From a virus (taxonomy: Duplodnaviria; Caudoviricetes): 40,436 bases of DNA. Positions 1 to 40,436 of the stretch are shown here, piece after piece. Below the pieces are notes generated by a model, which had not been told where the DNA came from, did no database searches, and saw nothing but the letters and a program-made list of their open reading frames with translations. The stretch covers positions 1 to 40,436 of the IMG/VR virus record IMGVR_UViG_3300020216_000031; one strand, 5' to 3'. A program made the translations under genes and the position numbers. Every line of letters starts with the position of its first letter. Within the stretch, counting starts at the first letter, position 1.

Positions 1-1401
1 CTAAAGTTTATAGTCTATGTGCGTGACGTTTATTGAGTTAGGGGTGCGATTTTTACCGTAGCCGTGACCTCGATAGAAGTTGTATTGAATATTAGATATT
101 GAGGCGTTTATTAAATCCTCTTTATCTTTGCTGGTCATCTTATCCCACACATTGAGTATGAGGTCGTGAGTAGCCTCTATTTGCTCGTGATTGTTTTTAT
201 TTTCTTTTTTCCTTAGTTGCTGTCGGTTGTGCTGGTCGAGCAGGTCGTCAGTTTCTTTGATTAGAGCCTGAAATTCATCATCACTCATTAAGTCCATAGC
301 CCATGCTTGCTGATACTTCTTACGTTGTCTCTTAATCTTGTCTACATCAATGACGCTTTGCTCTTCCTGCTCCTCTGTGTCCTCGACATCGACCTCTATT
401 TCGCCGTGCTGGATAAAATCAATAAAAGCTCTCTCTACTTCTTTTGATTGTATCGTGATATTCTCGGCTGACTTATCGCTCCGACATCGGTCACATACAT
501 AGCGCTCGTCATAATCTACTGAGCCATTCTTATTTGTCCGTTTGCTGGTGTTGAGTGTGAGCGAGTGCCCACAATTAGGACAGGTCAGCTTGCCTCTGAA
601 AATAGCTGTGTGCTTAATACCTCGTGAGTGCGTGCGCTGTGAAATGCTTTGCATAAAGATATTATAGTCATCTTCACTGATAACAGGCTCGTGCGTATTC
701 TCGACGAACACATCGCCTATATGCGTATGACCACGAGACACAGGCGACGTCAGGACGTAACTAACCAGAGACTTATCCCAACGCTTGCCTTTAGGTGGGT
801 TGTATATCGAATTGTTAAGCTCCTCAGTAATGCCTCTTATACTGACGCCAGCTTTTGCCCTGCTGACGATATAGTCCACGATTTCTTTTTTGTCATTAGG
901 GTAGAGTTTACCCTCAATCTTGTCATAGAAGAACGGTGGCACAGTTGTGTAAATGCCTTTTTCGGTGGCGACCCTGCGCCCCTGTGTTGTTCTCTCTGTG
1001 ATTGTCGAACGTTCCCACTCAGCCATAGCACCTACCAGCGTTATGAACAACTTGCCTATTGCGCTTGTAGTGTCAAATACCTCTGTTGCTGAACGGAATT
1101 TGACGTCTTTCTCTTCAAATATATCTAATAGGCTCATAAGATCACGCACAGAGCGTGTAAGCCTATCTAGTTTGTAGACCAGCACGAGGTCGAACTCGTC
1201 TAGTCTGTTGAGTAAATTTTGCAGACCTGCTCTGTCAGTATTGCTGGCAGATTGCCCAGCGTCCACAAAGAACTCGAAATTGTCCCAATCATGAACTTTA
1301 CAATATGCTTTTAAGCGTTGCTCTTGTCCCTCTATAGAGTAGCCCTCATTGGCTTGCTCTAAGGTCGAGACTCTTGTGTAAATCGCAACTTTTTTTATCA
1401 T
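1..1401 (-). CDS. int: Large serine recombinase (phage integrase)
   Basis: Catalytic YTRVST, LVYKLDRLTRS, recombinase domain, zinc ribbon CPNCG...CDRC, coiled coil; AAGGAGG RBS upstream. Confidence 0.95.
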   Translation of the reverse strand: MIKKVAIYTRVSTLEQANEGYSIEGQEQRLKAYCKVHDWDNFEFFVDAGQSASNTDRAGLQNLLNRLDEFDLVLVYKLDRLTRSVRDLMSLLDIFEEKDVKFRSATEVFDTTSAIGKLFITLVGAMAEWERSTITERTTQGRRVATEKGIYTTVPPFFYDKIEGKLYPNDKKEIVDYIVSRAKAGVSIRGITEELNNSIYNPPKGKRWDKSLVSYVLTSPVSRGHTHIGDVFVENTHEPVISEDDYNIFMQSISQRTHSRGIKHTAIFRGKLTCPNCGHSLTLNTSKRTNKNGSVDYDERYVCDRCRSDKSAENITIQSKEVERAFIDFIQHGEIEVDVEDTEEQEEQSVIDVDKIKRQRKKYQQAWAMDLMSDDEFQALIKETDDLLDQHNRQQLRKKENKNNHEQIEATHDLILNVWDKMTSKDKEDLINASISNIQYNFYRGHGYGKNRTPNSINVTHIDYKL

Positions 1402-1534
1402 TTCTTATCCTCCTTAAATGCAACTTAATTTAATTATCACAGAACACTATTGAAATCAACCCTTTAAATCTGAAATAGTATTTGCTAAAGTGTTACCTGC
1501 TTGACTAAAAATTCTGAAAAGAGGTGCTGAAATT

Positions 1535-2083
1535 ATGAAAAAAGGATTATTTGGGTGTTTAGGCTGTCTCGGTGTTGTGGTTATAATTGTTATCATAATT
1601 GCTGTGATTGCAGCCGTTTTTGGTGGTGGCGATAGCTCCAGCTCTAACAAAGATGAAACGAAAGACGCCAAAATAGGCGAAAAGGTAAAAGTTGATGACC
1701 TTGAGTACACAATTAACAGTTTTGAAACGGCAGACTCAGTAGGTAATCAATACGTTTCAAGTAATGCTGATGGCAAATACATAGTTGCAGACGTTACAGT
1801 TAAAAATAATGGTGATAAAGCTATTACAGTAGACAGTGAGCTGTTCAAATTGCTGAACGGCAAGAAAACAGCTACAGCAGACAGTTCAGCCTCTACTAAC
1901 GCAAATGCTACTGACGACCCTAGTGACTTAGGTTTCTTCTTAGAACAACTTAACCCTGACAATGAAAAAACAGGGAAAATTGTCTTTGACGTATCTGAAA
2001 AAACAGCTCAATCAGACAAATTAAAATTACAAGTGAAATCAGGTTTCTTCGGTAATGAGAAAGCTAACATAAAACTAAAATAG
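1535..2083 (+). CDS. DUF4352-like membrane-anchored surface protein (possible superinfection exclusion)
   Basis: N-terminal TM helix after GCLGCLG; Ig-like motifs VTVKNNGDKAITVDSELFKL and LNPDNEKTGKIVFDV. Confidence 0.75.
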   Translation: MKKGLFGCLGCLGVVVIIVIIIAVIAAVFGGGDSSSSNKDETKDAKIGEKVKVDDLEYTINSFETADSVGNQYVSSNADGKYIVADVTVKNNGDKAITVDSELFKLLNGKKTATADSSASTNANATDDPSDLGFFLEQLNPDNEKTGKIVFDVSEKTAQSDKLKLQVKSGFFGNEKANIKLK

Positions 2084-2091
2084 TGCATTTT

Positions 2092-2118
2092 GACCTCACA
2101 GGCCTTGTGGGGTTTTTT
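2092..2118 (+). terminator. Intrinsic terminator between convergent genes
   Basis: ACCTCACA-GGCCT-TGTGGGGT stem followed by a T tract. Confidence 0.7.
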
Positions 2119-2123
2119 GTTAT

Positions 2124-2731
2124 CTACACATTGTTAGCTCTAAAAAAGTTGATGTAGCTGTCAGGCGTTCTCAGTTGTGACTCTGATAGATGCTGCGTGA
2201 TGCCACTGCCCAGGCAATGCTCAAGATGGCACATTGAGACCTTAACAGCTTTAAAACTCATATTGAAAGTGTTAGCTATTTCATATGAGCTTTTCCCCTA
2301 AATTCGTAGCGTTTATGCAATGGAAATAGCAAATTTCCTGCAAACGTATCAGCCTCAAACTCTTCTCTTGTATATTCGATATTAGCGCTGTCTTTGTCAT
2401 ATATAGACTTGCCCATATGATGGAGTTTGATATGGCCATACTCATGTGCGAGTGTAAAACGCACACGTTTAGAGTACCTCAATGCGTTATACACTATGTA
2501 GGACTTTTTCCCTTTTCTAAAGTGGAACGCCTCATATGACTGACCTATGTTAAAAACATCAGACCGACTAACACCTGCAATTTTGGCAAACTCGCCAAAA
2601 GTTAAAAGTACAACGTCGGGGTCATTCATGATGATGTTTTTTATCGGCACAGGGTAATCTGTCTCAAGTTCGAGCACTTGGTTCGCTGCTTCAATCGCAC
2701 TCGTAAACGCCTCAAATTCTTCATAATTCAA
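2124..2731 (-). CDS. immA: ImmA/IrrE-family metallopeptidase (anti-repressor), split by a -1 frame change near 2291-2297
   Basis: RFTLAHEYGH (HExxH) and EFEADTFAGNLL. Frame 0 stops at 2276; the -1 frame continues SSYEIANTFNMSFKAVKVS... to TAG at 2124 (202 aa if joined). Confidence 0.8.
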
Positions 2732-2755
2732 ATATAAAACTCCCTTAATGATTAG

Positions 2756-3094
2756 TTACTTATCATCTTTTGTCATTTCTTCCCAATTTTCAAAGAACGC
2801 CTCAAATACTTTGATAGCTTTTTTCCTATCTTCTTCGCTCATGTTTTGAGCAGCACGTTGCATGATACGAATATCTTGAGACATTTCAATGTCAGATGGT
2901 TCTGTTGTATCATCGGCCAAAAATTCCAAAGAAACATTGAAATAATTCGCCACTTTCTTTAAGTTCTCGACGCTAGGGCTACTTTTAGCCCAACGTTTAA
3001 TTTGCCCATTAGAAATACCTGTTTCACGTTCTAAGTGAGCTATAGAAATTCCCTCATTATCACACATGTTTTTTATTTTCTCATATAAATTCAA
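2756..3094 (-). CDS. cI: ImmR/CI-like XRE repressor
   Basis: HTH SIAHLERETGISNGQIKRW...PSVENLKKVANYFNVSLEFL; next to immA and divergent from cro. Confidence 0.9.
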   Translation of the reverse strand: MNLYEKIKNMCDNEGISIAHLERETGISNGQIKRWAKSSPSVENLKKVANYFNVSLEFLADDTTEPSDIEMSQDIRIMQRAAQNMSEEDRKKAIKVFEAFFENWEEMTKDDK

Positions 3095-3132
3095 AATTTT
3101 TTACTCCCTTTGAAACACTGTCATAACAACGG

Positions 3133-3414
3133 TTAGCTAATTATCTAACTACCTTTTAGCGAAAAAGTTAAATTTTATGGTTGCATTATAGCTAATTCTC
3201 TATTATAGTATGACATGTGCTTTTGATTAGCTTACAAAAACAGCAAATAAATTTTCAGTTCGCCAAAACTTTAAAGGTTAATTATATGACTGTTTATGTA
3301 AGGTTCAAACACGTAGAAACTAAAAGCAATACTCAAAAAATGCAATCCCATTCAACGGGATAAGTATGTCTTATTAGCTAATTATTACATTTTTAATATT
3401 AGCATATTAGCTAA
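3133..3414. promoter_or_regulatory. Genetic-switch operators, consensus WTAG-N8-CTAW
   Basis: TTAGctaattatCTAA 3133-3148, TTAGcgaaaaagTTAA 3156-3171, ATAGctaattctCTAT 3188-3203, TTAGctaattatTACA 3374-3389, TTAGcatattagCTAA 3399-3414. Confidence 0.7.
3181..3209 (+). promoter_or_regulatory. Rightward (lytic) sigmaA promoter
   Basis: TTGCAT-17 bp-TATAGT with an operator in the spacer; an overlapping leftward TATAAT lies at 3190-3185. Confidence 0.65.
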
Positions 3415-3473
3415 TTCTGTGTAAAGGGTTTTCAGAGACATTTTAGAGTATACGCTAAAAAGGAGGTAGAAAA

Positions 3474-3671
3474 ATGAGCAATTTCGGTTCAGATGTATTT
3501 GAAGAGCTTGAACGTAAAGGCATAACTCAAAGACAGTTAGCCCAAGCGTTAGGCATATCTGCGCCATACTTGAATGACATTTTAAATGGTCGTCGAGAGG
3601 CCACATTGCAGAAAGAACGAATTAAAGCGTATCTAAAAGAGAAAGAGGGTGTTAAACATGGCCAACGATAA
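3474..3671 (+). CDS. cro: Cro-like HTH protein
   Basis: ITQRQLAQALGISAPYLNDILNGRR; AGGAGG RBS; first rightward gene. Confidence 0.85.
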   Translation: MSNFGSDVFEELERKGITQRQLAQALGISAPYLNDILNGRREATLQKERIKAYLKEKEGVKHGQR

Positions 3672-3750
3672 GAAAAGCCCTGAAGAGTACATGCCCCAGA
3701 GAGTAGCTCAGTTTTGGTACGAGTTCATGAAAGCGAGGGGTTATGTGTAG
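3658..3750 (+). CDS. 30-aa hypothetical protein MANDKKSPEEYMPQRVAQFWYEFMKARGYV (not in ORF track)
   Basis: GAGGGTG RBS; overlaps the cro end; its TAG overlaps the GTG of the next gene. Confidence 0.6.
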   Translation: MANDKKSPEEYMPQRVAQFWYEFMKARGYV

Positions 3751-3932
3751 TGAAAACCTTAACGACAAGTTTTTATACAGTGACTTTGTCAGTGGCTATC
3801 GGTTTAGCAGTTGCGATGATGTTTGATGTTTATATCGGAACAGTTGTCTCATTTGCAGTCGGTGCTATGACAGAGCTCACATTCTCAGAAATGGAAGAAA
3901 ACAAAAAAGGTCTCACTCGCTCCAACGAGTAA
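3750..3932 (+). CDS. Small two-TM membrane protein (DUF1270-like position and size)
   Basis: GTG start coupled to the upstream stop (TAGTG), GAGGGG RBS; hydrophobic helices. Confidence 0.6.
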   Translation: MKTLTTSFYTVTLSVAIGLAVAMMFDVYIGTVVSFAVGAMTELTFSEMEENKKGLTRSNE

Positions 3933-3936
3933 GACC
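3903..3936 (-). terminator. Leftward (antisense) intrinsic terminator
   Basis: GGTCTcACTCG-ctccaa-CGAGTaAGACC hairpin with an A6 tract on its left (U tract on the minus strand). Confidence 0.6.
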
Positions 3937-3965
3937 GAAGTAATTTGAAATAAAAGTGTATGTAC

Positions 3966-3994
3966 ATTGTAAAACAAAATAGGAGGTAGCGCAA
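3966..3994 (-). promoter_or_regulatory. Leftward sigmaA-like promoter
   Basis: Minus strand TTGCGC (3994-3989), 17 bp, TACAAT (3971-3966). Confidence 0.5.
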
Positions 3995-4359
3995 TGTTAG
4001 AAAAAATTATGGCAGAAATCAGAGACGAGCTTAAACGTTCTAACGATTTGAAATCTAAACAGTTGCAGGACTTCATGAACACAGCAGAGGAGCCAGCAGG
4101 TTGGACTCAGTTGCCAGCAGAGCCTAAGGAAGATGAGGCAGCAGCTAAGGAAGAGCCAAAACAAGAAGAGGAACCAGCAACAACTGAGGCACCTGACGAG
4201 GCTACATTCAAGAAAGCTATTGCTCAAATCATCAAAGGTGGCACATCTGAGCAGAAAAGTGCTGTTAAACAGATGATTAAAGACGCAGGCGCAAGCAAAG
4301 TAAGCGACGTTCAAGCTGACAAGCGTCAAGAAATCATCGATAAAATCGAGGCACTGTAA
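3994..4359 (+). CDS. Hypothetical early protein with acidic linker
   Basis: AGGAGG RBS; TAATG coupling to the next gene. Confidence 0.8.
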   Translation: MLEKIMAEIRDELKRSNDLKSKQLQDFMNTAEEPAGWTQLPAEPKEDEAAAKEEPKQEEEPATTEAPDEATFKKAIAQIIKGGTSEQKSAVKQMIKDAGASKVSDVQADKRQEIIDKIEAL

Positions 4360-5537
4360 TGAGCAGCCTAAACCACTCAAGCAGAAAGCACGCATATTTG
4401 TCAGCGAGTAGTGCCAATCAGTGGTTGAACTGTCCTCCCAGCATTAAAGCAAGTGAGGGCATAGGCGATAAGACGACAACATTTGCAGAAGAGGGGACAT
4501 TCGCTCATGAGCTGTCAGAGTTATATTTCAGCAACTTATATGAGAATTTAAGCGATGCAGATTTTAAAAAGCAGCTAGAACGGTACAAGCAAAACGAATA
4601 TTACTCAGAAGAGTTAAGAGAATACGTTGAGCAGTACGTCGATATTGTCGAGGAAAAAGTCAACGAGGCAAGAGCTCAAGACGAGCCTATCTTGTTTTTT
4701 GAACACAGACTAGACCTCACACGATATGTGCCCGAGTCATTCGGTACAGGCGACGTAATCATCTATTACAACGGCACAGTTGAGATTGTAGACCTCAAAT
4801 TCGGCAAAGGCGTCGAGGTGTCAGCCCTTAACAATCCTCAGTTAAGGCTGTACGGGCTAGGTGCCTATGAGCTACTCAAAGACTTTGAGGACATTCACAC
4901 AATCAAGACAACAATTATACAGCCGAGATTGCATAACGTATCATCTGAAAGCATGACAGCTGACGACTTAGTCAGTTGGGGGCTTAACGTAGTTAGGCCT
5001 CAAGCCTTGAAAGCCATTGAGGGTAAAGGCGAGTTCAAACCAGGCAACCATTGCCGATTTTGCAAGATACGCCACTCATGCAGAGCTAGAGCAGAGGCAA
5101 ACTTGAACGCCAGCAAAGAGCTGACGACCCCAACGACGCTCACTGACGACGAGCTTGCTGAGCTACTTCACAAACTACCTGATATTAAACGCTGGGCTAG
5201 TGATGTTGAAGAGTATTGCAGAGAGCAGGCGCTTGAAAACAATCGAAATTTTGACGGCTGGAAAGTGGTCGAGGGCAGAGCAAGCAGAAAATATGTTGAT
5301 AACGAACAAGTTTTTGAAAGGCTCAAAGAGCACTACGACCCTAAAGAAATATCAGAAACAAAAGTGTTAAGCATATCTAAACTAGAGAAACAAATCGGTA
5401 AGAAGAAAGTCGCTGAGCTATTAAGCGACCTAGTAGAAAAGCCTCAGGGCAAACCGACGCTAGTGACTGAGGACGACAAACGTCAACCTATCACAGACAG
5501 TGCTGAAAGTGATTTTACTGAGTTTATTAATAAATAA
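4359..5537 (+). CDS. DUF2800 PD-(D/E)XK (Cas4-like) nuclease
   Basis: HAYLSASS...WLNCPPS, FGTGDVII, IVDLKFGKG, NPQLRLYGLG, CRFCK...C. Confidence 0.85.
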   Translation: MSSLNHSSRKHAYLSASSANQWLNCPPSIKASEGIGDKTTTFAEEGTFAHELSELYFSNLYENLSDADFKKQLERYKQNEYYSEELREYVEQYVDIVEEKVNEARAQDEPILFFEHRLDLTRYVPESFGTGDVIIYYNGTVEIVDLKFGKGVEVSALNNPQLRLYGLGAYELLKDFEDIHTIKTTIIQPRLHNVSSESMTADDLVSWGLNVVRPQALKAIEGKGEFKPGNHCRFCKIRHSCRARAEANLNASKELTTPTTLTDDELAELLHKLPDIKRWASDVEEYCREQALENNRNFDGWKVVEGRASRKYVDNEQVFERLKEHYDPKEISETKVLSISKLEKQIGKKKVAELLSDLVEKPQGKPTLVTEDDKRQPITDSAESDFTEFINK

Positions 5538-5614
5538 AAGGCTACGGCCATTAATACTATATTATGCAACAAATCAGACTATATTATAAATCAAATTTAA
5601 AGGAGTTTTTCACA

Positions 5615-6178
5615 ATGGCAGAACAATTAAAAACAAGAGTAATGATATACGCAAGAGCGAGCTACGCACACATTTTTGAGCCTCAAGCAATCAATGAGGG
5701 CGACGAACCTAAGTACAACGTGAGCTTAATTATCGACAAAAATGACGAGAAGTCAATCAACAATATCAAAAAAGCAATTGAGAACGCTAAGCAAAACGGT
5801 AAGGAAAAATTCGGTGGTAAGATACCAGCTAACCTTTCAACGCCTTTACGTGATGGCGACACAGACAGAGAGGACGACGAGGCTTATCAAAACGCTTATT
5901 TCTTAAATGCTAAGACGAAACGCAAGCCTCAAGTATTAGACATGGACGGTCAACGTACTGACGACCCTGACGAGGTTTACAGTGGTTGCTATATCCGAGT
6001 AACAGTCAATTTCTACCCTTATTCTGTATCAGGAAGTAAAGGCATTGCGTGTGGATTAGGCAATATCATGAAAGCTAAAGACGGCGAGCCGTTAGCTGGT
6101 GGAGGCGCTAAAGCTGAGGACGAGTTCGCAGAGTTTATCGACTTCGACGCTGACTTTGATGAGCTCCTTGAAGATTAA
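5615..6178 (+). CDS. DUF2815 single-stranded DNA-binding protein
   Basis: RASYAHIFEP, PLRDGD, EVYSGCY, GIACGLGN, acidic C-tail; start moved to ATG 5615 (AAGGAG RBS). Confidence 0.85.
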   Translation: MAEQLKTRVMIYARASYAHIFEPQAINEGDEPKYNVSLIIDKNDEKSINNIKKAIENAKQNGKEKFGGKIPANLSTPLRDGDTDREDDEAYQNAYFLNAKTKRKPQVLDMDGQRTDDPDEVYSGCYIRVTVNFYPYSVSGSKGIACGLGNIMKAKDGEPLAGGGAKAEDEFAEFIDFDADFDELLED

Positions 6179-6232
6179 TAAACAGTGGAGGCCTTGAGCC
6201 TCCTATACATATTAAAGGAGGGATAAAGCAAA

Positions 6233-6532
6233 ATGTATGCAAAAGAAGTAGGGCAATTCTTAAAAGGTAAAAGAAAAACGCTAGGTATCACAACTAGCGA
6301 GTTAGGTAAACTTACAGATTTGTCTCAGCCTTATATTTCAGGTATTGAGAATGGGAATAAAGGACAAAAAGCCAACGTGTACGCAATTATTAAAATCATA
6401 TTTGGTCTAGCGCCTAATAATCTAACTAGAAACCATTTATTAATGGAATACATGAAAGTTGACAAAGACCTGCAAACCATAGACCTAAAAATACTAAATT
6501 CTTTAATAAGCAGTGAGGTCTATACTGAATGA
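6233..6532 (+). CDS. XRE-family HTH protein
   Basis: RKTLGITTSELGKLTDLSQPYISGIENG. Confidence 0.75.
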   Translation: MYAKEVGQFLKGKRKTLGITTSELGKLTDLSQPYISGIENGNKGQKANVYAIIKIIFGLAPNNLTRNHLLMEYMKVDKDLQTIDLKILNSLISSEVYTE

Positions 6533-8478
6533 CAACACTAAGCATAGACGTAGAAACTTACAGCAGTTTTGATTTAAGGAAAACAGGCGCGCACAGATAT
6601 GTAGAGGCACCTGACTTTGAAATATTAATTATCGCATATGCAATCGACGGCCAACCTGTTAAATCTATAGACATGTACGACATAGATGAACAGCTATACA
6701 AAGAGTTTAGGGGCTTACTGTTCGACCCGCAAGTTACAAAATACGCGTTCAACGCCGCCTTTGAACGAACGGCCTTATCAAAACATTTTAAGGCTACAAT
6801 GCCACCTGATGAATGGGTGTGCAGCATGGTCAACGCGACAAGAGTCGGGTTGCCTGCATCACTTGAAATGTGCGCCGAAGTATTAGGCATAGACATGCAA
6901 AAGGACGCTAAGGGTAAGAACTTGATTAAGTATTTCTCAATGCCCTGCAAACCTACAAAGGTAAACGGCGGGCGCACTCGAAACTATCCTGAGCATGACT
7001 CTGAAAAGTGGCAGCAGTTCATTGACTATTGTGAGCAAGACGTAAGAGTCGAAATGGCCATAGCAAATGAAATCAGCAGCATTGACTATCCTGACTCAGA
7101 GCAGCATTTATGGACGATTGACCAACATATCAATGACAGAGGCGTACACATAGACGAGCCACTCATGCTAGGGGCTTACAAACTAGATGAGATAAGCAAA
7201 TCAGACCTTATGAGGCAAGCCAAGCAACTAACAGGCCTAGACAATCCGAACAGTACGCAGCAACTTTTAGAATGGTTTGAGGAGCAAGGGCTTGAGATTG
7301 ATAATTTACGAAAAGCCACAGTGGACGAGTACCTGCAGAAAGCCACAGGCAGAGCTCACAAGATGTTAGAGCTGCGACAACAGATGAGCAAGACCAGCGT
7401 TAAGAAATATAACAAAATGTATGACATGGCTTGCGAAGATAATCGGATAAGAGGCATGTTCCAATTTTACGGTGCAGGCACAGGACGATGGTCAGGACGC
7501 GGCGTACAAATGCAGAACCTCACTAAACACAAAATGACTGATGAAGAGCTAGACATAGCAAGAGAGTCAATCAAACAGCAGGACTTTGATTGGTTAGACC
7601 TAGCACTCGATTACAACTATCAGGATATACTCAGCCAGCTTGTCAGAACGACATTCACAGCAGAGCAAGGCTATCAGCTAGCTGTCAGTGACTTCTCAGC
7701 CATTGAGGCAAGAGTCATTGCATGGTATGCAGGCGAGCAGTGGCGCTTAGATGTGTTCGATACTCACGGCAAGATATACGAGGCGTCAGCGTCTCAGATG
7801 TTTGATGTTCCTGTAGAGAGTATCGGCAAAGACAGCCCATTAAGGCAAAAAGGTAAAGTGGCCGAACTTGCACTCGGTTATCAAGGAGGTGCAGGCGCAC
7901 TCAAGTCAATGGGAGCCCTAGACATGGGCATTGCTGAGGACGAGCTCAAGCCCCTAGTTGATAGTTGGCGAGAGGCAAACCCAAATATCAAGTCATTTTG
8001 GTATAACTGTCAGAACGCAGCAATCAGAGCTATTCGCAGTGGTAAGCCACAAGTGGCAAACGGGGTTAAATTCTACAAATACCGTGACCACTTAATACTA
8101 GAGTTGCCAAACGGCAGAAATATCGTATATAGAGACGCAAAGACAGCACAGAACAGCTGGGGCTCAACAGTCGTTGAGTTTCAAGGCTTAGATATAAATC
8201 GTAAATGGACGACAGTCAAAACATACGGAGGCAAGCTGGTCGAGAACATTGTACAAGCTACAGCAAGAGATCTGTTGGGCGTATCAATGGCAAGGCTCGA
8301 GAAACAAGGTTACAAGATAGTGGCTCATGTGCACGATGAACTTATTCTCGAAGTACCTGACGACGGGCACGACCATTTGAAAGATATAGAGGATATTATG
8401 AGCCTGCCTGTTGATTGGGCTGAGGGCTTGAACCTAAACAGCGACGGCTTTGTGAGTCCGTTCTATATGAAAGACTAA
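6529..8478 (+). CDS. polA: Family A DNA polymerase with 3'-5' exonuclease
   Basis: IDVETYS (ExoI), TGRWSG, DFSAIEARV (motif A), RQKGKVAELALGY (motif B; Leu at the E. coli 762 equivalent), HVHDE (motif C). Confidence 0.95.
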   Translation: MTTLSIDVETYSSFDLRKTGAHRYVEAPDFEILIIAYAIDGQPVKSIDMYDIDEQLYKEFRGLLFDPQVTKYAFNAAFERTALSKHFKATMPPDEWVCSMVNATRVGLPASLEMCAEVLGIDMQKDAKGKNLIKYFSMPCKPTKVNGGRTRNYPEHDSEKWQQFIDYCEQDVRVEMAIANEISSIDYPDSEQHLWTIDQHINDRGVHIDEPLMLGAYKLDEISKSDLMRQAKQLTGLDNPNSTQQLLEWFEEQGLEIDNLRKATVDEYLQKATGRAHKMLELRQQMSKTSVKKYNKMYDMACEDNRIRGMFQFYGAGTGRWSGRGVQMQNLTKHKMTDEELDIARESIKQQDFDWLDLALDYNYQDILSQLVRTTFTAEQGYQLAVSDFSAIEARVIAWYAGEQWRLDVFDTHGKIYEASASQMFDVPVESIGKDSPLRQKGKVAELALGYQGGAGALKSMGALDMGIAEDELKPLVDSWREANPNIKSFWYNCQNAAIRAIRSGKPQVANGVKFYKYRDHLILELPNGRNIVYRDAKTAQNSWGSTVVEFQGLDINRKWTTVKTYGGKLVENIVQATARDLLGVSMARLEKQGYKIVAHVHDELILEVPDDGHDHLKDIEDIMSLPVDWAEGLNLNSDGFVSPFYMKD

Positions 8479-8490
8479 AGGAGGTAAAAC

Positions 8491-8709
8491 ATGGGCGCAC
8501 TAGATGGCGTGAGCGAGTGGGGCACTTACAAGGTGCCTGTCAAGCTCACTGTTGAATATGACGCAGAGGTTACAGTCACAGCGAACAATTATGACGATGT
8601 ATTAGAAAAAGTAGACGAATATATAAGCGAATATTATGACGACATGGCAAGCGACGTTATGGCCATGACAGGAAAATCAGAGTTAAGGAATTGGGAGGAG
8701 CGATTTTAA
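8491..8709 (+). CDS. Hypothetical protein
   Basis: AGGAGG RBS; coupled to the next gene. Confidence 0.7.
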   Translation: MGALDGVSEWGTYKVPVKLTVEYDAEVTVTANNYDDVLEKVDEYISEYYDDMASDVMAMTGKSELRNWEERF

Positions 8710-9296
8710 TGGCAATCAAAACAATATACACGCCTGAGGGCGAATATGAGCTCACAAGAGAACAAGCTACGGCATTATGGAATAGAGGAATTACTTTTGC
8801 ACAGGTACAGCAGCGTGTTGATGAGGGTTGGGACTTTATGGACGCTATCCTGTTAAGCAAAAATTACTACATGTATGAGGGCGACATTTGCCTCAGATAT
8901 TCAGATAACATTAGAGTGCTCTACATTCCGTTATATGTGATTGACCGTATCGGAATAGATTACAACGATACAGGCCGACTATTCTATAACTTGAGCATGG
9001 GCAAGAGCCTAAGAAACGCAGTATCTAACATGAACAACGGTTTGCTTGATAGAAAACTATCACAAGAGCTTGAGGCTGTTGACGACACAGAGCTAGTGAA
9101 AGACAGACAAGTCGCACGTATGCGCAGCAAGGCAAGAGCCAATGAGAGCAAACGTCTAGCAAGAGCTGAGAGAGCTAAGCAGCGTGATATGGAGCGCAGA
9201 CCTCACATGTACGACGGTACACCTCAGCAGCACACAAGAGACGCATATACAGAGTATCTAATGCAAAATGATATATTCCCTAAGGTGGTTAAATAG
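8709..9296 (+). CDS. PVL ORF50-like (SA1788-family) phage protein
   Basis: N-terminal NRGIT...QRVDEGWD; C-terminal TPQQHTRDAYTEYLMQNDIFPK; start ATG 8709 (TAATG). Confidence 0.65.
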   Translation: MAIKTIYTPEGEYELTREQATALWNRGITFAQVQQRVDEGWDFMDAILLSKNYYMYEGDICLRYSDNIRVLYIPLYVIDRIGIDYNDTGRLFYNLSMGKSLRNAVSNMNNGLLDRKLSQELEAVDDTELVKDRQVARMRSKARANESKRLARAERAKQRDMERRPHMYDGTPQQHTRDAYTEYLMQNDIFPKVVK

Positions 9297-9704
9297 ATGA
9301 CAAGAATACACATGCTAAATATTGGCGACATTGTTTCTTTTGAATACCCTGTCGACTCAGGCGAAGAGACTACAGCAGAAGTGACTGAACTACACTACGA
9401 CGTTATGAGTGCTACGGTTTACGATGGAACTGAAACGTATCACATAGACGACTCACTGAAAATCACAGTGCTGACACCAGCAGAGGACGCTAAAGAGAAA
9501 CACTATCAGAGCAACACAGAGGACGGCATAGACCTTATAGACTTTTGGCATATGCAAATGACGGCCGAAGAGTTTCAAGGGGCTATGAAGTCGCAAATAA
9601 GCAAATATGCTGTGCGTTTAGGTCGTAAAGATGACCGTATCGAGGAACTTAAGAAAATTGAGGACTATGCTAGACGCTACAGAGAGAAACTGGAGGCTGA
9701 ATAA
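9297..9704 (+). CDS. DUF3310-like domain protein
   Basis: KHYQ...GIDLIDF...KYAVRLGRKD...LKKIEDY. Confidence 0.6.
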   Translation: MTRIHMLNIGDIVSFEYPVDSGEETTAEVTELHYDVMSATVYDGTETYHIDDSLKITVLTPAEDAKEKHYQSNTEDGIDLIDFWHMQMTAEEFQGAMKSQISKYAVRLGRKDDRIEELKKIEDYARRYREKLEAE

Positions 9705-10184
9705 ATGACAAAGACTATATATATTGCAGGCGACATGTTAAGTCACGGCCAGCAGTTACGCAGAGCTTATGAGAAATCAGCATTTAAGCAATTAGGCTAT
9801 GAGGTCTACAACCCTCAAGATGATAAGAGTATTAATGACAAATCAAGCGCAGACCAGCAAGGACTGGCAGAGCGTATTGTGGCAAACGACACAAGAGGCA
9901 TTGAGAACGCAGATATTGTCGTGCTGGATTATTTAACACACGCACAAGGCACGATTTGCGAGCTGGGGTACATTCAGAAATTGAAACGTGAAAAGCCTGA
10001 GCTTGAGGTATATGTGCACTGTACAGATGTTAGACAAGGCACAGGTCACATTCCTGCTGAGCAGGACAGAGCAGAGTTTTCAATTAATCAGTACGTTTAC
10101 GGCGTGATTTTAGAAGTGACTGAGGGCAGAGGCGTTCAGGACTTTGAAGAAATAATGAAGGAGCTGAGTGTCGGTGCAAATTAA
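9705..10184 (+). CDS. Nucleoside 2-deoxyribosyltransferase / N-glycosidase family protein
   Basis: IYIAG, VYNPQD, NDTRGIENADIVV, GTICELG. Confidence 0.8.
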   Translation: MTKTIYIAGDMLSHGQQLRRAYEKSAFKQLGYEVYNPQDDKSINDKSSADQQGLAERIVANDTRGIENADIVVLDYLTHAQGTICELGYIQKLKREKPELEVYVHCTDVRQGTGHIPAEQDRAEFSINQYVYGVILEVTEGRGVQDFEEIMKELSVGAN

Positions 10185-10470
10185 TGAAATAGCTGAAAAA
10201 CTAGAAGAATTTGAAAACGAAATGCTCAGACTCAAAAAACGCAACAGGCAACTCGAAGAACTGGCACGAGCTCAGCAGGACAGACTCAATAATATCTATG
10301 AGGCGTCGGCTAAAGCACAATATGAGGCTAGTTTGTGGCGTAAACGCTTTGAGGCTGTTGAGAGTTACGTTGCTTTAAAACTTGAAATGACACCAGGCAG
10401 CGATCAATACAGAAAAGTGGCAATACAGATTAAAGAGCAGATGAAAAAAGACTTGCATGAATTATATTAA
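10168..10470 (+). CDS. Hypothetical coiled-coil protein
   Basis: AAGGAG RBS, GTG start; heptad pattern. Confidence 0.7.
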   Translation: MSVQINEIAEKLEEFENEMLRLKKRNRQLEELARAQQDRLNNIYEASAKAQYEASLWRKRFEAVESYVALKLEMTPGSDQYRKVAIQIKEQMKKDLHELY

Positions 10471-10525
10471 GCAAGCGTTAGAGGCTAAGGGCGTGAAAGC
10501 GTCAATCATAAGGAGGAATAGCAAA

Positions 10526-10834
10526 ATGGAAAACATGCAAACATTAGTAGAAAACATAGAAGATTGGTCAGTAGATAAAGGGTTAAACAATTCAGACCCT
10601 AACAAGCAAATGCTTAAAGTAGTCGAAGAGATTGGCGAGTTAAGTCAAGGCTTAGTAAAAGATGACAGAGACCAAGTTATCGACAGCATAGGCGACGCAG
10701 TTGTGACACTTGTCATATTATCTCAACAGCTAGGCTTAACGCTTGAGCAGTGCACAGCGTACGCATACAACGAGATTAAAGACCGTAAAGGCGAAATGCG
10801 CAACGGTTCATTTATCAAGGAGGCTGACCTGTAA
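10526..10834 (+). CDS. mazG: MazG-like NTP pyrophosphohydrolase
   Basis: KVVEEIGEL...DSIGDAVV...AYNEIKDRKG; AGGAGG RBS supports ATG 10526 (track start 10457). Confidence 0.85.
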   Translation: MENMQTLVENIEDWSVDKGLNNSDPNKQMLKVVEEIGELSQGLVKDDRDQVIDSIGDAVVTLVILSQQLGLTLEQCTAYAYNEIKDRKGEMRNGSFIKEADL

Positions 10835-11022
10835 TGACTGATTTAATCAATGCAGCTTTTCATGGCATAACTATCGCATTACTACTGTTACATTTTGTAG
10901 ACGTTAAACATCAAGCAAAAATCAATAAAATGCAAAATCGCAGAATAGATAATCTTCAAAGAAAAGTAAATAAGCCTCAAGACGGTTTTAACAAGGAGGA
11001 CACAAACAATGACAGAAAATAA
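10834..11022 (+). CDS. Small membrane-anchored hypothetical protein
   Basis: TAATG coupling; hydrophobic N-terminus. Confidence 0.6.
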   Translation: MTDLINAAFHGITIALLLLHFVDVKHQAKINKMQNRRIDNLQRKVNKPQDGFNKEDTNNDRK

Positions 11023-11359
11023 CCTATATACATTTAAAGCAAATTGCTACGGCGTAGTAGACGGCGACACAATTGATGTGATGATTGATTTCGGATTCGA
11101 TATTTGGGGGGACAGACGATTGAGATTATTGAACGTCGATACGCCTGAACGAGGACAAGAGAATTACACAGAGGCTACTGAGTTTGTGAAAGATAAAGTG
11201 TTTAATCACGATGTGCTGGTGCAGACACACAAAGATGACAATTTCGGTCGTTACTTAGCAAATGTTTATTACCTAAATGGCACAGAATATAGACTGCTTA
11301 ATGATGAGATTAAAAAGAGTGGGCTATTAAAACCAAATTCTAAATGGAATGAGGAGTGA
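11009..11359 (+). CDS. Thermonuclease (SNase-fold) family nuclease, no signal peptide
   Basis: VVDGDTI, RLRLLNVDTPE, DNFGRYLANVY. Confidence 0.85.
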   Translation: MTENNLYTFKANCYGVVDGDTIDVMIDFGFDIWGDRRLRLLNVDTPERGQENYTEATEFVKDKVFNHDVLVQTHKDDNFGRYLANVYYLNGTEYRLLNDEIKKSGLLKPNSKWNEE

Positions 11360-11365
11360 TGGCGA

Positions 11366-11551
11366 GTGGATTTAATCAAACCTTGTCCGTTTTGTGGAGG
11401 ACAAGCGGATATGAGATATAGTTTTGATAAAGCATTGATTGAGTGTTCAAATACCAAATGTAAAATACAACCTTCTACATGGTTGCGAGTTGAAACTGAT
11501 AGTGTAGATAAATTAGTTAAGATATGGAATACACGAAATTATAAGGGGTGA
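11366..11551 (+). CDS. lar: Lar-family restriction-alleviation zinc-finger protein
   Basis: LIKPCPFCGG...IECSNTKC...WNTR. Confidence 0.75.
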   Translation: MDLIKPCPFCGGQADMRYSFDKALIECSNTKCKIQPSTWLRVETDSVDKLVKIWNTRNYKG

Positions 11552-11557
11552 TGGCGA

Positions 11558-11833
11558 GTGATACCGAAACACTTTTTCAATGACGTTAGGTTAACTGAAA
11601 GCAGCATTAAAAAAGCTAGAAAATACTTTTATGATGGTTCTTTAAAGAGAATTGATGAGGTGTTGAAAGGTGAGACATTTCTAAATGATGAAAATGATGT
11701 AAAAGATTTTATCGTGTTTGAATTAAACAATGCTAAAAGCACTTTATTAGGCGATAACGACTACAAACCTTATTTTTTACAACATGCGTACTACATTCAG
11801 ACGGGTGAGAGTTTATCTCTTATGTACAATTAA
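11558..11833 (+). CDS. Hypothetical AT-rich cassette protein
   Basis: Bounded by the 12-bp repeats. Confidence 0.7.
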   Translation: MIPKHFFNDVRLTESSIKKARKYFYDGSLKRIDEVLKGETFLNDENDVKDFIVFELNNAKSTLLGDNDYKPYFLQHAYYIQTGESLSLMYN

Positions 11834-11847
11834 AGGATTGATGGCGA

Positions 11848-11929
11848 GTGAGTATTGTAAGAATTAGAAAGTAAAATCGACGACAGAAATGAATGGGCTT
11901 TACTGAAAATGGAACAGGAGGTCGAGTAA
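11848..11929 (+). pseudogene. Decayed small gene after the third junction repeat
   Basis: GTG frame stops after 8 codons; the shifted frame reads ELESKIDDRNEWALLKMEQEVE to TAA 11929. Confidence 0.35.
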
Positions 11930-11930
11930 T

Positions 11931-12137
11931 ATGCTAAGAACAGTACAAGAGCTAGAGGACAAATACAACCTAGCAAGACACTACACAACGAAACTGAGAG
12001 ACCCTAAGAGGCTGAAAGCATTACAAATGCGATTAGGCCTCAGCACTGAGGACATGAGCCTAATAGAGCAAGTTATAAAAGATGACAGCATCATAATGCC
12101 AAACGACTATGCAGACCATGAGCAAATAGATATATAA
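11931..12137 (+). CDS. Hypothetical protein, paralogue 1
   Basis: AGGAGG RBS; similar to the next ORF. Confidence 0.7.
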   Translation: MLRTVQELEDKYNLARHYTTKLRDPKRLKALQMRLGLSTEDMSLIEQVIKDDSIIMPNDYADHEQIDI

Positions 12138-12151
12138 GGAGGAGCATTTCA

Positions 12152-12340
12152 ATGCTAATAACAATAAAAGAATTAGAGGATAAACACAATATTTCAGGAC
12201 ATTATCAAATCATGGTAGATGATGAGGATATGAGCGATGAAGATTTTGATGAGATAAGCCATGCTCTAAGTGAGATAGCGCAGCACTTAATCATAGTACC
12301 GAGCATGAGTGCAGACCACACAACGATTGAAATAGATTAA
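12152..12340 (+). CDS. Hypothetical protein, paralogue 2
   Basis: AGGAGG RBS; shares ML.T..ELEDK.N...HY and II.P...ADH..I.I with the previous ORF. Confidence 0.7.
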   Translation: MLITIKELEDKHNISGHYQIMVDDEDMSDEDFDEISHALSEIAQHLIIVPSMSADHTTIEID

Positions 12341-12354
12341 GGAGGAGCATATCA

Positions 12355-14832
12355 ATGCACGAATTAGACAATATCACGCCATTAGAGCAGCTACAATACG
12401 ATGGTAAAGTGACATATGCACAAGCGACAAGCAGGCTATCAAGCTATTGGCGTAATACTGAGAAGAGCTGGAGCGAATTATTGCAAAAGCTCTCAGTGAC
12501 TACTAGAACACAGGAAACTATCGCAGAATACAACACAATGAAAAAGGCTGAGCAATCAGAAATTAAAGACGTGGGAGGTTTCGTCGGAGGTTATCTCAAA
12601 GAAGGTAAACGCCGTAAAGGCTATGTAATGAACCGTTCAATGCTAACACTAGACATTGACTTTGCTGACGAGAACATGGACGAAATCATCGAAATGTTTT
12701 TCAGTCATGCCTATGCTGTCTACTCAACGCATAAGCATAGAGCCACTACGCCACGCCTGCGCTTTGTTGTCCCTCTTAAAAGACACGTCAACGGCGACGA
12801 GTATGAGGCTGTAGCTCGTAAGGTTGCTGAGTCAATCGGCATTGATTACTTTGACGACACGACCTATCAGCCTCACAGGCTCATGTATTGGCCAAGTACA
12901 AGCGCTGACGCTGAGTATCTGTTCACGTACCAGGACGCACCTTTCATTGACCCTGACGACGTGCTGGCTGAGTACAAAGACTGGAAAGACCCTCTCGAGT
13001 GGCCATATTCAGAACGTGAAACAGCAAGCTACAAACGCTTAGCAGATAAGCAAGGCGACCCACACAATAAACCAGGTATCGTTGGTGCTTTCTGTAGAGC
13101 CTACGACATACACGATGTGATCGAGCATTACTTATCTGACGTCTATGAGCAATATGACGACACACGTTACACATATGTAGGGGGCTCAACAGCTGGGGGC
13201 TTAGTTATCTACGAGAACGGCAAATTCGCCTACTCTCATCATGGTACAGACCCAGCAGGGGGCGAGCTATGCAACAGCTTTGACCTGTTACGTGTGCACA
13301 AGTTCGGCATACAGGACGAAGAGACGCCTGAAGATACGCCAATCAATCGTATGCCATCTTACATTTCAATGCAGAAACTCGCACAGAACGACGGCGAGGT
13401 TAAAATCAACATGATGATGGAAACCTACGAGGCTGAGGACGAGTTCAGCGACTACATTGACAAGGCTGAACGTGACGAGCGCAAGGAGCGCTACAAATGG
13501 GCGACACAGCTCGACGTGGATAAACAAGGTAATGTGTTGGCTACAACGCCTAACATAGGGCTCATATTACGTCATGATGACAAGCTCAAGGGCAAGATTG
13601 CCTATGATGAGTTTAACAACAGATTGAGCATATTAGGCTCAACGCCGTGGCGCAAAGAGGACACAGTGAGCTATTGGCGTGACGCTGATGACGCAGGCCT
13701 GCGCATTTACTTAGAGCAGGAACACGGTATTTACAATAGAAGTAAAACAGATGACGCTGTGAACGAAATCGCTACAGAGAACAAGTTCCACCCTGTCAGA
13801 GATTACCTCGACAGTGTTGAGTGGGACGGTGTCGAAAGATTAGACACGTTATTCATTGATTATTTAGGCGTGGAAGATACAGAGCTCAACAGAGCTGTGA
13901 CGAGAAAAGCCTTTACGGCTGGTGTGGCACGTATTTATCAGCCAGGCATTAAGTTCGACTACATGACGACGCTATACGGTGGCCAGGGTCAGTACAAATC
14001 AACAGTATTGCGCAAAATGGGTGGCGCATGGTTCAGTGAGTCACTTACAAGCGTGACAGGCAAGGAGGCCTATGAGGCATTGCAGGGCACGTGGCTTATT
14101 GAAATGGCTGAGCTGGCTGCTACTAAAAAAGCAGAGGTTGAGGCGATTAAACACTTTATAAGTAAACAGGTCGACTCATTCCGTGTAGCTTACGGCCGAC
14201 ATGCTGAGGACTTCCCTCGTCAATGTGTTTTCTTCGGAACAACGAACAAAATAGATTTCTTACGTGATGAAACGGGAGGGCGTCGTTTTTGGGCGTTAGC
14301 CGTAGATAAGCGCAACGCTAGCAAGAGCATTAATGAGCTAGATGACGCTAAGCTCGTAGGTCAGATGTGGGCAGAGGCGAAACAGCGCTACAATGACGGC
14401 GAAAAGCTGTACTTGCCTAGTCACTTAGAGGACAAAATGGGCGAGCGTCAGGCTGTACATACAGAGGAAAGCGTGTATCAAGGTATCGTTGAAGAGTTCA
14501 TCGACACGCCTATCCCTTACACACAGGACTACAGCTGGCGTGACTTAGACCTAGACACGAAACGTGCTTATATTCAGTCAGGCAATCCTGATGTATTACC
14601 TCAAGAGCCAGTAGGCTATGAGTATAGAGACCGTATTTGCGTCTCTGAGGTATGGTGTGAATGTTTAGGAAAAGACAAAGGTAACTTCCCTAGAATGACT
14701 CAAACTGAATTGAAATCAGTGCTAAAAAATCTAAAAGGTTGGGAACCTTATACGGGAAATAATCGAGGCAGATTAAGATTTGGCTTAGGATATGGAGCTC
14801 AAAAAGCATTTTCAAGGGTTGAAAACGAGTAA
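12355..14832 (+). CDS. VapE/VirE-family primase-helicase
   Basis: N-terminal primase-like LTLDID / YSTHKH...PRLR; Walker A GGQGQYKST, Walker B LIEMAE, FFGTTN...DETGGRRF. Confidence 0.9.
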   Translation: MHELDNITPLEQLQYDGKVTYAQATSRLSSYWRNTEKSWSELLQKLSVTTRTQETIAEYNTMKKAEQSEIKDVGGFVGGYLKEGKRRKGYVMNRSMLTLDIDFADENMDEIIEMFFSHAYAVYSTHKHRATTPRLRFVVPLKRHVNGDEYEAVARKVAESIGIDYFDDTTYQPHRLMYWPSTSADAEYLFTYQDAPFIDPDDVLAEYKDWKDPLEWPYSERETASYKRLADKQGDPHNKPGIVGAFCRAYDIHDVIEHYLSDVYEQYDDTRYTYVGGSTAGGLVIYENGKFAYSHHGTDPAGGELCNSFDLLRVHKFGIQDEETPEDTPINRMPSYISMQKLAQNDGEVKINMMMETYEAEDEFSDYIDKAERDERKERYKWATQLDVDKQGNVLATTPNIGLILRHDDKLKGKIAYDEFNNRLSILGSTPWRKEDTVSYWRDADDAGLRIYLEQEHGIYNRSKTDDAVNEIATENKFHPVRDYLDSVEWDGVERLDTLFIDYLGVEDTELNRAVTRKAFTAGVARIYQPGIKFDYMTTLYGGQGQYKSTVLRKMGGAWFSESLTSVTGKEAYEALQGTWLIEMAELAATKKAEVEAIKHFISKQVDSFRVAYGRHAEDFPRQCVFFGTTNKIDFLRDETGGRRFWALAVDKRNASKSINELDDAKLVGQMWAEAKQRYNDGEKLYLPSHLEDKMGERQAVHTEESVYQGIVEEFIDTPIPYTQDYSWRDLDLDTKRAYIQSGNPDVLPQEPVGYEYRDRICVSEVWCECLGKDKGNFPRMTQTELKSVLKNLKGWEPYTGNNRGRLRFGLGYGAQKAFSRVENE

Positions 14833-14846
14833 AATTACATGATTAC

Positions 14847-15290
14847 TGCGTTGCCACCCGTTGCCCTGATTTTTGGAGTTGGGACACGGGGCAAGCCCTT
14901 GAGCCTGTAAGGTTGAGGGGCTAGCGTTGCCCTCGTTCCATAAAAACTGCCATCTTCTCAAAAACCACTCACAGGCAATTTTCTGCGTTGCCCTGCTTTA
15001 GGGACACGCAGCCAAAACTGCGTTGCCACGCGTTGCCACGCGTTGCCCTGATTAGCACGTCTGGGCAACGGGCTCAGCCCTTATATGTCAAGGGGTTAAG
15101 CCTTGCTGTGTCCCTCGTTCCATTTTTTTCCCTAATAGAGTTAAAAATAAGTATAGGGGATAGAGAGAGTGTAATAATATACCCTGTACTCCCTAACACG
15201 TATTTTTATAAGTTTGGCGAAAAAATTCAGCGATTTTTGGGACACGCAAGGGTTCAGCCTTACGGGCAGTAGGTGTGAGGGCAGTTGCCG
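14847..15290. repeat. Iteron array, putative replication origin (copy 1)
   Basis: CGTTGCC/GGCAACG and GTGTCCC/GGGACAC boxes; three 10-bp tandem iterons 15021-15050; three inverted box pairs 36 bp apart; AT-rich core; directly after the primase-helicase. Confidence 0.7.
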
Positions 15291-15348
15291 AGTAATATTA
15301 CACTTTTATTGATTGTAAAACTACACGATTTTAAGGAATTGATGAAAA

Positions 15349-15633
15349 ATGAGAGAAAGCAAAATCGAAGAATATCTTAAAAATGAAGTTGGGAAATATT
15401 CAGGGTTATGTCTGAAATTTACATCATCTGTTTCAGGTGTTCCTGACAGAATTGTGATACTTCCTGAAAATAGAATTTATTTTGTTGAGTTGAAACAGGA
15501 AAAAGGTCGACTCTCAAAAATACAAAAATACATGCACAGACAATTTAAGAAAAGGGGCGTACCTGTTTACGTTCCATATTCAAAAAGTGACGTCGATAAA
15601 TTTATAGAGGAGGTGTGCAAACATGTCGATTGA
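15349..15633 (+). CDS. VRR-NUC nuclease (Holliday junction resolvase-like)
   Basis: MRESKIE...GVPDRIV...FVELK...LSKIQ. Confidence 0.9.
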   Translation: MRESKIEEYLKNEVGKYSGLCLKFTSSVSGVPDRIVILPENRIYFVELKQEKGRLSKIQKYMHRQFKKRGVPVYVPYSKSDVDKFIEEVCKHVD

Positions 15634-16985
15634 TTTTAAACCCTATGACTATCAGGCTTATGCGATAAATAAGATTATAGATAACAAAAGGTTTGGGCTC
15701 TTTTTAGACATGGGACTTCGGCAAAACAGTCTCAACGCTAACAGCAATAGAGCAACTCAAATATGATTATCTTGATGTAGACAAAGTGCTGGTCATAGCT
15801 CCTAAGCGTGTAGCAGAGGACACATGGGCTCAGGAAGTCGAGAAGTGGACGCATTTAACTCATTTAGATGTTTCGCTTGTGCTTGGCACACCTAAGCAGC
15901 GAGAGCAGGCGCTAGAGAGAAATGCAGACATATATGTCACGAACAAAGAAAACACGAAATGGGTATGTGAAAGATTTAAAAAAGATTGGCCGTTCGATAT
16001 GGTCGTAATTGACGAGTTATCTACTTTCAAGAACTCAGACAGCCAACGCTTTAAGATACTTAAAAAGAAATGGCCATTGTTTGACAGGTTCGTAGGACTT
16101 ACAGGAACGCCAGCACCTAAAAATATCATGGACTTATGGGCTCAGCTATATTTGATTGACGGGGGCGAGCGTTTAGGAAAGTTCAAAACACATTTTAGGC
16201 AAAAATACTTTTATCCAACTCATAAGGTTGCTGAGGACACATTCAACTGGGAACTGAAAGACGGTGCGAAAGATGAAATCTACAAAATGATTAGCGACGT
16301 AACCGTCAGCATGGAAAGTAAAGACTATTTGAAAATGCCTGAACGTGTCGACACAGTCAAAGAGGCCAAGTTAAGTAAAAAAGAGCGAGCCTTGTATGAC
16401 GAGTTAGAGCAGAACATGGTCATAGAGAACGACATAGACGACGAAAAAGACATAGTGGCATTAAATTCAGCCAGCTTGAGTGATAAGTTGTTACAAATGT
16501 CTAACGGAGCCGTATATGCTGACGATGGCTCTATTACTCACATACATGATAAGAAACTAGAGTTGCTAGACGAGATAATCGAAGAGTCGCAAGGCCAGCC
16601 AATACTTGTTATGTATAACTACAAACATGATAAGGAGCGATTATTGGAACGCTACAGCTTTGCTGAGACCTTAGACAGTGACGACTATATGGAGCGCTGG
16701 AACAATGGCGAAATACAAATGCTTATCACACACCCAGCAAGTGCAGGGCATGGGCTCAATTTACAGTATGGAGGTTCAATCATGGTTTGGTTTGGCCTAA
16801 CTTGGAACCTTGAATATTATGAGCAGGCCAACGCTCGACTTTACAGACAGGGGCAAAAGAAAACGACTGTTATTCATCATCTACTTACTGAGAACAGCAT
16901 TGACCAAAAAGTCTATGAGTCACTCAAAAATAAGAAACTGGATCAGACTGAACTCATGAACGCAGTAAAAGCACGTTTATTTTAA
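15623..16985 (+). CDS. SNF2-family helicase, joined by a +1 frame change at CTT-CGG-C (15716-15722)
   Basis: ATG 15623 with GGAGG RBS; frame 0 gives ...FLDMGL, +1 frame gives GKTVSTL...; DELS, GLTGTP, GHGLNLQ, QANARLYRQGQ; 453 aa if joined. Confidence 0.85.
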
Positions 16986-17107
16986 TTCTAAGGCCTCTCA
17001 GCCTCCACACATTGAACATAAATACAAAATAGGATAATTACCCTACAAATAACTTAAAAGCTAAAATAAGGGGTTTAAAATAGATTATACGCTACGGAGG
17101 TTAAGAC

Positions 17108-17239
17108 ATGAAAATATATCAAAAGTTACTTGAGATTTTAATATACACAGTTTTTACAGCAATTATTCTAGGAATAGCATTGATGGTACTAGGGTTGTTG
17201 CTTGCAGGAATACAAAGCATTTACACATTCTTATTCTAG
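17108..17239 (+). CDS. 43-aa membrane peptide MKIYQKLLEILIYTVFTAIILGIALMVLGLLLAGIQSIYTFLF (not in ORF track)
   Basis: GGAGG RBS; its stop overlaps the RBS of rinA. Confidence 0.65.
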   Translation: MKIYQKLLEILIYTVFTAIILGIALMVLGLLLAGIQSIYTFLF

Positions 17240-17250
17240 GAGGCCAAACC

Positions 17251-17667
17251 ATGCAAGAATTGAAAAAGGTTGACTATGCAAAACTAGAGGACTACATCGA
17301 AAACTTAGACAGATACAGAGAAGAGTTGAAGTTCAGAGAATATGAGCTCATGAGTAACCATGAACCTGACAACCCTGAGGGTGGCAAAGCAAATTTTGTT
17401 AGCAATCCAATCGAGCAACATGTCATCAAATGCAACCAAGACGCACAATATAGACGCTTGCAGGACGTTGTGAACGGTACTGAAAGATATTTGAGTCAAT
17501 GTGACGATGAAACAATCGAGATATACAGGCTTAAGTTTTGGGACAAGCCTTTTGATTGCAACACATGGAACGCTATTGCTGACAGATACTACATAAGCCA
17601 TTCAGGTATGAGACGATTTAAAACAGCACAACTTGAAAAATTAGCAAAATTTATCGGCTATGTTTAA
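17251..17667 (+). CDS. rinA: RinA-family late transcriptional activator
   Basis: KLEDYI...LKFREYEL...NPIEQ..IK...IYRLKFW...W..IAD; last gene of the replication module. Confidence 0.85.
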   Translation: MQELKKVDYAKLEDYIENLDRYREELKFREYELMSNHEPDNPEGGKANFVSNPIEQHVIKCNQDAQYRRLQDVVNGTERYLSQCDDETIEIYRLKFWDKPFDCNTWNAIADRYYISHSGMRRFKTAQLEKLAKFIGYV

Positions 17668-17849
17668 ATTTGGTTTTTTTACCTATGGAAAACCAGGAAT
17701 TTAGGGGTTATTATGGTAATGTGTTCAAAAAAGATGAACACTAGCAGTGATTACGGATAATCTTGGCTTGTTTATTCGACTTCTTCTAATTTTATATTGC
17801 GACATAGACCTAATTTTTCTTTTATTACATTCTTATTTTACTCCTTTAA

Positions 17850-17881
17850 GTCGGCTGAGAGCACCTCAGTCGGCTATTTTT
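17850..17881 (+). terminator. Intrinsic terminator
   Basis: GTCGGCTGAG-agcac-CTCAGTCGGC then TATTTTT. Confidence 0.65.
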
Positions 17882-17951
17882 ATGTTATGCTTTTACAAAA
17901 TGTATTTATTGGATATAAAGCAAATATCAACAAAAAAAGGAGAGAACGGAC

Positions 17952-18464
17952 ATGTCACAAGAGTTATTTCTTTCAAACATTTCGTATTTAGTAAATAAGA
18001 AAGTAAAGGTCAAGCAAACAGATAAAGAGAACGCAGTAATGAGACAGGTTATCGCTAACACTTTAGCTGAATTAAATCACAAATTAAGCGATGACGACAT
18101 AATTTTCACTTATGCTACAGATATAGACAGAATAAAGTTAAACCCTGAGGATAAATTCACAGAATTAGCCAAGGAACGTGTAGCAGTATTCACGAAAAGT
18201 GGCCTTTTTATTGAGGCTGTATATGATTTCGATGAAGATTCGGCATTTATTTCTCAGATAAGAAAAAGAACAATTGAAGTAGTAAAACCGATATATCAGC
18301 ACGTTGGTAGCCCAGGTTTGATTGTTGAAGAATTTGAGGAAATAGACCATTTAACATTTAGATTTAGTGACAACCGTGAGTATATAACGCTACACAAACA
18401 TGATTATTCAGGGAATAAGACTATAAAAGAAATTTACCTAGCATTTATTGAACAATTAAAATAA
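17952..18464 (+). CDS. Moron-like hypothetical protein (170 aa)
   Basis: AGGAGA RBS; AT-rich; flanked by terminators; lies between rinA and terS. Confidence 0.75.
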   Translation: MSQELFLSNISYLVNKKVKVKQTDKENAVMRQVIANTLAELNHKLSDDDIIFTYATDIDRIKLNPEDKFTELAKERVAVFTKSGLFIEAVYDFDEDSAFISQIRKRTIEVVKPIYQHVGSPGLIVEEFEEIDHLTFRFSDNREYITLHKHDYSGNKTIKEIYLAFIEQLK

Positions 18465-18476
18465 ACAGATTTCCCC

Positions 18477-18500
18477 AGCACCCATTGAGGTGCTTTTTTT
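18477..18500 (+). terminator. Intrinsic terminator
   Basis: AGCACC-cattga-GGTGCT then a T tract. Confidence 0.75.
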
Positions 18501-18547
18501 ATACATGAATTTAACAAGTTATTAACGTGAAAGAGGTGGTATTTGGC

Positions 18548-18985
18548 ATGGCACGTCAAACATTATACGAGAAACTAGAAATTAAAGACAAACTTGAATT
18601 AGTCGAGGGTTGGAAAAGAGACGGCCTTACAGATGAGCAGATTGCTCACAATTTAGGTGTATCTAAGCACTCACTTATCAAGTGGAAAAAAGAGAAACCC
18701 GACTTTTCAGACGCCATAAAGAAAGGCAAAGAGGTTTCAGACTATGAGCTAGAGAACGCTCTACACAAGAGAGCAACAGGTTATTATTACAAAGAGGAAA
18801 CAGTGACAAATAAAGGCGATGTAGTCGAGATAGAGAAGTACGAACACGCAAACCCTACCAGCCTAATATTCGCACTGAAAAACAGGCTACCAGCTAAATA
18901 TAGAGATAAGGTTGAGCAAGAAATTACTCAGCGTAACATTGATTTGAATATCGGAGCTTACGACGATGACGACGGCGACAATTAA
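18548..18985 (+). CDS. terS: Terminase small subunit (HTH type)
   Basis: GWKRDGLTDEQIAHNLGVS...IFALKNR; overlaps terL; start ATG 18548. Confidence 0.8.
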   Translation: MARQTLYEKLEIKDKLELVEGWKRDGLTDEQIAHNLGVSKHSLIKWKKEKPDFSDAIKKGKEVSDYELENALHKRATGYYYKEETVTNKGDVVEIEKYEHANPTSLIFALKNRLPAKYRDKVEQEITQRNIDLNIGAYDDDDGDN

Positions 18986-20243
18986 TCTTAATTTTCCTAA
19001 GCCAGCAAAAGTGTTTAACAGAAATATTTTCAATATCCTAACAGACTACAGCCATTTCACAGAGGTGCATTATGGTGGTGGTTCGTCAGGCAAGTCGCAC
19101 GGCGTAGTTCAGAAAGTCGTGCTCAAAGCCTTACAGGATTGGAAATACCCACGCAAGATACTATGGCTCAGGAAAGTCGGAGCAACGATTGCAGACAGTT
19201 TATTCCAGGACGTTAAGGGCTGTCTGGTCGATTTCAAGATATGGGACTTTTGCGAGTGGAACAAAACAGACAATCGTATCACATTGCCTAACGGGGCTGT
19301 GTTCCTGTTTAAGGGCATGGATAATAGCGAGAAAATCAAATCAATTAAAGGTATCAGTGATGTAGTCATGGAAGAGGCCTCAGAGTTTCACTTGAACGAC
19401 TACACACAGCTCACTTTAAGGCTGAGGGAACGTAAACATTTAAACAAACAGATATTCTTAATGTTCAACCCTGTGAGCAAGCTCAATTGGGTATATAAAT
19501 ATTTCTTTACAGGCGAGCCTCACAAGAACACACTCATACAACAATCGAGCTACAAAGACAACAAGTTCCTTGATGAGATGACACGCCAAAACTTGGAGGA
19601 CTTAGCCAGCAGGAACCCAGCCTATTACAAAATATATGCGCTGGGCGAATTTGCTACGCTCGATAAGCTAGTGTTCCCTACACATACTGAAAGGCTCATA
19701 AGCCCTGATGAGGTCAAGCACCTACCGTCATACTTCGGCTTAGACTTTGGTTACATTAACGACCCTAGTGCTTTGATACACGTCAAAATAGACACTAGGA
19801 ACAAGCAGCTGTATATCATCGATGAATATGTTAAGACAGGCATGTTAAACGATGAAATAGCAAATGTAATCAAGCAGTTAGGCTATGCAAAAGAGCGCAT
19901 AACAGCAGACAGTGCTGAGAAGAAATCAATTGCAGAGATAAAGCGCAAAGGCATTGAACGTATTAAGCCAGCAATGAAAGGCGCTGACAGTATCATGTCA
20001 GGCATACAGTTTATAAGTCAGTTCGACATTATAGTCGACGAGCGCTGTACTAAGACGATTGAAGAGCTTAACAATTACACATGGAAAAAAGACAAGAACA
20101 CAGATGAATATTACAACGAACCCGTTGACACATACAATCACAGCATTGACGCCCTACGCTATGCAGTAGAAGAGCTCATGCTCAAAGACAAGCAAGGCAA
20201 AAAAGACGCTAAGCAGCTACGACGCATTAAAAGCTATTTTTAG
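18966..20243 (+). CDS. terL: PBSX/SPP1-type terminase large subunit
   Basis: YGGGSSGKS, VVMEEASE, MFNP, GLDFG, NHSIDALRY. Confidence 0.95.
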   Translation: MTTATINLNFPKPAKVFNRNIFNILTDYSHFTEVHYGGGSSGKSHGVVQKVVLKALQDWKYPRKILWLRKVGATIADSLFQDVKGCLVDFKIWDFCEWNKTDNRITLPNGAVFLFKGMDNSEKIKSIKGISDVVMEEASEFHLNDYTQLTLRLRERKHLNKQIFLMFNPVSKLNWVYKYFFTGEPHKNTLIQQSSYKDNKFLDEMTRQNLEDLASRNPAYYKIYALGEFATLDKLVFPTHTERLISPDEVKHLPSYFGLDFGYINDPSALIHVKIDTRNKQLYIIDEYVKTGMLNDEIANVIKQLGYAKERITADSAEKKSIAEIKRKGIERIKPAMKGADSIMSGIQFISQFDIIVDERCTKTIEELNNYTWKKDKNTDEYYNEPVDTYNHSIDALRYAVEELMLKDKQGKKDAKQLRRIKSYF

Positions 20244-20255
20244 GAGGTGCAGCAT

Positions 20256-21704
20256 TTGGGCTCACACTATCATGTAACTAATACACATAAATACAATTTG
20301 AAGTTTGGCAGAGAGGCAAATAGAGACATTCTTGCTAACTCGCCCGAAGAGCTAGAGAACATTGACGTGCTTAACAGTATTATCAGTGAGCACAAGAACA
20401 ATCAAGTGCCCCGTTTGCAGGTGCTAGAGGACTACTTCCTAAGCCAAAATACAGGCATACTTGAGGGACAGCGCAGAAAAGACGCAGAGAAAGCTGACCA
20501 TCGTGCAGTTCATAACTTTGCTAAATACATATCGCAGTTTATTGTTGGGTACCTAACAGGCAACCCGATAACGTTCACTCATGAAGATGATGAGACGCAA
20601 CAGGCAATATATGACCTGAACGACCAAAACGACGGCGACGCTGTGAACAGTGATGTCGCATTAGACTTGAGCATATATGGTCGTGCATATGAGATTGTGT
20701 TCAGAGACGAATACGGAGTCGATAGGTTCATGACCTTAGACCCTAAGAGCACATTTGTCGTATACAACCATGACATTGATAAGAAAGTCATTGCAGGCGT
20801 TCGCTACTATGACACAGTAGACAAGGACAGCATTAAGACAAATCACATTGACGTATACACAGATACTCATATTCATCACTATGTAATCAAGGACGGAGCA
20901 ACTCAGACAGTTGAGAGCTACCAGCACTTTTACAATGATGTGCCAATCGTTGAGTATCTGAACAATAAATTTAAGCAGGGCGACTTTGAGAACGTGCTCA
21001 GCTTGATTGACTTGTATGACTCAGCACAGTCAGACACAGCAAACTACATGAGCGACACAAATGACGCAATGCTGGCACTAATTGGCAACGCTGAACTTGA
21101 CGGCGAGGACGCTAAGGCGTTCAAAGACGCTAACATGATACATATTAGACCTGAAATCAATGCAAACGGTGGCGAGGGCAAAGCTGACGCTAAGTACATA
21201 TACAAGCAGTATGATGTGCAGGGCTCAGAGGCCTACAAGACTAGATTGCAAGATGACATTCACAAGTTCACGAATACACCTGACATGAACGACGAGAAAT
21301 TCTCAGGCCAGCAGTCAGGCGAGTCAATGAAATACAAGTTATTTGGCTTAGAGCAGACAAGAGCCACTAAAGAGCGTTTGTTCAAAAAAGGCTTAATGAA
21401 ACGCTACAAGTTGCTACTCAATAACAAGAACATTGAGGGCACTAAGGCACATGACCATGAAACTATAGACATAGCGTTCACGCCTAACTTACCGAAGTCG
21501 CTAAAAGACAATGTGGAAATGGTCAACATGCTTGCTGGTACCGTATCAGAGAAAACTCGACTTGGCCTCTTAGACTTTATCGACGACCCTAGCGCAGAGC
21601 TAGAGAAGATACAAGAAGAAGAGGACGAACAGATCGAACGAGCTGACAAACGTGAGTATAGTTTCGAGCCTGTAGCAAACGATGACGGCACACTGGAAGA
21701 GTGA
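20256..21704 (+). CDS. SPP1 gp6-like portal protein
   Basis: NFAKYI, IYGRAYE, GDFENVLSLIDLYD, SGESMKYKL, FTPNLP; AGGAGG supports TTG 20256. Confidence 0.92.
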   Translation: MGSHYHVTNTHKYNLKFGREANRDILANSPEELENIDVLNSIISEHKNNQVPRLQVLEDYFLSQNTGILEGQRRKDAEKADHRAVHNFAKYISQFIVGYLTGNPITFTHEDDETQQAIYDLNDQNDGDAVNSDVALDLSIYGRAYEIVFRDEYGVDRFMTLDPKSTFVVYNHDIDKKVIAGVRYYDTVDKDSIKTNHIDVYTDTHIHHYVIKDGATQTVESYQHFYNDVPIVEYLNNKFKQGDFENVLSLIDLYDSAQSDTANYMSDTNDAMLALIGNAELDGEDAKAFKDANMIHIRPEINANGGEGKADAKYIYKQYDVQGSEAYKTRLQDDIHKFTNTPDMNDEKFSGQQSGESMKYKLFGLEQTRATKERLFKKGLMKRYKLLLNNKNIEGTKAHDHETIDIAFTPNLPKSLKDNVEMVNMLAGTVSEKTRLGLLDFIDDPSAELEKIQEEEDEQIERADKREYSFEPVANDDGTLEE

Positions 21705-21710
21705 TAAGCT

Positions 21711-22694
21711 ATGACGACAAACCAGGAATATTGGCGAGAACGTGCTAAAGAGGCCATGAAAAAAGAGACTCAAGACGACAGAGAGGCAATCAAGCGTATC
21801 AATGAAGTTGTAGACGAGATGGTAGATGACATTGAGCGTGAGGTGCTGGCCTTTTATGCTAAGTATGCAACAGCTGAGGGCATGACTTTGGAAGATGCTA
21901 AAAAGAAAATTGACCGTACTGATATCAGGAAATTAGAGAATAAAGCAAAACAGTATGTAGACAATAAAGATTTTAGCGACAAGGCCAATGAGGAACTCAG
22001 ACAGTACAATACAAAAATGTATGTGAGTCGTGAGCGTATGTTGCAGATGCAGCTAGGGCTGATAATGACATACGCTACAGCACATCTTGAGAGTCAAATG
22101 TATAATTACATGGAAAGTGCGTATTATAGAGAGATACAAAGACAGGCTGGCCTGATAGGAGCAACAGCAAATGTCTCAATTGAGCATGTGAGAGCTGTTA
22201 TCTTCTCAGAGCTTGACGACGTTGTATGGTCTACTCGTATATGGCGCAACATGGAGCACACTCGAGCACAGGTAAACAAGGCAATCAGACATACAATGCT
22301 GAGAGGTCGACACCCTAAAGAGTTTGTCCCTGAGTTGAGAAAGCAGTCAGGAGCAACAGCATATCAAGCTAAAAGACTATTACTAACAGAGACGGCAAGA
22401 GTACAGACACAAGCCCAAAAACAGCACTATGAGGCTACAATGGGCGACAGTGCAGAATATGAGTTCCTTGCTTTCTTAGATGACCGCACAACTAACATAT
22501 GCAGAAGTCATAACGAGAATGTTTATAAGGTTAAAGATATGACACCAGGTGTAAACGCACCACCTATGCACCCTCATTGCAGAAGTTTCACAGTGCCACA
22601 TGTTGGCAATTGGAGAGACAAGTTTTTCAAAGAGCGTGAGGGTAGATACAAAATAGACGGTTTTGAAATAGAGGCGAATGACAAATATGAGTAA
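21711..22694 (+). CDS. Minor head protein (SPP1 gp7 / MuF-like)
   Basis: YWRER, WSTRIW, RLLLTE, DDRTTNIC, PPMHPHCRS. Confidence 0.9.
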   Translation: MTTNQEYWRERAKEAMKKETQDDREAIKRINEVVDEMVDDIEREVLAFYAKYATAEGMTLEDAKKKIDRTDIRKLENKAKQYVDNKDFSDKANEELRQYNTKMYVSRERMLQMQLGLIMTYATAHLESQMYNYMESAYYREIQRQAGLIGATANVSIEHVRAVIFSELDDVVWSTRIWRNMEHTRAQVNKAIRHTMLRGRHPKEFVPELRKQSGATAYQAKRLLLTETARVQTQAQKQHYEATMGDSAEYEFLAFLDDRTTNICRSHNENVYKVKDMTPGVNAPPMHPHCRSFTVPHVGNWRDKFFKEREGRYKIDGFEIEANDKYE

Positions 22695-22851
22695 TCAAGA
22701 TACAGGTTATTTGAAATTGATAGCACAGAGCCTACACGGCATACACAAAGAGCTTATCAAGCTAAACAACACGCACCCAGCCAACAGAGCTGAGGGTAAA
22801 GCAGAGAAACCAAAAAGCACAAGAGAGTTAGACCCTAAAGACTTTATATAA
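22687..22851 (+). CDS. 54-aa hypothetical head-module protein MSNQDTGYLKLIAQSLHGIHKELIKLN... (not in ORF track)
   Basis: GAGG RBS; overlaps the previous stop; followed by a terminator. Confidence 0.65.
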   Translation: MSNQDTGYLKLIAQSLHGIHKELIKLNNTHPANRAEGKAEKPKSTRELDPKDFI

Positions 22852-22886
22852 GCTACTTCCCTATTGCTGGGAGGTGGCTTTTTATT
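22851..22886 (+). terminator. Intrinsic terminator
   Basis: AGCTACTTCCC-tattgct-GGGAGGTGGCT then a T tract. Confidence 0.75.
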
Positions 22887-22964
22887 ATGCCCAAAACGTG
22901 CTGATGGCGTAAAAAGCATGTATGGAAATTAGAGCCGACGGGCTATAAATGGAGGCAATCACAT

Positions 22965-23591
22965 ATGACTGACAAATTAAGATTAAACTTACAGCACTTT
23001 GCTGAACAATCAGGCGAAGCAGCAGACAATAATAATGAGCAGGCTGGAAACGATGATAACCAGCAAGGTGCTGGCACACAGCAACAAGACGAGGGCGATA
23101 ATAAAGGCGATGAAAAGACTTTTACTCAAGATGAAGTAAATCAAATCATCGAGAAGCGTATCGCTAGAGAACAAAAGAAAGCTGATGAGAAAGCCAAAGA
23201 GGCTGAGAAGTTAGCAAAAATGAACAAAGACCAAAAGGCTGAGTATGAGCGTGAGAAGATGCAAAAAGAGCTCGACGCCTATAAGGCTAAAGAGGCACGC
23301 TATGAAATGAAGCAGACAGCTAAAGACATGCTCAAAGAAAAGGACATCACAGCAGATGATGACCTACTCGAAATTGTGACAGCTGACACAGCTGACCAAA
23401 CAAGCGAGAACGTCAAAGCTTTTACAGATGTGCTTAACAAAATGGTTAAAGAGCAGGTACAAGCTAAGCTGACACAAGGCACGCCTAAGAGCTTTCAAGC
23501 TACAGGCTCAATGACTCGTGAGGACATCATGGGCATTAAGGACGACTCAGCACGACAAAGAGCAATTGCTCAAAATAGACACTTATTCTAA
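22965..23591 (+). CDS. Capsid scaffold protein (DUF4355) with N-terminal Prp cleavage motif
   Basis: LRLNLQHFAE; KTFTQDEVNQIIEKRIARE; coiled coil. Confidence 0.9.
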   Translation: MTDKLRLNLQHFAEQSGEAADNNNEQAGNDDNQQGAGTQQQDEGDNKGDEKTFTQDEVNQIIEKRIAREQKKADEKAKEAEKLAKMNKDQKAEYEREKMQKELDAYKAKEARYEMKQTAKDMLKEKDITADDDLLEIVTADTADQTSENVKAFTDVLNKMVKEQVQAKLTQGTPKSFQATGSMTREDIMGIKDDSARQRAIAQNRHLF

Positions 23592-23611
23592 ACTATCGGA
23601 GGTTTTACATA

Positions 23612-24535
23612 ATGGCAGTAGAAAATAACTTAATTGATGTAGAAGCATTAGGGGAAGCAAAGTCGATTGACTTCGCTAACAAGATGGGCGAACGCTTAAA
23701 TAAATTATTTGAAGCATTAGGCATCACAAATAAAATTCCTATGAACGTAGGCTCAGCATTAAAACAATATCGTTTTAACGTTATCGAGTCAGAGGCTCCT
23801 AACGGCAACGTTGAAGAGGGCGAAATCATTCCATTAACTAAAGTTGAGCGTGAGCTAGTGAACATCACAGAGCTTGAGTTCCGTAAGTTCCGTAAATCAA
23901 CATCAGCTGAGGCTATCCAATCACACGGCTATGACTTAGCAATCAACCGTACAGACGCAGAGCTTATTCGCTATGTACAGAAGAAATTCAGAACAGACTT
24001 CTTTGAAACTATCGAGGCAGCTGTGAACAACGCAGACCGTACAAACACAGAAGCGTTATCAGGTAAGAACTTGCAAGGTGCGTTATCTCGTGGCCGTGCT
24101 AACTTATCTGTATTACTTGATGATGAAGTGACACCTATCGCGTTAGTAAACCCTAATGACGTAGCAGGACACTTAGCAGATGGTTTCATCAACTCAAACG
24201 GTTCTCAATTCGGATTGAATTTATTAACACCATATGTAGGTGTGCAAGTAATCGAGTTCGCAGACGTACCACAAGGCACTGTATACATGACTACAGCTGA
24301 AAACTTAAACGTTGCATATGCAAACCCACAAGGCGAAATGAGCAGAGCGTTCAACTTTGCCTCAGACCAAACAGGCTTTGTAGGTGTCATTCATGACATT
24401 CAACCACAACGTTTAACAGCTGATACTGTATATGCGTCAGCAATTTCAATGTTCCCTGAAAACGTGGACGCAGTTATCGCTGTAGACATTGAGGGCGAAC
24501 AAGCTGACGGTGGCTCTACTCCCAGCGAGGCCTAA
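23612..24535 (+). CDS. Major capsid protein
   Basis: Follows the scaffold; VEEGEIIPLTKV...FRKFRKSTSAEAI. Confidence 0.9.
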   Translation: MAVENNLIDVEALGEAKSIDFANKMGERLNKLFEALGITNKIPMNVGSALKQYRFNVIESEAPNGNVEEGEIIPLTKVERELVNITELEFRKFRKSTSAEAIQSHGYDLAINRTDAELIRYVQKKFRTDFFETIEAAVNNADRTNTEALSGKNLQGALSRGRANLSVLLDDEVTPIALVNPNDVAGHLADGFINSNGSQFGLNLLTPYVGVQVIEFADVPQGTVYMTTAENLNVAYANPQGEMSRAFNFASDQTGFVGVIHDIQPQRLTADTVYASAISMFPENVDAVIAVDIEGEQADGGSTPSEA

Positions 24536-24587
24536 GGGCGTAAGCGTTAGACCTAACGTAAAATCGGCAAGAATTTCAGTTAAATAA
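24518..24587 (+). other. Putative +1 frameshift extension of the major capsid protein
   Basis: ACT CCC AGC GAG GCC TAA; the +1 frame from 24522 gives PARPKGVSVRPNVKSARISVK*. Confidence 0.7.
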
Positions 24588-24604
24588 TTTTAGGAGGCTA
24601 TACA

Positions 24605-24874
24605 ATGGCAGACATATTAAAAGTATATCAAGGCGAGAACGTTGTAGGACAAGCTGAGCGTGCAGAAGATGGCACAGCGTCAGTTACGATTGACGGATTA
24701 GAGGCTGGAACTGAGTACGCAGCAGGTACATATCAGGTAACTTTCAGTAATGAGGCAGGCGAATCAGCTAAGGTTGACGTGCCAGCTTTCACTACTAAGG
24801 AAAGCGCACCAGCAGAACCTCAAAACGTTACTACAGAAACGACAGAGGACTCAGCAGACGTGAGCGCAGAATAA
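24605..24874 (+). CDS. Split/permuted fibronectin type III-like virion decoration protein
   Basis: VTIDGLEAGTEY...YQVTFSNEAGES (FN3 strands E-G); C-terminal PAEPQNVTTETTEDSADVSAE resembles FN3 strands A-B. Confidence 0.75.
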   Translation: MADILKVYQGENVVGQAERAEDGTASVTIDGLEAGTEYAAGTYQVTFSNEAGESAKVDVPAFTTKESAPAEPQNVTTETTEDSADVSAE

Positions 24875-24888
24875 GGAGGCGTTAAGCA

Positions 24889-25218
24889 ATGGCGTACATT
24901 GACGGCGTAAAGCTCCTTATAGGTTTGAATGATAATAAGCAAGATGACCAGCTTGAAAAAATAATCGACGTTACGGAAAAACGCTTAATAGCAATGTTAC
25001 CGAAAGACGTAGAGGCAGTGCCTAGTTCCCTTGATTGGGTCGTCGAAGAGGTAGCAGTTAAGCGTTACAACCGTATAGGCGCAGAGGGTATGAGCTCCGA
25101 GAGCATTGACGGTCGCTCAACAAAGTTTCAAGAGAACGACTTCGACGAGTACCTATCAATCATCGAGGACGAGTTCCCGTCTACTTCAAGTAAAAAAGGA
25201 AGTATCAAGTTTTATTGA
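24889..25218 (+). CDS. Head-tail connector (SPP1 gp15-like)
   Basis: EVAVKRYNRIGAEGMSSES.DG. Confidence 0.88.
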   Translation: MAYIDGVKLLIGLNDNKQDDQLEKIIDVTEKRLIAMLPKDVEAVPSSLDWVVEEVAVKRYNRIGAEGMSSESIDGRSTKFQENDFDEYLSIIEDEFPSTSSKKGSIKFY

Positions 25219-25520
25219 GATATGAACATAGAGCTACCCTTGTTAAAGAGGGTCAAAAGCAATACAACCCTGACATTGGGAAGTATGAAAATGCTGGTCA
25301 GCAAGTTTTCGACTCAGTTCCTTGCAACAAGTCGCCTCTCTCGCCTCAGCGTACAGCTGTAGAGTTCGGGGAGGTTACTCGTGATATAAGTATCATAAGA
25401 CTGAACAATCGTTTTGACGAGCCCGTGACGCACGCCTATATAGATGGCGTTAAATATCTCATCGTTAGGCCTGTAAGATATAGACGAGACACAGTTTTCT
25501 ATATTGAAGAGGTCAACTAA
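25215..25520 (+). CDS. Head closure protein
   Basis: MRYEHR...YNPDIGKY; position in the neck module. Confidence 0.75.
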   Translation: MRYEHRATLVKEGQKQYNPDIGKYENAGQQVFDSVPCNKSPLSPQRTAVEFGEVTRDISIIRLNNRFDEPVTHAYIDGVKYLIVRPVRYRRDTVFYIEEVN

Positions 25521-25867
25521 TGAGAATTACAGGCGTAAACAAACTCATTAAGAGAATACAGAGAAACCAACAGACCATTGACGACGACGTCGACTATATC
25601 CTCAAGCAGAACGCTAAAGAGTTTGCAGCAGATACAGTCACAGAGGCACGTCGTGTGATGGTCAAAGGTTACTGGACGGGCAACCTTGCTCGAATGGTCG
25701 AAGATACGAAACAAGGACAGATGAGTTACATTATCACATCAAACGCACACTATTCAGGCTTTCTTGAATACGGTACTAGGTACATGGAGCCTGAGACATT
25801 TATGAAACAGATTTATCAGAAATATAGTGCTCAGGTAAACGCAGACATTGAGAGATTGCTCAAATAA
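25520..25867 (+). CDS. HK97 gp10-like neck/tail protein
   Basis: TGNLAR, YSGFLEYGTRYM. Confidence 0.85.
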   Translation: MRITGVNKLIKRIQRNQQTIDDDVDYILKQNAKEFAADTVTEARRVMVKGYWTGNLARMVEDTKQGQMSYIITSNAHYSGFLEYGTRYMEPETFMKQIYQKYSAQVNADIERLLK

Positions 25868-25883
25868 GGAGGGACAAAAGCTA

Positions 25884-26276
25884 ATGGCTAAACAATCAGC
25901 AAAATTCGAGTTATTCAATTATCTATTTAAGACTTTCAGAGCGCTGGGGGTTCCTGTTGTACGAACGAAAGAACTTCATCAAGAGCTACCTTATCCGTTT
26001 ATCGTACTTGAGGTCGTCGAGGACAGTATCGGCGTAATGAGTATTGATAATTATTCGGGTACGCCAACAGTGAGAGCTCACTTGTGGTGCACGGAGGACG
26101 ACCTTGCCAGCGCTGACAGGGTATACATACAGATACAAGAGACTCTACTAAATGTTGAAAAGCTCCCGTCTTACAGAGTAACTCTCGAGAACTTAGACAC
26201 AGTAGACGCAACAGACACAACAACAAATCAAACATTGCAGCATACAGTTATAGACGCAACTTACAGAGCGTCATAG
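25884..26276 (+). CDS. Tail terminator / completion protein
   Basis: ELPYPFIV; precedes the tail tube gene; start ATG 25884. Confidence 0.75.
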   Translation: MAKQSAKFELFNYLFKTFRALGVPVVRTKELHQELPYPFIVLEVVEDSIGVMSIDNYSGTPTVRAHLWCTEDDLASADRVYIQIQETLLNVEKLPSYRVTLENLDTVDATDTTTNQTLQHTVIDATYRAS

Positions 26277-26304
26277 GGCAGGCCTAGTCTAAGGCTTGCC
26301 TTTT
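26277..26304 (+). terminator. Terminator-like hairpin
   Basis: GGCAGGCCT-agtcta-AGGCTTGCC then TTTT. Confidence 0.55.
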
Positions 26305-26336
26305 ATTATGCTGATAAAACAGGAGGGCATTTATAT

Positions 26337-26915
26337 ATGGCAATTAAACAAGGTTCTGACGAGTTAGCGTTAGTCCGTAAGTTAGGCGACGCTACAGAGG
26401 CAGACAAAATCATGTGGATTACAGAATTAGAACGTGAAACAGAGCGAGACACAGACATCGAGGCTACAGTTGACGGTTCAGTTAGCTCAGGAGGTACACG
26501 TGAGTCAACAGTAACTATCACGTCTTATATGGACGTAGATGACGAGTTAAGTGACGAAATCGAGGACGCAGCAGAGGACGCTGTGCCATATGAATTATGG
26601 ATTATCAATAAAAAAGTACAAGGCTCAGGCGAGAATGAGGGCAAATATAAGGCTGAGTATCGTCAAGGACATTTCAACTCAATCACTCGTACTAACGAGG
26701 CTGACTCTATTGCAGAGTTCGAGACTGAGTTCGGCGTTTATGCTAAGAAACAAAGAGGCTTTGCGTCTCTACCTGAAATCGTAGAGCAAAACAAAGCAGC
26801 TTACGGTTTCCACGACACTACAGCAGATGACCCAGCAGACGACGGACTTGCTGACTTACCTGACGAGGATATCCCACAACCTGACGAGGGTGCGACAGGC
26901 GAAGAAACTCCCTAA
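26337..26915 (+). CDS. Major tail (tube) protein, TP901-1 family
   Basis: GSDELALVRKLG, EATVDG, YELWIIN, YGFHDT; ends CCC TAA. Confidence 0.9.
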   Translation: MAIKQGSDELALVRKLGDATEADKIMWITELERETERDTDIEATVDGSVSSGGTRESTVTITSYMDVDDELSDEIEDAAEDAVPYELWIINKKVQGSGENEGKYKAEYRQGHFNSITRTNEADSIAEFETEFGVYAKKQRGFASLPEIVEQNKAAYGFHDTTADDPADDGLADLPDEDIPQPDEGATGEETP

Positions 26916-26976
26916 GGCTCCCGAAATCGCTGAGGTAACAACTGGCACGAACGAGGTCAGCATTTCAGCAGAGTAG
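26907..26976 (+). other. Programmed +1 frameshift extension of the major tail protein
   Basis: ACT CCC TAA G (SPP1 gp17.1-type CCC-UAA); the +1 frame gives PKAPEIAEVTTGTNEVSISAE*. Confidence 0.85.
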
Positions 26977-26991
26977 GGCAAACAACATAAT

Positions 26992-27016
26992 GAGGGCGCT
27001 AAGCCCTCTCTTTTTT
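26992..27016 (+). terminator. Intrinsic terminator placed after the frameshift extension
   Basis: GAGGGC-gctaa-GCCCTC then TCTTTTTT. Confidence 0.7.
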
Positions 27017-27055
27017 ATTACTAAATTAAAACATACAAGCGAGGCTATTTTTATT

Positions 27056-27415
27056 ATGGAAATTCAATTCAAAGGCAAAACAATCGACTTATCATTCGGC
27101 TTTAAAGCGTTATCTATCATCGACAAACGCTTAGGCATGGAAATCGAGCAAATGAGTATCGGACAAGGCTTACAGCTTTTAGTTCCTAACTTAGCGCAAG
27201 GCAACCCTATCACTATTGGCGAGGTTATTCTTGCAACAACAGCACATCACAAGAAAGCTCCTCAAGAGTCAGACCTTGACGACATTCTTGACGACATTGC
27301 AGAGAATGAGGGCTTTGAGGCGTTCGGCGAGCAAATCATCAAGGAATTGGGAAAGAGACCTACAACCCAAAACCTAGTACCCGACGAGTACAAACCGAAG
27401 AAACAGAGCAAGTAA
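27056..27415 (+). CDS. Tail assembly chaperone (gpG equivalent)
   Basis: LSFGFKAL..ID; start ATG 27056 with GAGG RBS. Confidence 0.85.
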   Translation: MEIQFKGKTIDLSFGFKALSIIDKRLGMEIEQMSIGQGLQLLVPNLAQGNPITIGEVILATTAHHKKAPQESDLDDILDDIAENEGFEAFGEQIIKELGKRPTTQNLVPDEYKPKKQSK

Positions 27416-27813
27416 GTGAAGAGTCTGACCCTCTCACATATGACCGAGTAGTCGTTTTGTGTATGAGCGAGTTAGGCATTTACGACATTGACTACATCGA
27501 CACTATGACTTTACGTGAGTTCAATTATCGCATGTACGCCCTTGAGTATGAGTTGCTCAAAAAAGAGTATGATACTTACAAACTGGCGTTTGCAATCAGA
27601 GACGTTGAGGCTAAGCGTGAGGTCGGCGTTGGTAAGAACAAAAAAGAGGAATATATCCTAAGTTCAGTCAATGATTTGATTGATTATCAGAAAAACGTTA
27701 AGCGATTGAATAAAGGCTTGCCTATTGAACTTGAGAACCCTGACAGCAAGTCGGATAAAAACAAACCATCGCTAGACGTTTTAAAACAAATCAAAAACCA
27801 TAATAAAAAATAG
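27349..27813 (+). CDS. Tail assembly chaperone frameshift portion (gpGT equivalent)
   Basis: Slippery G GGA AAG at 27349-27355; -1 frame open to 27813; MTLREF motif. Confidence 0.85.
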   Translation, partial: GKETYNPKPSTRRVQTEETEQVSEESDPLTYDRVVVLCMSELGIYDIDYIDTMTLREFNYRMYALEYELLKKEYDTYKLAFAIRDVEAKREVGVGKNKKEEYILSSVNDLIDYQKNVKRLNKGLPIELENPDSKSDKNKPSLDVLKQIKNHNKK

Positions 27814-27828
27814 ATTGGAGGGTATAAC

Positions 27829-30800
27829 GTGGCAAAATCTGAATACAAAATCAGTACCGAGATAGATGCGGACACGTCGAGGTTTAAAAAGCAAATGAAG
27901 TCAGCTGAAAAAGTTGCTCAAGACTTTAAACGAGTTGCTGAGAGCATTAAAGATGCTGACATCGGTGCAAATGTTAAAGAGTTTATGTCTAAAATCAGAC
28001 AGGCTAAGAGCCAATTAAATGACTTTGACGGCTCTGAGGCAGACGCAGACCTTGATTTGAACGCCTCTAGTTTCAATCGCAAGTTGAGCTCAGCAAGTCG
28101 TTCGCTCACAGACTTTAGACGACAAGCTGAGAGCGTTCAAGACGCTCGTATAGGTGCGAACATAGCAGAGTTTCAAGCTAAGATGGCAAACGCTAAAAGC
28201 AGCTTGAATAGTTTTGACGGTTCGGACGCAAGAGCTAATATTGACGCAAACATTGCGAGCTATGAGTCTAAAATGCAAAGAGCTAAGAGCATTGCTAGAG
28301 ACTTTAAATCAACGGCTCAGAGCATTAAAGATACTCGTGTCGGTGCAGACATTTCAGAGTTTCAACGTAAGATGGCTAGTGCACGCAAGCAGATGTCATC
28401 ATTCAGCCGTATGAGAGCTAAGTCTAGCCTAGACGTTGACAGCTCCTCAGCTATCTCGGCTATTGAGAGATTTAAAGCTATATTACGCTCTATACCAAAC
28501 AGACATCGCACACGATTAACCGTAGACTCAAATGCAGCTATAAGTGCAATTCGTGCAGTGGCTAGTTCCTTAGATAACTTCGAGAACTCACTACACAATA
28601 TCGCTAACAGAGTTAGAACTGTTGGAACGGTTGCGGCTAACGTGTTCAAAGGTATGTTCCTATCAAGTATCACAGCGTTAGTTCCAGCAATTGCCTCACT
28701 TGTGCCAGCATTAATGGCAGTTATGAACGCTATTGCTGTTGTCGGTGGTGGTGCAGCTGGACTTGCTGGTGCATTTGCAACGGCAGGCGCAGGCGCAGTA
28801 GGTTTCGGCGCTATGGCCATGAGTGCACTACAAATGGTTGAAGATGGCACGCTGGCAGTTACGAGAGAAGTCGAACAGTATCGCTCAGCAGTCGACAGCC
28901 TCAAATCAGCATGGCAAGGCGTTGTGGCTCAGAACCAATCACAAATATTTAACACGTTAGCAAACGCTGTAAACACAGCAAAAGTTGCCTTACAAGGCTT
29001 AACGCCATTCTTAGATGGTGTAGCTCGTGGCATGGAAAAAGCCAGCCAGGCTACATTGAAATGGGCTCAAGAGTCGCAAACAGCGACACGTTTCTTTGAA
29101 ATGATGGGCACAACTGGTGTGAACATATTCAACAATATGCTATCAGCTGTGGGCAACTTCGGCTCAGGCTTTATTGCTCTAATGACTAACCTTGCGCCAC
29201 TTACTGAGTGGGTATCTCAAGGCTTCAAGAGCATGGGGCAATCATTCAACGAATGGGCTAACAGTGTCGAGGGCAGCACAGCCATTCAGGACTTTACGAA
29301 CTATGTGAAAACAAACTTGCCAATTATTGGCGAGATATTCAGCTCGACTTTTAAAGGTATATTCAACCTAATGAAAGCATTTGCGCCTAACTCTCAGGTT
29401 ATATTTGAGTCACTAGCTCAAATGGCCAACCGTTTCGAGCAGTGGAGCGCAACTATTGCAGAGTCGGACGGGTTCCAGCAATTCGTTGAGTACGTGCAAA
29501 CAAATGGCCCTGTATTAATCAGCCTTATAGGCAATATTATCGACGTACTTGTGAACATAGTCGTCGCATTGGCTCCTCTAGGTGCTAAAGTGCTACAAGT
29601 CGCTGAGGCATTCTCAGCATGGCTAGCAGAGCTTACAAGAGTGCACCCTATTGTCGGCGTGCTCATTGGGGTTATAGCCTCACTATCAGGCGTATTTATG
29701 GCATTATGGCCAGCAATTCAGTTTGTGATACAGGTTATCGCTCCTTTAGTATCAGGCTTTATGAGGTTCGTTGGCGTTGGCCAAATCGTTCAAGGTCTAT
29801 TATCAGCAGTAGGCGCGGCATTTGGTGCGTTGAGTGCTCCTGTGTGGGCAGTCATCGGCGTAGTGACAGCGCTTATAGGCATATTCACAGCACTTCTTGC
29901 TAGCTCAGAGCAGCTAAGAACGCAAATGATAGCTGCCTGGAACGCAATCAAAAACGCAGTAATGCAGGCTGTACAGGCAATAATCCAGTTTGTATCTCAA
30001 TTGATTTCAAGAATACAGACAATCGTTGCGCCATTAGTTCCGATTTTCCAAAATACATGGAATCAAATTGTGGCGGTAGTCGAGGCAGCAGTCAACTTAA
30101 TCGCGCCAATCGTGCAGCAGACGTGGAATACCATTAAGGCCGCAACGCAGGTAGCGTGGGAGCTTATTAAAATGGTCATCACAGTTGCGATGGAGGTAGT
30201 AGTTAGTACCATAACAGCGCTACTTCAAATCCTAGCGGGTGATTGGTCAGGCGCATGGCAGACGATTAAATCAGCAGGCGAGGCTATTTGGCAGGCTATC
30301 GTTACAGCAGCACAGAATATTTTTAATATTTTAAAAACATGGCTTATGAATTTATGGAACTCTATTAAGCAAAATGCCATAACAGCGTGGAACGCGCTTA
30401 AAGGTCAAGCATCTAGCATATGGCAGAGTATCGTTACAGGTATTCAGTCCGTAGTTCAAGGACTTGTTGGCATATTAAGCTCTATTTGGTCAGCAATCAC
30501 TAGCACAGCGTCGTCAATGTGGTCATCATTGGTTGGCATAGCGTCCTCAATTTGGGGTTCACTTGTCAGCACAATAAGCTCTATCGTATCTAGTATTGTG
30601 AGTGTCGTAAGCTCAGCATGGTCGGTGATTGCTAGCACGACATCATCAATATTTAGTTCGATAGCATCAACAGTATCAAGCATTTGGTCGTCAATCGTGA
30701 GTGCAATCAGCTCATTCATTTCAAGTATTGTTAGCACAGTTTCGAGCGGTTGGAATAATGTAATGAGTACGATTTCATCAATTCTAAGCTCAATAGCCTC

Positions 30801-31635
30801 AACGGTATCAAGTATTTGGTCATCTATCGTGAGTGCGATTTCATCATTTATTTCAAATATTGTGAGTACGGTTTCGAGCGGTTGGAATAATGTTTTAAGT
30901 ACCATTTCATCAATACTAAGCTCAATAGCCTCAACGGTTTCGAGCGTTTGGTCATCAATCGTTAGTACGATAAGCTCGTTCATATCATCTATTGTCAGCA
31001 CAGTCACATCAGGCTGGAATAGCGTACTAAGCGCAATCACATCAGCAATGAGCGGCATTATTAGTGCAGTAACATCAGGCATGAGCAGCGTAGTGAGTGC
31101 AGTACAATCAGGCGTATCAAACGCAGTGAGTGCAGCTAAGTCATTCGTTGGCGCAATGGTGTCAGCAGGTAGCGACTTAATCAGAGGTATGATAAACGGT
31201 ATCAAGAGCATGGCAGGCTCATTAGTCAGTGCAGCTAAAGGCGTTGTATCTAACGCTGTACAAGGCGCTAAGTCATTACTAGGTATACATTCACCGTCTA
31301 AAGTGTTCAAAGAAATCGGTCAATACACGATGCAAGGTATGCAAATAGGCTTGAATGACAGAGGCAGAAAAGTTGTAAGAGACACAAGCAGAATTGCGCA
31401 ACAGATGTCACAAGGTTTCAACCCTAACTTACAGGCTAGACCTGCAGTTAAAGGCATTAATCGTGAATTGAACAACCTATCTACACGTGGTCATGTAACG
31501 GCAAATCACACAACAACAGTTAAGGCTGAGCCTAGCACAATGAATTTACGCATACAGCTAGACACTGACGACGAAGTTCTAACAGCTAAAGTGAACGGCG
31601 TAAATGCACGCGACGGCGAAGTTCTATCATTCTAA
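27829..31635 (+). CDS. Tape measure protein
   Basis: 1268 aa, helical, Trp-periodic repeats, LGIHSPSKVF motif. Confidence 0.92.
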   Translation: MAKSEYKISTEIDADTSRFKKQMKSAEKVAQDFKRVAESIKDADIGANVKEFMSKIRQAKSQLNDFDGSEADADLDLNASSFNRKLSSASRSLTDFRRQAESVQDARIGANIAEFQAKMANAKSSLNSFDGSDARANIDANIASYESKMQRAKSIARDFKSTAQSIKDTRVGADISEFQRKMASARKQMSSFSRMRAKSSLDVDSSSAISAIERFKAILRSIPNRHRTRLTVDSNAAISAIRAVASSLDNFENSLHNIANRVRTVGTVAANVFKGMFLSSITALVPAIASLVPALMAVMNAIAVVGGGAAGLAGAFATAGAGAVGFGAMAMSALQMVEDGTLAVTREVEQYRSAVDSLKSAWQGVVAQNQSQIFNTLANAVNTAKVALQGLTPFLDGVARGMEKASQATLKWAQESQTATRFFEMMGTTGVNIFNNMLSAVGNFGSGFIALMTNLAPLTEWVSQGFKSMGQSFNEWANSVEGSTAIQDFTNYVKTNLPIIGEIFSSTFKGIFNLMKAFAPNSQVIFESLAQMANRFEQWSATIAESDGFQQFVEYVQTNGPVLISLIGNIIDVLVNIVVALAPLGAKVLQVAEAFSAWLAELTRVHPIVGVLIGVIASLSGVFMALWPAIQFVIQVIAPLVSGFMRFVGVGQIVQGLLSAVGAAFGALSAPVWAVIGVVTALIGIFTALLASSEQLRTQMIAAWNAIKNAVMQAVQAIIQFVSQLISRIQTIVAPLVPIFQNTWNQIVAVVEAAVNLIAPIVQQTWNTIKAATQVAWELIKMVITVAMEVVVSTITALLQILAGDWSGAWQTIKSAGEAIWQAIVTAAQNIFNILKTWLMNLWNSIKQNAITAWNALKGQASSIWQSIVTGIQSVVQGLVGILSSIWSAITSTASSMWSSLVGIASSIWGSLVSTISSIVSSIVSVVSSAWSVIASTTSSIFSSIASTVSSIWSSIVSAISSFISSIVSTVSSGWNNVMSTISSILSSIASTVSSIWSSIVSAISSFISNIVSTVSSGWNNVLSTISSILSSIASTVSSVWSSIVSTISSFISSIVSTVTSGWNSVLSAITSAMSGIISAVTSGMSSVVSAVQSGVSNAVSAAKSFVGAMVSAGSDLIRGMINGIKSMAGSLVSAAKGVVSNAVQGAKSLLGIHSPSKVFKEIGQYTMQGMQIGLNDRGRKVVRDTSRIAQQMSQGFNPNLQARPAVKGINRELNNLSTRGHVTANHTTTVKAEPSTMNLRIQLDTDDEVLTAKVNGVNARDGEVLSF
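27952..28440 (+). repeat. 63-aa (189-bp) tandem repeats at the tape measure N-terminus
   Basis: DADIGANVKEF / DARIGANIAEF / DTRVGADISEF start at 27952, 28141 and 28330. Confidence 0.75.
30658..31053 (+). repeat. 44-aa (132-bp) Ser/Ile-rich tandem repeats in the tape measure
   Basis: SIASTVSSIWSSIVSAISSFISSIVSTVSSGWNNV... units start at 30658, 30790 and 30922. Confidence 0.85.
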
Positions 31636-31651
31636 CAAGGAGGTGTGACCT

Positions 31652-32626
31652 ATCGACCTAAAAATCACACGACAAAACGGCGACACGTTCACACTAGGTG
31701 AGTACGGTGTAGACGTCACTGACGTTGTGATTAGTGGTATTGAAATGGAGGAGCAAACCCGTGATATACAAGGGCTGCATGGCACTTTTGACATGGGGGC
31801 GACATACAAGGGGCGCGAGGTAAGCGTTCCTTTTTCCTTTCAAGGTCAGAATTTGGCCTCATATCCACTATTCAGAGATTTAATATACAAACTCACAACA
31901 AAAACTGAGCCTTTTTATATTCAGGAATTACGCAGGCCTCAAGTAGCAGGCTATACGTTCAAAGATGTTAAGAACTCAAACGCAGTATCAATTGACCAGT
32001 ACGGCAGAGATACGGTATTCGATGAAACGCAATCAGAGAACGAGGTCAGCACAGGCAAACGCTACCTTGTGAGGCTTTCAGGCGCTACTGAGATAGAGCA
32101 ATCAGCTCATACGTCTAAAGGCAAAGGCGAGCTATCGTTCCATACGACAGAGCTGCCCTTTGCTGAAAGTGTTGGCACGTCAAAAGATTTAGAGCGTGAC
32201 GGATTACACTATACAGAAAACCCTATTTGGTCATATGGCATGGGGTTGAGCCGAGACCCTGCAACAAGACAGTACACATTCGATGTGAACACAGGCACAG
32301 AGTTCGATGTGTACAATATCGGCGATGTACCTATCGACCAATTTAACCAGCATTTAGTTTTAAGGCTTAATTTCAATCAAGATTTAGACGACACTATAGA
32401 ATTTGGCTTTAATGGTACTGACATTCACATTGACGGCTCAGAGGCTAACATCAGCGCAGGTGACACAGTAACCTATGAAGTTGGCGGCTATTTCAACAAT
32501 GGCCTAAGCATATTAAATGCAACAAATTACAAAATACCCGAGATGCAAGCGGGTTTGAATAAATTAATGTTTGACGACACTTATGACTTAACTGTCGAGG
32601 TTGAGTGTCGTTTTTACTACTTATAG
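31652..32626 (+). CDS. Distal tail protein (Dit), apparent ATC start
   Basis: Follows the tape measure; AAGGAGGTG RBS then ATC GAC CTA AAA; FHTTELPFAESVG, WSYGMG, VYNIGDVPI, CRFYYL. Confidence 0.85.
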   Translation: MDLKITRQNGDTFTLGEYGVDVTDVVISGIEMEEQTRDIQGLHGTFDMGATYKGREVSVPFSFQGQNLASYPLFRDLIYKLTTKTEPFYIQELRRPQVAGYTFKDVKNSNAVSIDQYGRDTVFDETQSENEVSTGKRYLVRLSGATEIEQSAHTSKGKGELSFHTTELPFAESVGTSKDLERDGLHYTENPIWSYGMGLSRDPATRQYTFDVNTGTEFDVYNIGDVPIDQFNQHLVLRLNFNQDLDDTIEFGFNGTDIHIDGSEANISAGDTVTYEVGGYFNNGLSILNATNYKIPEMQAGLNKLMFDDTYDLTVEVECRFYYL

Positions 32627-32640
32627 GAGGTCATGACAAT

Positions 32641-33945
32641 ATGGCAAGAAAAGAAATCACTACACCATTAGACCTGAAAAACCTTGATAATCATAATTAT
32701 AACTATGATGAGCTATATGGCTTAATTGATGAAACTGACAGACGTATCAGTGAGGATATGTGGGAAGAAATTAAAGGCGCTAACACGATGAAAATGCTTG
32801 AGCCAGTACAAACGGCTGCAGACTTACCAAGTGAGGCGGCTGATAAGTCACTTATCACTGTTATTGACGAGCAGCGCGTTTACGGTTTCGTAAATGGCGA
32901 ATGGCAACCGTTCAGCGAGATAGACCTCGACCCGTTCGAGCCATTCAAAGATGAGTTAGCTGAAATCGTCGCAGCCTATGAGGATAAAATACAAAGTATT
33001 ACTCAAGAGGTGCAATCTACAAAAGACTCAGCAATAGACTCTATAGAAAGCACACAGAGCCAATCTGAGAGCAATATAAGCCAAACGGAACAAAGCGCCA
33101 TAAATTCAGTTAATCAAGCACAGCAAGCGGCTGAGAGCCAAATAAGCGATAGTACAGAGGCGCTGCAAGGTAAAACGGAAGAACTAACGAGCATGTTCAA
33201 CGATTACTTAGAGCAGCTCACTAGCAATCAAGATACTACACTTGCTGAGGTGGATAGCGCTAAGCAAGAGGCTATAGCAGCCCTTGAGAACTTCCAAAAC
33301 ACAGATACAAGCAATTGGCAGAAATTCAAACTTACAAATGACGACGGTACAGTTAAAGACTTATCGGGTGTTGATTGGGCGGACACGGCTCAGCTTGATG
33401 CTTTAGATGTGGGGGTATACTACTCTACTACAGGTGTAAACATTCCTGTCGGGGCGTCAAGCTATAATGCTTTTATAACTGTTACTAAGAGAGTGGGCGA
33501 GGGCATTAAACGTATAGAGTACAAACCTTATAACTCTACTCAAACATTCATAAAGCGATTTTATGAAACATGGAGCGACTGGGAGCCATTAGGTGGCACT
33601 AAGGTCGCACTATTCGACGGTAGCATTAATGGCGTAGGCAGTGTTGTAAAACTTAATGACGACCTTAGTAAATACAGCGCATTAATCATATCGGGGAGCG
33701 TTCCTGGTGGTACTTTTAATGAGCTAGTGCTTACAGAAACAATAGGCTCTGATGTATCTATACAAAAACTCAACCTTAGAAATTCAAGTGGTCAATTCTT
33801 AGGTATCTATGAGGTAAATCTTAATGTAAAAGACAACCAAACATTGGAAGTCACAAACGATGTTTCATGGGACGAAGTGAGTGGAAGTGGCTCAGGCGAG
33901 GGAAGAGACGCATACTCATTTATACACATTGAGGGGTGGAAATAA
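32641..33945 (+). CDS. Baseplate upper / tail fibre protein
   Basis: Coiled coil then DTSNWQKFKLTNDDG, PYNS...WSDW, LFDG..NGVG as in staphylococcal fibre (DUF2479-type) C-termini; start ATG 32641. Confidence 0.7.
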   Translation: MARKEITTPLDLKNLDNHNYNYDELYGLIDETDRRISEDMWEEIKGANTMKMLEPVQTAADLPSEAADKSLITVIDEQRVYGFVNGEWQPFSEIDLDPFEPFKDELAEIVAAYEDKIQSITQEVQSTKDSAIDSIESTQSQSESNISQTEQSAINSVNQAQQAAESQISDSTEALQGKTEELTSMFNDYLEQLTSNQDTTLAEVDSAKQEAIAALENFQNTDTSNWQKFKLTNDDGTVKDLSGVDWADTAQLDALDVGVYYSTTGVNIPVGASSYNAFITVTKRVGEGIKRIEYKPYNSTQTFIKRFYETWSDWEPLGGTKVALFDGSINGVGSVVKLNDDLSKYSALIISGSVPGGTFNELVLTETIGSDVSIQKLNLRNSSGQFLGIYEVNLNVKDNQTLEVTNDVSWDEVSGSGSGEGRDAYSFIHIEGWK

Positions 33946-34244
33946 TGGAAGATACAGAGGTAATCCAAACAGTTGATATAAAAATAAACGAAAGTAATGA
34001 AATTGTAGCGTACGCAAAAATAGGTAATGTGGGGGGCTTTGAAATCTCAGAGAATAAACTCCCTGATGATTTCTTCAATAACTTTAGGCCTAGTTTTTAT
34101 CTATATGTAGACGACCAAATTAAAGAAAATGAGAATTATGAGCCACCGAAAATAGAGCAGAGCTCAGGCATGTCAGAATTAGAGTCACTAAAAATGTTAG
34201 TGACGCAGCAGTCAGCTCAAATTGCAGAGCTACAATCTAAATAA
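33945..34244 (+). CDS. DUF2977-like tail protein
   Basis: NEIVAYAKIG...PDDFFNNFRP...NENY; TAATG coupling. Confidence 0.7.
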   Translation: MEDTEVIQTVDIKINESNEIVAYAKIGNVGGFEISENKLPDDFFNNFRPSFYLYVDDQIKENENYEPPKIEQSSGMSELESLKMLVTQQSAQIAELQSK

Positions 34245-34260
34245 TTAGGAGGACAGGCAC

Positions 34261-34401
34261 ATGGCATTTGATTGGCATAAGAGCAACCTAATTTGTGCTC
34301 AAAACTTTTTTAACATTGGCATTGAGCCTACTTGGCTAGTACCTAATCAGATTAGTCAAAAAGAATATGACGAACTTAAAGAACAGTATTTCAGAAAATA
34401 A
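34261..34401 (+). CDS. XkdX-like 46-aa protein (not in ORF track)
   Basis: AGGAGG RBS; MAFDWHK...QISQKEYDELK. Confidence 0.6.
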   Translation: MAFDWHKSNLICAQNFFNIGIEPTWLVPNQISQKEYDELKEQYFRK

Positions 34402-34413
34402 GAGGTGCATTAA

Positions 34414-36915
34414 ATGGCTTTAATACTTAAAGACTTAGACGGTAACGCCTACCCTGTCGAGACTGTAACAAATCACACAGTCAAAATGAATAGTGACGGT
34501 ATGCTGACTTTCAACGTGATTGAAAATGACCAAACAGCGCATTTCATCAATGATATTTCTAAAATGTGGCGAGTTGAAAACGTGACAGGCAAACCTGACG
34601 ACATGGTTTATGTTGTCGTTATCGCAAACCGAAAAGCGTATAAAGACAAGCAAGTCGTGCAAATCACAGCAAAAGAGGAGCAATTCGACTATTTAGAAAC
34701 GCACAGGGTGTATGAGAACATCACAGGCAGCCGCACAGGCGTAGGTTTCCTTGATTATATATTCGACGGCACGCCTTACAGCTACACGCTGCTATCAGGC
34801 GTATATGCTAAAGAGTGGGAAAACGCAGGTGACGGACAAAGCAAGTTTGAAATGTTTCTCAATTGGCTAGAGCGTTACGGTTTCGAGTTCCAATATGAGC
34901 CAGCCTCAAAGAATTTCAAGTTGGGCGAGCGTATATCACGCCGTCCAGCTTACTATATTTCTAAAAGGCTGAACGCAAACGACATCAGTTTTGAGGAGGA
35001 CGCAACAAACTTTTATACCTATGTTCAGGGCTATTTTGATTATGAGGGGTCTGACAATCTACACGAGGCGAACTATAAGCTAGAATATCCTCAAGGCAAA
35101 GAAAGCCCAATGATAGAGCTATTCGGTATTAGAGAGGCGCCACCTGTTACTGACGGACGTGTGACAGACAGAGACCTTATGGACGATATGATGAGGCAGC
35201 AAGTTGAGCAATCGCTCAAGATGAGCATTGAGCTTGATTTCGTAACGCTTGGCAAAAATTATCCGTTCGCACAACCTGAAATCGGCGACGAGATACCTGT
35301 CATTGATGAAACAATCAACTTTAACAGATTGCTTAGAATACAAGAGATTAAAACAACACGAGACGCGCATCATAAAGTTATTAAACAAACAATCGTGGTC
35401 GGCGACCCTAAACGTGAAACAAGATACAAGCAAGCGCAATCAGGCGCTATATCCAACATGAATGATTTGCTTGCAGGACGTACGAAAATAAAAGAGTCAG
35501 TGCTGCCTGCAGCTATCAAAGAGTCAACTCAAATGCTAATGGACACAGCAAGTGAGTTGTCATTCAGTGAGCAGGGCATCATGGCCGTTGATAAAGACAA
35601 TCCTAACTATGTAACGTTGATTAATTCAAGCGGTTTAGGTGTCAGCAAAGACGGCGGCGAAACGTTTCACAATGCAATCACACGCGGTCAGATTAATGCC
35701 GACTTGATTACAGCAGGCTCATTAAATGCTGATTACATCAGAGGCGGTACACTAGACGCAAATCTTGTCAATGTGGTCGGCGGCGACAGTGAGAAATATA
35801 TCACAATGCAAAATGATGAAATGACTCTATATGGTACTTATAAGCGTACATGGCAAAGTGAACAAACTACTAATAATGTATTCACAAGATTTAAAGACGG
35901 CCATTTAAGATTTAGAAATAATGATGAAGACCGTTCTATCTATGTTTCTGATTTCGGCATATCTACCTATCTCGACGGAAATTCTCGAGAGGCCTCAGGT
36001 ACACTAGAGTTCTTTGATTACACATATGACAGCAGTGCAAGAGGTGTGACGTTGCAATCAGGGCTAGGCGTTGTCGCTTTAAGGTCTGACTCTAACAGAA
36101 TGGTCATAGAGGCTGATGACACGGTCAATATAGGCAGTAATAAATATTCTATTTATATGCGACCTTTTTCATCAACACGTATGGGCGTAAATGAGTTTCA
36201 ATTTTACGTTAAGGACAACCCTGACGCAACTGCAACAGATGGAGCGTTGCTATACGGAAATTTAACAGGCTCGGGAACACGCATGGGCTCAGGTCTAAGG
36301 TTTAGTAAGCAGTTACCTGTTGTGTACGCTACAAACGATAACGGCGATATAGGCAGTGGCTATTTTTATGGCGCAGGCTTTCAGGGCGACTGGATGGCCA
36401 AAAATTCAAACGTTTACGCTTGTGTTGATGGTGCACTAAGAGTTACTGATATGAAAGGCTATAACAATGGCTTTCCTAACTATAAAGATATTCAAGCTAA
36501 AGACATTCAAGCGGGCTCTATAAGAACTATGAGCGGCAATTTCTATATTGGCGTATCAACTAATGAGCTGAGGGTCACAAATAACCTCTTATACAACGGC
36601 GGCGACATCGGCTATAAGCCTATAAGAGCCTCAGCCTTTAATGATGCCTCTTTAGCAGAATATAAGAGAGATATTAAAGCATGGAACCATGACGCACTCA
36701 CGGACATCACAGAACGCACACAGCTGTACTCGTTTAAATATAAAGATGACGAGAAGAACAAGCAACACTACGGTTTAGTTATCGGCGACGGTTACGAAAC
36801 GCCTGAAAGTCTGATTGACGATGACGGCGTAAACCTTTATGACATGCTCGCTCATTCATATAGAGCAATTCAGCAATTAAACGAAAAATTGGAGGCATTA
36901 TCTAATGGCAAATAA
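34414..36915 (+). CDS. Tal-like baseplate hub / tail spike with C-terminal intramolecular chaperone (peptidase S74-like)
   Basis: Tal-like N-terminus (REAPPVTDGR, PEIGD); ADLITAGSLNADYI beta repeats; SLAEYKRDI...HYGLVI...AIQQL. Confidence 0.8.
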   Translation: MALILKDLDGNAYPVETVTNHTVKMNSDGMLTFNVIENDQTAHFINDISKMWRVENVTGKPDDMVYVVVIANRKAYKDKQVVQITAKEEQFDYLETHRVYENITGSRTGVGFLDYIFDGTPYSYTLLSGVYAKEWENAGDGQSKFEMFLNWLERYGFEFQYEPASKNFKLGERISRRPAYYISKRLNANDISFEEDATNFYTYVQGYFDYEGSDNLHEANYKLEYPQGKESPMIELFGIREAPPVTDGRVTDRDLMDDMMRQQVEQSLKMSIELDFVTLGKNYPFAQPEIGDEIPVIDETINFNRLLRIQEIKTTRDAHHKVIKQTIVVGDPKRETRYKQAQSGAISNMNDLLAGRTKIKESVLPAAIKESTQMLMDTASELSFSEQGIMAVDKDNPNYVTLINSSGLGVSKDGGETFHNAITRGQINADLITAGSLNADYIRGGTLDANLVNVVGGDSEKYITMQNDEMTLYGTYKRTWQSEQTTNNVFTRFKDGHLRFRNNDEDRSIYVSDFGISTYLDGNSREASGTLEFFDYTYDSSARGVTLQSGLGVVALRSDSNRMVIEADDTVNIGSNKYSIYMRPFSSTRMGVNEFQFYVKDNPDATATDGALLYGNLTGSGTRMGSGLRFSKQLPVVYATNDNGDIGSGYFYGAGFQGDWMAKNSNVYACVDGALRVTDMKGYNNGFPNYKDIQAKDIQAGSIRTMSGNFYIGVSTNELRVTNNLLYNGGDIGYKPIRASAFNDASLAEYKRDIKAWNHDALTDITERTQLYSFKYKDDEKNKQHYGLVIGDGYETPESLIDDDGVNLYDMLAHSYRAIQQLNEKLEALSNGK

Positions 36916-37057
36916 TGAACAAGATATTGAAAAAGCAGTATTACAAAGCAGATTGTTTGAAGAAATTCAACGCGCAGTGCAGTTACAAATTGAACTAGAG
37001 GCAACTCATAGAGAGCTAGAGGCTTACAAAACTCAGCAAAACTATAACGACGAGTAG
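36905..37057 (+). CDS. 50-aa coiled-coil protein MANNEQDIEKAVLQSRLFEE... (not in ORF track)
   Basis: GGAGG RBS; overlaps the Tal end. Confidence 0.6.
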   Translation: MANNEQDIEKAVLQSRLFEEIQRAVQLQIELEATHRELEAYKTQQNYNDE

Positions 37058-37074
37058 CATTGGCAGGTGTAACT

Positions 37075-37446
37075 TTGGCAGATGTAGGGACAAAAGATAT
37101 TGAGCGTAGGGTCAACATATTGGAGGATAAAAACCGGTATAACGACAAACGCTTTAAGGACATTGAAGAAAACATTAAAGAGGATAGAAAGGAAGTAGAC
37201 GAAACAGTCAAAAAATTGTATACCTCTTTAGAAGAAATCAAACAAAGCCAGCACACGCAAGAAAAGACAAATTTGAAAATGGACTATACTCTTAATTCAA
37301 TTAACCATGAGCGTGAGATTGAAAAAGAAAACAAAAAGCAAAGTCAGAAAGATTTTAAGCAATTACGCTTCATGATGTTAGGTACAGTTGCAACGCTTTT
37401 TGGGTCTTTACTATTGGCTTTAATTCGTAGCTGGTTAGGCATTTAA
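37075..37446 (+). CDS. DUF2951-like coiled-coil protein with C-terminal TM helix
   Basis: ERRVNILE...MMLGTVATLFGSLLLALIRSWLGI; AGGTG RBS supports TTG 37075. Confidence 0.7.
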   Translation: MADVGTKDIERRVNILEDKNRYNDKRFKDIEENIKEDRKEVDETVKKLYTSLEEIKQSQHTQEKTNLKMDYTLNSINHEREIEKENKKQSQKDFKQLRFMMLGTVATLFGSLLLALIRSWLGI

Positions 37447-37459
37447 GGAGGTGAGGCAA

Positions 37460-37537
37460 ATGTTAAACTTTTTATTTGAGCATGTAACTTTAGGCGCAAG
37501 TTTTTGGGAATGTTTTTGGTTTGGAAGTTGTAAATAA
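37460..37537 (+). CDS. 25-aa aromatic/Cys peptide MLNFLFEHVTLGASFWECFWFGSCK (not in ORF track)
   Basis: Perfect TAAGGAGGTG RBS; followed by a terminator. Confidence 0.7.
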   Translation: MLNFLFEHVTLGASFWECFWFGSCK

Positions 37538-37545
37538 TTAAGACG

Positions 37546-37576
37546 AAGTCGGCACATTGTGTCGGCTTTTTATTTT
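37546..37576 (+). terminator. Intrinsic terminator before the holin
   Basis: AAGTCGGCAC-att-GTGTCGGCTT then a T tract. Confidence 0.7.
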
Positions 37577-37593
37577 CTAGGAGGTTTTTATAA

Positions 37594-37887
37594 ATGGAAC
37601 AAATTATTGCATTTGCGGGCGTGATTTCAGTTATCACAATCGCATTAGTACAAGTATTAAAGAAATTGAATGTAGTGCCTAAAAACTGGCTACCTGTTGC
37701 AGGTATGCTTATCGGTGTAGTTATTGGCGGCGTGACTGTTTTCATTCCTGAAATTGTTTCAGAATTGTCTATTGGAGGTCGCTTATTGGCTGGTCTGATT
37801 AGTGGCTTAATGGCTACAGGTATTTGGGAAACATTCAAAAACCGCGAGGGAACTAAGGCAAATAAAATCGGAGGCGGTGCTAAGTAA
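37594..37887 (+). CDS. Holin (A118-like, three TM helices)
   Basis: LVQVLKK...KNWLP...GLISGLMATGIWE; coupled to the lysin. Confidence 0.88.
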   Translation: MEQIIAFAGVISVITIALVQVLKKLNVVPKNWLPVAGMLIGVVIGGVTVFIPEIVSELSIGGRLLAGLISGLMATGIWETFKNREGTKANKIGGGAK

Positions 37888-39620
37888 TGGCAAGAAAACA
37901 TATAGGTAAATGGAACGGCGTAGACGTTTATTTCGACTTATTGCCAATTGGAACAAGACGAAGTGGTCAAAAACTCACAACAGGCACACCAGCGTTCGCA
38001 GTAGCGCATGACACAGGTAACAAAGGCACTACAGCACAAAACAATGTGGACTATTACAGAAATTCATACAACATTGACTGGGCGCTTGTAGCAAGTGCGC
38101 ATATTTTCGTTGATGACAAAGAGGCAATCGTTTGCATACCCGTAACTGAGAAAGCATGGCACGTGGTGTACAATGCTGTTACGGATAATAACTGGTACGG
38201 CCTAGACGCAAATGATGCAGCGTTTGGCGTTGAGGGCTCATATTTCACAGATAAGGCACGCTCTAAGAAGTCACTTGATAACTTGGCTCGAGTGCTGGCA
38301 TACCTTTGTGACTATTGGAAAATAGACCATAAAACAGAAATGCCAGGTCATCAAAATATACAAGCAGGCAAAGTCGACCCCGGTAACTTACTCGAGGCAG
38401 CAGGTTACAGCCGTAATATAAGCAATCTTGATAAATTAGTAAACAAATACATAGGTGGCGTACAGGAAGATGACAACATGCCTGATGAGGTGAAAGAGCC
38501 GACAAAAGAAAAACCGACACAGTCGCCTCAATCGCAAGTTAAGCTGAAAGAGGCTATCGAGTACATGCACAGCATGAGAGGTCAGCTCATTGATTTTGAT
38601 AGAGAGTTTGCTTATCAGTGTGTCGATGTTATCACTGATTTTGTGCATCATGTTACAGGCGGCGTGAGATTTTGGGGCAATGCAAAAGACCTCATCAACA
38701 ATGTTATGCCTAAAGGCTGGAAAGTTGTCAAAAACACGCCTGACTATATCCCACCTGTTACAGCAATTGCTGTGTACACTGAGGGCATCTATAGCAAATG
38801 GGGTCACACAGGCCTAGTGTGGGATAACTCAGGAGGCACTGAAACATTTACTATCTTAGAGCAGAACTATGACGCTCAGGCTAACAGTCCTGCAAAGCTA
38901 AGAGTAGATGACTATTCAGGCTTAACGCACTTTATCGTCCCTGACTTTGCTGACGACAGTGTAGACCTTGCAGACATCGGCACAGTTAAGCCTAAAGAGG
39001 CGAAAACAGGCAAAGCCTTGAAACTTAACTCAATACCCCCTCAAAGACTTACATGGTCAAATCAAGCCTATTTCAAAGCAGTTGCGGACAATGCAGGGGC
39101 TACGATTTGCAGACCTAACCACAATAATGTGATGACGTTGACTAACGAAGAATACGGACAAGGTGACGTGTTCTATGTTTATGAAATTCGTGACGGCTGG
39201 GCGCGTGTTTACAGCCCTAGCAATGATGGTTATGTTTGGCATGAGCGTTTACGCATTATAGAGGTATACAAGCCAGCAGGTGGCGACAGCAAACACGACA
39301 AACCTGACAAACAGGCTGTAAGTCAAAAAGAGAAAGCGAAGAAAGCTAGTAAGCTAAGAGTGGGAGGTATTCCACCCGCTACAATCAAATGGGGTCGCAG
39401 CGCTAAGTTCAGAGGTAAACTCGACTACTACGGTGCTGCAATCGCAAAACGTTCAGGCAAAAAAGGTAATTACAGCTGGAGCGTGACAAACGAAACTTAT
39501 CCAGCAGGTTATGACGATTTCTATATATTTGAAATATTAGACGGCTGGGCTCGTGTTTACAGCTCAAGCAATAACGGCTGGGTGTGGCATGAGCGCCTAA
39601 GAGTTGTTGAAATTTACTAA
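37887..39620 (+). CDS. Endolysin: Amidase_2 + CHAP + two SH3-like repeats
   Basis: AHDTGN / SAHIFVDD / AWH / KVDPG; YQCVD / WGNAKD / GHTG / ILEQN; two FY.xEI.DGWARVYS..N.G.VWHERLR repeats. Confidence 0.92.
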   Translation: MARKHIGKWNGVDVYFDLLPIGTRRSGQKLTTGTPAFAVAHDTGNKGTTAQNNVDYYRNSYNIDWALVASAHIFVDDKEAIVCIPVTEKAWHVVYNAVTDNNWYGLDANDAAFGVEGSYFTDKARSKKSLDNLARVLAYLCDYWKIDHKTEMPGHQNIQAGKVDPGNLLEAAGYSRNISNLDKLVNKYIGGVQEDDNMPDEVKEPTKEKPTQSPQSQVKLKEAIEYMHSMRGQLIDFDREFAYQCVDVITDFVHHVTGGVRFWGNAKDLINNVMPKGWKVVKNTPDYIPPVTAIAVYTEGIYSKWGHTGLVWDNSGGTETFTILEQNYDAQANSPAKLRVDDYSGLTHFIVPDFADDSVDLADIGTVKPKEAKTGKALKLNSIPPQRLTWSNQAYFKAVADNAGATICRPNHNNVMTLTNEEYGQGDVFYVYEIRDGWARVYSPSNDGYVWHERLRIIEVYKPAGGDSKHDKPDKQAVSQKEKAKKASKLRVGGIPPATIKWGRSAKFRGKLDYYGAAIAKRSGKKGNYSWSVTNETYPAGYDDFYIFEILDGWARVYSSSNNGWVWHERLRVVEIY

Positions 39621-39670
39621 AATTTGTTATTATAAATATACTCCACTTAGTTAATATTATATTATTTTTC

Positions 39671-39709
39671 AGGGTAGGCACTTCGGTTTGTGCTTGCCCT
39701 ATTTTTTTT
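39671..39709 (+). terminator. Late-operon terminator
   Basis: AGGGTAGGCAC-ttcggttt-GTGCTTGCCCT then A and T8. Confidence 0.85.
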
Positions 39710-39763
39710 ATGCAAAATATATTCATAATATATGCAAAACAGGCATTTTATTGCATAAATATG

Positions 39764-40089
39764 TGCGTTGCCCTAAAAGTTATCTCGAAATCGAGGCGTT
39801 GCCACCCGTTGCCACCCGTTGCCTTGATTAGCACCTCTGGGCAACGGGTCAATACTTACAGCCCGTTGAGGTTTAAGGGTACTGTGTCCCTCGTTCCATT
39901 TTTTTCTCTAATAGAGTTAAAATATAGTATAGGGAATATAGAGAGTGTATTATTACATAGGCTATTCCCTAACACGTATTTTTATAAGTTTGGGAATTAT
40001 TTTTTGCGATTTTTGGGCAACGCAAGGGTTGAGCCTTAGAGGCGCAAGGGTTTTGTCCAGTTTCCACCTTAAAAATGGGTGGCAACGCA
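39764..40089. repeat. Second copy of the iteron / origin-like element
   Basis: Gap-free match of 39796-40066 to 15020-15290 (offset 24776). Confidence 0.9.
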
Positions 40090-40229
40090 GAAATTTTGCA
40101 TAAAATGTATAAAAATATGTTTAAAATATAAAGACAAAGTGCAAACAAAACTAGGCAACTTAAAGTGTGAGATAGAAAAAGCATAATGTATTTTGTGAGG
40201 GTTGAATTACTTTTATATTGGGAGGAAAA

Positions 40230-40436
40230 ATGGTAAACATACAAAAAAGAATTGAGGAAGCAAGAAACAAAGGAGAAGTAAAAGCAGTTATAACTGCTCA
40301 AGGGTACACTGAACGATTAAATGCAATAGATGAGCTTCATGAATTAGGGTATGAGTTTGATACTGCTGAGGTGATAAAACCGAATTCTATAGAAAAAGCA
40401 TTTAATATTACAGTGTATGTACCGCCTTTTGTATAG
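40230..40436 (+). CDS. Hypothetical 68-aa protein at the prophage right end
   Basis: GGGAGG RBS; ATG 40230. Confidence 0.7.
   Translation: MVNIQKRIEEARNKGEVKAVITAQGYTERLNAIDELHELGYEFDTAEVIKPNSIEKAFNITVYVPPFV

What the first reader, a model, noticed from the sequence alone, without database searches (positions are those of the whole stretch)
24518..26976. Split-FN3 donor-strand system: capsid and tail frameshift plugs plus a self-chaining FN3 core
Seen: three homologous 21-aa C-terminal peptides, each starting PxxP. They are the capsid +1 extension PARPKGVSVRPNVKSARISVK (24522-24587), the tail-tube +1 extension PKAPEIAEVTTGTNEVSISAE (26911-26976) and the natural end of the 89-aa protein PAEPQNVTTETTEDSADVSAE (24809-24874). 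Established: fibronectin type III domains begin P..P.nl.v...t..s..vs(W) (strands A-B) and later carry i.gL.pgT.Y...v...N..GeS (strands E-G). The 89-aa protein starts at a strand-C-like segment (ILKVYQ), has the E-G signature, and has A-B at its far end after a linker of about 5 residues. Inference: FN3 termini lie at opposite poles, so this tail is unlikely to fold back and should complete the next subunit. Frameshifted capsid and tail subunits would seed non-covalent poly-FN3 fibres by donor-strand complementation, with frameshift rate setting the number of anchors. Frameshift-fused whole Ig/FN3 domains are known (SPP1 gp17.1*); I do not know of a description of this split, polymerising form.
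Basis: partly seen in the sequence, partly recalled or inferred. Interest (0 to 1): 0.92.

Follow-up and report, generated by a model that had tools for sequence, protein, structure and literature searches.

The report
Frameshift plugs seed split-FN3 chains
In this staphylococcal phage the head and tail-tube genes each hide a 21-residue tag in the next reading frame, likely added by a ribosome slip, that is predicted to complete a small neighbouring half-domain protein, and because that protein ends in the same tag it would likely clip onto further copies of itself and coat the virion with short chains.

Summary
Observation confirmed. The window holds exactly three plugs (FN3 strands A-B) and one socket (strands C-G). 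Plug and socket co-occur: 6 of 27 distinct related capsids have both, 21 neither. All 44 distinct +1 sites start with CCC. Published MALDI spectra of S. aureus Triaviruses show peaks the paper's tables do not assign (25,208; 25,254; 32,335) at the masses computed for plug-extended tail and capsid proteins, and socket proteins are on virions. A monomer model leaves the protein's own tail unfolded; a complex model inserts it into a second socket (0.82, best control 0.00). The 4-residue linker is conserved, and natural socket-plug-socket-plug fusions exist.

Correction: the joint is not unprecedented. The Tuc2009 BppU hairpin completing BppA (PDB 5E7T) is the top structural hit. I found no paper on frameshift-installed plugs or on self-chaining. 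Many relatives have sockets with no plug of their own, so docking is the basic job and chaining an option; no fibre has been observed. This scan noted the plug-and-socket system before on other DNA (eight notes). Docking about 0.88; chains about 0.6.

The parts
23612..24535 (+). Major capsid protein gene (307 aa); carrier of plug 1
   Evidence: phrog_544 major head protein, E 1.8e-60
24521..24526 (+). Predicted +1 slip site CCC-AGC; the only CCC codon of the capsid gene, three sense codons before the stop
   Evidence: CCC-A kept in all 7 related capsid genes that carry the plug
24522..24587 (+). Plug 1: +1-frame 21-codon extension (FN3 strands A-B), basic
24591..24597 (+). Shine-Dalgarno-like sequence (TAGGAGG) of the socket gene; no terminator-like site between capsid and socket genes
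24605..24796 (+). Socket: residues 1-64 of the 89-aa protein, FN3 strands C-G without A-B, net charge -8
   Evidence: phrog_341 positions 1-78, E 4e-22; model aligns to Tuc2009 BppA 230-285 and to chitinase A1 FN3 588-644 only
24797..24808 (+). 4-residue linker between strand G and the protein's own plug
   Evidence: 4 residues in 29 of 32 direct socket-plug proteins, 3 in 2, 6 in 1
24809..24874 (+). Plug 3: in-frame C-terminal plug of the socket protein, net charge -6
   Evidence: unfolded in the monomer model; inserts into a second socket in the complex model
26337..26915 (+). Tail tube protein gene (192 aa); carrier of plug 2
   Evidence: PF06199 E 5e-14; phrog_238
26910..26915 (+). Predicted +1 shifty stop CCC-UAA
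   Evidence: commonest context, 21 of 44 distinct sites
26911..26976 (+). Plug 2: +1-frame 21-codon extension of the tail tube protein
26992..27018 (+). Terminator-like hairpin and T run placed after the stop of plug 2, not after the tube's own stop

Best explanation
A likely +1 ribosomal slip at a rare CCC proline codon adds a 21-residue plug (FN3 strands A-B) to a minority of capsid and tail-tube subunits; the plug is predicted to complete the five-strand socket of the 89-aa protein, whose own C-terminal plug would then recruit the next copy, likely giving short head-to-tail FN3 chains on head and tail. Shown in sequence: three plugs, one socket, slip-site conservation, co-occurrence. Shown in relatives by published masses: plug-extended proteins (my assignment) and socket proteins on virions. 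Predicted: fold and trans insertion. Inferred: open chains; length set by the ratio of socket protein to anchors, since this phage has no plug-less cap; preference for virion anchors because they are neutral or basic on average while socket and self-plug are acidic; an accessory role in weak surface contact or spacing, not in assembly.
For: Fold: the monomer model matches only the C-G part of FN3 domains (chitinase A1 FN3 588-644, Z 5.5, rmsd 2.1, 56 aligned); a natural plug+socket stretch of P0176 folds at pLDDT 84 and matches whole FN3 domains (same chain 558-644, Z 8.3, rmsd 2.4, 85 aligned). Solved precedent as top hit: Tuc2009 BppA 230-285 (Z 7.1, rmsd 2.0, 56 aligned, 34% identity), which the BppU C-terminal hairpin completes (PMC4742702 passages). 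Trans not cis: own tail pLDDT 49-57 with no strands in the monomer; socket + full-length protein scores 0.82, best of 3 controls 0.00 (mark reached by 116 of 157 solved and 2 of 215 mismatched pairs; runs agree in 100% of contacts, partner pLDDT at least 89), interface = residues 65-89 of one chain into the other. Linker fixed at about 4 residues. Natural socket-plug-socket-plug fusions P0176, P0190 and bare-socket-then-intact-repeat proteins P0152, P0159, P0161. Kayvirus 812 encodes anchor (gp155, plug), extender (gp156, socket-Ig-plug) and cap (gp157, socket only) side by side; all three masses are on virions (PMC5923470 Table 3) and gp155 is in the capsid entries 9ROX/9ROZ without its plug end. 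Co-occurrence 6 both / 21 neither of 27 distinct capsids, including a 96%-identical capsid with neither; 9 of 10 short genome-borne sockets have a plug within 1.5 kb. Plug attached by +1, -1 or in-frame routes in different phages. Masses: phi12 extended tube computed 25,205 vs shared Triavirus peak 25,208; 3A extended tube 25,245 and capsid 32,328 vs peaks 25,254 and 32,335.
Against: No chain or fibre has been seen; the complex test used a plug-less acceptor, so it cannot tell open chains from closed dimers or rings. The pass may come from likeness to intact FN3 and to the solved BppU/BppA pair. Many homologues have no plug of their own (18 socket-only and 99 with other C-termini and no scored plug among 213 proteins), so chaining is not required. 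The self-plug (-6) and socket (-8) are both acidic, which may mean weak self-binding. No stimulatory RNA structure behind either slip site (z 1.27 and -0.50). The MALDI evidence is from S. aureus Triaviruses, by mass alone, from peak labels in a PDF; the mature capsid start was fitted to the 30,383 peak; the 3A mass differences (1,926 and 1,952) fit a slip one codon later (1,926 and 1,951) better than a slip at CCC (1,910 and 1,935), whereas 25,208 minus 23,295 (1,913) fits CCC; the two extra peaks are not labelled in the mercaptoethanol-treated panel. Co-occurrence rests on few independent lineages.
Confidence: 0.6

Rival explanations
1. Docking is real but single-layer: the protein's own acidic plug is a placeholder that closes a reciprocal dimer or small ring in the cytoplasm, keeps the open socket soluble, and is displaced by the better-binding virion plugs, leaving one socket per anchor with a free tail.
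For: Self-plugs are strongly acidic (-5 to -10) while frameshift anchors average +0.5 and the socket is -8. The complex model is equally compatible with a swapped dimer. Plug-less sockets in phi12, 3A and Efquatrovirus work one per anchor.
Against: Plug-less sockets of 66-75 aa exist on their own, so a placeholder is not needed for solubility; a displaced self-plug would still be free to catch another socket; Kayvirus anchor-extender-cap order and covalent tandem fusions fit a chain.
Confidence: 0.24
2. The 89-aa protein is a circularly permuted FN3 that folds its own tail in cis as a monomer; virion plugs bind only by strand exchange or not at all.
For: All seven strands lie in one chain; if the PxxP segment served as extra linker about 8 residues would be available (inference).
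Against: Monomer model leaves residues 69-89 unfolded; the linker stays at 4 residues across homologues of 33-98% identity and is only 1 residue before the last plug of P0176 and P0190; FN3 termini lie at opposite poles (established FN3 topology, recalled); the trans model is confident.
Confidence: 0.07
3. The plugs act on their own or with another partner (for example packing on the capsid or tube surface, or binding a host protein), and the socket protein reaches the virion by another route.
For: No binding experiment exists for this family; a plug-like stretch occurs inside the Kayvirus tail sheath (E 0.75).
Against: All-or-none co-occurrence, only one socket in the genome, natural plug+socket fusions, solved BppU/BppA precedent.
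Confidence: 0.06
4. The +1 extensions are untranslated relics of a once in-frame fusion.
For: No expression data for this phage; no RNA stimulator found.
Against: 44 of 44 distinct sites keep CCC, against 7 of 65 NCC codons in ten late genes; reading frames stay open for 21-22 codons across genera; matching virion masses in Triaviruses.
Confidence: 0.03

Closest known systems
Lactococcus phage Tuc2009 baseplate joint BppU C-terminal hairpin + BppA domain 2 (PDB 5E7T; PMC4742702, passages read)
   Same: A C-terminal beta-hairpin of about 25 residues on one virion protein completes a sheet of a 57-residue domain on another, giving a titin FN3-like composite; top structural hit of the socket model (Z 7.1, 34% identity).
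   Different: There the plug is in frame, on a baseplate protein; the socket is C-terminal and carries a sugar-binding domain; one layer, no chain; described as a one-off. Here the plug is frameshift-encoded on both capsid and tube, the socket is N-terminal and carries another plug.
SPP1 gp17.1* and Listeria phage PSA/A118/A500 frameshift-extended capsid and tail proteins (PMC8718954, PMC5009743, passages read)
   Same: Programmed frameshift at the 3' end of major structural genes gives a minority extended form; +1 at CCC before a stop or a sense codon; PSA uses it on both capsid and tail; SPP1 adds FN3 at 3:1.
   Different: SPP1 adds a whole FN3 covalently; PSA's extensions are not plugs. Here only two strands are added and the rest of the domain is a separate gene shared by head and tail.
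Mycobacteriophage Bxb1 tail spike gp29 / wing base gp30 (PDB 9D93)
   Same: gp30 residues 4-72 match the socket model (Z 6.7, rmsd 2.3, 62 aligned) and gp29 ends in a plug-like peptide.
   Different: In-frame, at the tail tip, carrying an enzyme. The primary paper was not held, so complementation in that structure is my inference.
Donor-strand polymers: chaperone-usher pili and type V pili (recalled, not from a call)
   Same: Incomplete beta-sandwich subunits completed by a neighbour's terminal strand; anchor, extender and cap roles.
   Different: FN3 rather than pilin Ig fold; two-strand C-terminal donor; no chaperone, usher or protease gene seen; built on a virion.
PHROG 341 'major tail protein' / NCBI 'fibronectin type III domain-containing protein' (Triavirus second 'major tail protein', Kayvirus TmpI-like proteins)
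   Same: The socket is the N-terminal half of this family.
   Different: The annotation as major tail protein is wrong for this gene: the tube is the separate PF06199 gene; the split nature is not in the annotations seen.

Membership tests
Fibronectin type III fold | Seven-strand A-B-E / C'-C-F-G sandwich | tested here: met
   Met only as plug + socket: natural intact stretch matches whole FN3 domains, Z 8.4-7.0 for the 50 listed rows; socket alone matches C-G. Models, not solved structures.
Fibronectin type III fold | Pfam fn3 (PF00041) above gathering score | tested here: not met
   14.6 bits against a cut-off of 25, residues 17-54; works like FN3, not a curated member as one chain
Fibronectin type III fold | Conserved Trp at the end of strand B | tested here: not met
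   No Trp in 17 aligned plugs; the motif itself is recalled
Tuc2009-type split FN3 joint | Terminal hairpin of one protein completes a truncated FN3 of another | tested here: inconclusive
   Supported by model (0.82 vs 0.00) and structural match; binding not measured
Tuc2009-type split FN3 joint | Both partners are virion components | not testable with these tools
   True for homologues by published MALDI (PMC5923470); no data for this phage
Programmed +1 frameshift extension of capsid/tail (SPP1, PSA type) | CCC slip codon at the 3' end with an open +1 frame, conserved | tested here: met
Programmed +1 frameshift extension of capsid/tail (SPP1, PSA type) | Extended product detected in virions | tested here: inconclusive
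   Mass matches within 3-10 Da in Triavirus spectra; no peptide sequencing; other phage
Programmed +1 frameshift extension of capsid/tail (SPP1, PSA type) | Extension is a complete Ig/FN3 domain (SPP1) | tested here: not met
   21 residues, two strands
Donor-strand polymer (pilus-like) | Subunit cannot complete itself and completes a neighbour | tested here: inconclusive
   Models favour trans; closed oligomers not excluded
Donor-strand polymer (pilus-like) | Open filament observed | not testable with these tools
   Needs EM or solution data

The most novel reading that the evidence does not exclude
Phages of Gram-positive bacteria use a general, genetically encoded snap-on joint, a natural split FN3, in which frameshifting meters plugs onto capsid and tail and socket-plug subunits self-assemble without chaperones into pilus-like FN3 fibres, with extender and cap subunits in Kayviruses; this phage carries the minimal version, a single uncapped monomer that polymerises from both head and tail, nucleated by charge-favoured virion anchors.
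Probability: 0.5. Interest if true: 0.86.

Novelty: new variant of a known kind. Interest (0 to 1): 0.74.

Why it matters
Homologues occur in 560 of 50,697 phage records, including therapeutic Kayviruses, S. aureus Triaviruses and Enterococcus phages, where the socket is misannotated as a second major tail protein and the plugs are not annotated. The reading explains how those abundant small proteins stay on virions, assigns leftover virion masses, and predicts flexible chains that symmetric cryo-EM maps would average out (the plug end of gp155 is missing from 9ROX/9ROZ). It turns the old question of what phage Ig-like decorations do into a clean test, since one slip-site change removes them from head or tail separately. 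It also offers a natural 21-residue tag and 7 kDa catcher pair, and possibly a self-assembling FN3 chain.

Tried and rejected
PDB sequence search with the 89-aa protein and its profile gave only weak FN3 hits, no solved homologue of the socket proteins. The plug profile against PDB gave nothing better than E 0.75; it did not recover BppU or Bxb1 gp29. RNA folding found no stimulator at either slip site. Listeria PSA was checked as a possible prior case: its extensions are unrelated and no socket gene follows. Bxb1 gp31 (wing arm) was checked as a possible known self-chaining unit: its sequence is not socket-plug. The Brochothrix NF5 and 812 neck papers (PMC12917162, PMC12886913, passages) and the Fibralongavirus paper (PMC6950010, passages) say nothing on this system; PMC7563437 and PMC13252515 (passages) likewise; PMC12646305 (passages) only gives Bxb1 gp30 as non-essential. 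The Bxb1 structure paper was not held and no paper on 9ROX/9ROZ was found. Alignment A3 and the plug rows of A4 were misaligned and were dropped; A5 (22 rows, no separate plug rows) was folded. Foldseek 'pdb' search was never run. Alternative sources for 25,254 and 32,335 (12 annotated 3A proteins of the first 8.4 kb, with or without Met; sums of two labelled peaks) did not fit; other 3A proteins and fragments were not tested. One short genome-borne socket (L153) had no plug within 1.5 kb; BE24 (L010) showed no anchor plug in the 5.7 kb fetched.
Full report
Setting. The window is a whole 40,436-base phage record with an SPP1-like portal, scaffold, capsid, connector, tube and tail chaperone. 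The nearest named homologues of the 89-aa protein are from Staphylococcus nepalensis, saprophyticus, pseudoxylosus, gallinarum and equorum, so the host is likely a coagulase-negative staphylococcus.

Profiles over six frames find three plugs and one socket in the window and nothing else. Across fetched loci the plug score is cleanly bimodal. The tube gene ends in CCC-UAA. The capsid gene has its only CCC codon three sense codons before the stop, as CCC-AGC. Across loci, all 44 distinct +1 contexts (41 distinct plug sequences) begin with CCC followed by A or T: 21 CCC-TAA, 13 CCC-AGC, 4 CCC-AGT, 3 CCC-TAG and one each of CCC-AAG, CCC-ACA and CCC-TCA. Only 7 of 65 NCC codons in ten late genes of the window are CCC. 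The sites are related by descent, so this is not 44 independent draws. +1 shifts at CCC before a stop or a sense codon are known in Listeria phages (PMC5009743, passages). That staphylococci read CCC with a single UGG-anticodon tRNA that would pair better after the slip is recalled, not tested. No RNA stimulator was found.

Plug and socket travel together. Of 34 loci found through the capsid, 7 have capsid plug and socket and 27 have neither; as distinct capsid sequences, 6 and 21 of 27. A 96%-identical capsid (L094) has no plug, an unrelated 94-aa gene in the socket's place and no tube plug. Five of the negative loci had only 0.9-2.1 kb downstream. In a 401-genome sample 12 genomes matched; 9 of the 10 short sockets have a plug within 1.5 kb, and the three long multi-domain hits have none. 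Named phages show the same design with unrelated capsid types: phi12 and 3A (plugs on capsid and tube, socket fused to a Big_2 domain, no own plug), SpP (socket-Ig-plug), Efquatroviruses (66-aa socket only), two Latilactobacillus phages (capsid plug in the -1 frame), and EV3, Sazerac and WIS42 (at least one plug fused in frame). Kayvirus 812 has gp155 ending in a plug, gp156 socket-Ig-plug and gp157 socket only, in a row.

Fold. AlphaFold2 on a 47-row alignment gives a confident socket (block pLDDT 87-91) and an unfolded tail (49-57, no strands). The model's best matches are Tuc2009 BppA 230-285 (Z 7.1, rmsd 2.0, 56 aligned, 34% identity) and Bxb1 gp30 4-72 (Z 6.7, rmsd 2.3, 62 aligned), then the C-G parts of FN3 domains; these Z values are middling, and the case rests on which residues align. 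Natural proteins exist in which a plug runs straight into a socket (P0176, P0190, P0205; repeats in P0152, P0159, P0161). That stretch of P0176 folds at pLDDT 84 and matches whole FN3 domains: chitinase A1 FN3 aligns from residue 558 with the plug and from 588 without it. So plug = A-B and socket = C-G.

Trans or cis. The linker from strand G to the plug is 4 residues in 29 of 32 direct socket-plug proteins, too short to run back along the domain (topology recalled). In the complex test, socket 1-66 with the full-length protein scored 0.82 against 0.00 for the best of three controls; the mark was reached by 116 of 157 solved and 2 of 215 mismatched pairs; runs agreed in 100% of contacts and partner pLDDT was at least 89. 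Residues 82-88 of one chain pair with 25-32 of the other, and residue 75 with 45 and 59. A like complex is solved (BppU/BppA) and intact FN3 is common, so the pass may reflect likeness. It shows the tail fits a neighbour; it does not separate open chains from closed rings.

Evidence from virions of relatives. In PMC5923470 (section 3.3, Tables 3-4 passage and the supplement's text were read) six Triaviruses share peaks at 15,871, 23,295, 25,208 and 30,373. The paper's table assigns the first two (socket-Ig protein, tube). I compute 23,294.7 for the phi12 tube, 15,871.2 for its socket protein, 30,374.8 for the capsid from residue 129 (start fitted) and 25,204.7 for the tube extended by a slip at CCC. 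The supplementary 3A spectrum labels 23,328, 25,254, 30,383 and 32,335; computed for 3A: 23,335, 25,245, 30,393 and 32,328. Both extended forms thus have a matching peak within 10 Da, about the error seen for assigned peaks. The differences in that one spectrum fit a slip one codon later slightly better, and the shared peak fits CCC, so the slip codon is not fixed by mass. All three Kayvirus proteins are on virions (23,069, 17,718, 7,818). gp155 residues 2-175 are in PDB entries 9ROX and 9ROZ with the major capsid protein, so its plug end projects from the head and was not modelled.

Mechanism. Shown or strongly supported: minority extended subunits, a shared socket protein, complementation in trans (about 0.88). 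Inferred: because each docked subunit exposes a new plug and this genome has no plug-less cap, chains grow until monomer runs out. The socket gene follows the capsid gene with its own strong ribosome-binding site and no terminator-like site between them, so it is likely made in capsid-like amounts, more than the anchors; short chains of a few units would follow (rough inference). Frameshift anchors average +0.5 in charge, in-frame plugs -5.3, the socket -8, which would favour nucleation on the virion over free polymer; the window's own tube plug (-3) is an exception. The same numbers support the main rival, a single layer with a placeholder tail. Function is likely accessory: SPP1's FN3 is dispensable (PMC8718954, passages), BppA improves adsorption inhibition (PMC4742702, passages) and Bxb1 gp30 is non-essential (PMC12646305, passages).

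What is known. The joint itself is in print for Tuc2009: a 25-residue BppU hairpin completes a sheet of BppA domain 2, and the composite resembles a titin domain (PMC4742702, passages). Frameshift-added whole domains are known. Nine answered full-text searches before the Bxb1 one and one search found no description of frameshift-installed plugs, of a shared head-and-tail socket, or of self-chaining FN3 on phages; the library lacks most subscription papers, including the Bxb1 structure paper and any paper on 9ROX/9ROZ, which could already describe part of this. Earlier notes of this scan reached the plug-and-socket reading on other DNA; they are not independent evidence and I had formed the reading before seeing them. 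What this window adds is the minimal self-plugged socket; what this report adds is the virion mass matches, the all-or-none control and the trans model.

Verdict. Interest 0.74.

Noticed in passing
window 27349-27355: GGGAAAG near the end of the tail chaperone gene (27056-27415), with an open -1 frame leading into the 27457-27813 ORF: an ordinary lambda G/GT-type -1 frameshift (motif recalled).
   Followed up: partly
L009 3474-3986 and 4001-4228 (phage 812): Anchor-extender-cap gene trio in Kayvirus; all three on virions by MALDI; gp156/gp157 have no PDB entry by profile search.
   Followed up: partly
L159 5185-8521 (Bxb1 gp29-gp30): Tail spike ends in a plug-like peptide and the next gene starts with a bare socket; likely a second solved split-FN3 joint in PDB 9D93.
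   Followed up: partly
PDB 5li2_A residues 276-293 (Kayvirus tail sheath): Best but weak (E 0.75) PDB match to the plug profile lies inside the sheath protein.
   Followed up: no
L133 6903 and L138 6861 (Latilactobacillus phages): Capsid plug lies in the -1 frame behind an A-run before the stop; the tube of L133 uses a +1 CCC-UAA site, so one phage uses both directions.
   Followed up: partly
L134 5918 and 8763 (phage EV3): Capsid and tube both end in frame in a near-identical plug-like peptide, so every subunit would carry one.
   Followed up: no
L094 after 7933: In a 96%-identical relative the socket gene's slot holds an unrelated 94-aa gene and both plugs are gone: the module is swapped as a unit.
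   Followed up: partly
proteins P0152, P0159, P0161, P0177, P0205: Long proteins that start with a degenerate bare socket followed by intact repeats or a large central domain: likely cargo hung on plugs.
   Followed up: no
window 15349-16985: The helicase-like region is in two ORFs (15349-15633 and 15786-16985) with an open +1 frame after the first stop; possibly a frameshifted or split gene.
   Followed up: no
window 26840-26909: The tube protein ends in a long acidic, Pro-rich stretch before the slip site, a likely flexible tether for plug 2; its length varies among relatives.
   Followed up: no
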